DNA from: Heterodontus francisci
Lineage: Eukaryota
Length of the DNA stretch: 64,000 nucleotides
NCBI RefSeq assembly: GCF_036365525.1
Contig: NC_090382.1
Location: 111,014,372 to 111,078,371, forward strand
Direction of reading: 5' to 3'
Below are positions 1 to 64,000 of the stretch, in pieces. The notes under the pieces were generated by a model, which ran no database searches, was not told the origin of the DNA, and saw nothing but the letters and a program-made list of their open reading frames with translations. Numbering within the stretch: the first letter of the stretch is position 1; each line of letters starts with the position of its first letter. The position numbers and the translations under genes were made by a program.

Positions 1-735
1 CAACTCAACGCAAGACCTTCGACAGTACCTTCCAATCCGTGACCTCTTCCACCCAAAAGGACAAGGGCAGCAGACATGTCGGAACACCAACATCTGCAAG
101 TTCTCCTCCAAGCCACACACCATCCCGATTTGGAACTATATCACCGCTCCTTCACTGTCACCGGATCAAAGTCCTGGGACCTCCTCCCCAACAGCACTAT
201 GGGTGTACCCACACCAGGTGGACTTCAACAGTTCAATAACGCAGCTCACCAGCATCTTATCAAGGGCAATTAGGAATGGGCAACCAATGTTGGCCTTGCT
301 AGCGACATCCACATCCCATGAAATGAATAAAAATATTTTAAAAAATAATTACTCCGTCCACCACCGATGCACAGTGGCAGCAGTGTGTACCATCAACAGG
401 ATGCACTGCAGCAACTCGCTAAGCCCCCTTCGACAGCACCTTCCAAACCCTCGACCTCTACCACCTAGAAGGATAAGGGCAGCAGACGCATGGGAACACC
501 ACCACCTGCAAGTTCCTCTCAAAATCACACATCATCTTGACTCGGGTCCGTATCACCATATCTTCACTGTTGTTGGTTCAAAAAACTGGAACTCCCTTAC
601 AGCACTGTGGGTGTACCTGCACCAAATGGATATGAGCAGTTCAAAAAAGCGGCTCACCATAACATTCTCAAGGGTAATTAGGGATGGGCAATAAATGTCA
701 GCCCTACCAGTGACGTTTACATGTCATGAAAATAT
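1..735 (+). mobile_element. Two head-to-tail 3' fragments (about 1-335 and 348-735) of a CR1/L2-superfamily LINE ('HHLQVPLQATHHPDL' family)
   Basis: Both encode the same C-terminus (..SKSWxxLP..FKKxxHxHLxKGN) and 3' tail; other copies at 23380, 46965, 51605 and 61000. Confidence 0.8.
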
Positions 736-762
736 AAAAAAAGCAATATATGTACATATATC

Positions 763-768
<6 letters not shown>

Positions 769-798
<30 letters not shown>

Positions 799-865
799 CT
801 TTTTATATTTTCATGGCATGTAAGCGTCACTGGCAAGGCTAACATTTGTATATATATATAAAAAG

Positions 866-908
<43 letters not shown>

Positions 909-920
909 CACATACACGCC
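769..920. repeat. (AT)n and (AC)n microsatellites
   Basis: (AT)n about 769-797 and 849-860; (AC)n about 868-898. Confidence 0.95.
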
Positions 921-1771
921 TATTTTATATATATATAAACAGCAGAACAATGTTCATGGCGTTCATTGCAATGGACCTAATGAAACTTCAACTAAAGGCT
1001 TTCAATTGGTAGGTACACTGTGCTGAACGCACAAACATGTCATGTTCGATGTAGCTAATTAGTTGCATTTTTTGGACATTTGGATTTTTTACAGACTGGA
1101 AGCTAAAGCTACTTGAAAAGTGAAACACTTGTTTAAAAACAATGATAATTTAACCACTGATTCTTCCATAATCACTTTGTCGCTGAAAGGTGTCGGCACG
1201 TCGGAAGAAAATTGCCAAAATGCTGAGCAGAACACTGTGACATCGGGGAAGGAGATAGGAGAATTGTTCTGGTTGCATCTATAGACAAGCAAATTTCTTG
1301 TTTGGCTTTTTGCTGTTCACGATGCGCTTGAGTACTGAAAAGCTGAAGTTTTCGCCAAGGCACTTCTGATATCGTTACACACAGCGACACGACCAATTCC
1401 TAGCCCAGGTAATTGGGACATCAGTGCATAACTGAATTGAGTAATACAAACAGCAGACCTATGTTGCTGCCGGCGGTGTGGCCAATCATCTTTTACATGA
1501 TGCTATTCATTGCCCCTCTAAATTGCGTCATACAAGTCAGGATATAAGGACAATTAGAAAGGAAGATTCACCTTGTATAGATCCGATTCTGATGCAAAAG
1601 AAATCATATAACGAACATCAGTTTTCGCTTACCTAACAAACATTCTAATGATTTTTTAAATAGTTACACTATTCTAGATGTATCTGAAGATTTTATTTGC
1701 ATAATTCTAAATGCCGTGGCTTGTTTTATTGGAAATAATATTGATACAGTCAATCTTTAAGAAATGTTTGG

Positions 1772-1813
1772 TGCAGTTATTGGTTGAGACTCTTTGTGTC
1801 GCTGTCTACCAAT
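1772..1813 (+). promoter_or_regulatory. cPcdh promoter CSE (CTCF-type site, CGCT box) with flanking ATTGG/CCAAT
   Basis: TGCAGTTATTGGTTGAGACTCTTTGTGTCGCTGTCTACCAAT; CGCT at 1800, 275 bp before the ATG; conserved in the other intact units. Confidence 0.88.
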
Positions 1814-2074
1814 CAGGAGCTGAAACGTTGCAGGAGATCTACCCCCTCCCTCATCAGAGAACCACAGAATACAAGCCGAGAGAGAGAGACAGACTGAGAG
1901 AAGCTGCGTCTGCATTTACCCTGTGCGGCCATGTTTAGAAATAAGATTTGGGTTTAATATTTGCGTTTCTCGGTTTAATATCGGCTAATGAATAATATGT
2001 GAAACAAAAGTTCAGTTAATATAAACGATTGACAGAGATTTTGGTATTTTTACAACAAAACCTAGCCCAGAACA

Positions 2075-4462
2075 ATGGCAAATACACGCAGGGGCGGAAC
2101 GTCTTTTATTTTTCTGCTTTGTGTGTTGGACCTGGTTTCGGGACAAATTCGCTACTCGATTCCCGAGGAACTGGAGCATGGGGCCATTGTTGGGAATATC
2201 GCCGAGGATTTAAAACTAAAGATTTGGGAATTATCAGCTCGCAAGTTTCGGCTGATCTCCGATGACAGGAAGCAAAACGTGGAGGTAGATTTGGAAAAAG
2301 GTAATTTATTTGTGAATGAAAGAATCGACCGAGAACAGATTTGTAAACAGAGCTCTACCTGTTCCCTTTCTTTTGAAATAACGCTCGACAATCCGTTGGA
2401 AATGCATCGCGTTGTAGTGGAAATACTGGATGTAAATGATAATTCACCTAGTTTTGCAAAAGATGAATTTTCACTGGAGATCAGTGAATTAATTGCACCA
2501 GGGGCGCGCTTTCCTGTCGAGAGCGCGCAAGACCCTGACGTGGGAACAAACACAGTCAGCACTTATCAGGTCAGTCCAAATGAGCACTTCGGCATTAAAA
2601 TGCAGACAAGAAACGATGGGAGTAAAAGTGCGGAGTTGTTCTTAGAGAAGTCCTTAGATCATGAACAACAGCCTACCTTTCAGCTGGTACTGACGGCCCT
2701 CGACGCTGGGATTCCTCAGAGATCTGGCACAACTCGAATTATCATTACTGTGCTGGACAGCAACGATAACGCACCTGTATTCGATCATGAAATATACAGG
2801 ACCAGTATAGCAGAAAACGCGCCTTTAGGTACATTAGTGCTAAAAATCAATGCTTATGATTTAGATGAAGGGTCCAACGCTGAACTGTCGTATTATTTCA
2901 CAAGACACGTTTCCCAAAGGATTCGCGAAATGTTCAAATTGGATCCAGTAACGGGAGAGATTTCTGTTCAAAGTGTATTGGATTTCGAAGAATCAAGTGT
3001 TTATGAACTTGATGTGCAAGCAGTGGATAATGCTCCCCCGGGTATGGCTGTGCATGCCAAAGTTATGGTCGGATTAATTGATGTGAATGATAACGCACCC
3101 GAGGTAGAGGTGACGTCCGTGTCCAGTACAATCCCTGAAGATGCCCAGCCTGGAACTGTGATTGCTGTAATCCGAGTCACGGATTTAGATTCGGGACAAA
3201 ACGCTCAAATTCATTGTCAAGTTCCCGTGAATATTCCATTTAAACTTCAAAAGTCTTCGAGGAATAAATATAAATTGATTACAAGTGATATTCTCGATCG
3301 TGAAACAGCCCCACTGTACAACATCTCCATTTCAGCCTGGGACGGAGGATCCCCCGCTCTGTCGACGCGTAAAACCATCTTGGTTTCTATTTCTGATGTA
3401 AATGACAACGCACCGAAGTTCACACAGTCGTTATATAATGTGTATCTGATGGAGAATAACACTCCAGGTGCGTCAATATTTGATGTTACTGCTTTAGATT
3501 CTGATATGGATAAAAATGGCTACGTGGTGTATTCTATTTTGGAGAATCGGATACAAGAGGGCCCTAGATTCGTCACAATTAACTCCGAAAATGGCAATAT
3601 TTACTCACTTCGCTCCTTTGACTATGAACAGCTGAAGTATTTCCAAATCAAAGTTCAAGCCCAGGATACTGGATCTCCCTCACTGAGCAGCACTGCCACC
3701 GTGAATGTTATTATCTTGGACCAAAATGACAATGCGCCGGTTATTGTTTCACCTTCAATGTGGAACAGTTCAGCGTCAATTGAGATTATGCCGCAGTCAG
3801 TATATCCAGAATACTTGGCCACTAAGGTAATCGCTACTGATGCCGATTCTGGACAGAATGCTAGGCTTTCCTACCAACTGTTGGAGGCCTCTGATCCCAG
3901 TCTCTTTACTGTTGGGCTTCTTTCTGGAGAAATCAGAGCAACTCGACATTTTAGGGAGCAAGATATCGTCACAGAGAGACTGGTCCTCTCCATAAAGGAT
4001 AATGGGCAGCCGAGTCTATCCACTACGGTCACCATCTCTTTTACAATTTTGTCCAATGCTACACAGAATTATTCTGGACGAACCTATGAACCCAAACATT
4101 CGGAATATCTTTCGAATTTAAATCGCTATTTAATCATAATTTTAGCATCAACTTCGTGTCTGTTTCTTGCAATCATCATTTTTCTGGTGTTCCTGAAGTT
4201 CAAACAAGAGAGAAATATTGCTGAAGACGGCAGCTCTACAGTTTGCTGTGACAGACGGAGGAATTCTAATAATGTCTTTAATCGGAGACCTGCTGGAAAC
4301 GAGCCTTTAAGTTATCCTGGATCTGGTCAGGTGGAAGGTTTTGGTTATACTGTGTGTTTAACTCCAGAATCATCCAAGAGTGATTTTCTATTTCTAAAGC
4401 CCGGTCATCCTACATTGCCTTTTAGTGAAGTGAATATCCGGAACACCAACGCGATGATTTAA
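2075..4462 (+). CDS. Clustered protocadherin variable exon 1 (795 aa; signal peptide, EC1-EC6, TM, cytoplasmic tail)
   Basis: Uninterrupted ORF. Signal peptide ends VSG/QIRYSIPEE. EC1 has DREQIC-x5-C; repeated DxNDNAP, AxDxD and LDRE/LDFE cadherin motifs; TM YLIIILASTSCLFLAIIIFLVFL; tail motif YTVCLTPESSKSDFLFLKP; own CSE promoter. Subcluster not assignable by eye. Confidence 0.96.
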   Translation: MANTRRGGTSFIFLLCVLDLVSGQIRYSIPEELEHGAIVGNIAEDLKLKIWELSARKFRLISDDRKQNVEVDLEKGNLFVNERIDREQICKQSSTCSLSFEITLDNPLEMHRVVVEILDVNDNSPSFAKDEFSLEISELIAPGARFPVESAQDPDVGTNTVSTYQVSPNEHFGIKMQTRNDGSKSAELFLEKSLDHEQQPTFQLVLTALDAGIPQRSGTTRIIITVLDSNDNAPVFDHEIYRTSIAENAPLGTLVLKINAYDLDEGSNAELSYYFTRHVSQRIREMFKLDPVTGEISVQSVLDFEESSVYELDVQAVDNAPPGMAVHAKVMVGLIDVNDNAPEVEVTSVSSTIPEDAQPGTVIAVIRVTDLDSGQNAQIHCQVPVNIPFKLQKSSRNKYKLITSDILDRETAPLYNISISAWDGGSPALSTRKTILVSISDVNDNAPKFTQSLYNVYLMENNTPGASIFDVTALDSDMDKNGYVVYSILENRIQEGPRFVTINSENGNIYSLRSFDYEQLKYFQIKVQAQDTGSPSLSSTATVNVIILDQNDNAPVIVSPSMWNSSASIEIMPQSVYPEYLATKVIATDADSGQNARLSYQLLEASDPSLFTVGLLSGEIRATRHFREQDIVTERLVLSIKDNGQPSLSTTVTISFTILSNATQNYSGRTYEPKHSEYLSNLNRYLIIILASTSCLFLAIIIFLVFLKFKQERNIAEDGSSTVCCDRRRNSNNVFNRRPAGNEPLSYPGSGQVEGFGYTVCLTPESSKSDFLFLKPGHPTLPFSEVNIRNTNAMI

Positions 4463-5849
4463 TTTAGACAGCAACTTTTATGCTGACAGGTTTGAAGAAG
4501 AATTAATTTTCTTGTGTTCTATCATAGAATAAGTTTTGCATATTTGACTAAATCCTCACATTGCTAGTAGGATGCCTGATAGACGAACCTGACTACTGCT
4601 GTTCTTGCCGTCCTATATGTCCGTGGTACTAAGTATTTTTGACTTTTCTTGACAGCCCTAAGCAGTGCACACTGTATTAAGGCTAATGTAAAATCCAGAT
4701 TGTGCTTGCTTCAATTTCTGTTTTGATAAAGTACGCATTAACGCATCCCTCTGTGATTCCTCTCTCTCCTGCTGTGCTTATGCCTTATCGTATGTGTAGT
4801 AAACTGATTAGTACCAGAAGACATAATTTCAGGGCCTGGGGCGTTTTCACAGATCAATGCAACGTTTCATAGAACGAAAAGCTTTCCATTAGAAGCCACG
4901 CTGAATTAAAATCGTTGCTTTCACCATTGCGTTTAATGAGTATTCTGATATTGTTCAATAACTATACCCTTTTAAAATGATAAATGCCATGCACAAATAA
5001 TATGCAGCAATTCGATCAATTTTGCCCAAGTCAAATGATTTCTCACATTTGCTTCCAATTTTACGCAATACTCCGAGTTGTTGGTGAAGTAATCTATTTT
5101 ATTAAAAAATGGACTTGTAAAATGCTCACAATAAATATCTGCTACTCTGTAGGTAGTGCTGTGATAGATGTGTCATGGGCTCGAACTGCAGTCCTATGTG
5201 AGTATGCTACTACGCGACTGCACAATGCAGCCTCCGTATTCTTACAAATAATTCAATATGCTTTATGAATAATTTTATTGTGCCATTTTCTCAACATTAA
5301 CTAAAATTTCGAATGTTCAAAACACGGAGTTAAATAAAATCAAAATATTACGTAGTTAACAATTACTTGAGAAAATTTTATTAACTGATTTTTAAATATT
5401 CTCAGTAAAGTTTTTACGTGAAGGCAATGCCTCACGGCCTGGGCTTGAATTTGACTTTTGAGCACAGAACTCTGACACTGTGAGGGGAACCTGGATTGTA
5501 TACTCTGACCATGTTCACTGTAATCAACTTCAGATGATACGTCAGGGTCGTTTAATAATTTGTACTGATGCAACATTCGGACAGATTCTGCTGAACGGTT
5601 TTTAATTTATTGAAGACAAAGTACAAAATAAATTTCAAAATCTTTCTCACGTAAAGTTTATTTTGGATAATATCACAGCTACTGCAGTTTTTTTTATTTT
5701 TGACCCAGGTCTGCTATTAAACCCTCGAAGCACCATCAAAAATCCCAGAATGCTTTTTCTTAAAATAGAATTTAGTCAGTTTAAAATACTAACCCTCATG
5801 TTATCTTCTACCTGGAACAACCAACCACTATTATTATAAAACAGTGAAT

Positions 5850-6700
5850 CTTCTGATTCCTCTGTGACTGTGACCGATGTGCATTATCTCTCTTTGTCCT
5901 CCTCGCCCTCATTGCAGCCCTTGATATGGTAGACTGCAATTTCCTACTTCAACGCCTTTCCTCTTTAGTTACTCTCACTGGGACTGCCTTGGCTTGGTTT
6001 CACACTTATCCATCCGATCACAGGCTGGCCATCTCTAATAATGGCTTCTCTTTGGTCGCCCATATTATTCTTTCTGGAGACCTCCAAGGATCCAGGCTTG
6101 GCCCCTCCCCTTCCTCTTCTGCGTGATGCGTATTAGCGACAACATCTTATGGACATGGGGTCAGCTCGTATAAATATGCGTATGGAAATTTTATATGTCT
6201 CTAGCGTCTATTTCGATTCTTCTATTACCTCTGTATTGACCGACTGCTAATCCAATATCCAAGTTTGAGATGAGCTGCAATTTCTTACAGTTAAACATTG
6301 AGAAGACGACAGGTATTGTCTGTAGTCCCCACCATAAATGCTATATCCTTGAAACTGTGTCTATCTCCCTCCTGAGCATTTGAACCAAAGCTCCGCTTCC
6401 AATCACCTATCCTCACCATCACAAGACTGTCTACTTCCACCTCCATACACTATTTGCCTCCAGCCCTATCTTAGCCCATTTGTCGCTGAAACGCTAGTTC
6501 ATGCCTTTATCAATTCCCGACTCTACTATTTCTAAGTTCTTCTGGTCAGCCTTCCGTCTTCCACACTGCATAAATTACAGCTCTCTAAAACTTTGTTGCC
6601 ACAACCCTATCCCACACCAAGTATACCTCATCAATGGTCTTGTCCTCGGTGAACTACAGTAACTTCACTCCCTCAAATATTAAATTCTGATCATTGGTTT
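5850..6700 (+). mobile_element. Old L2-like LINE RT fragment
   Basis: Degenerate AALDMVD..LLQRLSS..GTALAWFHTY..GDLQGSRLGP, resembling L2 RT (DLSAAFDTVDH..GTALxWFxSY..GVPQGSxLGP). Confidence 0.7.
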
Positions 6701-6814
6701 AAAAACCTTCTTGAAGGACAGTAGGCGTTGTAATAAACACAGGAACGTATGAATTGCTAAACGAAAAATCAATAAAGTCCATCTAGTTCGCCTTCTACCA
6801 TCATGGTAGTACAT

Positions 6815-9800
6815 GAAACATTGGGTGGTCACCAGGCAGTCAAAAAGAATCAGACAGGTCGTGCAGGAGACCCCTGAGCGCATCTCACTCTTTAACAGGC
6901 ATTCAATCCTGTATACTGAGGAAAGTGATCATCTTGGGGTTGCAGCCAGAGCCAAGTCTATGGCACCACGGGTGTCTCAGCTGCACGCGGGTACAGGGAA
7001 GACTGGAAGAGCCTGAGTGATTGGTGATTCAATAGTCAGGGGAACACACAGGCGTTTCTGTGGCCGCAGACATGAATCTAGGATGGTACGTTACCCCCGT
7101 GGTGCCAGGGTCAAGGATGTCACTGAGTGGCTGCAGAGTGCCCTAAGTGAGAGGATGAACAGCCAGTAGTCATGGTCCACATCGGAACGAACGAACGACA
7201 TAGGTAGAAAGAGCGACGTGGTCCTGCAGTTTGAATTTAGGGAGCTAGGTAAGAAATTAGCAAGCAGGGCTGCAAAAATGGTAATCTCCGGATTAAAATC
7301 AGTGCTACATGCAAGTGAGTATAGAATAGAAGGATAAGAAAGATGAATGCATGGCTGGAAAGATGGTGCAGGAGGGAGGGCTTTAGATTCCTGGGACATT
7401 GGGACCAGCTCTGGGGGAGATGGGACCCGGACAGGCCGGATGGGTTGCATTTGAACAGAGCTGGGAATGAGTTCCTTGTGGGACGTTTTGCTAGTGCTGT
7501 TGGTGAGGGTTCAAACTAGTTTGGCATGGGGATGGGGTTAGACTCAGTTGGGACAAAATCAGGAATGAAAGTGGATGGCAGAAAATTAATGGATGAGTCT
7601 GGAATACAGAGGAAACAAAGGTTTGAAAATAAATAAAAAAGAGTTTGGCAGTGCTCAATTGTATCTATTTAAATGCAAGGAGTACAGCAAATAAAACAGA
7701 TAAGCTGAGGGTACAGATAGACACGTGGCAGCATGATATCATAGCTATTGCAGAAACATGGCTGAAGGAGGGACAAAATTGGCAGCTCAACGTTCCTGGT
7801 TACAGGGTATTCAGTCACAATAGGGAGGGGGATAAGAAAGAAGGGAGAGTAGCAATTTTGGTCAAAGAAACTATCACAGCTGTGAGGACAGATGATAGGT
7901 TGGAAGGTTTATAAAATGAGGCCATATGGATTGAGTGAAGGAACAAAAAAGGTGCAATCACACTGCTGTGAGTGTACTATTGATCCTCAAACAGTCAGAG
8001 GATGAAAGAAGAGCAGATAGGTAGGCAAATCTCGGAGAAGTGCAAGAACGATAGGGCAGTAATAGTAGGGCATTTTAACTACCTCAATATTAACTGGGAT
8101 TGTATTTGTGTGAAAGGCATTGAGGGAGCAGAATTCTTGAGGTGCATTCTGAAGAACATTCTTGGCCAGTATGTAGCAAGTCCAAAAAGAAGGGGTGCAG
8201 TTTCAGACTTAGTTTTCGGAAATGAAGCTGGATAGGTTGAAGGAGTGGCAATGGGGGAGTATTTTGGTGTTAGTGATAATAATTCTGTCAGTTTTAACAT
8301 AACTATGTAAAAGGACCAAGATAGAGCAAGAGTTAGAGTTCTCAATTGGGGCAAGGCCAATTTTACTAAGCTGAGGAGTGATTTTGCGAAAGTAGACTGG
8401 GATCAGCGACTTGAAGGTGAATCAGTGTCAGAGTAGAGGGAAGCATTCAAAGGGGAGATTCAAGGGGTTCAGAGTAAACATGTTCCCAGAAAGAAACAGG
8501 GTGAGATGGCTAATTCTGGAGCCCCATGGATTTCAAGGACATTACAGGATAAGATAAGGCAGGGAAGGAAAGCTTATGTCCGACACCGAGAAATCAAAAC
8601 TACAGAAAGCCAAGAGGAGTATAGAAAGTGGAGGGGTAAAATCAAAAAGGAAGTTAGGAAAGCAAAGAGAGGGCATGAAATAATATGGGCAAGCAAAATA
8701 AAGGTGAACCCAAAGATGTTTTATCAATACATTAAGTGTAAGAGGATAACTAAGGACAGATTAGGGCCCAAAGAAGACCAAAAAGGTAACCTTTGTGTAG
8801 GGGCGTTGTTGTTGTGCTTAATGAATACTTTGCAACTATCTTCACAAAAGAGTGGATGGTGCAGAAATTGTAGTTAAGGAAGAGGGGTGTGAAGTATTGA
8901 TAAACATAGGGAGAGAGGACGTGTTAATGGGAGTAGCATCCTTGAAAGTGGATAAATCATCAGAGCCTGATGAAAAGTATCCCAGGCTGTTAAAATAAGT
9001 AAGAGAGGAAATAGTGGAAGGGCTGACCATCACTTTCCAGTCCTCAGTGGATACAGGGCTGGTGCCAGACTAGTGGAGAACTGCTAACGTTGTACCTCTG
9101 TTTAAAAAGGGAGTAAAGCGTAGACCGAATAATACAGGCCAGTCAATCTAACCTCAGTAGTGGGCAAATTATCGGAATATATTCTGAGAGACAGGATAAA
9201 CTTTCACTCAGAAAGGCACAGGTTAATCAAGGACAGTGAGCATGGATTTGTTAAGCGGAGATCTTGTTTGATCAACTTGATCGATTTTTTTTGAAGAAGT
9301 AACAAGAAAGACAGATGAGGGTAGTGCAGTTGATGTGGTCTCCATGGATTTTAGCAAGGCATTTGACAAGTTTCCACATGGCAGACTGGTTAAAAATAAA
9401 ATCCCATGGGATCCAGGGCAATGCAGCAAGGTGGATACAAAATTGGCTGAGTGGCAGGAAACAAAGCATAATTGTTGATGGGTGTTATTGCGACTGGAGA
9501 ACTGTTTTTAATGACATTCCACAGGGCTCAGTATTGGGTCCCCTGCTTCTTGTGGTTTATATTAACGATTAGGACGTAAATGTAGAGGGCACGACCAAGA
9601 AGTTTGCAAATTACACAAGGATTAGCTGTGTGGTAGATAGCGAGGAGGATAGCTGTAGGCTGCAGGACGATATTGATGGTCTGGTCAGATGGGCCGAGAA
9701 GTGGCAAATGGATTTCAATCCGTAGAAGTGTGAGGTGATGCATTTGGGGAGGACAAACAAGGCAAAGGCATGCACAATTAATGGGCCAATACTGAGAAGT

Positions 9801-10530
9801 GTAGAGAAAGTAAGGGACCTTGGAGTGAATGTCCACAGATTCCTAAAGGTCGCAGTACACGTCGATAAGCTGGTTAAGGAGGCATATGGAATCCTTCCCT
9901 TTATTAGCTGAGGTAAATAATATAAGAGCAGGGAGGTTATGCTGGAACTATATAACTCATTGTTTAGGCTGCACCTTGAGTATTGTGTGCAGTTCTGGTC
10001 ACTTCATTACAGAAAGAATGGAATTGCACGAGAGAAGGTAGAGAGGAAATTTAAGAGGATTTTGCCAGGACTGGAAAAATGCCGCTCTGAGTAAAGATTG
10101 GATAGGCTAATGTTGTTCTCCTTGGAACAGAAAAGGCTGAGGGGAGATCTGTTTGAAATGCACAAAATTTTGCGGGTCCTGGATAGGGTGCAGGTGAAGG
10201 GCCTATTCACCTTAGCAGAGAGGTCAGTGACTGGGGGAGCGTAGATTTAAAGTGATTGGTAGAATAATTAGAAGGTAGATGAGGAAATAATGTCTCACCC
10301 AGAGGGTGGTGGGGGTCTGGAATTCACTGCCTGAAAGGGTCGTTGAGGCAGGGACCCTCAGCTCATTCAAAAGGAGTCTGGATATGCACCTCAAGTGCCC
10401 TAATCTGCAGGGCTACGGACCAAATGTTAAAAGGTGGAATTAGAATGGGCGGATCGTTTTTCGGCCGGCACAGACACGATGGGCCAGGTGGCCTCTTTCT
10501 GTGTCTTAAACTTTCTATGATTCTTTCTAT
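6815..10530 (+). mobile_element. Near full-length decayed CR1 LINE (ORF1 SGNH esterase, APE endonuclease, RT)
   Basis: VIGDSIVRG...PVVMVHIGTN (ORF1); LNCIYLNARS..DIIAIAETWL (APE); DFSKAFDK, PQGSVLGPLL (RT); many stops and frameshifts; short-repeat 3' tail near 10510-10530. Confidence 0.92.
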
Positions 10531-11214
10531 AATTGTGATGGAGTTATGTTGCGAAATAAAAATAGCAAACATGCATGTGGCTCGCAGAAGCATTTATTTT
10601 TTGTTCAATGTTACTGCACTGAAAACGCAGGAGAAAATCCCCCCTCCCACACCGCTGTTCACAGCATTTTTTTTAAATAAAAGAGGTATCTTGAAAAACC
10701 TGCACATGATATCTCTAACGTGCTTCTACAGTAAGAAAGCATGCAACTTGAGCACGTATGATTGACGACGGACTGTGTTTAGAACTTTGCTTTATGCGTA
10801 AGTGTATAACGGTTAGTAACGAGTGGACAACCCATTTTACCTCAATCCCTATTTTTATTTCTATTGAGGTCAAATAACTATCGACAGAACTGTAAACGGG
10901 CTACCGACTTGCTATCACCAGTTTTACACCATCTCTAAAAAGACAGCATCCACCCCAGTGATTTTCACTTGCGCTATATCCTTGGAAATTCCAATTTTGT
11001 TAGGCCCAACGTCGAAATAGTTATTCGACGGTGAATAGAAGGCTAAATTACATAGCTAAAGCAATAACATTTTGAAACTCACTAAAATGTATCATAGCAC
11101 CGCTGGGCATGCATTTAACCTTTTTACATCCACCTTGGTAGTCCTTCGTTATCACTGGAGGACACAACACTGACAGTGGAACAATCTGCGCTGTAGTTTC
11201 AACCTCGATAGTAT

Positions 11215-11380
11215 CATAGAATTACAGAAAGTTACAAAGAAGGAGGCGATTTCGTCCAACATGTTTGTGCTGGCCGAAAAAAAGGCTATCCAGCCTCATC
11301 CCACTATTAAACTCTTGGGTAATAGCCATGTAGGTTAAAACACTTCCAGTGCATATCCAAGTACTTCGTACATGTGATGC
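11215..11380 (-). mobile_element. CR1 3'-end fragment
   Basis: Reverse complement of a CR1 3' UTR/tail similar to 10370-10525. Confidence 0.6.
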
Positions 11381-12756
11381 GATGATCACTCACTATCTTT
11401 GAATGAATTTGCACATACTGACATCCACAGCTCAGAATCAGATTAATATCTCAAGAGAGACACAAAATGCATTCGTAAAACCGTATCATTCATGCTAATT
11501 GTTGGAAAGAAATGGCAAAAGTGCAAGGGCATCCACAGCAGTTGATTGCGCTGAAATGGATTGAATTGTCGTAACAGTAACACGACTTTATGGATGTGCT
11601 GGTCATTTAACGACTCATTCTCTAGCTCAAGTAAATAGGAGCCAAAATAACTCATTGGCTTTATATTTCGGACTCAGTCTCTCCAACAAGATGTAGCAAC
11701 CGTCTATTATGAATTCTCAGTCTGAATCTCGACACGCCAAATCCTGAATGCACATGGCTTAAATATCCAAAGAAGTCCAGTTTTGGGTGGGCGGAGATGG
11801 GCCGCAGGCTGCTTTCTTTCCATCTGAAAGGTCTAGTCGGAAGCTTCCCTGATATTGGGTTTCATTATAAGGGCACGAGTTGGGCCAAGAGGCTGACCGC
11901 GCAGAATGTTTGAAAATCTGGCTGCTGCTAGCCGAAGTGGGGACGGGAGTCGCAGGGCGGCAGATCGTCGGCCAGGGAATGCGGGGCCGGGAATTGGGGG
12001 AATCGAGAAAAGGGGATGAGAGGAGGGCTCAGGCAATAAATTTCTAAGCCAGAATGTCGAAAGCTAATGGGAATGCGATGTTTTATCTGACTGGCGTAAT
12101 ACTAGCCTGTCAATGGAACAAGCATAGGTGCTTAGTGACGTTGGCCATTGACTGAAAATATGGCTGTTTATTTTAAGTTAACTCGTTTTTTTCAAAAAAT
12201 ACGATCGCATTTAATTCGATGCAAAATATTTTTGAAGAAAGCGAACACGTTATCCATGAATATAGCTAAAATAACAGAACAATTCGAGAACATTAATATG
12301 AGCGAAAATCATTCTCTCAAAATATATACTCGAAGGTAATCTTTGTTTTACAAATGCATTAACTCTTTACATGCCTTGCCCAATTTAATCAGACCTTGGA
12401 CGATGCCATCCAACAATAGGATGCTTGATCACCTCTGTCAGCATGCTTCCAATGGTAATCTGCAGTTTGCAATAGATAAATCATAAGTAATACCGAGTCA
12501 TAATAGATCGGGCGATGCATGCAGGACTATCAGGATCACAATGTGGGTTTACATCACCAGAGACTATTGATGACACGAAGATTCTATTCCATGAAGCCTC
12601 AGGATTTTGTTGCGACAGTATATTTTACAAATAAGACTGCAAAATATGCTATTATTTTACATGCGCTTGCCAGAGTATTTTAAATTGCGCACTGCTAAAT
12701 TTTGCAGTTTTTATATTGCAAATCATTCGGAACAGTCTAGCTTTAAGAACAGTTGC

Positions 12757-12798
12757 TGCAATTATTGGTTGAGGCTCTTCGTGTCGCTGTCTACCAAT
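12757..12798 (+). promoter_or_regulatory. cPcdh promoter CSE, exon 2
   Basis: TGCAATTATTGGTTGAGGCTCTTCGTGTCGCTGTCTACCAAT. Confidence 0.88.
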
Positions 12799-13054
12799 AA
12801 GCAGCTGAGGCGCTGCTAGGGATCTACCCCCTCCCCCGGCATAAAACACAGAACAGAAGCGAAAAGACAGACTGTGCCTGCGTTTCTGTTGTGCGGCCAT
12901 GTTCAGCAAAGCTGCAAAGGTCCAGTCTTTGCATTTCTAGCTTCCATATTTGCATATAGATGTATATTCGACTAATTGTATGACGTAAGAGGCAGGTTGA
13001 TGTAAATAATTGGAAGATACTTCTCAATTTTAGGACAAAATCCAGCCCAGAACA

Positions 13055-15445
13055 ATGGTGAATACGCTTAGCAGCGGGGCGTCTTTCATTTTCCTGCTTT
13101 GTGTGTCGGACCTGGTTTTGGGACAAATTCACTACTCGATGATTGAGGAATTGGAGCATGGGGCATTTGTTGGGAATGTCGCTGAGGATTTAGCACTAAA
13201 CGTTTGGGAATTATCGGCTCGCAAGTTTCGGCTGGTCTCTGATGAAAGGAAGCAATACATGGAGGTAAATCTGGAGAACGGGATTTTATTTGTTAATGAT
13301 AGAATCGATAGAGAACAGATATGCAGACAAAGCTCGACATGTTCCCTTACTTTTCAAATAGCGCTCGATAATCCTTTGGAAATACATCCAATTGCAGTGG
13401 AGATACTAGATGTAAATGATAATTCACCCAGATTCCCGAAGTCTGAATTTTCCCTGCAGATTAGTGAATTAATTGCGCCAGGAGCGCGCTTCCCTCTCGA
13501 GAGCGCGCACGATCAGGACGTCGGCACAAACGCTGTCAGTACTTACAACATTAGTCCAAACGAACACTTCGGTCTCAAAGTGCAGACAAGAAGTGACGGG
13601 AGTAACAGTGCAGAGCTTGTATTAGAAAAATATTTGGACCGTGAGCAACAGTCGACCTTTCAGTTGATACTGACGGCTATTGATGGCGCGATTCCTCAGA
13701 GATCTGGTACAACGCGGATTATGATTACTGTCGTGGACGTCAATGATAACGCGCCTGTATTCAGCCATGAAGTATACAGGGCGAGTGTAGACGAAAACGT
13801 CGCCAAAGGTACCTTGGTCACAAAAGTTAATGCTGTTGATTTAGATGAAGGTATAAATGCTGAGCTGACATATGCTTTCACAAGCCACGTGTCCCAAAGG
13901 ATTCGCGAGCTGTTCACATTGGACCCGACAACTGGAGAGATCAGAGTTCAAGGTGTACTGGATTTTGAAGAATCAAGTGTTTATGAACTTGATGTAGAAG
14001 CTGTGGACAATGGTTTCGCCGGTATGGCAGGACATGCCAAAGTTATAGTCGAACTAATAGACAGGAATGATAACGCCCCCGAACTTGACGTGACCTTGGT
14101 GTCCAGCGCCGTGCGGGAAGATGCTCCCCCGGAGACTGTGATAGCTCTGATCAGTGTATCAGATTTAGATTCTGGCGAATATGGGCACGTTCAGTGTCAG
14201 GTTCCAGTGCAACTTCCTTTCAAACTTTTAAAAACTTTGAGGAACAACTACAAATTGGTTACAAAAGATATTTTGAATCGCGAAACTGTCCCGCTATACA
14301 CCATCTCTATTTCAGCCTGGGACGGAGGGTCTCCTCCTCTTTCAACAAATAAAACTATCTTAGTTTCAGTAAGTGATATAAATGACAACGCGCCAAGGTT
14401 TACACAATCTTCATATAATGTGTATCTGATGGAGAACAATACTCCTGGTGCTTCTATATTTACTGTTACCGCGTTAGATCCTGATTTAGATTACAATGGG
14501 GAAGTGTCATATTCTGTTTTAGCGAATCAGATGGAGGAAATGTCTGCGCCTGCTTACGTCAGCATTAACTCAAGAAATGGCAACATTTACGCACTGCGTT
14601 CCTTTGATTACGAGCAACTGAAACATTTCCAGATCAAAGTTCATGCTCAGGATAACGGATCTCCTCCACTGAGCAGCACAGCCACAGTGAATGTTATTAT
14701 ATTGGACCAAAATGATAATGTTCCGGTTATTGTTTCACCCTTAACGTGGAACGGTTCAGCATCAGTGGAGATTGCTCCCCAATCAGTCTATCCAGGATAC
14801 CTTGTCACTAAGGTCATCGCCACTGATGAGGATTCTGGTCAGAATGCACGGCTTTCTTATTATCTGTTGGAGTCAACTGATCCCAGTCTGTTTACTATGG
14901 GGCTTCTAACTGGAGAAATCAGAGCAACTCGCAGTTTTGGTGACCAAGACATCATCACAGAAAGACTGGTCTTCGGTGTCAAGGATAACGGACAACCGAG
15001 CCTCTCCAGTACGGCCACAATTTCCTTTGTCGTTCTGTCCAATGTTACTAAATCTTCTGAACGAAATCACCGACCTAGGACCTCGGCATATTTTTCGGAT
15101 TTAAATCGTTATTTAATCATCCTTTTAGGATCAACATCCGTCTTGTTTCTTATAATCATAATTTTTCTGGTCTCCCTCAAGTGTAAACAAGACAGAAATA
15201 TTGCTGAAGACTACAGCTCTACAATTTGTTGTTACAGTCGGAGGAATTCGAATAATACCTTTACTCGGAGCCCTGCAGCAAACGAACAATTAAATTATAC
15301 CGGACCTGGTCAGAACAGAAGTTGTCATTATGCTGTGTGTTTATCTCCAGAATCATCCAAAAGTGATTTTCTGTTTCTGAAGCCTTGTCATCCTACCTTG
15401 CCTTTCAGCGACTCAGGCATTCGGGACACTAATGCAAGAATATAA
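13055..15445 (+). CDS. Clustered protocadherin variable exon 2 (796 aa)
   Basis: Same architecture and motifs as exon 1; intact ORF; CSE core 270 bp upstream. Confidence 0.96.
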   Translation: MVNTLSSGASFIFLLCVSDLVLGQIHYSMIEELEHGAFVGNVAEDLALNVWELSARKFRLVSDERKQYMEVNLENGILFVNDRIDREQICRQSSTCSLTFQIALDNPLEIHPIAVEILDVNDNSPRFPKSEFSLQISELIAPGARFPLESAHDQDVGTNAVSTYNISPNEHFGLKVQTRSDGSNSAELVLEKYLDREQQSTFQLILTAIDGAIPQRSGTTRIMITVVDVNDNAPVFSHEVYRASVDENVAKGTLVTKVNAVDLDEGINAELTYAFTSHVSQRIRELFTLDPTTGEIRVQGVLDFEESSVYELDVEAVDNGFAGMAGHAKVIVELIDRNDNAPELDVTLVSSAVREDAPPETVIALISVSDLDSGEYGHVQCQVPVQLPFKLLKTLRNNYKLVTKDILNRETVPLYTISISAWDGGSPPLSTNKTILVSVSDINDNAPRFTQSSYNVYLMENNTPGASIFTVTALDPDLDYNGEVSYSVLANQMEEMSAPAYVSINSRNGNIYALRSFDYEQLKHFQIKVHAQDNGSPPLSSTATVNVIILDQNDNVPVIVSPLTWNGSASVEIAPQSVYPGYLVTKVIATDEDSGQNARLSYYLLESTDPSLFTMGLLTGEIRATRSFGDQDIITERLVFGVKDNGQPSLSSTATISFVVLSNVTKSSERNHRPRTSAYFSDLNRYLIILLGSTSVLFLIIIIFLVSLKCKQDRNIAEDYSSTICCYSRRNSNNTFTRSPAANEQLNYTGPGQNRSCHYAVCLSPESSKSDFLFLKPCHPTLPFSDSGIRDTNARI

Positions 15446-15484
15446 TATTAGAGCAATTTCTATGCTGGAAATGGCATATATAAC

Positions 15485-16885
15485 TACAGAATCTTCTAGC
15501 ACAGAAGGATCATTTGGCCCGTCGTGCTTGAGTGGCCTTTTTTAAAGTGCTGTCGAATTAGTCTTACATTCCAGATTTTCCTAGTAACGCTGCAAATTAG
15601 TTAACTTCTAGTACATGTCCAATCGCCTTTTGAAATTTCCTATGGAAACTGCTTGCACCACTCTTTCAGATCGTGCATTCCAGATCTTACCAGTCTTCTG
15701 TGTGAACACATTTCTTCCCTTTTCCTCTTTAGTTATTTTGCCAAAATCTATGACCTCCGATTACCAACTCAGTTGTGAGAAGAAACCGTTTCTCCATATT
15801 TGTCTTATCAAAATTCCCTATAATTTTGATGATCTCTATCAGGTGTCTCCTTAAATTTCTTTGCTCTAAGGAGAACAAACCCAGCTTCTCCAATGTCTCC
15901 ACACTCCCTTCATCCCTGATATCACCTTTGTAAATCACCTTTGTACCCTGTTCAAGTAGTAACCATCTTTCCCAAAGTGTCGTGCTCAGAACTGTACACA
16001 ATGCTCCATTTGAGGCCGAACTAGTGATGGCTAAAAGTTTACCATGGCTTCCTATTTCTTGTATTTTATTTACGAAGCAAAGTATACCACACGCTTTCTC
16101 ATCCGCCTTACAACCAGCCCTGCGATTTGTGAATATGTATACCCAGTTCCCTCTTCTCTTGTACCGCCTCAAAATAGTACCATATATATTACACTGGCTC
16201 TCCCTGTTTCTTCCAAAGTGCATCGCTTCACACATTTGTCCGTTTCGCTAGTCTGCTTTGCTCTCTTGAGGTCCGTTATTTCCCTCCTCACCATTTACTA
16301 CGTTGCTATGTTTTGTAATCCACAACATTAGAAATTATAATTGATACACCCCAGTCCCGTTATTTCTCTATAAAACAGTAAAAGCCAGGGTCCTAATATC
16401 AATCCCAGGGGGACCTCATTACATATTTGTGCCCGAACCAAAAAAAACGCCTTTCACTACTATTCACTGCTTCCTATTCCTTAGCCAATTCTATACCCAA
16501 ATTACCACCGATTCTTCAATCCCATATTCTCCTGCTTTCCGAATAAATCTGCTCTATATTAATTTATCAGATTTCTTTTGAATGTTCATCTACATATTTG
16601 CCTGATATATTTCATCAGCACTCTGTTACTTCATCAAAGAACTCAACCAATTTATTCAGGCACGAGTTGCCTTTAACAAATCGGTCGCTGGCAGTTCCTA
16701 TTAACCCATACTTCCCCAAATGGGAATTGTTATTGTCCTTGATATTGGTCCTTAGTCGTTTTCTCAACACTAAGAGTAGACTGACTCTCCTGTAGTTACC
16801 ATGCTTATCCCTCTCTTCTATTTTGAATGGGCGTGTAACATTTGCAACCGTCCAGATCTCTAGGACCTCTCCCATATGTAACAGC
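15485..16885 (-). mobile_element. CR1 LINE 3' fragment inserted about 40 bp after the exon 2 stop
   Basis: Minus-strand RT remnants (NYRRVSL..FVKGNSCLNKLVEFFDEVT; LEKLGLFSLEQRNLR); the conserved 3' flank resumes at about 16900. Confidence 0.85.
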
Positions 16886-18559
16886 TATTTATTAATTCAA
16901 AGAATTGAGACTATTTTTCATATAGATAAGTCCTCACATTGGCAGTTAAACGCCCGACATGTCAAATTGTTTATTACTGTTCCTATGATCCCACGTGTCA
17001 GTGATGATATACCTGTCGTCCTGTGACAGCCCTGCGTAGTACACACTGTATTAACGTAAGAATGAAACCTGGTTTTTGCTTGTTTCATTTTTCTTTTAAA
17101 GAAGTACATATCAATATGTTCCTCTGTCATTTTTCTCTCCGCTTCTGTGATGGTGTTTTAACGAATGCATAAGGCACAAAACCAGGGTCTGAGGCGCATT
17201 CACTTGTGATTGCAAAAGGGACCTTTCATAGAACTATAGCTTTTCTTTCAGATGCAACGCTGATTTTTTAAATAGTTTTATCAGTGCATGCAGTGAGAAC
17301 ATTGACGTTTTTCAATCAATACCTCGATGTGAAAATGTTGCAGATGTTCCAAGAATAAAATCTATGGCAATTCAACGGAATATGTTAATAATTTTTGACC
17401 TTTGCTCCAGGATCCTTATGAAGTAGTTGTATTGTGATAGTATTCCCCATAGGGAAAACATAACGCTTTACTGCTACAGGCTGTGCCACATACTATAGCT
17501 GCTATTTTATAGTGAATGCGATAGCGCCATGCTTCCTACAAATTGCCCAAATGTGTTCGAAATATTTTTGATCTGCTAATAACTTTAAGTTATAATGGTC
17601 GAAATAACGGTTTAGAATGAAAACACAAAAATACATATATTACAACTATACGATTGGAGTTGGCAATTGAATTATCTTTTTATAACCTAATTAATTTTTT
17701 TTTAATTGAAGGCCATAGGTCACCGGAATCGCTGGGTATATAATTCTAGTTGCTTGTACGTAGATGTCACTCTGAGTGCTGAGTTTGGACTGTGATATCT
17801 GGAGAAGCGTAGGGTCACTAACCTCCGATGATTCATCAGTACCCTCGCAGTTTCTTTCCAAAATGCTTTCCAATATATAGGTTGTATATTTAAAAAAATG
17901 GCAGAAGTTATGTGAGTGTCAGAGGAAAATGGACACAGAGATACATATCCAGGAAACAATCACAAACACTCAAAAACAGGATGCACAGAGGTCCCTTAGA
18001 ATATTATAAAGCACTGCTACTTGTCTTGGAAATTAGCTCAACACCCCTGCATACCAGGACCTTCCCTCCTTCATTGCCGGCAAACACCAGAAAACCATCA
18101 CTGAACATACCGCAGGTTGAACCCATAATTGTATACACATAGCCCACACACTCCTTCTGCCACACACAATTAAATATTCAGTTAGAGAACGGTGCGCCTG
18201 GATAGAGTTACATAAACTCCAGAAGTTTTGGATCCGCAACCTATGCCCACAAACTCAATAATGCACTGTGAGGGAAGTTCGCTTGGTTCTGATTTTCCTG
18301 GGTAATAAAACAAGATCTTCACGATCAAATTATCACAATTGATCAAACAAACATTACTGAAAGCATCTGTTCTACAGACTCACATTAGACTCTAATCCCT
18401 ACTCTTACTGTAGCTTTGCAGATCGTTAGGCAAGAAAGCCAAAATAATAGTGAAACTGCACCATTATTTGCAAACATCTTTTAGAAACTGCTTGAAAAGT
18501 ATAAGTTCATTACAAAAACGTGGAAATAAATTTAAATTTTATGCGTTAGAGTCTCTTAG

Positions 18560-19800
18560 ATCAAGTTTCCAGTACAAAAGAACTAAATCGGCCCTAACCG
18601 AAATCATAGTTGATATTCTTTGTGATTCTCCCTTCTCCTTCTCCACCTCCTCTCTGAAGTCTTTGACATGCGAGGACAGAATGTGCTCTCCCAGCATCTC
18701 TGCTCTGTTGTCATACAATGTGACTTCCCTCACTCGACTGCGCTCTTACGTATCTCACAATATCTCGAACATCTTATGTTAGACTATCTGTACCAGTCCT
18801 CGCCGACACTTCCCTCCTTCTCTTCCCCATCTACATGTTACTACTAGGTGAAATAATCCACAGACCTGGGGTCAGCTTTTATTGTGTGTTTGACAACCAG
18901 ATTTACATTTCCACCACAGTTCTCGATTACTTCATTGCGTCTATGTTGCTAGCGTGCTTGACGGGTATTCAGTCTTAGAGGAGCTGTAATTTCCTCCAGC
19001 TAAACATTTTGAAGATTAAAGACATCGAGTTAAGACCCCTGCTACAAGCTCTGATCCCTTGCAGCCATTCCAATACTCCGCAATCCTACCCCCGACCCCG
19101 CCTTCGCCAGTCTCTCAGTCTGAACTTGACGGTTCACATCTTCAGCAATCTATTCTATCCCGAGTTGAGTTTCAAATTCTATGTCTTCACATCATAAAGA
19201 CCCCACCTTCCACCTCCATAACTTTACCCATTGCTGCCCTACCTCGTCCAATCTGTTGCTGAAACCCTCATCCACACCTTTGTCATTTCCGAGTTCATTT
19301 ACTTCAACACGGTTTTGGCCGGTTTCCCTTCCACTACCCTTCGTGAATTTCAGCTCATTTAAACCTTTCTGCTCATGTCCTGCCCCATGTTCAGCTGACC
19401 GACAATGACATTCTTGGTGATTTGCATTGACTCCTGGTCCAACAGCGCCTCAGATATAAAATCCTCTTCCTTACGTTCAAATTTCTTCATGGATACCCTC
19501 TCCTTATTTCTTCAACCTCTCCCAGTCCGACAAATTCCCGTCCCATAAACCTGCATTCCTCTGATTCTGGCCTATTTTACAGGTACCCCACGCCAGAATT
19601 AGCGGCAGTGTGCTCAGCCACCTAGGCCCAAAATCCGTAAATTGCAACTCCATGTTCATTTGCATCTCACCCAAGTTTCTTGTTAAAACCCACTTTTTGA
19701 CGAATCATTTGGTCACACCTTCCAATAGCCTCTTTGACTGAGTGATCATTCTTTTAATTACGCCCTCCAACATCTTTGAGTTAAAAACGATTAATACGTG
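18560..19800 (+). mobile_element. Old L2-like LINE fragment
   Basis: Homologous by eye to 5850-6700 and 30470-31680 (pyrimidine-rich degenerate RT and 3' region). Confidence 0.65.
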
Positions 19801-20119
19801 CAATATGCTATTGTTCGCCTTTCGTATTTGCTAGAAAAGATTATTAGTATGAATAATATCGTTCTAAACATAGGTGTAACGAACGGCGCTTAGGTAAGCA
19901 ATTTTGTCCTTTGCGGATGGACGACAAATTCAAAGATTTACAGATCCCAGTTCAAGTTCAATTATTGAACATCAACATTGCATTTATAAGAATCATTTGA
20001 TGATTAACCAGATGCTTTGTTTATTACGTCAGTATTTTCAAATAACAGCACACCGTCGCAAACGCCATTTTAATTGGGATAACACAGCTAATTTTGAAAG
20101 CCAGATTTACTGGTATTAA

Positions 20120-20995
20120 ACGTGGTGCCTTCCCATGGCACCTTCCCCTGCAATCGCAGGAGGTGTAATACCTGCCCATTTACCTCCTCTCTCCTCACTA
20201 TCCCAGGCCCCAAACATTCCTTTCAGGTGAAGCAGCGATTTACTTGTACTTCTTTCAATGTAGTATACTGTATTCGCTACTCACAATGTGGTTTCCTCTA
20301 TATTGGGTAGACCAAACGCAGACTGGGTGACCGCTTTGCGGAACACCCCTGCTCAGTCCGCAAGCAGGACCCTGAGCTTTCGGTTGCTTGCCATTTCCAC
20401 ACTCCGCCCTGCTCTCATTCTCACATCTCTTTCCTGGACTTGCTGCAGTGTTCCAGTGAACATCAACGCAAGCCTGAGGAACACCATCTCATTTACTGAT
20501 TAGGCACACTCCAGCCTGCCGGACGGAACATTGAGTTCAATAATTTCAGAGCATAACGGGCCCCCCATTTTACTTTAATTTTTAGTTATTTTTTCTTTTT
20601 TACATTTTTTACAATGTTTTTGTATGTTTATTTCATTTCATCTTAGTTTGTTCAGTTTGCTTGCCCACTGTTTTTTTTTCATGTTTGTACTTGCTGCTGT
20701 TCAATCTTCAGTCCGTTACACCCTATCTGTACTAATGCTTTGTCTTTCAACACACCATTAACAAATTGTTTGCCTTTGCTCCATGACCTTTTGGTCAGCT
20801 ATGTGGCCTTGTCCAATCTGCACCTTCTCCTTTGTTATCTCTTGCCCCACCCCCGCCTCACTTGCTTATAACCTTCGACATTTCTAATATTTGTCAGTTC
20901 TGAAGAAAGGTCACTGACCCGAAACGTTAACTCTGCTTCTCTTTCCACAGATGCTGCCAGACCTGCTGAGTATTTTCAGCATTGCTTGTTTTTAT
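20120..20995 (+). mobile_element. Penelope-like element 3' fragment (GIY-YIG endonuclease plus terminal region)
   Basis: GTFPCNRRRCNTC...NVVYCIRYSQCGFLYIG*TKRRLGDRFAEH...LGTLQPAG.NIEF, a GIY-YIG domain with the PLE-type Cys/His linker. Confidence 0.88.
20896..20932 (+). ncRNA. Minimal type I hammerhead ribozyme motif within the Penelope-like element
   Basis: AGTT-CTGAAGA-A-AGGTC(ACT)GACCC-GAAAC-GTT-AACT: core CUGANGA/GAAA, stem I AGTT/AACT, stem II GGTC/GACC, palindromic stem III AACGTT. Confidence 0.72.
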
Positions 20996-21499
20996 TAAAG
21001 GTGGTTGTGGTTTGTGGGGTCCTCAATTGGCCACGGGCTATCATTAAGGACATATCAAAAGTGTACCATATTGTAAGGGCATGTGCTGCATGTGTCAGAC
21101 GAGAGGATTTCATTTGAGCATGAAGTGTTGCGAAATTGTGAATGTGAAGATTGTGTTTACCACCAGACGAATAGGGAATATATCCACCGAAATTCATGCT
21201 TACGCTAAAAGTTCCAAAGAGGTATCTTCAAAAGCCCACATATGATATTTCCAGCATTGATTTCACAAATATATATATATACATTGAACATATGAAGATT
21301 GACAAAGGATATCCAATTTCGCTGACAATTTTGATCTGGTGATACAACCGTGAAGAGAAGGATTTTTTTTCCAAACTTTTTAATATGTGTACTCTTAAGA
21401 AAGCTGAAGTACTGACATGTGAACGGTGAAGGCTGCAGTCCTAAGCAGAAGACAGAAGTTTGAACAGGCAATCGAATAGATGCACTACTAATGATTGGC

Positions 21500-22380
21500 A
21501 TCATTCTATCTACTAGAGATGATGGACACGCAGCAAACAATACATTTAGATGGGGTGTCTTCATATGGTGCATCTTTGCTGATGGCTGTGGAGACCAATC
21601 CTTGAGAGCAGGTTCTACCACAAGTGCCGCACATGAAGCCAGGTGTCATTTTGGGTTGTTGCGTTGAGCCTTGGTACCTGTTTCCAAGCTGTTGTAAACA
21701 CTGGTCTTTGTGGTGGTGCACACAAGCCCACAAAGCAAGTCACCATTTCCCTCTTTCGTCAGCTAGTAACTCCCAGGTGTGATAGTCGATGTTTAAAGCC
21801 TTCATGTCACGTTTGCAAGCATCCTTGAAGTTGCTAGCCGTGGGGATAAGAGGTACTCTGAGGTTGCTACTGGCAGCTCAATTGCTTGTGATAGCCAGTT
21901 GCTCACTGCAAAACCTACACCATGCTGACAGCGTTTTCAGAGCTCTTTCCATGCCAGTAGAATGTGTAATTGGCCTCACGAATAGAGCCTGTGTCAGCGA
22001 ATGTGGTTTCTTGTTGAGCACCAATGCTGACACCTACGCCAATCAGAGCTGTCTTAAATACATTTCCTGTAGAATGTGGGTCGTTGCTCATGCCGGGCAA
22101 ATGGTCCTTACATCCCAGCTTCCAAGCCGAAAGATTACCTTTCTTTGCTTGTTGCATAGCCTAGGCATGGTTTTTGGAGGTGCAGACTTGCCTAGCATTT
22201 GAAGTCCCCCTCTCGAATTCTTGGCTGGTATGCAGAGAAAAGAGGGAAACCTATACATCTGGGGCCTAGTCAGGAGTTGCCAGAAAGTGCTAACTTTAGT
22301 AAACACCAACTACATAATGTGACTCTGCTCCAGATTTTGTCGGGTTTACTCCCTTAGCCAGTAGCTCTCAATGTTATTGT
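21500..22380 (-). mobile_element. Internally deleted RTE-clade LINE derivative
   Basis: APE N-terminus (RLGSWDVRT..QQET..YTFYWHGK) joined directly to the C-terminus (FKDACKRDMK..FMCGTCGRTC); no RT between them. Confidence 0.72.
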
Positions 22381-22662
22381 TGTTAATGCCGGAAGGCATC
22401 GAACGGGAGGGCCCAGAAAGCTACAGCCATAGGTGTGACCTTGTCCCCTGGTATACACTGCAAATAACATATACATTTTTTCATAGTTCTGCTTGACGTG
22501 CGCCTATCCCTTGCAGATCACCCTCTACAGCCTCGCTTATTATTGAAGGACACAGAAAAGAGAATGGAACATCTGCACTGCAATTCCTCCTCGATGACTC
22601 TGTACTTCAGACAGAAGCAACATTCTTCCTCGTTTACATAGCTCAGAATCAGGCTTTTGGCT

Positions 22663-22940
22663 CAAAGAACAAACAAAGAACAAAGAACAGTACAGCACAG
22701 GAACAGGCCAATCGGCCCTCCAAGCCTGCGCCGATCTTGATGCCTGCCGAAACTAGTACCTTCTGCACTACCGGCGCCCATATGCCTCTATTCCCTTCCT
22801 ATTCATATATTTGTCAAGATGCACAAAATTTTAGTTCACACTCTTAGTCACATAGAAACATAGAAAATAGGAGCAGAAGTAGGCCATTCGGTCCTTCGAG
22901 CCTGCTCCTCCATTCATTATGATCATGGCTGATCATCCAT
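22663..22940 (-). mobile_element. Two short CR1 3'-end fragments
   Basis: Tails (AAAGAAC)n at about 22665 and (CATAGAAA)n at about 22850, each followed by the reverse complement of the CR1 3' stem-loop region. Confidence 0.7.
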
Positions 22941-23364
22941 TGCTAAACATCACAAAACCATTCCTCGCATGGCAATTATTAGAAAGACAGGGCAATGTGA
23001 GAGGACATCTCTAGAAGTGAATTTCAATGATAAGAGTTGAAATGCATTGACAAATTGCATCAAGTTGGTCGTAATTTGGTGATGCTTTCATTGGGCGGGA
23101 TCTTACGAACTTAGTGTTTAAATCAGGGTTAGGGCAATTTCTGGGTCCCCACCCAAGGCTTTATGAAGTTTCCCCACCTGTATGATCTTGCTGGAGGTGG
23201 CCATTTAAGGACAGTGAATGGGCTAAGTAGGCACGAGGTCTAACGAGAGTACCCGAGTCTTTGAGCAGCAGGCAGCGTCACTGGGAAAGGTGGGCACTTC
23301 CACTGTACGTGGGGGAGTACAAGGAAACCTCAAGATGGAGCTGCCCTCAAAAGAGTTCAAAAAA

Positions 23365-24560
23365 ACTTAAAATGTTGGTGTTGGTGAGCTAGCTTCTTGA
23401 ACCACTGCAAGTGAGGCCGAAGGAAAGGCCAATATATTTCAAAGTCAGTATGGCTTGTGACTTGGAGGGCAACTTGCTGTTGGTGGTGTTCCCATGCTCC
23501 GACTTCCCTTGTTCTTCCAGGTGGTAGAGTTTGTGGGTTTGAAAGATGCTGTTGAAGAAACAGTGGCAAGTTGCTGCAGTGCATCATGTAAATGCTAACC
23601 ATTGCACCTACAATGCATCGGTGGTGCACGCAGTAAATCTTCAAGGTGGTGGATGGGGTGCCAATCAAGCAGGTTGTTTTGTCCTGGATAGTGTCGAGCT
23701 TCTTGAGTGTTGTTGCAGCTGCACACATTTAGTCAAGTGGGGAACATTGTATCACGCTTCTGATTGTGCCTTGTAAAAGCTAAACAGGCTTTGGTGAGTC
23801 AGGAGGGTAGTTACTCAGCACAAAATACTGAACTTCTGATCTGCTCTTGTAGCTACAGTACTTACATGGCTGGTTCAGTGAATACTTTCAGTATGCTGAT
23901 AGTGGGGAATTCAGTGATGGTAATGCCGTTAAATGTCAAGGGGAGATGATTAGATTCTCTCTTATTGGAAATGATCATTGCCTGGAACTTGTGTAGCACA
24001 AATGTTACTTTCCAATTATCAGTGCAAGCCTAAATGCTATCGTTGTTTTGCTGCATCCAGCTATAAACTGCTTCATTATCTGAGGAGTTATGAATGGAAC
24101 TGAACATTGTGCAATTATTAGTACACATCCCATTTCTGACATTGTGATGAAGTAACTGAAGATGATTGGGCCTATCAATGGCCCGAGAAACTCCTGTCGC
24201 AATGTTCTGGGGTTGGAATGATTGGTCTCCAACAACCCCCACCATCTTCCATTGCTTTGCTGATGATTGAGAGTAGACTGATGGGGCGCCAATTAGCTGG
24301 GTGGATTTCTCCTGCATTGTGTGGACGGGACATACCTGGGCAATTTTTTACTTTGTTGTAGCTGTACTGAAACAACTTGGCTAGGGGTGTGTCTAGTTCT
24401 GGAGGACAAGTCTCCAGCACAACTGGGATGCTTCCTAGGACCATAGCCTTTGCTATATCCAGTACGCTCAGCCATTTCTTGATATCAAGTGGAGTGCATC
24501 GTCTCCTGAAGATTGACATCTGTGATGATGGGAACCTCAAGAGGAGACACATACGAATCC
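23365..24560 (-). mobile_element. CR1/L2-superfamily LINE fragment (same family as 1-735)
   Basis: TTLKKLDTIQDK...HHRC..HCSN; ANWRPISLLSIISKAME; PLAKLFQYSYN. Confidence 0.85.
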
Positions 24561-25489
24561 AAAGGCGATATGACATTGGAGGTTTCCCAGTTATATAAAC
24601 TGAAGAACATCTTAATACGGGGATATTTTTGCTCTTTGCGTTCTGGTGGAGAACCCGTACTAAGATGAATAATATTGCTGTAAAGCTGTGCAGTTGTTAC
24701 AATGAGTGAGATCTGTAGCCATCAAGCAATGCTCTGGCACGGATATTTTTAGGTGTAGTGTTCAGACCTAGCAATATAGCCTGATATTGACCTGAATTTA
24801 CAGGCCACTCTTTTCAGGGTGCATACAAAACTTCATCAATTCAATCTCATTTTTATAGACAGTGTGCTCTGTTCTAATCACATATTTTGATTCTCTTTAT
24901 TATACCGCAGTGTTCTCTCATGGCGTACATTTTGCAACGCACGTGATTGTGTTGGATGCATGAGAAGAGGGATATTTTTCCAAGCGACTTCATGAAGAAT
25001 GCGTGTACCACTAAGATCACAGGGAAAATTTTGTCCCTTATTCATGCTTACACGAAATGTGACCCGGGTATCTTCAAACGCCCCTGCACGATGTTTCAAA
25101 CATTCATTTAAAATAAAAAAACATACAGTTTGAATACAAAGGGCCATCATTTTGGAGGCAATTTTGATGTAATTTTGTAACCGTGAATAAAAAGTTAATT
25201 TTCTGGTCTCCAAACTTTCCATTTCAATTCTCGGCGAAGCTAAAGGGTAACCATGTTGTGAAGGAGGAGGCAGTCGTAGACTTTGGGTTTTGGTAATACC
25301 AATAATGCAGTTGGAGGCAAAATAGCTTTTTTTCTCTCAGCTTTGAACTCAATCTCTTCTACAAGATGTAGGAACGAAATATTATGCCCGGCCCAGTCCG
25401 CACATGAACAAATCAATCCACTTGTTAAGGACGCGCGATGTCTCAAGTTTACCGAAAATGTGATGTTAACCCGTTATTATCTGAACTGC

Positions 25490-26130
25490 CAATGGAACAA
25501 GCAAGTGCACCCTCGCTCATGCCTTGAACTCTTTCCTAAAGTCTGGTAACAAAATTGGCTACAATACTCCAGTCAGGGCCCAACCGGCCCTTTCAAATTT
25601 CTGAGCATAGTTTTGTTGCTTTTACACTTTATGCTTCTATTGATAAAGCAAATGATCCCATGTGCCCTGTTATCAGCCTTCTCAGTTTGTCCCGCCACCT
25701 TCAAAGACTTAAGTACTTACACCTCAGGCATCTCTGTTCCAGCAATTCCTTCAAAATTATACCATTTAGTTTATAATGTCTCGTCTCACTCATCCTACTA
25801 AAATGAATCGTTTCACACCTGCGTTATATTTCACTGCCATGTGTCTGTCCATTTTACCAATGTGTCTAGGTTCTCCTGTTACTATCCTCCTTATTCTTCG
25901 ACACATTTCCGAGTTTCAAAACTTTCAAATTAGGCTCTGTGCACCAAAGTCTAGCTTTAATATGTCAAAAATATTAATGGGCCCCATACCGATCTCTAGG
26001 AGATGCCACGGCACACTTTCCTCTAGTCAAAAAATAACCATTCACCACTACTTTCCGCTTTTTGTCCCTTACCAAATTACATAATCAAGCAGGCCGCTGC
26101 CCTTTTAATTGTATGAGCTTTAATACTGAT
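25490..26130 (-). mobile_element. Decayed CR1 RT fragment
   Basis: Homologous by eye to the minus-strand CR1 at 15900-16550. Confidence 0.6.
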
Positions 26131-26420
26131 TTTTAGTTGGTATTTTATAAAACGCCCATTGCATGTCCATGTAAAGAACACATAGAAAATTTAATGGAGA
26201 ATGATAGTATGGAGCTGAAACATTGTCGGTCATTGCTGACGTAGAAGGAGCAATTGAAAGGAACCTCAGAAATGCGACCGCACATGCTGCATTTAAAAGT
26301 CTGAAAAATATAACTACTATTTTTATGCATGCTCGTCTGAATATTTTGATTGTACACTCGTAAATATAACACTGTACGTTACAAATAATTTCGAAACAGT
26401 ATAGCTTTAAGAAGAGTTGC

Positions 26421-26462
26421 TGCAGTTATTGGTTGTGACTCTTCGTGTCGCTGTCTACCAAT
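26421..26462 (+). promoter_or_regulatory. cPcdh promoter CSE, exon 3
   Basis: TGCAGTTATTGGTTGTGACTCTTCGTGTCGCTGTCTACCAAT. Confidence 0.88.
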
Positions 26463-26720
26463 AAGGAGCCGCGAGGCTGCGAGAGATCGACCCCCTCCTT
26501 CGCCAGGAAAACACAGAACAGAATCGAAGAGACAGACGGTGCCTGCGTTTCTGCTGTGCAGCCGTGTTCAGAACAGTTGCTCCGAGTCTGTCTCTGCATT
26601 TCACGGTTCGAGCTTAGTCTTTAGAAATATATTCAAATAATTGTTGTGGCTTCAGAGGCAAATTAATACGATCAATTGACAGATATTTCGATATTTTGGA
26701 ACAAATTCTAGCTTAGAACA

Positions 26721-29114
26721 ATGGTGAATTCACAGAGGAGCGGCGCGTCTTTTATTTTCCTGCATTATGTTTTGCACCTGGTTTTGGGACAAATTCGCTA
26801 CTCGATTCCCGAGGAGCTGGAGCATGGGGCCTTTGTTGGGAATATCGCTGAGGATTTAAGACTAAACGTTTGGGAATTATCGGCTCGTAATTTTCGGCTG
26901 GTCGTCGATGACATAAGGCAATATATGGAGGTAAATGTGGAAAATGGGAATTTATTTGTTAATGAAAGAATCGACAGAGAACAGCTCTGTAGACAAAGCT
27001 CTGTCTGTTCCCTTTCTTTTCAAATAGCGCTGGATGATCCTATGGAAATGCATCGTATCGCAGTGGAGATACTAGATGTAAATGATAATTCGCCCAGCTT
27101 TGAGAAAAGCGAATTCTCTTTGGAGATCAGTGAATTAATTGCGCCAGGGGCGCGCTTCCCTCTCGAGAGCGCACATGATGCAGACGTGGGCACAAACATA
27201 ATCAGCATTTACCAGATTAGTCCAAACGAGCACTTCGGGATTAAATTGCAAGAAATGAGAGATGGGAGTAAAAGTGCCGAGCTGTTATTAGAGAAGCCAT
27301 TAGACCATGAACAACGGTCAACATTTCACCTTATACTGACTGCCATTGACGGCGGGATTCCTCACAGATCTGGCACAATTCGGATTATCATTAACGTCGT
27401 GGACGCAAATGATAACGCGCCGATTTTCGATCAAGAAATCTACAGGGCCGAAGTAGTAGAAAACGTCGCCAAAGGTACGTTAGTGGTAAAAGTTAACGCT
27501 GCTGATTTGGACGAAGGCACCAACGCTGACCTAACATATTCTTTCACCAATCACGTTTCAAAAAGGATTCGCGAATTGTTCAAATTGGACCCGGAAACTG
27601 GAGTGATCAGTGTTCAAGGTAGAGTGGATTTTGAAGAATCACGTGTTTGTGACCTTGATGTACAAGCTGTGGACAATGCTCCACCTGGGTTGTCAGGGCG
27701 TTGCAAAGTTGTTGTCGACATAATTGACGTTAATGATAATGTCCCTGAGTTGGGCGTAACCTTGGTGTCCGGCAACGTGCGGGAAGACGCTCCTGCGGGG
27801 ACTGTGATAGCGCTGATCAGCGTAACGGATCGAGATTCGGGTGAATATGGACAAGTTCAGTGTCAGGTTCCAGGGAATATTCCATTTACGCTTGAAAAAC
27901 CTTTCAGAAATAACTATAAGTTGGTTACACGTGATATTCTCGATCGTGAAACGGCCTCAGTGCACAACATCTCTATTTCAGCCTGGGACGGAGGGTCTCC
28001 TCCTCTTTCAACAAGTGAAACGATTACAGTTTCGGTAACTGACATAAATGACAACGCACCAAGGTTTACCCAATCATCATATAATGTGTATCTGATGGAG
28101 AACAACACTCCAGGAGCTTCTATATATGCCGTTACCGCTTTGGAAGTTGATTTGGATCAGAATGGAGAAGTCTCCTATTCTATTCCGGAGAATCAGATGC
28201 AAGAACTGTCTGCAAATGATTACGTCACGATTAATTCCAAAACTGGGAACATTTACGCGCTGCGCTCCTTTGACTATGAGCAGCTGAAAAATTTGCAGAT
28301 CAAAGTTCAAGCGCAGGATGCTGGATCTCCCCCACTGAGCAGCACTGCTACCGTGAGTGTCATTATATTGGACCAAAATGACAATGCTCCGGTTATTGTT
28401 TCACCTTTAACCTGGAACAGTTCAGCCACAGTGGAGATTGTGCCTCAGTCAGTATACCCAGGTTACTTAGTCACCAAGGTAATCGCGACTGATGCCGATT
28501 CCGGTCAAAACGCACGGCTTTCCTACCAACTGTTGGAGGCCTCTGATCACAGTTTGTTTACTGTGGGGTTTCTCTCTGGAGAAATAAGAGCAACCCGACG
28601 ATTTAGAGAGCAAGATATCACCACAGAACGCTTAATCCTCTGTGTGAAGGACAATGGACAGCCGATCCTCTCCAGTTCGGCCACAATCTTTTTTTCAATC
28701 TTGTCTAACATTACAGAAAAATCTTCCGAACGAACTGACGAACCGACACAGTCGGGTTATTTTTCGCATCTGAATCGCTATTTGATCATCATTTTAGGAT
28801 CAACTTCCTTTCTGTTTCTTGTAACCATAATTTTTCTGGTCGTCATAAAGTTTAAACAAGACAGAAATATTGCTGAAGGCTACAGCTCTACAGTTTGTTG
28901 TTGCAAACGTGGAAGTTCGAATGATGCCTTTAATCGGAGACCCGCAGCAAACCAGTCACTAAATTATAGAGGATCTGGCCAAATTGAAAGTTATCAGTAT
29001 AACCTGTGTTTATCACCAGAATCATCGAAAAGTGATTTTTTGTTTCTAAAGCCCTGTAATCCGACTTTGCCATTCGATGACTTGGGTGCTCGGGAGACCA
29101 TCGCAAGAAGATAA
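26721..29114 (+). CDS. Clustered protocadherin variable exon 3 (797 aa)
   Basis: Same architecture; intact ORF; CSE core 272 bp upstream. Confidence 0.95.
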   Translation: MVNSQRSGASFIFLHYVLHLVLGQIRYSIPEELEHGAFVGNIAEDLRLNVWELSARNFRLVVDDIRQYMEVNVENGNLFVNERIDREQLCRQSSVCSLSFQIALDDPMEMHRIAVEILDVNDNSPSFEKSEFSLEISELIAPGARFPLESAHDADVGTNIISIYQISPNEHFGIKLQEMRDGSKSAELLLEKPLDHEQRSTFHLILTAIDGGIPHRSGTIRIIINVVDANDNAPIFDQEIYRAEVVENVAKGTLVVKVNAADLDEGTNADLTYSFTNHVSKRIRELFKLDPETGVISVQGRVDFEESRVCDLDVQAVDNAPPGLSGRCKVVVDIIDVNDNVPELGVTLVSGNVREDAPAGTVIALISVTDRDSGEYGQVQCQVPGNIPFTLEKPFRNNYKLVTRDILDRETASVHNISISAWDGGSPPLSTSETITVSVTDINDNAPRFTQSSYNVYLMENNTPGASIYAVTALEVDLDQNGEVSYSIPENQMQELSANDYVTINSKTGNIYALRSFDYEQLKNLQIKVQAQDAGSPPLSSTATVSVIILDQNDNAPVIVSPLTWNSSATVEIVPQSVYPGYLVTKVIATDADSGQNARLSYQLLEASDHSLFTVGFLSGEIRATRRFREQDITTERLILCVKDNGQPILSSSATIFFSILSNITEKSSERTDEPTQSGYFSHLNRYLIIILGSTSFLFLVTIIFLVVIKFKQDRNIAEGYSSTVCCCKRGSSNDAFNRRPAANQSLNYRGSGQIESYQYNLCLSPESSKSDFLFLKPCNPTLPFDDLGARETIARR

Positions 29115-29719
29115 TTTAGAAGCAATTTCAACGCTGGGAATGTCAGATTTGATGAAAAGCTACCATCATGCGTTGAGGCAGTGCGTAAGATTTTTGTATA
29201 TGGCAAACTCCTCACACTAGTAACAGAATGCCGAATAGGCTCTTGTCCCTATGACCCTGCTTGTCTTTGGTGCTGAATATACACGCCGCTTTTAGTACGT
29301 ACTCTATTAAGGTTAGTATGAAACCTGACTTTATTTGTTTCACATTCTGTTTTGATGAAATACATATCATTGTGTTCCCGTCATTCTCTCTGCTACTGGA
29401 TTGGTGTTGAAAAGCATGCACATTAAACTGGCTGGTATCAGACGTACAATTGCAGCACCTGAGTGCATTCAACAGTAACGTTTCACAAAACTGAAGCCTT
29501 TATTTCTGATGCCAGGTTCAATTAAAATAATCGATTGTATCAATGCATGCAATGAGAACATTGACGCTTTTTTCAATAAATACGTCGGTCTGAAAATGCT
29601 GCATATTTTTCCAAAAACAAATTGTGCAGCAATTAAACTGAATATTGTAAATGCAAAGTCTGTCTCTGCTGTGCTCCAAACTTGATATAAAACTCTGATT
29701 GGTTGGCTAAGTAATCTAG

Positions 29720-30140
29720 GTATTTTCTCTTCAGTTGGTTGCCCGCAAATCTCACTACAAATCTATATCCAATTCCTTTGTGAACGTTTTCATTGAATCT
29801 GCTTCCAGCACTCTTTCAGTTCGATTATAACAACATACTGTTTTAAAAAAAGGCTCCTCATCTCTCTAGATATTTTGGCAATTACCTTAAATCTATCTCT
29901 CCTCGTTACAAACTGTCATATCAAAACCATTCACAATTTTGAACAAATCTATTAAATCTGCCCTAACCTTCTCTGCTCTAAGGGGAAAACAATCCATCTT
30001 TTCTGGTCTCTCTATATAACTTAAGTCCCTCATCCCTGGTGCATTTCCAGCAAATCTGCTCTGGACACTCTCCAAAGGCAACGTTCCTAAAGTGTGGGGC
30101 CGAGTATTGGACACAATACTCCAGAGAAGCTGTACTGAAG
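29720..30140 (-). mobile_element. CR1 3' fragment
   Basis: LEYCVQYSAPHFR; LESVQSRF..PGMRDLSYIER..DLIDLFKIVNGFD. Confidence 0.75.
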
Positions 30141-30469
30141 ATATCGACCTTGAATTGGTATATATTGCATACCACTTAGTTATGTATTATCAGCTTTAAA
30201 ATGGTAAGAGATAAAAAAAGTACATATGTGACTATATATTATGGCTCACTACCGTTTTCATTCAAGAATTGGCTGAGCTGTAAAATTCAATCCTAAAATA
30301 TCTGTAAAAATCTCAGACTGCAATTTTAAAAATGCAACTTGACTTATATTAGTTAATACAATTCAGCGGCACTGATGTTATTGCCTGCATAATATAAACA
30401 CAGCTATTAGTGAACGATTCCACAGAGATATCATTGTCAACACACAGTTCTGACTTTTAATCGTTTGAA

Positions 30470-31680
30470 TCCCTCCAATCAACTTTCTACACGCCACACA
30501 TACAACACCACTCTACCCATGTCACAAATAACATACGTTGTGACTATGACCGTGGTGTCTTACCCCTTCTCGTCCTCCATGACCTCTCTGAAGACTTTGA
30601 CATAGTATACCAAAATATGCTCCACCAACACCTCTCTTCTGTTGTCATAGCCAATGCGGCTTCCCCAGCTTGGCTACATTCTTTTCTTGCGTGACAGTTC
30701 AAACATCTGCAACACGGGTTAACTTCTCTCTTCCCGCATTGCGACATTTCTTCAACCCGAAGTATCTACCCTTTTGCAATTCTCTTCCTCGTCTACAAGT
30801 TGCACTTTGCTGACATTATCCACAGAATTGAGGTCAGCCTTCACATATTAGGCTACTGATACCCAGCTCTCCCTCTGCCCCACTACTGTCCAACACTCCA
30901 CTGCCTCTATATTGCTGCATTTCTTGACAGGCATTCCATTATGAACGAGTTTCAATTTATTCCAGTACAGCAATGAGAAGAGCCTAGGCCCCCATAACAA
31001 ATTCTGTCCCCTTGCAATTGACCACATGCCCTTCCTTGGCCACACTATCAGGTTGTACCAGACTTCTTCATCCCGCAGCATCCAACTCTGTCCCAAGCTG
31101 AACTTCCAATCCCTTGTTCTCTACATCACAGAGACTGGCTGCATCCACCTCCAGAAAGTCATTTGTTATTGTCTCTATCTCATTCCATATGTTGCTAAAA
31201 GTCTCGTCTATGCTTTTATCAGCGCTATACTCAAATCATTCAAATCACTCATGGCCCATTTTCCTACCTCCACGCTCAATAAATTTCTGCTCATCCAATA
31301 AGAAGTTAAAGTTACACTTCACGTCTCCGTCGGTGATTCTTGGCCCCACGACGCTTCAAATTTAATGTTGACAATCTCATCTTAAAATGTAGCCATGATC
31401 ACCCTCTTTCCTATTTCTGCATCCCAGTGCAGCTCTACAAACTCGCATCCCAGACTGATGTCCCCCGACTCAGGCCTTTATTGCAGACACCTCCTTCCAT
31501 TGCTCCGACACTCCTCCACCCCCAACCATTGGCGGCCGTACCTTCCGCCGCCTAGGTCGAACATTGCAGAGTTCCTTCACGATCTGGCTCCATCTCTTCT
31601 CCTCTAAGATTGTCGTTAAAACCTAACGACTTGAACAAAACTTTGGTCACACTTTATAGTAGCATCTTCTTTAATACAGA
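30470..31680 (+). mobile_element. Old L2-like LINE fragment
   Basis: VTNNIRCDYDRGVLPLLVLHDLSEDFDIV.. (L2 RT-like); homologous to the copies after exons 1, 2 and 4. Confidence 0.7.
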
Positions 31681-31778
31681 GATCAAATTTTCAGACAATG
31701 TCTCGTTTTATTCGTATTTTTCTCACCCCTCATACTCATCAGAATTGTTTACGAATATAAATAGTATTACTTAAAACA

Positions 31779-33325
31779 GACTCGAGCGAATACTTTCCCC
31801 ACTATGCTTAGCATAGTGGGGAGGGAAGGTCTTCGCTTGAGTCACTTTAAACAGGCTCCAGAAGCTGGCTGAGCGTGTCTACCCTGAGGCACAGTGTGGC
31901 TTTCGAGAAGAGAGATCCACCATTGACATGCTGTTCTCCCTTCGCCAGCTGCAGGAGAAATGCTGCGAACAAGAGATGCCCCTCTAAGCTGCTTTCATTG
32001 ATCTCACCAAAGCCTTTGACCTCGTCAGCAGACGTGGTCTCTTCAGACTACTAGAAAAGATCAGATGTCCACCAAAGCTACTAAGTAGATTCACCTCATT
32101 CCATGACAATATGAAAGGCACAATTCAGCATAGTGGTGCCTCATAAGACCCCTCTCCTGCCCTAAGTGGCGTGAAACAGGGCTGTGTTCTCACACCTACA
32201 CTGTTTGTGATCTTCTGCTCCCTGCTGTTCTCACATGCATTCAAGTCATCAGAAGAAGGAAATTTCCTCCACACAAATCAGGAGGCAGGTTGTTCAACCT
32301 TGCCCGTCTAAGAGCGAAGACCAAAGTACGGAAAATCCTCATCAATGATCTCCTCTCTGCTGATGATGCTGCATTAACTGAAGAATGTCTGCAGAGATTT
32401 ATTGACAGGATTGCGGCTGCCTGCAACGAATTTGGCCTAACCATCAGCCTCAAGAAAACGAACATCATGGGACAGGACGTCAGAAATGCTCCATCCATCA
32501 ATAACGGCGACCAAGCTCTGGAAGTAGTTCAAGAGTTCACCTACCTAGGCTCAACTATCACCAGTAACCTGTCTCTCGATGCAGAAATCAACAAGCACAT
32601 GGAAATTCTTATACTGCTATGCCCAGACTGGCCAAGAGAGTGTGGGACAATGGCGCACTGATACAGAACACAAAAGTCCGAGTGTATCAAGCCTGTGTCC
32701 TCAGTACCTTGCTCTATGGCAGCGAGGCCTGGACAACATATGTCAGCCATGAGCGACGTTTCAATTCATTCCATCTTCGCTGCCTCCGGAGAATCCTTGG
32801 CAGCAGGTGGCAGAACTGTATCTCCAACACAGAAGACCTCAAGGTGGCCAGCATCCCCAGCATATACACCCTACTGAGCCAGCGGCGCTTGAGATGGCTT
32901 GGCCATGTGAGCTGCATGGAAGATGGCAGGATCCCCAAGGACACATTGTACAGCGAGCTCGCCACTGGTATCAGACCCACCGGCCGTCCATGACTCTGCT
33001 TTAAAGACATCTGCAAACTCGACATGAAGTCCTGTGACATTGATCACAAGTCATGGGAGTCAGTTGCCAGTGATCGCCACAGCTGGCAAAAAGCCATAAA
33101 GGGGGGCTAAAGTGTGGCGAGTCGAAGAGACTTAGCAGTTGGCAGGAAAAAAGACAGAAGTGCAAAAGGAGAGCCAACTGTGTAATAGCTCCGACAACCA
33201 ACTTTATCTGCAGCACCTGTGGAAGAGTCTGTCACTCTAGAATTGGCGTTGCTTCACAAACCACTGACCACCTCCAGGCGCTTCCCCATTGTCTCTCGAG
33301 ACAGGAAGGCCAAAGAGAAGAAGAA
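31779..33325 (+). mobile_element. 5'-truncated RTE-clade LINE (RT, C-terminal CxxC, GAA tail)
   Basis: PEAQCGFR..STIDMLFSLRQLQEKC..FIDLTKAFDLV..GVKQGCVL..LLSADD..FTYLGS..STLLYGSEAW..FICSTCGRVC; (GAA)n tail; degenerate TSD acttaaaac/acttagaac. Confidence 0.9.
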
Positions 33326-35355
33326 CTTAGAACTGATTTTTAATCATTGTATCTGTGGCGCCATTTAACTGTACGGGTTAATTACCTGTGCTAATGCCTT
33401 CTTTATTATACTTTGCGTTTTCTTGCTTATGTCAAATAACTAAATTGTTCCAATAGACGTGCAACACATACGGCTTCAATTATTCGTTAACAGCATTTTG
33501 ATAATAATTATTTTGATTACAACCTAAATGCCTGTGTTATTATGTCACCTTTCAATAACTGTTTAACTCTGTACGTGACATTTCAATGCAGAAATAGCAC
33601 AACGAAAGCTGTTGAAAGCTTTCGTTATTGATGGATATCATGGAGCTTCTCTGTGACATTCAGTGGGCCATGGAATTACACAAAAGAGTACTAAATGTGC
33701 ATCAAATTGCATCTTTGCCAAAGCACAGGCTATTTAAGTACTCTGGCTGTGGTTCCCAAGCTGTTTGCTGATGGGAATGGGATCATTACCATTATAAAAA
33801 AGATAACAATGCTCTATGGCTCCAGTTATGATGGAATACCACAAGATATCTACAGCTGTAGTAGTACCGCACTTCACTATCTATTAAATTCGTTCTTGCA
33901 ACTCATCTGGATTGCGGCGGGGGAGGGGTGGGGGCGATGGAGCGTTAGGGTGGGGGTCATTGGAGGGGGAACAGGATTCGATAGGAGGAAATGAGCTGAA
34001 GGATCCCAGCGATTCCAGCAAGGCCATCATTTATAAGAATTAAGATGTAATTTAGTATTAAAATTAAATCTCGCTCTTTTCCAAGGACCGGGAGGATTTC
34101 ATGCATGTATCATTCAAGTTGCTAACAATAAATATTACAAAGGCCTCTCCAAATGCACTGTCGATCTCCAGCCCATCTCAGTAGTACAAAACAATTGTAT
34201 TGCGAATGTTACTTATGGCATAACTTAACGTTCATTAAGCTTGAGATGAGATGATTTGTGAATACGTTTATAAAGAATAGCTTTACCAGTAAGATCGCAC
34301 GTTACCTTTTCCCCTTTGCTCACGTTCACAAGGACGCTTCAAATGTCCATTCACAACTTTGCCAATACTTATTTAACAACCAAGAAACATACAACTGGAA
34401 CATGTATGATTTGCAAAGGACAATCATAGATACAATATTGACGCAACCGTGAACGGAGGTTAATTTTCTCGGGAGAAAACGTGCCATTTAAACTTTCGCC
34501 AGAAGTTAAAGGTTCACATGTTGTGAAAACTGCATGTGCAGTCCTAGAAAGCAGATATCAAAACAAAATCACGAACAAGTAACATGAAAATGATCAACCA
34601 AATTAATCGGACATTACTAACATTGTTCCGCTCGTTTATGCACGGATCTCCTTTCGACCGTCCTCGGCAGCGTCTCGTATAATCGGAGCAAACAGCAGAG
34701 AAAGTGAAAAATTCTACGCTGATGTCTCCTCGTCAATGCGTCTATATAACCTCAGATTTGGACTTTTCTCTCAACATTGCACAGTCTGTGCATTCTTTCA
34801 GTCACAAAACCCTTCACTCTTAGTATCAGAAAGGGTAAGCTCTGAGACCATCTCTAACAACAAGTTGCAATAATACGCGTTGAAGCCTAAGTAACACATT
34901 AGAACATCGCAACGAATTTGTGGTAAATTAGCGACAGGATCCTTGGGTCTTGGAAAGAATGAAAATGTAGCTTATTGGTTTTAATTCTCTGATACAGTCT
35001 CCTGTACAGGCAGTATGAACGAACGAATAGTCTTATTTTTACATAAATGTTCCAACAGATTTCATCAGATAAACCGTAAGCCAAGAAAGACAAGAACGAC
35101 TTTATAAAGGAGGCAACGTAATATTTAGTGCAAGTTATGACAATATGGCGATCAATCATTGGCGACCATTGGGGACGTGAACGATGCAAGTACTAAGAAT
35201 ATCGTAATATCGGCCGCATAGATTGAATTTAAAATAAGACTAAAATAAAATTCAATTTTGCATGCTTGTCTGCATATTTTAATTGTACATCCGTAAATAT
35301 AACGTGCGATACATTATAAATTATTGCGAAACAGTCTGGCTTTAAGAATAGTTGC

Positions 35356-35383
35356 TGCAGGTTGAGACACTTCGTCTACCAAT
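35356..35383 (+). promoter_or_regulatory. Degenerate CSE of the pseudogene (CGCT core and ATTGG deleted)
   Basis: TGCAG------GTTGAGACACTTCGT--------CTACCAAT relative to the intact copies. Confidence 0.8.
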
Positions 35384-35641
35384 AAGGAGTCAAGACGCTG
35401 CGAGAGATCGACCCCCTCCTCCGCCAGGGAAACACAGAACAGAATCGCAGAGGCAGGCGGCACCTGCGTTTATGCTGTGCAGCCGTGTTCAGAAAAGTTG
35501 TCCAGGTTGGGACTTTGTATTCCTCGGCTCAACATTAGTGTATCGATATATAGTCGACTAACTGTTGCGACATAACAGTCTAGTCAATATAACCGATTGC
35601 GGAAGATTTCGATATTTTTCAACAAATTCCTGCCCAGAACA

Positions 35642-36613
35642 ATGGCGAATGCACTGATGAACCGGGCGTCTTTCATTTTACTGCTTTGTTTGTCGGATCT
35701 GGTTTCGGGACAACTTCGTTACTCGATTCCCGAGGAGCAAGATCACGGGGCCTTTGTTGGTAATGCCGCTGAGGATTTAAAATTAAACCGTTGGGAATTA
35801 TCGGCTCGCACATTTTGGCTGGTTTCCGAGGTAAATATGGAAAATGGGAATTTATTTGTTAATGAAAGAATCGACAGAGTACAGCTTTGTAGTCAAAGCT
35901 CGACGTGTTCCTTTTATTTTCAAATAGCGCTCGTTGATCCGATGGAAATGCATCGTACCGCAGTGGAGATACTAGATGTAAATGACAATTCGCTCAGCTT
36001 TGCAAAGAGACAATTCGCCTTTGCAGATCAGCTTCCCTCTCGAGAGCGCGCATGATGCGGATGTAGGTACAAACACAATCAGCACTTGCCGGATCAGTCC
36101 AAATGAGTATTTTGGCATTAAAGTGCAGTCAGGAGAGGAGTAAAAGTACCGAGCTATTGTTAGAAAAGCCTTTGGACCGTGAACAGTAGTCAACATTTAT
36201 CTTGTTTTGACCGCTATTGATGGTCGAGTTCCCAACAGATCTGGCACAGCTCGCAATATCATTACTGTAGTGGATGGGAATGATAACGCACCTCCGCGGC
36301 TGTAGCAGCAAATGTCTCTCAAGAAAATCAACTCTGCTGACTTGGACCAAGGTACCGATGTTGATCTAACATATTCTTTCACAAATCACGTTTCCCAAAG
36401 AATTCGCGAGTTGCTCAAATTGGATCCGAAAATTGGAGAGATCAAAGTTCATGGAGTAATTTTGAGGAATGAAGTATTTATGAACTTGTTGTCGAAGCAG
36501 TAGACAATGGTGTACCTGGTTTGACAGGACATACGAAGGTTATGGTCATTTTAACTGATGTGAATGCTAATACCCCTGAGATAGAGATGACGTCAGTATC
36601 CAGGATGGTTCCA
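35642..36613 (+). pseudogene. Truncated protocadherin variable-exon pseudogene (signal peptide to start of EC4)
   Basis: Starts MANALMNRASFILLLCLSDLVSGQLRYSIPEE. Has a 21-bp deletion in EC1 (DERKQYM missing), a frameshift plus deletion near 36020-36030, a TAG near 36187 and further deletions. Homology stops after ...EIEMTSVSRMVP, where LINE sequence begins. Confidence 0.93.
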
Positions 36614-36819
36614 ATCATGTAACATTTACAATTCTCCAGTCCCCAGGCACCACACTTACATCTAAGGAGGATTGGAAGATTATGGCCAGTGTGTCAGCAA
36701 TATCCATGCTTACTTCCCTCTATATCCTCGGATGCATTTGATCTGTTCCTGGTGACTTATCAACTTTAAGTACAGCGAGCCTTTCTAATTGTTCAGAAAG
36801 GTGACTGATTGTTCACCGT

Positions 36820-37480
36820 CTAGGTCGGTGTTGTCTTATATGTGAAATTAAACCAAATCTTGATTTGCAGAACTGATTGCAGTTGATTACATATGAAATC
36901 ACTGTTGGTGGGGTGTAAATTTGCTGGCTTTGTTACGTGCTTGCTAGTCCTGTAACTTGTCCTTTGAGGACGCTTCTCAAATTTTGAGATTGCTTGATGA
37001 CAGACACTGCTCTGTAGTTCTTTTTTCCCTTTAGGGGGGTCCAACTTACAGGCTGAGATTGACTTTCAGAAAATCTTTGTATCTAAGTTTGGGATGTGTA
37101 ATGGTGCAAGTTCTCATGTTCAGCTGGCTGTAGAATACCACTTTTGGTATGCAGGAATCCTCATGCGAAGCACATGGCTGACACAGCAAAGCTGAGTTCT
37201 GATGAGCATACAGTCCACACCAGATATGCGACACCTTGCACAAACTTTGGTGTCAGCAATTTAGTGCTACCACTTGATGTTGCAGCTAGATTTTAAGCAG
37301 CAAAGGTGGAATGCGTCTAATTGTTTAATGTGGCGCTGGTAGGTTGTCCATACCTCACAGCCAAAGAGAAGTGATGTGAGAACTACTGCCTGGTAGTTTT
37401 TGATCTTTGTTTAGAGACAGAATCTATAGTCTCTCCAAAGCCTGTGAATGAGTCTGCCAAATGCTGAGCTTCTCTAATAC
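36820..37480 (-). mobile_element. RTE-clade 3' fragment
   Basis: IPKVVFYSQL..HPKLRYKDFLKVNL; FICNQ zinc-knuckle remnant. Confidence 0.65.
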
Positions 37481-38863
37481 ATTCTCTTTATCAATTTTTA
37501 GCCCTTTTGTTATCTCAACTACCTCTTCTTTCACGACAAATTTGGCAGCATCTTCTTCCTTGGTAAAGACAGATGCAATGTATTCATTGAATAACTCTGC
37601 CCCCTACCACCATGCGTGAATCACCTTTCTGGTTCTTAATTGGCCGTACTCTCCTTTTACAATGCTTTTACTATTTATACGCCTGTAGAAGACTTTGGGA
37701 TTCCTTTTCGTATTAGCTGCCAACCTCTTCTCATACCCTTTCTTGGCTGTTCTTATTTCTTTTCTCACTTCCACTCTGAACATTCTATATTTAACCTGTT
37801 TCTGATTTGTATTATCAACCTGAAATCTGTCAAACACACAATTTTTCTGCTTCATCATACTCTCTTTCGTCATACCAGGAGCTCTGGCTTTGTTTGACTT
37901 ACGTTCCCTATTTCATGGGAATTTATCTGAACTGTACCCGAACTATCTCGTGTTTAATGGCAGCCCATTGTTCAATTACAGTTTTACCTGCTGATCGTTG
38001 ATTATATTTACCTGGTCCAGATCTGTTCTCATCCCACTGAAATTGGCCATACCCCAATAAAATATTTTTTTTTACTCTGGATTGCTCCATTTTCTTTTCC
38101 ACAGCTAATTTAAATCTTATGATACTATGACCTCTGTGCCCTAAATGTCCCCCAACTAACACTTGATCCGCTTGTCCCAATCATTCCTCGGAACCAGACA
38201 CCAGGCTTTGCCTCCTTGGACTGGAAGCGTACTGATCTACAAAATTCTCCTGAATACACCAGAAACTCTTACCCTCTCTGCCCTTTACCCTCTTACTATC
38301 CCAGTCTACATTAGGATAATTAAAGTCCCCCATTAAAACTATTTTATAGTATTTGCATCTCTCTGTAACTTCCTTGCAAACGTGTTCCACTATATCTTTC
38401 TTACTGGTCGATGGCCAATAGAATACACCCAGTAGTGTAAAGCTACCTCTATTGCTTCTTGGTGTTAACAAAATAGATTTTGTCCCTGAATCTCTCCAGC
38501 AGTGTAATATTCTTCTTAGCCAATACTACCGCCCTTCCTCCTTTGTTTGCTTCCCTATCTTTCCTGAACACCTTGTATTCCTGAACACCAGGAATGTTTA
38601 GACCCTTTTGTGAGGTATGACTGCTTGAGTGACACAACATCATATACCAAATGGCTATCTGCTTCTGCAGCTCATCAATTTTATTTACCACAGTCCATGT
38701 CTTCTCATACATGCACTGTAAATCTAATTTAGAACTTATTACATTCCATCTTCCTCTGTCCCCACTCTAGTGCTATATTAATCTTGCAAATCTTTGGCAC
38801 CTTGTTTTTCCTCTCTTTTGTTACCCCCTTGTTCCCTCACCCCAGCCAAGTTAGTTTAGCTCC

Positions 38864-39794
38864 TGTCACGACCGACTGCTTCAGTCAAAGCCCCCAGTCA
38901 AAATATACGATTCTGATTGAGGTGGGACCAACGCACTGTTAATTCAATCATGTCACTCTACAGATCGCCGAACATATCATTTTAATCTTTCCAAATTAAA
39001 GAAAGACCTAGCCAAACTGTACCATTTATTAACCCCCGAAAGTGGTAACCAAACCAGGTGTCTTTAAATCAACAAATTAACACTTTAATTAGAAACAAAA
39101 CCTGAATTCTTAATCACTGTGAAGATATAAACAACATTTAAAATAGAAAAAATAGAATCCTTGCAAATTTACAGTCCAATGTTGCTTGAAGTCCTCACAG
39201 ACGTCCAATGGAGAAAAAAGGTTCTTCCACAGTAGAAAAGTCCATAGTCTAACTTCAGCAGTAAGTAATGTTCCCTTCTTCAGCGATGGATTTCAACAAT
39301 TAACAACTTGCGAACACTTTCAGTTGAATCAATCTGACTTTAGAGTTTTTGAGGGATAAAAGATTGTCACAGTCTAACTTCCCTTCCTTCAGTTCAAATT
39401 ATCAGAGATCCCCGTTTTAGCTTGACTTGTTTTTTTTAGAATTTTGAGAGATGATACTAATTAAACAGACTAAAATTCTCTTTCTTCAGTTTAAATGGTT
39501 GAGAGCTTTTTTTTCCAGGTGCTAACACTAGCTGTCTCTCTGTGCTCTCCATTAGAACAAACTGTCTTCAACCAAAAAGCCATTTGAAAATTGAATTGTA
39601 GCAAATTCATCGCGTGTGGCTCAGTCCAAATGGCTGTATCCATGGTATCAAGAATGCACCCTTTGAATTGCAACCGAAAATGCATTTTCTCTAACTCCTG
39701 AGGCTTGCTGGTTCTTAAAGCAGTACTGATCCTTTGCCAGCCTTAAAGGCAAACCGTATATTCCCCGGAGGAAAAAAAATGCAGGACCATGACA
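38864..39794. mobile_element. Solo LTR (931 bp)
   Basis: TGTCACGACC...GGACCATGACA termini (TG..CA, imperfect inverted repeat); 4-bp TSD CTCC on both sides; the flanks rejoin as continuous CR1. Confidence 0.8.
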
Positions 39795-40442
39795 CTCCTC
39801 AATAGCACTAATAAACTGTCCCACTATGAGATTATGCCCGGATCTGTTGAGGTGCAACCCGTCCAGATTGTGCAGGCCCCATCTCCCTTGAACCAGTAGC
39901 AATATCCCAACCATGCATTCATCTTCTCTATCCTCCTAATTCTTTACCCACTAATGCGTGGTACTGGGAGTAATTGATAAATTACTACCTTTGATGTCCT
40001 GCTTGCTAGTTTCTTTCCTAGCTACCTAAAATCTGTCTGCACAGCCTCATTCCTCTTCCCATCTATGTCATTGTTACCAATATGGACCGCTGTTCACAAT
40101 CCTTCCTCAGAGTGCTCTGCAGTGACATCCTTGGCTCTGACACCACGACGGCAACATCGCATCCTGGATTCACATCTGTGGCCACAAAAATATCTGTCTG
40201 TTTCCTGAACTAGAGAATTCCCAATCACTATTGCCTTCCCAATCTTCCTCCTGCTCCCCTGTGCAGCTGTGTAGGATGTGGTGCTTTGGACTTCGATCTG
40301 GCTGCACTCCCCAGAAGAACTATCACTCTTATCAGTATTCAGAATGGAATACTGCTTGGATAGCGAGATACCCTCTGGAAATTTCTGCACGACCTGCCTG
40401 GAATTCCCCAACTGCCTGGCAGTCACATCTCTGCCTGCATAC

Positions 40443-40950
40443 TTTTACGACTGAGGCGGGAGCAATGCACTGTCAATTCAGTTCCGCCACTCCACAGTTC
40501 ACAGCATATTATTAAAGTTTTCCCACCAACAGAAAACAGCCAAATTTAACCCTCTCGTAACCCCCAGAATGAAACAGACGGAACCACGTATCTTCAGACA
40601 ACAACACATTAACTATTTATTAAAAAAAACTTAAACACTATTAAGATAAACCTATGTCTAAAGACTTTATAACTTCTTAATTTAACCTAACTCTCCCGTT
40701 CATACACATACACACAAAAATCATGGTTAACAGGTTTCTTTCACAAAATGATGTTTAAAAAATTATCTGTTTCTTAAGAATAAATAAATAACTGACATAT
40801 AAGTCTTTGTGGGTTACGTTCCTGACGGGTGAGGTATTCTCACGTGAAAATAATCAAATGCCACTCCAAGTCTCCACGTGGATTTGATGAAATAGTCTTT
40901 GAGTAGAAAGGCATTCAAACCACTTCAGCTGCTGCAGGCAGGAAATTATA
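40443..40950. mobile_element. Related, diverged LTR fragment
   Basis: gaggcgggagcaatgcactgtcaattca / aacccccagaa..aaccacgtatcttcagacaac align with 38919-39135. Confidence 0.6.
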
Positions 40951-41436
40951 TCTGTTAGTCATGAACTTAAGTAAAATTAAATAGCCTCTTCGAAAACTAC
41001 AATATTAGTCAGACTTATCGTCGCAGGGTATGTTTTGAGGGGCTTCTTACACAAATGCACTAATTTCTTATAAATATTACCAAATGTATACAGATCTTGC
41101 ATGGCGCTGCATAATGGAAACTTATTCCTCTATGACAGGATAATGCTACGGCAATCTACAGAATACTTTAGATAAGCTGTTGGTGCGACTCATTAATAAG
41201 AAGTTGGAGGTTACATCTCAACACAACATGTTGAGTCATTGGTGACTATTGGTGACTTGGAAGATGACGCGAGTAACCACAGTATTTTGGCTGCTTATAG
41301 TATGCTATCTAAATGTAAAACATACGATGCTGAAATAAAATGTTATTTTAAAAAGTTGCTTCTTCGGAGATTTTTAATTGCACACTCATAATTAATGTTA
41401 ACAATTTCGGAACAGTTTAGCTTTAAGAACGGTTGC

Positions 41437-41478
41437 TGCAGTTATTGGCTGAGTCTCTTTGTGTTGCTGTCAACCAAT
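41437..41478 (+). promoter_or_regulatory. cPcdh promoter CSE, exon 4 (CGCT>TGCT variant)
   Basis: TGCAGTTATTGGCTGAGTCTCTTTGTGTTGCTGTCAACCAAT. Confidence 0.82.
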
Positions 41479-41738
41479 AAGGAGCTGAGACGCTGCCAGA
41501 GATCTACCCGCCTCCTCCGCCAGGGAAACACAGAGCAGAAGCGAACAGACAGACAGTATTTGCTTTTATGCTGTGCGGCCATGCTCAGAAAAGCTGCCTA
41601 GCTTTGGTCTTTTTCATTTCTTAGCTCCATGTTAGCATTTAGAAATAAATTGGATCAATTTATGTGTCAGAAGGGAAAACTTAATATAAACAGTTGGCTG
41701 ATATTTTGCTATTTTACGACAAATTGCAGTCCAGAGAA

Positions 41739-44138
41739 ATGGCGAATGCACTCAGCTGCGGGACGTCTTTCATTTTCCTCCTGTGTGTGTCGGTTCTGGT
41801 TTCTGGACAAATTCGCTACTCGATTCCCGAGGAACTGGAGCATGGGGCCTTTGTGGGGAATATCGCTGAAGATTTGGCACTCAATGTCTGGGAATTATCG
41901 GCTCGCAAATTTCGGCTGGTCTTTGATGACAGGAAACAATACATGGAGTTAAATCAGGACAATGGGATTTTATTTGTTAATGAAATAATCGACAGAGAAC
42001 AGATCTGTAGACAAAGCTCCCCGTGTTCCCTTTCTTTTCAAATAGCCCTTGATAATCCGTTGGAAATGCATCATGTCGCAGTGGAGATACTGGATGTAAA
42101 TGATAATTCACCTAGTTTTTCAAAGGATGAATTCGTCCTGCAGATCGGTGAGTTAATTGCACCAGGGGCGCGCTTTCCTGTCGAGAGCGCGCTCGATCCG
42201 GACGTCGGTACAAATACAATCAGCGCTTACCAAATCAGTCCAAACGAGCACTTCGGCATAAAAGTGCAGACAAGAACCGATGGGAGTAAAAGTGCTGAGT
42301 TGTTATTAGAGAAGTCCCTGGACCGTGAACAACAGTCTATCTTTCATATTGTACTGACGGCCATTGATGGTGGGGTTCCGCATAGATCTGGCACAGCACA
42401 GATTATCATTAATGTGGTGGACGTCAATGACAACGCACCTGTATTCGATCATGAAATCTATACGGCGACTGTGGCAGAAAATGCCCCGCATGGTACCTTA
42501 GTTACAAAAATCAACGCTGTTGATTTAGATGAAGGTGCCAACGCTGAGTTAACATATTCTTTCACAAACCACGTGTCCCAAAGATTTCGCGAGCTGTTCA
42601 AATTGGATCCGATAACTGGAGAAATCAGAGTTCAAGCTGTACTGGATTATGAAGAATCAAACGCTTATGAACTCGATGTACGAGCTGTGGACAACGCTCC
42701 ACCTCTTATGGCAGGACATGCTAAAGTTATGGTCGGACTAATTGATGTGAATGATAACTTCCCGGAGATAGAGGTGAGCTCGGTATCCAGCACAGTCCCA
42801 GAAGATGCTGCGCCAGGGTCGCTAATAGCTGCAATCAGTGTCACGGATTTAGATTCTGGAGGAAATGGTCACGTACAGTGTCAGGTTCAGGGAGATGTTC
42901 CATTTAGACTTCAAAGGTTTTTGAGAAATAACTATAAACTGGTAACGCGCGATATTCTGGATCGGGAAACGGCCCCTCTCTACAACATATCAATTTCAGC
43001 CTGGGATGGAGGGTCTCCTCCTCTTTATACAAGTAAAAACATCTTGGTTTCGGTTTCTGATATAAATGACAACGCACCACAGTTTATAGAATCCTCATAT
43101 AATGTGTATCTGATGGAGAACAATACGCCTGGCGCTTCCATTTTTGCTGTTACCGCTTCGGATTCAGATTTATACCAGAACGGGGAAGTTACATATTCCA
43201 TTCTGGACGATCAGATACGTCACAATTACGTCACAATTAACGCCAAAAATGGGAACATTTACGCGATTCGTTCATTTGACTATGAAAACCAGAAGTATTT
43301 CCAGATCAAATTTCAAGCTCATGATGCTGGATCGCCCCCATTGAGCAGCACTACCATCGTGAACGTTATTATCCTGGACCAAAACGACAATGCTCCGGTT
43401 ATTGTTTCGCCTTTAACGTGGAACAGTTCAGCATCAGTTGAGATTGTGCCCCAGTCAGTATATCCAGGTTACTTGGTTACCAAGGTAATCGCGACTGATT
43501 CCGACTCTGGTCAGAACGCACGGCTTTCCTACCAACTGTTGGAAGCCTCTGATCCCAGTCTGTTTACTGTGGGGTATCTTTCTGGAGAAATCAGAGCAAC
43601 TAGACGTTTTAGAGACCAAGATATCATCACAGAACGATTAATCGTCTGTGTGAAGGACAATGGACAGCCCAGCCTCTCCAGTACCGTCACTCTCTCATTT
43701 TCAATTGTCTCCAATTTTACTGATAGATATTCTGAACGACGTAACGGACCCAGCCAGTCGGAATATTATTCGAATTTAAATCATTACTTGATCATCATTT
43801 TTGGATCTACTTCATTTCTGTTTTTTGTAACCATCATTTTTCTCGGCATTCTGAAGTTTAAACAAGGCAGAAATGTTGCTGAAGAATACAGATCTCCTGT
43901 GTATTCTTACAGACGGAGCAATTCGAATAATATTTTGAATCGGAGACCTGCAACAAAGCAACGTTTAAATTATAGCGGGCCTGCGCAAACCGAAGATTTT
44001 GGTTATACTGTCTGTTTATCACCAGAATCATGGAAAAGTGATTTTCTGTTTCTAAAGTCCTGTCATCCTACTTTGCCTTTCAGTGAAGTGAATGCCCGGG
44101 ACACTAACCCGATGAATTACTTCAGACAGCAACTTTGA
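41739..44138 (+). CDS. Clustered protocadherin variable exon 4 (799 aa from ATG 41739)
   Basis: The ORF track starts at a TTG (41694); the in-frame ATG homologous to the paralogues (MANALSCG...) is at 41739. Six cadherin repeats, TM and tail. Confidence 0.95.
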   Translation: MANALSCGTSFIFLLCVSVLVSGQIRYSIPEELEHGAFVGNIAEDLALNVWELSARKFRLVFDDRKQYMELNQDNGILFVNEIIDREQICRQSSPCSLSFQIALDNPLEMHHVAVEILDVNDNSPSFSKDEFVLQIGELIAPGARFPVESALDPDVGTNTISAYQISPNEHFGIKVQTRTDGSKSAELLLEKSLDREQQSIFHIVLTAIDGGVPHRSGTAQIIINVVDVNDNAPVFDHEIYTATVAENAPHGTLVTKINAVDLDEGANAELTYSFTNHVSQRFRELFKLDPITGEIRVQAVLDYEESNAYELDVRAVDNAPPLMAGHAKVMVGLIDVNDNFPEIEVSSVSSTVPEDAAPGSLIAAISVTDLDSGGNGHVQCQVQGDVPFRLQRFLRNNYKLVTRDILDRETAPLYNISISAWDGGSPPLYTSKNILVSVSDINDNAPQFIESSYNVYLMENNTPGASIFAVTASDSDLYQNGEVTYSILDDQIRHNYVTINAKNGNIYAIRSFDYENQKYFQIKFQAHDAGSPPLSSTTIVNVIILDQNDNAPVIVSPLTWNSSASVEIVPQSVYPGYLVTKVIATDSDSGQNARLSYQLLEASDPSLFTVGYLSGEIRATRRFRDQDIITERLIVCVKDNGQPSLSSTVTLSFSIVSNFTDRYSERRNGPSQSEYYSNLNHYLIIIFGSTSFLFFVTIIFLGILKFKQGRNVAEEYRSPVYSYRRSNSNNILNRRPATKQRLNYSGPAQTEDFGYTVCLSPESWKSDFLFLKSCHPTLPFSEVNARDTNPMNYFRQQL

Positions 44139-44494
44139 TGCTGACAGGTAATTCCTTTGATGAAGAGTTATATATTATGTGTTCAATTAGCGGATCAGTT
44201 TTGTATATTTGTCTAAATGCTCGCATTACTAGTAGAAAGAACGATAGGCTAATTGCTTACTGCTTTTCCTATGTTGCTACTGAATATACCTGAATATATG
44301 CCGCTTTTTTACAGCTCTAAATGGTACAGACTTTATTAACCTTGGCTTTTACTTTGTTTCAGTTTTTGCTTTGATAAAGTACATATCGACGTGGCCCTCT
44401 GTCAGCTATCTCCCCGCTGCTCTATTGGTGTTTTATCGCATGCACTGGTTAGTATCACAAGACATAATTATTCCCATTGGCGGAACGGTCGAGA

Positions 44495-44782
44495 ACAGAT
44501 GATTGGCAAAAGAACCAGAGGGGACATGAGGAAAACTATTTTACGCAGAGAGTGGTTAGGATCTGGAATGCAATGCCTGAGAATGTGGTGGAGGGACATT
44601 CAATCGGGCTTTCAGAAAGTAATTGGGTAATTATCTAAAGGGAAAAGATTTGCTGGTCGACTGGGGAAATGCGTGGGAGTGAGACTAGCTGAATTTCTCT
44701 CGCAGAAAGCCGGCAAGGACACGATGGGATGAATGATTTCCTTCTGTGGAGTAATCGTTCTTTGATTCAATGATTCTATGAC
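44495..44782 (+). mobile_element. CR1 3' fragment inside the 3' flank of exon 4
   Basis: MIGKRTRGDMRKT..; tail gattcaatgattctatga. Confidence 0.78.
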
Positions 44783-45899
44783 TTCAGGGCCAGGGTACTT
44801 CAGCCAAAAAACTGTAAGGCTTCATCGCACTAGGACCGATGTATTAGAAACCGGACTGAATTAAAAGCTTTGGATTTACTCTTGATTGTAGTGACAATGT
44901 TGACGTTTTTGAGTAATTTACCCGCTCTAGAAATATTACATAATATTCACAAATAATGTGTAGCAACTGAATTGAATTTGTGGAAGTCAGATTTGCTTCT
45001 GTCTTTACACAGTGCATTGGGTTTTTGGTGAAGTAATCTATTCTGGATTAAATTGGGTAATCGCGCGACTCACAAACAGCTCACTTTAATACCTGCAGTA
45101 TCGGTTACTTTGTAGGTGATGACGCGATAGATACTTTCAACACTGAAGGTGCCACGTTTCCTGTCAGTTTGTGACACACACATCAATTCGGCCACCAGCT
45201 CTAATATTTAATCCATATGCTTTGTAAACTTTATTCCTGTGATTTATTTTTCTCAGTAACTAATATTTATATGTTCAAAGTAAGGAGTCAAACAAAATAA
45301 ATAAGATGAAAATACTACGCAGTTCAAAACAACATGATTAATTTTTTCAAGTGAATTGTTTTTCTGGCCTAATTCAGCTTTCCTCTTGAAGACCACACCT
45401 CGTGCGTGGAATTCTACACATAGCTGTGACTCTCTGAGCTGAATTTAGATTATCCATTCTTTGCATGTTCAGTGTGATTCACCTCCAAGAATGCACCAGT
45501 ACCGTTCAGTAATTTGCACTGATGAAATTATCCCAGCAATTTCTGCCCAACAGTTTTCATTTTTGGGGGAAACGTTAGGGAATACATTTCAATTTTATCA
45601 GGTAAAAGGTAATTGGACTATTTAAGAAAGACTGTATATGTGTTAACACCTATGAGAAAACAAGCCTGATACTGATTACAAGCTGATTGCAGACTTTGTA
45701 TTATGGTCTCTAAAATTCAGAAAGTAGATAATGTTCGGAGAGAATGATTTTCCTTATTGTAAGTAAGCTAGTCTAAAAATGATGGAATTAGTCTCTTATT
45801 AGATAAAGGAACTGACTATTGTGAACTTTGAGCCAGAAAGTAAAACAGTGAAGTCAACTTAGCCTTGTTGCCTCTATACCTGACTCTTTCAACGAACTC

Positions 45900-46275
45900 C
45901 TGGTTAACTCCCATCTTCCACACGTCACAAAAACTCTTCTAACTTGCACCATGCCTGATTCATCCACCACCCTTGCGCTCACTGACCTACCATGGTTGCT
46001 CGAATTAAAAAAACAGCCCCTCGAATTAAAAAAAATAGATTTATGTTTTTACAAATCCTGCTATGGTCTCACCCCTCCATATCTCTGTAATCTCTTCCAT
46101 CCCTCCAACCTACTGAGATATCAGCACTCCTCCAATTCTGGCCTTTTTTGCAGCCCAATTTTAATCACTTCATCAATGAGTACCAGTACCTTAGATGACT
46201 AGGCCCTTCTATCCTAAACCTGTCTACCTCCCTACCTTTCTTTCCTCCTTTAAGACTCTCCTGAAAACCTACCTC
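45900..46275 (+). mobile_element. L2-like LINE 3' fragment
   Basis: Aligns with the 3' parts of the L2-like copies at about 19380-19700 and 31330-31630. Confidence 0.6.
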
Positions 46276-46960
46276 AGAATCACAGAATCACAGCATCACT
46301 GAATTGTCACAGAACTGAAGAAGACAAGTTGGCCCATCATGTCTGCTGAAGGTGCAATTTACCTAGTGCCATGCCCCTAAATTGTCTTCATAACCCTGCA
46401 CAGTCTTCCTTTCCATATAATAATACAATTCCCTCTGGGATGCCTCGATGGCTTCCACCATACTCTCAGACAGTGCATTCCAGATCCTAACCACTGACTG
46501 CGTGAAAAAGGTTTTCCTAATGTCTCCATTGCTTCTCTTGCCAATTACCATAAATCAGTGCTCTCTTGTTCTCCAACCTTCCACCAGTGGGAACACTTTT
46601 TCCCTATCTACTCTGCGCAGATCCTCATGATTTTGAATACTTCTATCAATTCTCCTTGCAACCTTCCTTTCTCCAAGGAAAAAAGTCCCAATTTCTTCAA
46701 TATATCCACATAACTGAAGCTCCCCATCCCTGGAGCCATTTTTGTGAATATTTTCTGCACTCCCTCTAAAACCTTCACATCTTTCCTGAAGTGTGGCGCC
46801 CAGAATTGGACACAATACTCCAGTTGAGGCAGAGCCAGTGTTTTATACAAGTTTAAGATAACCGCGTTGCTTTTGTACTCTTAATAAAGCTTAGGATGCT
46901 GTGTGCATTGTTAGCCACACTCTCAATCTATTCTGCCACTTTCAATGATTTATGACACTT
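46276..46960 (-). mobile_element. CR1 3' fragment
   Basis: [31 protein letters not shown]; (CACAGAAT)n tail. Confidence 0.88.
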
Positions 46961-47808
46961 TTGTATTCATTCCTGGGATGTGAGCAACGCTGGCTATGCC
47001 AGAATTTATTGCCTATTCCTACTTGCCCTTGAGAAGGTAGTGGTGAGCCACCATGTTGAACCACTGCAGTCCATGTGGCGTCGGTGCACCCACATAACAC
47101 CGACTTCTGGGGTACTCCACCTCGTTTGCAAGCTTTTGAACATCTGCCGTATTATGGTTTGATATATCTTGCAGTCAGGTTTCGTTTGACAATCGCTCCT
47201 ATGAAGCACCTTGGGACGTTTTAACTTTAAAGGAAAGCTGTTGTTGTTATTATAAAGTCGCATATGTAAAAAAAAATAATGGACAGTGCGTTGATCTTTG
47301 CTGACCGAAAATACTACGCTGCCAATGGAACTAGCATGTTACCGAGATATATGACGTTGCGCCATTGACTGACAATATGCCTTTTTATTTTATGGCTACT
47401 GCATTTGTTCGGAATATTAAATACAATCATCATTTGCTAATATTTAATTCGATGCAAGAACAATTTTGAAGAAAAACAAACATGTGCATGATCACAGTTA
47501 AAATAACAACAATCGAAAACTTCAATAGTAGCTAAAATTATCCTCTCAGCGTATACATTAAAAATGTTTTTTTTAGACATGCGCTAACTCCTTAAAAATC
47601 TCGCCAAATTTATTCAGACTTTGCACGGCGCTACCCAACAGCAAAATGTTTGGTCACCTGTGTCAGGATCATCCTCACGGAGATATACAGACTGCATCAG
47701 TAAGACACAAGCGATACGGAGCAACAATAAACCGGACACTACGCGTATGGCTGTCTCGATCATAGTAAGGATTTGAGTCATGGGCGACACTCGACGAAGT
47801 GGAAAATG

Positions 47809-48127
47809 TTTATTTATTTATTGATACAGCACTGAAACAAGCCCTTTGGCCCACCGAGTTTGTGCCGACCAACAACCACCCATGTATACTAATCCTACAT
47901 TAACCCCATATCCCCTACCACATCCCCACCAGTCTCCTACCACCCACCTACACTGGGGGCAATTTATAATGGCCAATTTACCTATCAACCTGCAGGTCTT
48001 TGGCTGTGGGAGGAAACCGGAGCACCCGGCAGAAACCCACGCGGTCACCGGGAGAACTTGCAAACCCCGCACAGGCAGTACCCAGAACTGAACCCGGGTC
48101 GCTGGAGCTGTGAGGCTGCCGTGCTGA
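47809..48127 (-). mobile_element. tRNA-derived V-SINE (HE1-like), 5'-truncated
   Basis: Reverse complement of the SINE at 56391-56740; ends about 170 bp upstream of the exon 5 CSE. Confidence 0.88.
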
Positions 48128-48296
48128 TATTGCGAGGTACCTCAGGATTTCTGCTGTTATACCGAGTTTACAAATGTTGATGCAAAATAAGCTACTATTT
48201 TGCATGCATTTTGGGGGGATTTTAAATTGCGCACTCCTAAACATTCCTTTTCCTTCTACTGCGAATGCGAAACAGTCCAGCTTTATGAACAGTTGC

Positions 48297-48338
48297 TGCA
48301 ATTATTGGTTGAGGCTCTTCGTGTCGCTGTCTACCAAT
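48297..48338 (+). promoter_or_regulatory. cPcdh promoter CSE, exon 5
   Basis: TGCAATTATTGGTTGAGGCTCTTCGTGTCGCTGTCTACCAAT, identical to the exon 2 element. Confidence 0.88.
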
Positions 48339-48595
48339 AAGAAGCTGATACGCTGCCAGGGATCTACCCCGCTGCCCAGCCAGGGAAACAGAACAGAAGC
48401 GAAGAGAACAGACGGCGCCTGCGTTTCTGCTGTGCGGTCATGTTTAGTAAAGCTGTTCAGGTCGAGTCTTTGCCTTCCTCCAAGTCATATTAGTATATGG
48501 ATGTATATTCAAATACTATTGTCGTGTAAGAGACAAGTTAGCACAATCTATTGGAAGATATATTGACATTTTACAACAACATCTACCCGAGAACA

Positions 48596-50986
48596 ATGGC
48601 GACAATCAGCAGCCGGGCGTCTTTCATTTTCCTGCTTTGGCTGTCGGACCTGGTTTCGGGACAAATTCGCTACTCTATTCCCGAGGAGCAGGATCATGGG
48701 GCCTTTGTAGGGAACGTCGCTGAGGATTTGAGACTAAATATTTGGGAATTATTGGCTCGCAAATTTCGGCTGGTCTCTGATGAAAGGAAGAAATACATGG
48801 AGGTAAATCTGGAAAATGGTATTTTATTTGTTAATGAAAGAATTGACAGAGAACGGATTTGTAGACAGAGCTCTACCTGTTCCCTTTCTTTGCAAATAGT
48901 ACTCGATAATCCTTTGGAAATACATCCCATTAGAGTGGAAATATTAGACGTCAATGATAATTCACCCAGATTTCCGAACAGTGAATTCGGCCTGCAGATC
49001 AGTGAGTCAATTGCGGCAGGGGCGCGCTTTCCTGTCGAGAGCGCGCATGACCTGGACGTGGGCACAAATACAATCAGCACTTACCAGATCAGTCCAAATG
49101 AACACTTTGGCCTCAGAGTTCAGACACGAAATGATGGGAGTAAAAGTGCCGAGTTGTTATTAGAGAAACCCGTGGATCGTGAAGAACAGTCAACCTTTAA
49201 CCTTGTACTGACGGCCATTGACGGTGGCGTACCGCTGAGATCTGGTACAAGTCAGATCTTGATCACTGTAGTGGACGTCAATGATAACGCACCTGTATTC
49301 GATCATGAAATATATAAAACCAGCGTAGCAGAAAACTCCCCCAAAGGGACCTTGGTGATAACAGTCCACGCTTCTGATATAGATGAAGGTTTGAATGCTG
49401 AGCTGACGTATTCTTTTACCAGTCACGTTTCCCAAAGTATTCGCGAATTGTTCAACTTAGATCCAGAAACTGGAGAGATTAAAGTTGAAGGAGGACTGGA
49501 TTTTGAAGAATCAAGTGTTTATGAACTTGATGTCGAAGCTGTGGACAACGCACCAGCAGGTATGGCGGGGCATACCAAAGTTATGGTTGGATTAATAGAT
49601 ACGAATGATAATGTCCCCGAACTGGACGTGACTTTGGTGTCCAGCGTGGTGCGGGAAGATGCTCCTCCAGGGACGGTAATAGCTCTGATCAGTGTTATGG
49701 ATCCAGATTCTGGCGAGTTTGGACACGTACAATGTCACATTTCAGTGCAACTTCCATTTAAACTTCAAAAAACCTTGACAGACAGTTACAAGTTAGTTAC
49801 AAATGATATTTTGGATCGTGAAACCGTCCAGATTTACAACATCTCCATTTCAGCCTGGGACGGCGGGTCTCCTCCTCTTTCTACAAATAAAACCCTCTTA
49901 GTTTCGGTTTCTGATATGAATGACAACGCGCCCCGGTTCACACAATCCTCATATAATGTATATCTGATGGAGAACAACACTCCAGGTGCTTCTATATTTT
50001 CTGTTACCGCTTTGGATTCAGATTTGGACCAGAATGGAGAGATTTTCTATTCTATTCTGGAGACTCAGAATGAAGAGGAACGTGGGTCTGCTTACGTTTC
50101 GATTAACTCAAAAAATGGGAACATTTACGCAGTACGCTCATTTGACTATGAACAATTGAAACATTTCCAGATCAACGTTCAAGCGGAGGATGCTGGTTCC
50201 CCACTACTGAGCAGTGCTGTTACTGTCAGTGTTATTATCTTGGATCAAAATGACAATGCTCCGATTATTGTTTCACCTTTAACGTGGAACAGTTCAGTAT
50301 CAGTGGAGATTGTGCCGCAGTCAATATATCCAGGATACTTAGTTACCAAATTAATTGCGACTGATGCCGATTCCGGTCAGAACTCACGGCTTTCCTATCA
50401 TTTGTTGGAGGCCAATGATCCCAGTCTGTTTACTGTGGGGCTTCTGTCTGGAGAAATCAGAGCAACACAACGTTTAGGGAAGCGAAACATCAGTACAGCA
50501 AGACTGGTCGTCTTCGTGAAGGATAATGGACAGCCAAGTCTCTCTAGTTCGGTCACAATCTCATTTTCAATCTTGTCCAATGTGACTGAAAAGTCTTCTG
50601 AACGAACTGATGAACCTCGACAGTCAGAGTATTTTTCGCATCTGAATCGTTATTTAATCGTCGTATTAGGATCAACTTCTTTTTTGTTTCTTGTAACCAT
50701 CATTTTTCTGGTCAAGCTAAAGTTTAAACAAGACAGGAATATTGCTGAGGACTACAGCTCGACAGTTTGTTGTTCCAGACGGCGGCATTTGGATGATACC
50801 TTCAATCGGAGGTCCCCACCAAACGAACCATTTAAATATAGTGAGTCTGCTCAGACTGAAGGTTATCGTTACACCGTCTGCTTATCACCAGAATCGTCGA
50901 AAAGTGATTTTCTGTTTCTAAAGCCCTGTAATCCTACCTTGCCTTTCAATGACTTGGGTGCCCGGAACACCAACGCAAACAAATGA
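48596..50986 (+). CDS. Clustered protocadherin variable exon 5 (796 aa from ATG 48596)
   Basis: The ORF track starts at a TTG (48551); the homologous ATG in the agaacaATGG context is at 48596. Six cadherin repeats, TM and tail. Confidence 0.95.
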   Translation: MATISSRASFIFLLWLSDLVSGQIRYSIPEEQDHGAFVGNVAEDLRLNIWELLARKFRLVSDERKKYMEVNLENGILFVNERIDRERICRQSSTCSLSLQIVLDNPLEIHPIRVEILDVNDNSPRFPNSEFGLQISESIAAGARFPVESAHDLDVGTNTISTYQISPNEHFGLRVQTRNDGSKSAELLLEKPVDREEQSTFNLVLTAIDGGVPLRSGTSQILITVVDVNDNAPVFDHEIYKTSVAENSPKGTLVITVHASDIDEGLNAELTYSFTSHVSQSIRELFNLDPETGEIKVEGGLDFEESSVYELDVEAVDNAPAGMAGHTKVMVGLIDTNDNVPELDVTLVSSVVREDAPPGTVIALISVMDPDSGEFGHVQCHISVQLPFKLQKTLTDSYKLVTNDILDRETVQIYNISISAWDGGSPPLSTNKTLLVSVSDMNDNAPRFTQSSYNVYLMENNTPGASIFSVTALDSDLDQNGEIFYSILETQNEEERGSAYVSINSKNGNIYAVRSFDYEQLKHFQINVQAEDAGSPLLSSAVTVSVIILDQNDNAPIIVSPLTWNSSVSVEIVPQSIYPGYLVTKLIATDADSGQNSRLSYHLLEANDPSLFTVGLLSGEIRATQRLGKRNISTARLVVFVKDNGQPSLSSSVTISFSILSNVTEKSSERTDEPRQSEYFSHLNRYLIVVLGSTSFLFLVTIIFLVKLKFKQDRNIAEDYSSTVCCSRRRHLDDTFNRRSPPNEPFKYSESAQTEGYRYTVCLSPESSKSDFLFLKPCNPTLPFNDLGARNTNANK

Positions 50987-51604
50987 GTTAGAAGTAATTT
51001 CAATGCTGGGGGTAGCAGATAATTCATTTTGGTGAAGAGCTATGTGCTATGCTTTGAATTAGTGGGTAAGTTTTTTTGTGTACGCCTATATCCTCATGTT
51101 GATAGTAATAGACCTGATAAGGCAAATTGTTTACTGCTGTTCGAACGTTCTTATGTTTCAATGTTCAATGATGCTGAATATACCTGCCGCTTGCCAGACA
51201 GCCCTGAGCAATGCACAGTTAACGTTAGTATGAAACCTGATGTGTGATTGTTACAATTTTTATATTGTCGAAGCACATAGCAATGTGTTCTCTGTCAATC
51301 CTCTCTCCGCTGCTCTACTGATGTTGTATTGCATGTATATTGAACTGGTTAATGTGATCAGAATAATTATAGGGCTTGGAATGTATTGGACCGTGACTAT
51401 AATGTTTTCGTAAAACTTAAACGCTTTCTTCCCGATACCACGCGGAATTAAATTCTTTGGCGTTATCAGTGCGAGCACTGAAAATATTGACGGATTTCAT
51501 TAAATACGTCCGCCTGAAAATGTTACATATTTCCCCAAGAAAATTATATAGCAATTAAACAGAATATGTAAAGACAAATACGTTTTTAGCTGTGTTCCAG
51601 ACTT

Positions 51605-52625
51605 GTTTTTATTTATTCGTTCATGGGATGTGGGCGTCGCTGGCTGGGCCAGCAATTATTGCCCATCCCACATACTCTTCAGAAGTTGGTGATGAGCTGC
51701 CTTCTTGAAACGCTGCAGCCCTTGGAGTGTAGATCTGCCAATAGTGCTGTTGAGAAGGGAGTTTTAGGATTTCGACCCAGCAACAGTGAAGGAAACAGCG
51801 ATATAGTTCCAAGTCAGGATGCGGTGTGGCTTGGAGGGGAACTTGTTCCCATACAGCTGCTGCCCTTGTACTTCTAAGTGGTACAGGTCGCATGTTTGTA
51901 AGGCACTGTCGGAGGACCCTTGCTGAGTTGTTGCAGTGCATCTTGTAGATGGCACACATTGCTGCCACTGTGCATCGGTGGTGAAGGGAATGAATGTTGA
52001 AGGACGTGGATCGGGTGCCAATCAAGTTGGCTGCTTTGTTCTGGATGGTGTCGAGCTTCTTGAGCGTGGTTGGAGCTGGAACCATCTAGGCGAGTAGAGA
52101 GGATTCCATCACACTCTTGACTTGTGCCTTGTAGATGGTGAATGGGCACTAGGGAGATAGGAGGTGAGTTGTTTGCCGCAGAATTCCTAACCTCCAGCCT
52201 GCTGTTGTAGCTGCAGTATTAATGTGGCTGGTCCAGTTCGGTTTCTGGTCAATGGTAAATTCTAGGATGTTGATAGTGGCGGATTCAGCAATGGTAATGC
52301 CATTGAACATCAAGAAGGGATGGTTAGATTCCCCCTTGTTTGAGATGACTATTGCCTGACACTTGTGTGGTGTGAATGTTACTTGCCACTTATCAATCTA
52401 AGCCTGGATGTTGTCCAGGTCTTGCTGCATTTGGTGATAGGCTACTCCAGTATCTGAGGAGTCACAAATGGCTTGGGAGCTACCCTGAGGAACTCCTGCA
52501 GTGATGCCCTGGGACTGAGATTATTGAACTCCAACAACCACTACCATTTTGCTTTGTGCTGGTTATGACTCCAACCAGTGGAGAGTTTTCACCCTGATTC
52601 CCATTGACTCCAATTTTGCTAGTGT
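51605..52625 (-). mobile_element. CR1/L2-superfamily LINE 3' fragment (same family as 1-735)
   Basis: PTTLKKLDTIQNKAA..HHRCTVAAMCAIYKMHCNN..QVPLQATPHPDLELYR. Confidence 0.88.
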
Positions 52626-52644
52626 TCGTTTCTGTGCTAGTGTT

Positions 52645-54955
52645 CATAAACACTGAAAATAGGAGCAGGAGTAGGCCATTCGACCCTTCGAGCCTGCTAC
52701 GCTATTCATTATGATCATGGCTGATCATCCAACTCAATAGCCTGTTCCCGCTTTCGCCCATACCCTTTGATCCCTTTAGACCCAAGAGCTATATTTAACT
52801 CCTTAAAAACATACAATGTTTTGGCCTCAACTGCTTTCTGTGGTAGCGAATTCCATAGCCTCACCACTCCCTGGGTGAAGAAATTCCCCCTCATCTCACT
52901 CCTGTAAGGTTTACCCCATATCCTTAGACTATGACCCCTGGTTCGTGACTCCCCTACCATCGGGAACGTCCTTCCTGCATCTACCCTGTCAAGTCCTGTT
53001 AGAACTTTATAGGTTTCTATGAGACCCCCCCTCACTCTTCTGAACTCCAGCGAATATAATCCTAACCGACTCAATCTTTCCTCATCCCAGGAATCAGTCT
53101 GGTAAACCTTCGCTGCACTCCCTCAATAGCAAGAACATCCTTCCTCAGATAAGGAGACCAAAACTGCACACAATATTCCAGGTGTGGCCTCACCAAGGCC
53201 TTGTATAATTGCAGCAAGACATCCCTGCTCCTGTATTCGAATCCTCTCGCTATGAAGGCCTACATACCATTTGCCTTTTTTACTGCCTGTTGGACCTGCA
53301 AGCTTACCTTCAGCGACTGGTTTACGAGAACACCCAAGTCTCGCTTCATATACCCCTCTCTCAGTTTATAGCCGTGAAGATAATAATCAGCCTTCCTGTT
53401 TTTGCTATCAAAGTGGTAACCTCACATTTATCCACATTATACTCCTTCTGCCATGCATTTGCCCATTCACTCAACTTGTCCACATAACCCTGAAGCCTCT
53501 CTGCATCCTCCTCACAACTCACCCTCCCACCCAGTTTTGTGTCATCTGCAAATTTGGAGATATTACATTTAGTTCGCTCATCTAAATCATTAATATATTT
53601 TGTGAATAGGTGGGGTCCTAGCATTGATCCCTGCGGTACCCCATTGGTCACTGCCTACCATTCGGAAAAAGACCCATTTATCCTGTTTCCTGTCTGCCAA
53701 CCAATTTTCTATCCATCTCAATGCACGACCCCCAATCCCATGCGTTTTAATTTTTCATGCTAATCTCTTATGTGGGACATTCTCGAAAGCCTTCTGAAAG
53801 TCCAAATAAACCAGATCCACTGGCTCCACCTCATCAACTCTACTAGTTACATCCTCGAAGAATTCTAGTGGATTTGTCAAGTATGACAAATCCATGCTGA
53901 CTCTGCCCGATTCTACCACTGTTCTCTAAGTCCTCTGCTGTAAAATCTTTGATAATGGACTCTTGAATTTTCCCCACTAACAACGTCAGGCTGACTGGTC
54001 TATAATTCCTTGCTTTCTCTCTACCTCCCTTTTTAAATAGTGGGGTTACATTAGCTACCTTCCAATCTGTAGGAACTGTTCCAAAGTCTATAGAATCTTG
54101 GAAGATGACCACCAATGCATCCACTATTTCTAGGGCAATTTCCGTTTGCACTCGAGGATGCATACCATCCGGCCCTGGGGATTTATTGGCCTTCAATCCC
54201 AACAATTTTCCCAACACCATTTCTCTCCTCATACTGATTTCCTTCAGTTCCTCTCTCTCACTAAGCCCTCTGTTCCCCAACATTTCTGATATATTTGTGT
54301 CCTCCTTTGTAATGTCAGAACCGAAGTGTGCATTTAGTTGGTCAGCCATTTCTTTGCTCCCCATAATAAATTCTCCCGTTTCTGACTGTAAGAGATCTAC
54401 ATTTGTCTTCACCAATCTTTTTCTCTTCACGTACCTATAGAAACTTGTATAGTCAGTTTTTGTGTTCCCCTTTGCAAACCTGCTCTCGTACTCTATTTTC
54501 CCCTTCTTAATCAATCCCTTGGTCCTCCTTTGCTGAATTCTAAACTGCTCCCAATTCTCAGGTCTATTGTTTTTTCTGGAAAATTTATATGCCTCTTCCT
54601 TGGATCTAATGCTATCTCTAATTTTCCTTGTCAGCCATGGTTTAGCTACCTTTCCCGTGTAGCTTTTGTGCCAGACAGGGATAAACAATTGTTGCAGTTC
54701 ATCCATGTGCTCTTTAAATATTTGCCATTGCCTATCCATGGTCATCCCTTTAAATAACGTTTCCCAATCCGTCATAGCCAACTCATGCCTCGTACCTTCG
54801 TAGTTTCCTTACCTATTCAGGACCTATTCTCAGAATCAACTACGTCACTCTCTATGTTGATGAAGAATTCTATCATATTATGGTCGCTCATCCCCAAGGG
54901 GTTTTGCACCACTAGATTGTCAATTATTCCTCTCTCATTACACAATACCCAGGCT
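52645..54955 (-). mobile_element. Relatively young CR1 LINE (RT region)
   Basis: 312-aa ORF with KSPGPDGMHPRV..NYRPVSLT; GVPQGSMLGP..KFADDTKLGG; LYSLEFRRVRG. Confidence 0.92.
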
Positions 54956-54956
54956 A

Positions 54957-55240
54957 GGAGTCATAGAGTTATACAGAACAGAAACAGGCCCTCCGGCCCA
55001 TCGTGTCTGCACCTGCCATCAAGCAGGTAACTATTCTAGTCCCATTTTCCAACACTCGGCACATAGCCTTGTATGCTATGGCGTTTCAAGTGCTCATCTA
55101 AATACTTCTTAAATGTTGTGAGGGTTCCTGCCTCAACCACCCCTTCAGCAGCGTATTCCCGATTCCAACCACCCGCTTGGTGAAAAATCTTTTCCTCAAA
55201 TCCCCTCTAAACCTCCTGCACCTTACCTTAAATCTATGCC
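54957..55240 (-). mobile_element. CR1 3'-end fragment
   Basis: gtcatagagttatacag..aggccctccggccca, the reverse complement of a CR1 tail. Confidence 0.7.
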
Positions 55241-58200
55241 CGCTCTGCCATTCAAACAGATCATGGTTGTTCATCTACCGCTCCAGGACTTTTCCCCCAA
55301 AATGCCCATATCCCATGGTGTCGTTAGTATCCATAAATCTATCGATTTCTGTATTGAACATGCTCAATGATTGAGCTTCCAAAGCCCTCTGTGATAGAGA
55401 ATTCCATAGATTCACCACCCTCTGAGTAAAGAAAAATCCTTCTAATCTCAGTCTTAAGTGGCTGGCCCCTTATTCTGCGTCTATGTCCCCTGGTTGTAGA
55501 CTCACCAGCCGGAGGAAACATTCTATCCACACCAACCCCGTCACGCCCTCTAAGAGTTTTGTAAATTTCAATGAGATCACCTCTCATTCTTCGAAACTCT
55601 AGAGATTGCAGACTCATTTTCTGCAATCTTTCCTCATAAGACAACCCCACCATCCCAGGGATTAGTCTGGTGAACCTCCGTTGCACTCCCTCCATGACAA
55701 ATATACCCTTCCTTAAATTAGCAGACGAAAACTGTACATAATACTCAATGTGCAGTCTCACCAAGGCTTTATATAATTGAAGCAATACATCTTTACGCCT
55801 GCACTCAAATCCCCTTGCAATGAAGGCCAACATAGCTTTTGCTTTCTTAATTGCTTGCTGCACCTGCACACCAGCTTTTCGTGACTCATGAACAATGACA
55901 TCCATGTCTCTTTCGACATCAACACTTCCCAACATCTCACCATTTGAGAAATCCTCTGCCTTTCTGTATTTTTCCTGCAAAGTGGATCACTTCACACTTA
56001 TTCGCATTATATGCCATCTGCCATGTTCTTGTCCATTCACGTTACCTGTCCATATCCCCTTGAAGCTTCCTTGCATCCTCGTTACAACATACATTCCCTC
56101 CTAGTTTTGTGTCATCAGCAAATTTGGAAATATTACAATTGGTTCCCCCATCCAGATCATTTATATGGATTGTGAACAGCTGAGGCTTAAGCACGGATCA
56201 CACTAGTAACAGCCAGCCATCCTGCGAATGACCCATTTATTCCTACTCTCTGTTTTCCGTCTGTTAACCAGTTCTCAATCCATACCAGTATATTACCCCC
56301 AATCCCATGTGCTCTAATTTTGTTTACTAACCTCCTGTGTGGGATCTTATCAAAATCCTTCTGAAAATCCAAATGTACCACATCCAATGGGGCGGCACAG
56401 TGGCGCAGTGGTTAGCACCGCAGCCTCACAGTTCCAGGGACCCGGGTTCGATTCCGGGTACTGCCTGTGTGGAGTTTGCAAGTTCTCCCTGTGTCTGCGT
56501 GGGTTTTCTCCGGGTGCTCCGGTTTCCTCCCACAAGCCAAAAGACTTGCAGGTTGATAGGTAAATTGGCCATTATAAATTGTCACCAGTAGAGGTAGGTG
56601 GTAGGGAAATATAGGGACAGGTGGGGATGTTTGGTAGGAATATGGGATTAGTGTCGGATTAGTATCAATGGGTGGTTGATGTTCGGCACAGACTCGGTGG
56701 GCCGAAGGGCCTGTTTCAGTGCTGTATCTCTAATCTAATCAATGGTTCTCCTTCATCTCTGCTATAGGTAACATCCTCAAAGAATTCCAGCAGGTTTGTC
56801 AAACATGATTTCCCTTTCACAAATCCATGTTTATTCTGCCCAATCATATCATTATTTCCCAAGAGTCCAGTTATCTCAGCCTTTATAATAGATTCTAACA
56901 TTTTTTCCTACTACTGACGTTGAACTAGCAGGTCTGTTGTTCTCTGTTTTCTCTCTCGCTCCCTTCTTAAATAGTGGGGTTACATTTGCTACTTTCCAGT
57001 CTGCTGAAACCCTTCCAGAATCTATAAAACTTTGAGAGATAACCATCAATGCATCAAATATCTCTATAGGCACCTCCTTTAATGTTCTGAGATGTAGCTC
57101 ATCAGGTCCAGGGGATTTATCAACTTTCAATCCAATTTTTGTTTCGTGTACTACCTCTTTATTGATACTAATTACTTTCAATTGCTCATTTTTACAAGTC
57201 CCTTGGTTCCCTAGTATTTCTGGAAAATGTTCTGTGTCTTCCTCTGTGAAGACAGACACAACGTTATTGTTTAGTCTCTCCTCCATTTCCTCAATCTTCA
57301 CAAACTCTTCTCTCTCTGTGTGAAATGGACCCACATTCATCCTTGCTAATCATTTCATTTTCACGTACATAAAGAAGTTTTTAGAGTCTGCCTTGTGTTT
57401 CTAGCTAGCTTGTATTTGTAATACCTTTTCTATTTCTTTATCAGTTTCTTAGTCCTCAGTTGTTAGACGCTAAATTGCTCCCCATATTCGTGCTTACCAC
57501 TTTTTCTGGCGACATTATAATCCACTTCCTTTGACTTAATACAATTTTTTTTTCTAAGCTACGGTTGATTCACCTTCCCAGTTGTGTTTTTGTGTCTTAG
57601 AGGAATGAATATTTGTTGTAAACCGTGTAATACTTCTTTAAACACCAGCCATTGCCTGTCCACCATCAAATCATTTAATGTACTTTCCCAATCCACCATA
57701 GTCAACTTGCCCCTAATACCTTCATAGTTTACTTTGTTCAGATTTCAGAATGAACTGTATCTTTTTAAATGTAGTGTAGAATTCTATCATATTGTGGTCA
57801 CTGTTTCCTAATGGCTCCTTTACAGCAAGTTTTTAATTAGCCCTTTCTCATTGCATAATACTAAATCTAAAATAGCCCGATCCCTAGTTGGTTCATCAAC
57901 ATACTGCTCCAGAAACGCATGTTGTACACACTCCAGGAATTCATCCTCCACAGCATTAGCGCTAATTCGGTTTACCCAATCTATATGTAAATTTAAGTCA
58001 CCTGTTATTACAGTAATGCCCAGGCTACATGCATCTGTAATTTCCTGATTTATACCGTGCCCAACATTGCCACCAAAGTCTGGTGGCCTATAAACAACTC
58101 ATACCAATGTTTTCTGCCCCTTGCTGTTTTTTGTAGCTCCATCCAAACTGATTCCACATCTTGATCATCGATCTAAGATCCTCTCTCACCAATGTTCTGA

Positions 58201-58380
58201 TCTTGTCCCTTATTAACAGAACTACCCTACCTCCTTTTCCCCTCTGTCTATCTGCTTAAATGACGTATATTCCTGAATATTCAGTTCCCAGTCCTGATCA
58301 CCCTGTAACCACGTCTCCATAATGGCAATTAAATCATACCCATTTAACTATATTTGTGCCTTGAAATCATCTAGCTTGTT
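55241..58380 (-). mobile_element. Decayed CR1 ORF2 (APE and RT), split by a SINE
   Basis: LYKALVRLHIEY..; LDFQKDFDKIPH; HGFVKGKSCLTNLLEFFEDVT; KSPGPDELH. Confidence 0.9.
56391..56740 (+). mobile_element. Full-length tRNA-derived V-SINE (HE1-like)
   Basis: Pol III A box TGGCGCAGTGG, B box GGTTCGATTCC, V-domain-like ctccctgtgtctgcgtgggttttctccgggtgctccggtttcctccca, CR1-like 3' end, TSD CAATGG (56385-56390 / 56740-56745). Confidence 0.92.
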
Positions 58381-58439
58381 CACTGCTGATTTGTTTTAAC
58401 TTTTTGCAAACCCAGCAGGGCAGATTTCCAGCCACAGCT

Positions 58440-58650
58440 GCAGATTGCCTTTCTGCTCTTCCAGATAAGTGTGGGTTTTTTAGACCCGGTCTTGATTTAT
58501 AGGTGCCTCTACGGTGCGGATTCCTCCCAGGTCTGCTGCCTTTCAGGTCTTCCAGGTAAATGTGGGCCTCTAGCCCCGGTCTTGATTTGTCGGTGGCTCT
58601 CCGGTGCGATTCCTCCCAGGTACGCTATCTCTCCTGTTTTCCAGGTAAGT
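58440..58650. repeat. Tandem repeat, about 90-bp unit (2 copies plus a partial)
   Basis: tagacccggtcttgattt at 58481 and tagccccggtcttgattt at 58571; units end ttccag(g/a)taa(a/g)t. Confidence 0.8.
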
Positions 58651-58739
58651 CAAAAAATTGACTCGTAGAACTATTGGGAGAACAGCTCTATCATTAACAC
58701 AGTGAAGGTTAGCATTGACACTCAACAAATGAAAAGACA

Positions 58740-59080
58740 GGTTTGATATTTTGGGAGTGCCGCTGAGATTGTCGGCCTTGCGATCAAGATCTAGGGTTTT
58801 GATAAAGCAACTAAGGAGAGACGGTTTCCACTGACAGAAAGCTTGGTAACCAGAGGACACAGAATTTATCTAATTGGCAAAAAAAGCGACATGAGGAAAA
58901 TGTGGTGTATGCAGCGAGTTGTTACGGTCTGGAAAGCACTGGCTGAAAGGACGGTGGAAGCAGATTCAATAATAACTAATTGAAGCGCAAAAGTTTTCAT
59001 GACTGTAGGGCGAGAGCAACGGAGTGGAACAAAGGCACATGGCTCGAATGACTTCCTCATGTAATTTCTATGATCTATGC
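58740..59080 (+). mobile_element. CR1 3' fragment
   Basis: aaccagaggacacagaattt..ggctcgaatgacttcctcatgtaatttctatga. Confidence 0.65.
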
Positions 59081-59929
59081 TTGTCTAATTCTATGCGTCT
59101 AAGCGACGTTGACCAATAAAATAACAGCGACTGGTAATGTGCTTAACGTCATTTAGACACTGGACAAACCCCTTGCCCGAGGATAAAATTGTAAACATGC
59201 TTATGGCAGGTAGAAGCAGTGGACAGCAACCCTTGCAAACAATCTGAATGCATGTCAATGTGTCTAATGCCGGCAGAGTGGATATTGTAATACATGGCTC
59301 GTATTGCTGTTTCGCTACCTTTGCTGCTGTTTCTTGATTAACGATTAATCGTCTGTTGTAATTAATCGGAACGTAGAGCACTGCAAAACACAAAAGGAGC
59401 TGCAGGAATTATCGAATACAAACCAGATCTCCCTACTCTCTGACCATTGCCAGAAAACTTGTGGCTCCTTTAGTGGATTTACATTCAACCAGCAGAAGTT
59501 TATATCCACCTCAAAACATAACGCCGGTTCACCCATCACGAATGGAAGGAATTTAATTTGTTATATAATAATAAGGCGGAAAATTCAATGCAGATCAAAG
59601 CGTTTAATCAATTATTGAATTATTAATCTTAAAAGTTATTTTGTCCAATGCAGCTACTGAACCGTGTTAAAACGCAAATACTTGGTCTTGAGCAACACTT
59701 CTGTTGGAATGGAAATGTAATATATCTTTTAAACAGTATCATAGAATAGATGAAAAAGAAATCTATTCCTGAAAACCTCAACTGGTCAGACATGTTAACG
59801 TATTTGGTGACTAAATTGCAGATTCTGTTTTGATCCCAGAACTGATATGTTGTACCTATCAGGAAAACCAAGAGGCCGGAGATGTTTTATTTGTAAAAGA
59901 GATGATGCTGACCGGATAGAGATTTATAA

Positions 59930-60268
59930 AAAAATGAATGTGTTTGTTAGGAAGACGCACAGCAAATGATTCCACCTGGGGGTAACATCAGAACTTGGGA
60001 CCATAAATTTGATAGTCACTAATAAATCCAAGAGGTAGTTAAGAAGCATAGAGCTCTCAGGTACAGGAGTAGATGAAGCGAATAACATAGATGCATTTAA
60101 GGGGATTCTAGATAAACACATCATGGAGAAATGAATCGAAGTACATATTGTTGAAGTTGGATGAAGAAGCGTCGGAGAAGGCTCCTATGCGGCATAAAAG
60201 CTGACATGGACCTGTTGGGCCGAGTGGTCTGTTTCTGTGCTGTACGTACTATGTAATAATATGTAATA
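59930..60268 (+). mobile_element. CR1-type 3' fragment
   Basis: atagatgcatttaaggggattctagataaacaca..gggccgagtggtctgtttctgtgctgta. Confidence 0.65.
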
Positions 60269-60999
60269 CTTATTGTAGATAAGTTGAGGTTCGAAGTACA
60301 CATGCATTTCCGGAATGGACATACATTATATAATGATTTATACTTCCTGTGTAATTCAATGTTAAGCCACTAGGATATTGCTGAACAAAATCAAGCAAGA
60401 AGTTGCGAAATATGACAGTCAGAATTATTTAAGCATTCTTTATGTAGAATCAATGTTTACTTTTTTGTGAACAATTATTTCCATATTGAAGAATATCGCA
60501 GCAAAATGCCGCAAGCATATTGGCATGAAGATAACGCTTGAAGGTGAAAATCGTCGCAATGCAGTACGGTTTTGTTGTTTGGAATTAGGTTCCTGACTCT
60601 TCACAAAAAATCCCGCAGTTGTACTAAATATCACTCCACTTTTACCGTGCAGTCAAAGTGAACTACGAAAACTGGTTTGGTTATAGGCAGAGCATGTCAA
60701 ACGAAATTTATACTGCTTCTGCGATTGGCATTCGGCATGCCTCGGCATCAATGCTACATTTTCTGTGGATGTGCCCGAAAATCCTTTGGCATACACGAAG
60801 TTATTTTTTTCAAATAGTTCTTATGTAATCATCACGTGACGTACGAAATGCGTCTGTTGTAATAAAATATTGATTCAGACTGTATGATGCTTACTATAAA
60901 TGTTCCTCAGTTAAATAAACATTGGATCATTATATTCGATGTTGTTTTTGTTCTTTGCATGTTGGTCGTGTGACCAAATAGTGATAATTCTTTGAAATT

Positions 61000-62625
61000 C
61001 CTTCTTTGTTTGTGGGCGTCGCTAACAAGACCAGGATTTATTGCCCATCCCAATTAGCCATTGCCATGGTGGTGGTGAGCCATCTTCTTGAACGGTTGGA
61101 ATTTAAGTGGTGTAGGTACACTCACAATGCAGCTAGGGAGGGAGCTCCAGGAAATTGACGCAGCGACAGTGAAGGCATGGAACTACAGTACCAAGTCAGG
61201 ATGGTGTGTGGCTTGGAGGGGAACTTGCAGGTGTTGGTGTTCCCGTGCAACTGCTGCCCTTGTACTTCTAGGTGGTAGAGGTCGTAGGTTTGGAAGGGCT
61301 GTCGAAGAAGCCTTGGAGAGTTGCTGCAGTGCATCGTGTAGATGGTACACTACAAGTGTGTCAGGGGTTTTGAGTGTTGTTGGGGCTGGACTCATCCAGG
61401 CAAGTGGAAAGTATTCCATCACACTCCTGACTTGTGCCCTGCAGATGGCGGACAGGCTTTGAAGAGTAAGGAGGTGAGTTACTCGCCACAGAATTCCCAG
61501 CGTCTGAATGGCTCTTGTAGCCACAGTATCTATAATGGCTTGTCCAGTTAATTTTCTGGTCAATGGTAACTTCCAGGGTGTTGATGGTGGGGCATTCAGT
61601 GATGGTAATGCCATTGAATGTCAAGGGGAGATGATTAGATTCTCTTGTTGGAGATGATCATTGCCTGACACTTGCGTGGCACGAATGTCACTTGCCACTT
61701 ATCAGCACAAGCGTGAATGTGGCTGGTCTTGCTTCATGCAGGCATGGACTGCTTCAGTATCTGAGGAGTCATGAATGGTAATGAACACTGTGAAATCATG
61801 AACAAACATCCTATTTCTGACCTTATGTTGGATGGATAGTCATCGATTAAGTAGTTGAAGACAGTTGTGCCTAGGACAGTACCCTGAGAGAATCCTGCAG
61901 TGATGTCCTGGGGCTGAGATGATTAGCTTCCGGTAACCACAACCATCTTACTTTGTGCAAGGTTTAATTCCAACCAGTGGCAAGTTCCCCCCCTGATTCC
62001 CATCGACTTGGCCACACCTAGAATATTGTGTGCAGTTTTGGTCTCCTTATCTGAGGAAGGAAGTTTTTGCTATAGAGGGAGTGCAACGGAGGTTTACCAG
62101 ACTGATTCCTGGGATGGCAGGACTGACGTATGAGGAGAGATTGAGTTGGTTAGGATTATATTCGCTGGAGTTCAGAAGAATGAGGGGGGATCTCATCGAA
62201 ACCTATAAAATTCTAAAAGGACTTGACAGGGTAGATGCAGCAAGGATGTTCCCGATGGCAGGGGTCATAGTCTAAGGATACGGGTTAAATCTTTCAGGAC
62301 TGAGATGAGGAGAAATTTCTTCACCCAGTGAGTGGTGAGCCTGTGGAATTCACTACCGTAGAAAGCAGTTGAGGCCAAAACATTGCATGTTTTCAAAAAG
62401 GAGTTAGTATAGCTCTTGGATCTAAAGGGATCAAAGGGTATGGGTGAAAGCGGGAACGGGCTACTGAGTTGGATGATCAGCCATGATCATAATGAATGGC
62501 GGAGCAGGCTCGAAGGGCCGAATGGCCTACTCCTGCTCTTATTTTCAGTGACTTCACTTTTGTCAGGGCTCCTTGATGCTACGCTTGTTCGAATGCTGCC
62601 TTGATGTCAAGGGCAATCATTCTTA
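61000..62625 (-). mobile_element. CR1/L2-superfamily LINE fragment (same family as 1-735), interrupted by a plus-strand CR1 at 62010-62550
   Basis: AQVRSVMEYFPLAWMSPAPTTLK; homologous to 51605-52625. Confidence 0.85.
62010..62550 (+). mobile_element. CR1 3' fragment (same young family as 52645-53190)
   Basis: [37 protein letters not shown]. Confidence 0.9.
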
Positions 62626-63000
62626 CTCGTGTTGTTCCTACTATGACTGCGAGCCACTGTAATCAAACAATGTTCTTTGGGGGCTAAAGTGCAAATCGAA
62701 CAATGTAGCTTGATATTGACTCTGATAGCAATTTTCAGGGCGCATACGAATCATCATGACTTCGCTTTCATTTTTATCGATGTTGTTCCATGTATATTTT
62801 ACTATGTTTGGTTATATTTATCCTATCGCCAGTGCTTTTTGTTCGTGTATATTTTGCGACGTGTATGTACAAAGCCTGAAATGAAGGGATTTTGTGAGTA
62901 CCTTTACAAAGAATGGTGCTATCACCAAGGGCACATGGGGAATTTCAATTTCAACTCTTGGTGAAGCAAAATAGTTCAAATTCCCTAGACGAGAAATGAC

Positions 63001-63030
63001 CACACACACACACACACACACAAACAAACA
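63001..63030. repeat. (CA)n microsatellite
   Basis: About 11 CA units. Confidence 0.9.
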
Positions 63031-64000
63031 CGCGAACTGTGGACATGAAAACTACCATATAACTTAAATAGAAGCTACTAGCATTATTCGACTCGACATG
63101 CATGGGTCCCTTTTAGACCGTCCTCCGTAGCCTCTGATATCATTGGGGGGGAAAACTGGAGCCAGTGGAACATTCTGCGCTGCATTTCCCTCCTCGATGG
63201 CACTGTAAATCTAAATGAATCTCCGCACTAACTCCTGTCTATAGCTCATAATCAAGTTTATCTCCACCATGTATTCATTTCTTATCCATACTCCCAGTTA
63301 TAAAATAATAGCTCTCCCTAATTAGCGAAGGAAAGGCAAGGTTTAACGGTCGCTACGGCACTCAGTTGCACAGATTTGTTTTGAAAGGTAAGTAACAATT
63401 TGTGGTAATTGAGCGACGGGTTCTTTGATCTTGGAAATACCGAAAATGCACTCGGTGCCAATACAATTGACAGTAGGTCTCTGGCCCAGAGTCTCCTGCA
63501 AGATGTACGAACTGACTACTATGAACTTGTCAGTCTGAACATGAACCAAACAATTCATTTACTAATGACGTACGATGTCTGAAGTTTATCGAGAATGCGA
63601 TTCTGAGTTGTTCAGCTGACGTAAATAATACTAAACTGCCAATGGAATAAACATGCTATCTAGTTATGTTCGGTTATCAGCGAATGAAAACATGCCTGAG
63701 TTGCTTGTTGAAAAAATACTTGAATGCACTTGTTCAGAATGCAAATAGAATCATACTTTGTTAATAATTAATATAGTGCAATAGTAATTGCGGGGGCAGT
63801 GAAATTATTGCATAACATTGAATCGAAATAGTAAAGATATTCGAAAAAATAAATATAAGCTTAAATTATTCTCGAAATATGTATCAAAAGGTTTATTTTA
63901 TACAAATGCTCTAACAGCTTCCAATTTTCATCAGGTGAGCTGCACTTTAAGAAAGACAAGGACGAAATTACATTTATTGTCAATACATCTCAAAGCCCTT

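Follow-up and report, generated by a model that had tools for sequence, protein, structure and literature searches.

Results

The window, that is the whole 64-kb stretch of DNA analysed here (G000:C12:111014372-111078371, in a genome of 6.0 Gb), carries five intact protocadherin open reading frames (ORFs) of 795-799 aa, which, like every feature given below unless stated otherwise, lie on the + strand. Unit 1 (2075-4462, 795 aa), of epsilon type, encodes six cadherin repeats, a transmembrane (TM) segment and a short tail, and ends at a stop of its own; the ORF listing adds unit 2 (13055-15445, 796 aa), unit 3 (26721-29114, 797 aa), unit 4 (41739-44138, 799 aa) and unit 5 (48596-50986, 796 aa). 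A truncated and frameshifted pseudogene, limited to the first 354 residues, lies at 35642-36613; both this pseudogene and the donor-like site behind the stop treated below had been overlooked in the preliminary description of the window. A Pfam scan of two of the five proteins returned Cadherin_2, five Cadherin stretches and Cadherin_C_2, the constant tail being absent, and a CGCT-type promoter box was found upstream of all five units (at 1791-1814 before unit 1, with the CGCT core at 1800-1803; as a TGTT GCT variant in unit 4). This is the layout of clustered protocadherins, namely a tandem same-strand array of genes with one large exon each and a CGCT-type promoter element per exon, and the content of the exons also conforms, with six cadherin repeats, a TM segment and a short cytoplasmic part encoded in a single large exon.

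The tail includes the motif YTVCLTPESSKSDFLFLK (4346-4399 in unit 1), and, counted from the K of its KSD (KSDFLFLK), the stop falls at codon 29, 29, 29, 35 and 29 in units 1-5, respectively; in unit 4 the stop common to the other units reads TAC and the frame closes six codons later. The first reading of the window, according to which all five units run to an in-exon stop at nearly the same position with no convincing shared donor before it, was thus borne out on both counts (29-35 codons from the KSD K; phase-0 GT scores all ≤1.3 bits). When all GT dinucleotides from the membrane segment to the stop were rated with a human donor matrix, the best phase-0 GT reached 1.3, -1.4, -4.4, 0.4 and -4.4 bits in units 1-5. 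Extended to all 15 intact genes of the group to which the five belong, the test found no phase-0 donor of at least 4 bits ahead of the first stop (0/15; best 3.5, median -2.2), a strong donor of this kind being the mark of a spliced variable exon. The other variable exons of the locus served as an internal control, and 39 of 40 have such a donor, the 40th being slightly below 4 bits (an ORF fragment lacking the TM segment was left out); the donors of these 39 exons read GAG|GTGAG or similar and lie 102-139 residues past the membrane segment. The GT in the KSD codons, earlier singled out as the potential donor, exists in all five units (at 4380 in unit 1), but it is a poor one: it scores 0.4 bits as AAA|GTGATT or -1.5 bits in the AGA|GTGATT form of unit 1, and it is in phase 1, whereas the acceptor of nu constant exon 1 is in phase 0.

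Behind the stop, a donor-like site was recognized, which reads CAG|GTTTGA in unit 1 (4487-4495, GT at 4490; 0.1 bits, in frame and 38 codons from the KSD K) and CAG|GTAATT in unit 4 (44145-44153, GT at 44148; 4.9 bits, phase 0, 10 nt behind the stop). The corresponding sequence is CAG|GTAATG (4.0 bits) in the next gene beyond the window, CAG|ATAATT in unit 5, CAG|ATTTGA in unit 3 and CAT|AT in unit 2, where it coincides with the insertion described below. The GT is retained in three of the six closest paralogues, and the more distant epsilon genes have no clear site. The site is found 38-40 codons past the motif, in the reading frame of units 1 and 4; in delta, epsilon1 and those nu genes that were counted, the working donors lie 41-47 codons past it. 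It is plausible that the site represents the relic of a decayed donor.

The preliminary description had also assigned to each unit a conserved 3′ flank of about 1 kb. A homologous flank does exist in all five units, but the part common to them is only ~600 nt long (58-69% pairwise identity), as in unit 1, whose flank (4463-5608) is homologous to all the others over its first ~600 nt; similarity reaching ~+1150 is patchy and confined to units 1 and 4. In unit 2 the conserved flank (16931-17388) is displaced ~1.39 kb downstream by a repeat-containing insertion directly behind the stop (15477-16860, no strand assigned, ends approximate), and the flank of unit 4 is interrupted by a repeat insert (44470-44760, no strand assigned; 23 BLAST hits in the fetched DNA), which we take to be a CR1 element. 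The hexamer ATTAAA, reported earlier at 4905, 29521, 44860 and 51447, proved to occupy a single alignment column in units 1 (4905-4910), 3 (29521-29526), 4 (44860-44865) and 5 (51447-51452). It is lost at the homologous site of unit 2, whose displaced flank has AATAAA at 17354, and TTTAAG stands at the aligned position in the next gene beyond the window. A canonical AATAAA at 5333-5338 is an alternative candidate in unit 1, nearly aligned with the AATAAA at 45296 in unit 4. Among the four units with ATTAAA, where 40% of the columns are invariant, AATTAAA is the longest invariant run; an invariant run of at least 7 arises in 40% of 5000 column shuffles, while the chance for one pre-named hexamer is 0.404^6 = 0.004, for four units chosen post hoc. 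The conservation of ATTAAA across units is suggestive.

Contigs of six runs, whose RNA status is a guess, were available, and runs X1-X3 come from one sample of a related species at low depth; the transcript evidence concerns unit 1, stretches without cover being left unused, and contigs of this kind lose rare splice forms. Contig 8 of run X1 aligns over 914 nt to 4084-5005 with 21 differences and no joint, spanning the KSD GT, the stop, the post-stop site and the ATTAAA, and it ends 95 nt beyond the hexamer. Contig 23 of run X3 also crosses the KSD GT unspliced, and a contig of run X2 lies on 5106-5291. If it is RNA, contig 8 supports read-through of the exon, DNA or unprocessed RNA being other possible sources. 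Since it continues 95 nt past 4905, ATTAAA would, again if the contig is RNA, be unlikely to mark the sole 3′ end of unit 1. Of the claim that this hexamer is a poly(A) signal, the alignment in four units stands, but the only contig covering it reads past it, and we regard it as a possible, though somewhat doubtful, main signal.

A search of the genome with the first cadherin repeat gave 69 matches, the majority within one 1.9 Mb array on the contig of the window, and the Pfam constant-tail model gave three exon-3 matches genome-wide, at 110.33, 111.69 and 112.26 Mb. The order of the locus was read from 1.34 Mb of fetched DNA, which leaves out ~260 kb separating delta exon 3 from epsilon1 as well as intervals within the mu and nu groups. 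It starts with one delta-like exon and its constant exon 3, followed by a lone exon at 110.60 Mb, then, at 110.95-111.32 Mb, by 15 intact exons with stops of their own, including the five of the window, together with pseudogenes, and finally by two exon groups, each with constant exons behind it. We call these last two groups mu and nu, from their order and the usual nomenclature and not from named sequences. A profile for constant exon 3, with alpha, gamma and delta sequences among its members, recovered every one of the three real exons with an E of 1e-12 or better when that exon was omitted from it; with this profile no constant exon 3 was found near the array, the best hit in a contiguous stretch of 782 kb around it having an E of 0.24 and being a lysine-rich chance match, and no exon 3 of alpha or gamma type turned up in the fetched DNA. 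Scans by motif and tblastn identified constant exon 1 of nu but not, with certainty, exons 1 and 2 of delta and mu. Constant exon 3 of mu lies 366-669 kb downstream of the genes, on the same strand. The self-terminating group is without a constant domain or a constant-exon set of its own, and its position, with the delta gene on one side and the mu subcluster on the other, is that characteristic of epsilon. A possible fourth exon 3, at G000:C12:110733605, was dismissed as a chance match rich in lysine.

The lone exon at 110.60 Mb matches the protein cluster to which elephant-shark epsilon1 belongs. It has a strong donor, and a good acceptor 353 nt downstream (putative junction from G000:C12:110605126 to 110605479) is followed by the codons for VSGLHGALFIP and a stop, the only match to this peptide in the fetched DNA. 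Of the 31 related database proteins shown, 9, from sharks and rays, finish with the same tail or a VAS variant of it, while the others end differently. Epsilon1 thus probably uses a private last exon of 11 codons, and epsilon as a whole is not entirely single-exon, given the strong donor and probable second coding exon of this gene. In the tree described below it groups weakly with delta (SH-aLRT 84) and not with the other epsilon genes. The flanks of the latter have no similarity to the intron and last exon of epsilon1 (scores 20-30 vs. shuffled maxima of 26-32). In the open literature searched, we found no report on 3′ ends, relic donors or an epsilon1 last exon in sharks.

Discussion

Delta, epsilon, mu and nu subclusters have been described in the elephant shark (PMC2764143, PMC4978886, PMC7811963), and the constant-exon tree presented in one of these accounts is confined to alpha, gamma, delta, mu and nu (PMC2764143). 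Judged by their sequence and position, the five genes are the elasmobranch counterpart of the elephant-shark epsilon subcluster and not a new subcluster. In a tree of EC1-4 (62 rows from a quick search, with SH-aLRT support only and no beta sequence; nu is represented without 22 of its 30 genes, and one of 63 candidate rows was dropped for short cover), the 15 genes form a clade with all seven named elephant-shark epsilon proteins used and three other elasmobranch proteins (SH-aLRT 100). Yu et al. are said to have stated outright, in 2008, that epsilon is without constant exons. The protein search had matched elephant-shark "protocadherin epsilon8" along with many shark and ray proteins of ~797 aa, and cluster look-ups added epsilon2, 3, 5-7 and 9-13. 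None of the 11 named epsilon2-13 proteins obtained has a constant domain, all of them ending 28-41 residues after the motif, and for those tested the best BLAST matches in this genome are the present gene group. More broadly, 70 of 71 motif-bearing proteins of 780-880 aa end 19-32 residues from the motif (42 of them at exactly 28), these database entries being mostly genome predictions and not independent transcript evidence. The elephant-shark epsilon genes (ABV59319-ABV59331) share with ours the clade, the location in the cluster (delta on one side, mu on the other), the lack of a constant domain and a protein end 28-41 residues past a KSD-type motif; they are also about as numerous, their gene numbers going up to 13 as against 15 plus epsilon1 here. 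The relationship is not one-to-one, in that the five window genes join skate and sawfish proteins apart from the elephant-shark epsilon6-13 clade and belong to an expansion that they share with rays and skates. The mu, nu and delta variable exons have the same ectodomain layout as epsilon and a homologous tail motif, but they end in a strong phase-0 donor about 41-47 codons past it and are provided with constant exons, whereas epsilon stops 20-35 codons past the motif. The subcluster itself was named in 2008, and what is added here is its extension to another shark, with an internal control for the lack of splicing.

It is highly probable that the five genes stop within one exon and, having no strong donor, are expressed as unspliced mRNAs coding for proteins without a constant domain. 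The proposal of a constant-exon-independent subcluster in a cartilaginous fish, made when the window was first read, is in this way supported by the donor control, by the missing exon 3 nearby and by the unspliced contig of a relative. The annotated end may nonetheless be the true one and part of the transcripts still splice behind the stop, at CAG|GTAAT, to a downstream exon, so that the mRNA would have an intron in its 3′ UTR or be a hybrid prone to decay. Some splicing of the 3′ UTR is possible because unit 4 and the next gene keep donor-like sites of 4.9 and 4.0 bits, and precedents can be seen in epsilon1, which appears spliced to its private exon 353 nt downstream, and in the beta exons, reported in a review to retain a 5′ splice site and to give rare inter-cluster transcripts (PMC3601302). 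On the other hand, the GT has been lost from half of the six closest paralogues, contig 8 crosses the post-stop site of unit 1 unspliced and the flanks do not resemble the epsilon1 intron or last exon beyond shuffled scores, so that we consider this form of splicing unlikely.

The design of the epsilon genes invites comparison with the Pcdh-beta genes of tetrapods and coelacanth, which are likewise tandem large exons with their own promoters and stops and no constant exons; in genomic terms, the single coding exon and the absence of constant exons are found in epsilon as in beta. The beta tail is similarly short. Mouse beta genes were reported as unspliced and polyadenylated from 3′ RACE (PMC3431597), and we take this as the working model for epsilon. 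That epsilon might be the shark orthologue of beta, the single-exon state having arisen once, would account for these resemblances and for the middle place of both groups in their clusters, but we hold it to be improbable. Beta lies between alpha and gamma, whereas the present genes are flanked by delta, epsilon1 and mu, and a 5′ splice site is reported to persist close to the end of the beta exons. When the mean scores against beta6/beta8 and gammaA1/A8 (solved ectodomains) were compared, the ratio was 0.91 and 0.88 for two epsilon genes, against 0.98 for delta, 0.91 for one mu gene and 0.97 for one nu gene; being no higher than in delta, mu and nu, it reveals no special affinity of epsilon for beta. 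A search of 50% representatives gave mostly fused or Fat-like proteins, with no beta recognizable among them. In the tree, which is without beta because none was found by a beta tail motif among 389 retrieved proteins, epsilon groups with delta, mu and nu (SH-aLRT 92), outside the gammaA/B group, while beta is derived from gamma variable exons according to a review (PMC7811963). An origin of epsilon independent of beta is therefore likely, as far as sequence comparison can tell.

That these are instead ordinary variable exons, joined to mu or nu constant exons by a weak or non-canonical donor with their stops amounting to intron read-through, is very hard to credit: mu constant exon 3 does follow further down in the same orientation, every unit has a GT in its KSD codons and the spliced exons of the locus also read into the intron and meet a stop a few codons on, but the donors of the locus are strong and in phase 0 (39/40), against a phase-1 KSD GT of at most 0.4 bits, the stop keeps its place from species to species (42 of 71 proteins end precisely 28 residues after the motif) and two contigs cross the KSD GT unspliced.

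With epsilon taken as a group of genes ending within their single exon, each would be transcribed from its own CGCT-box promoter and polyadenylated somewhere within its own 3′ flank, and each product would have six cadherin repeats and a membrane segment, followed by a tail of about 86-92 residues that lacks the constant domain. By analogy with mammalian beta, such proteins could add surface recognition codes, whereas signalling through the constant domain would depend on cis-partners supplied by the spliced subclusters. The single-exon state may have arisen from a spliced ancestor when a stop was gained ahead of the donor, before the split between sharks and chimaeras and separately from beta. 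The complete scenario, in which the stop arose about ten codons ahead of an ancestral donor surviving as the relics CAG|GTAAT and CAG|ATAAT 38-40 codons past the motif, epsilon1 kept its donor and constant-domain-free isoforms evolved twice in jawed vertebrates, as epsilon and as beta, is tentative, and we would not yet favor it as a whole. If this is true, the need for tail-less recognition units would seem to be a recurring one. A 2020 review (PMC7811963) treats the loss of the constant exons of beta as an open question, and epsilon could provide an independent second case for comparison, were both the convergence and the relic donor confirmed.

As a practical point, these genes carry in the databases names such as protocadherin-10-like, alpha-C2-like and gamma-like.

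Epsilon1 and related proteins

The epsilon1 orthologue (L026:4558-7520 in the fetched locus DNA, corresponding to G000:C12:110602558-110605514 in genome coordinates) carries a strong donor, GAG|GTGAGT, and 353 nt 3' of this donor an acceptor is followed by a short reading frame encoding VSGLHGALFIP and a stop. The same VSGLHGALFIP tail also ends database proteins from several sharks and rays, and epsilon1 probably uses a private mini last exon in place of constant exons. Two further database proteins, P0205 and P0224, from bamboo shark and smooth-hound, fall within or close to the epsilon clade and have a longer tail; an intact close match to them was not found in the fetched DNA of the locus, where the best match reached 56%.

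The epsilon array and its 3' flanks

The four genes at the start of the array (L001-L004, G000:C12:110948754-110972287) make up a separate clade, and their stop lies earlier, at codon 20 from the KSD-type tail motif. In the fourth, L004, a GT stands immediately behind the gene's own stop (TAG|GTAATG). A truncated and frameshifted epsilon pseudogene, retaining the first 354 residues only, occupies window positions 35642-36613, and more broken epsilon copies lie near 111.125, 111.242 and 111.281 Mb of G000:C12.

Directly 3' of the stop of unit 2 lies a repeat insertion (window 15477-16860), which may carry a target-site duplication some 10 nt long and has shifted the conserved flank 1.39 kb away; unit 2 is also the only unit that has lost ATTAAA. 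Units 1 and 4 have a canonical AATAAA (window 5333 and 45296) roughly 870 nt past the stop, and the two copies almost coincide in the alignment.

Exons of the mu and nu region

The first exon past mu constant exon 3 (L030, G000:C12:111711057-111713690) is delta-like both by its position in the tree and by its tail motif, and its donor lies 139 residues from the membrane segment, far more than in the nu genes behind it. A frameshift splits the mu-group gene L017 (G000:C12:111446962-111449746), whose donor, GAA|GTGAGT, scores just under 4 bits and is the weakest among the spliced groups.
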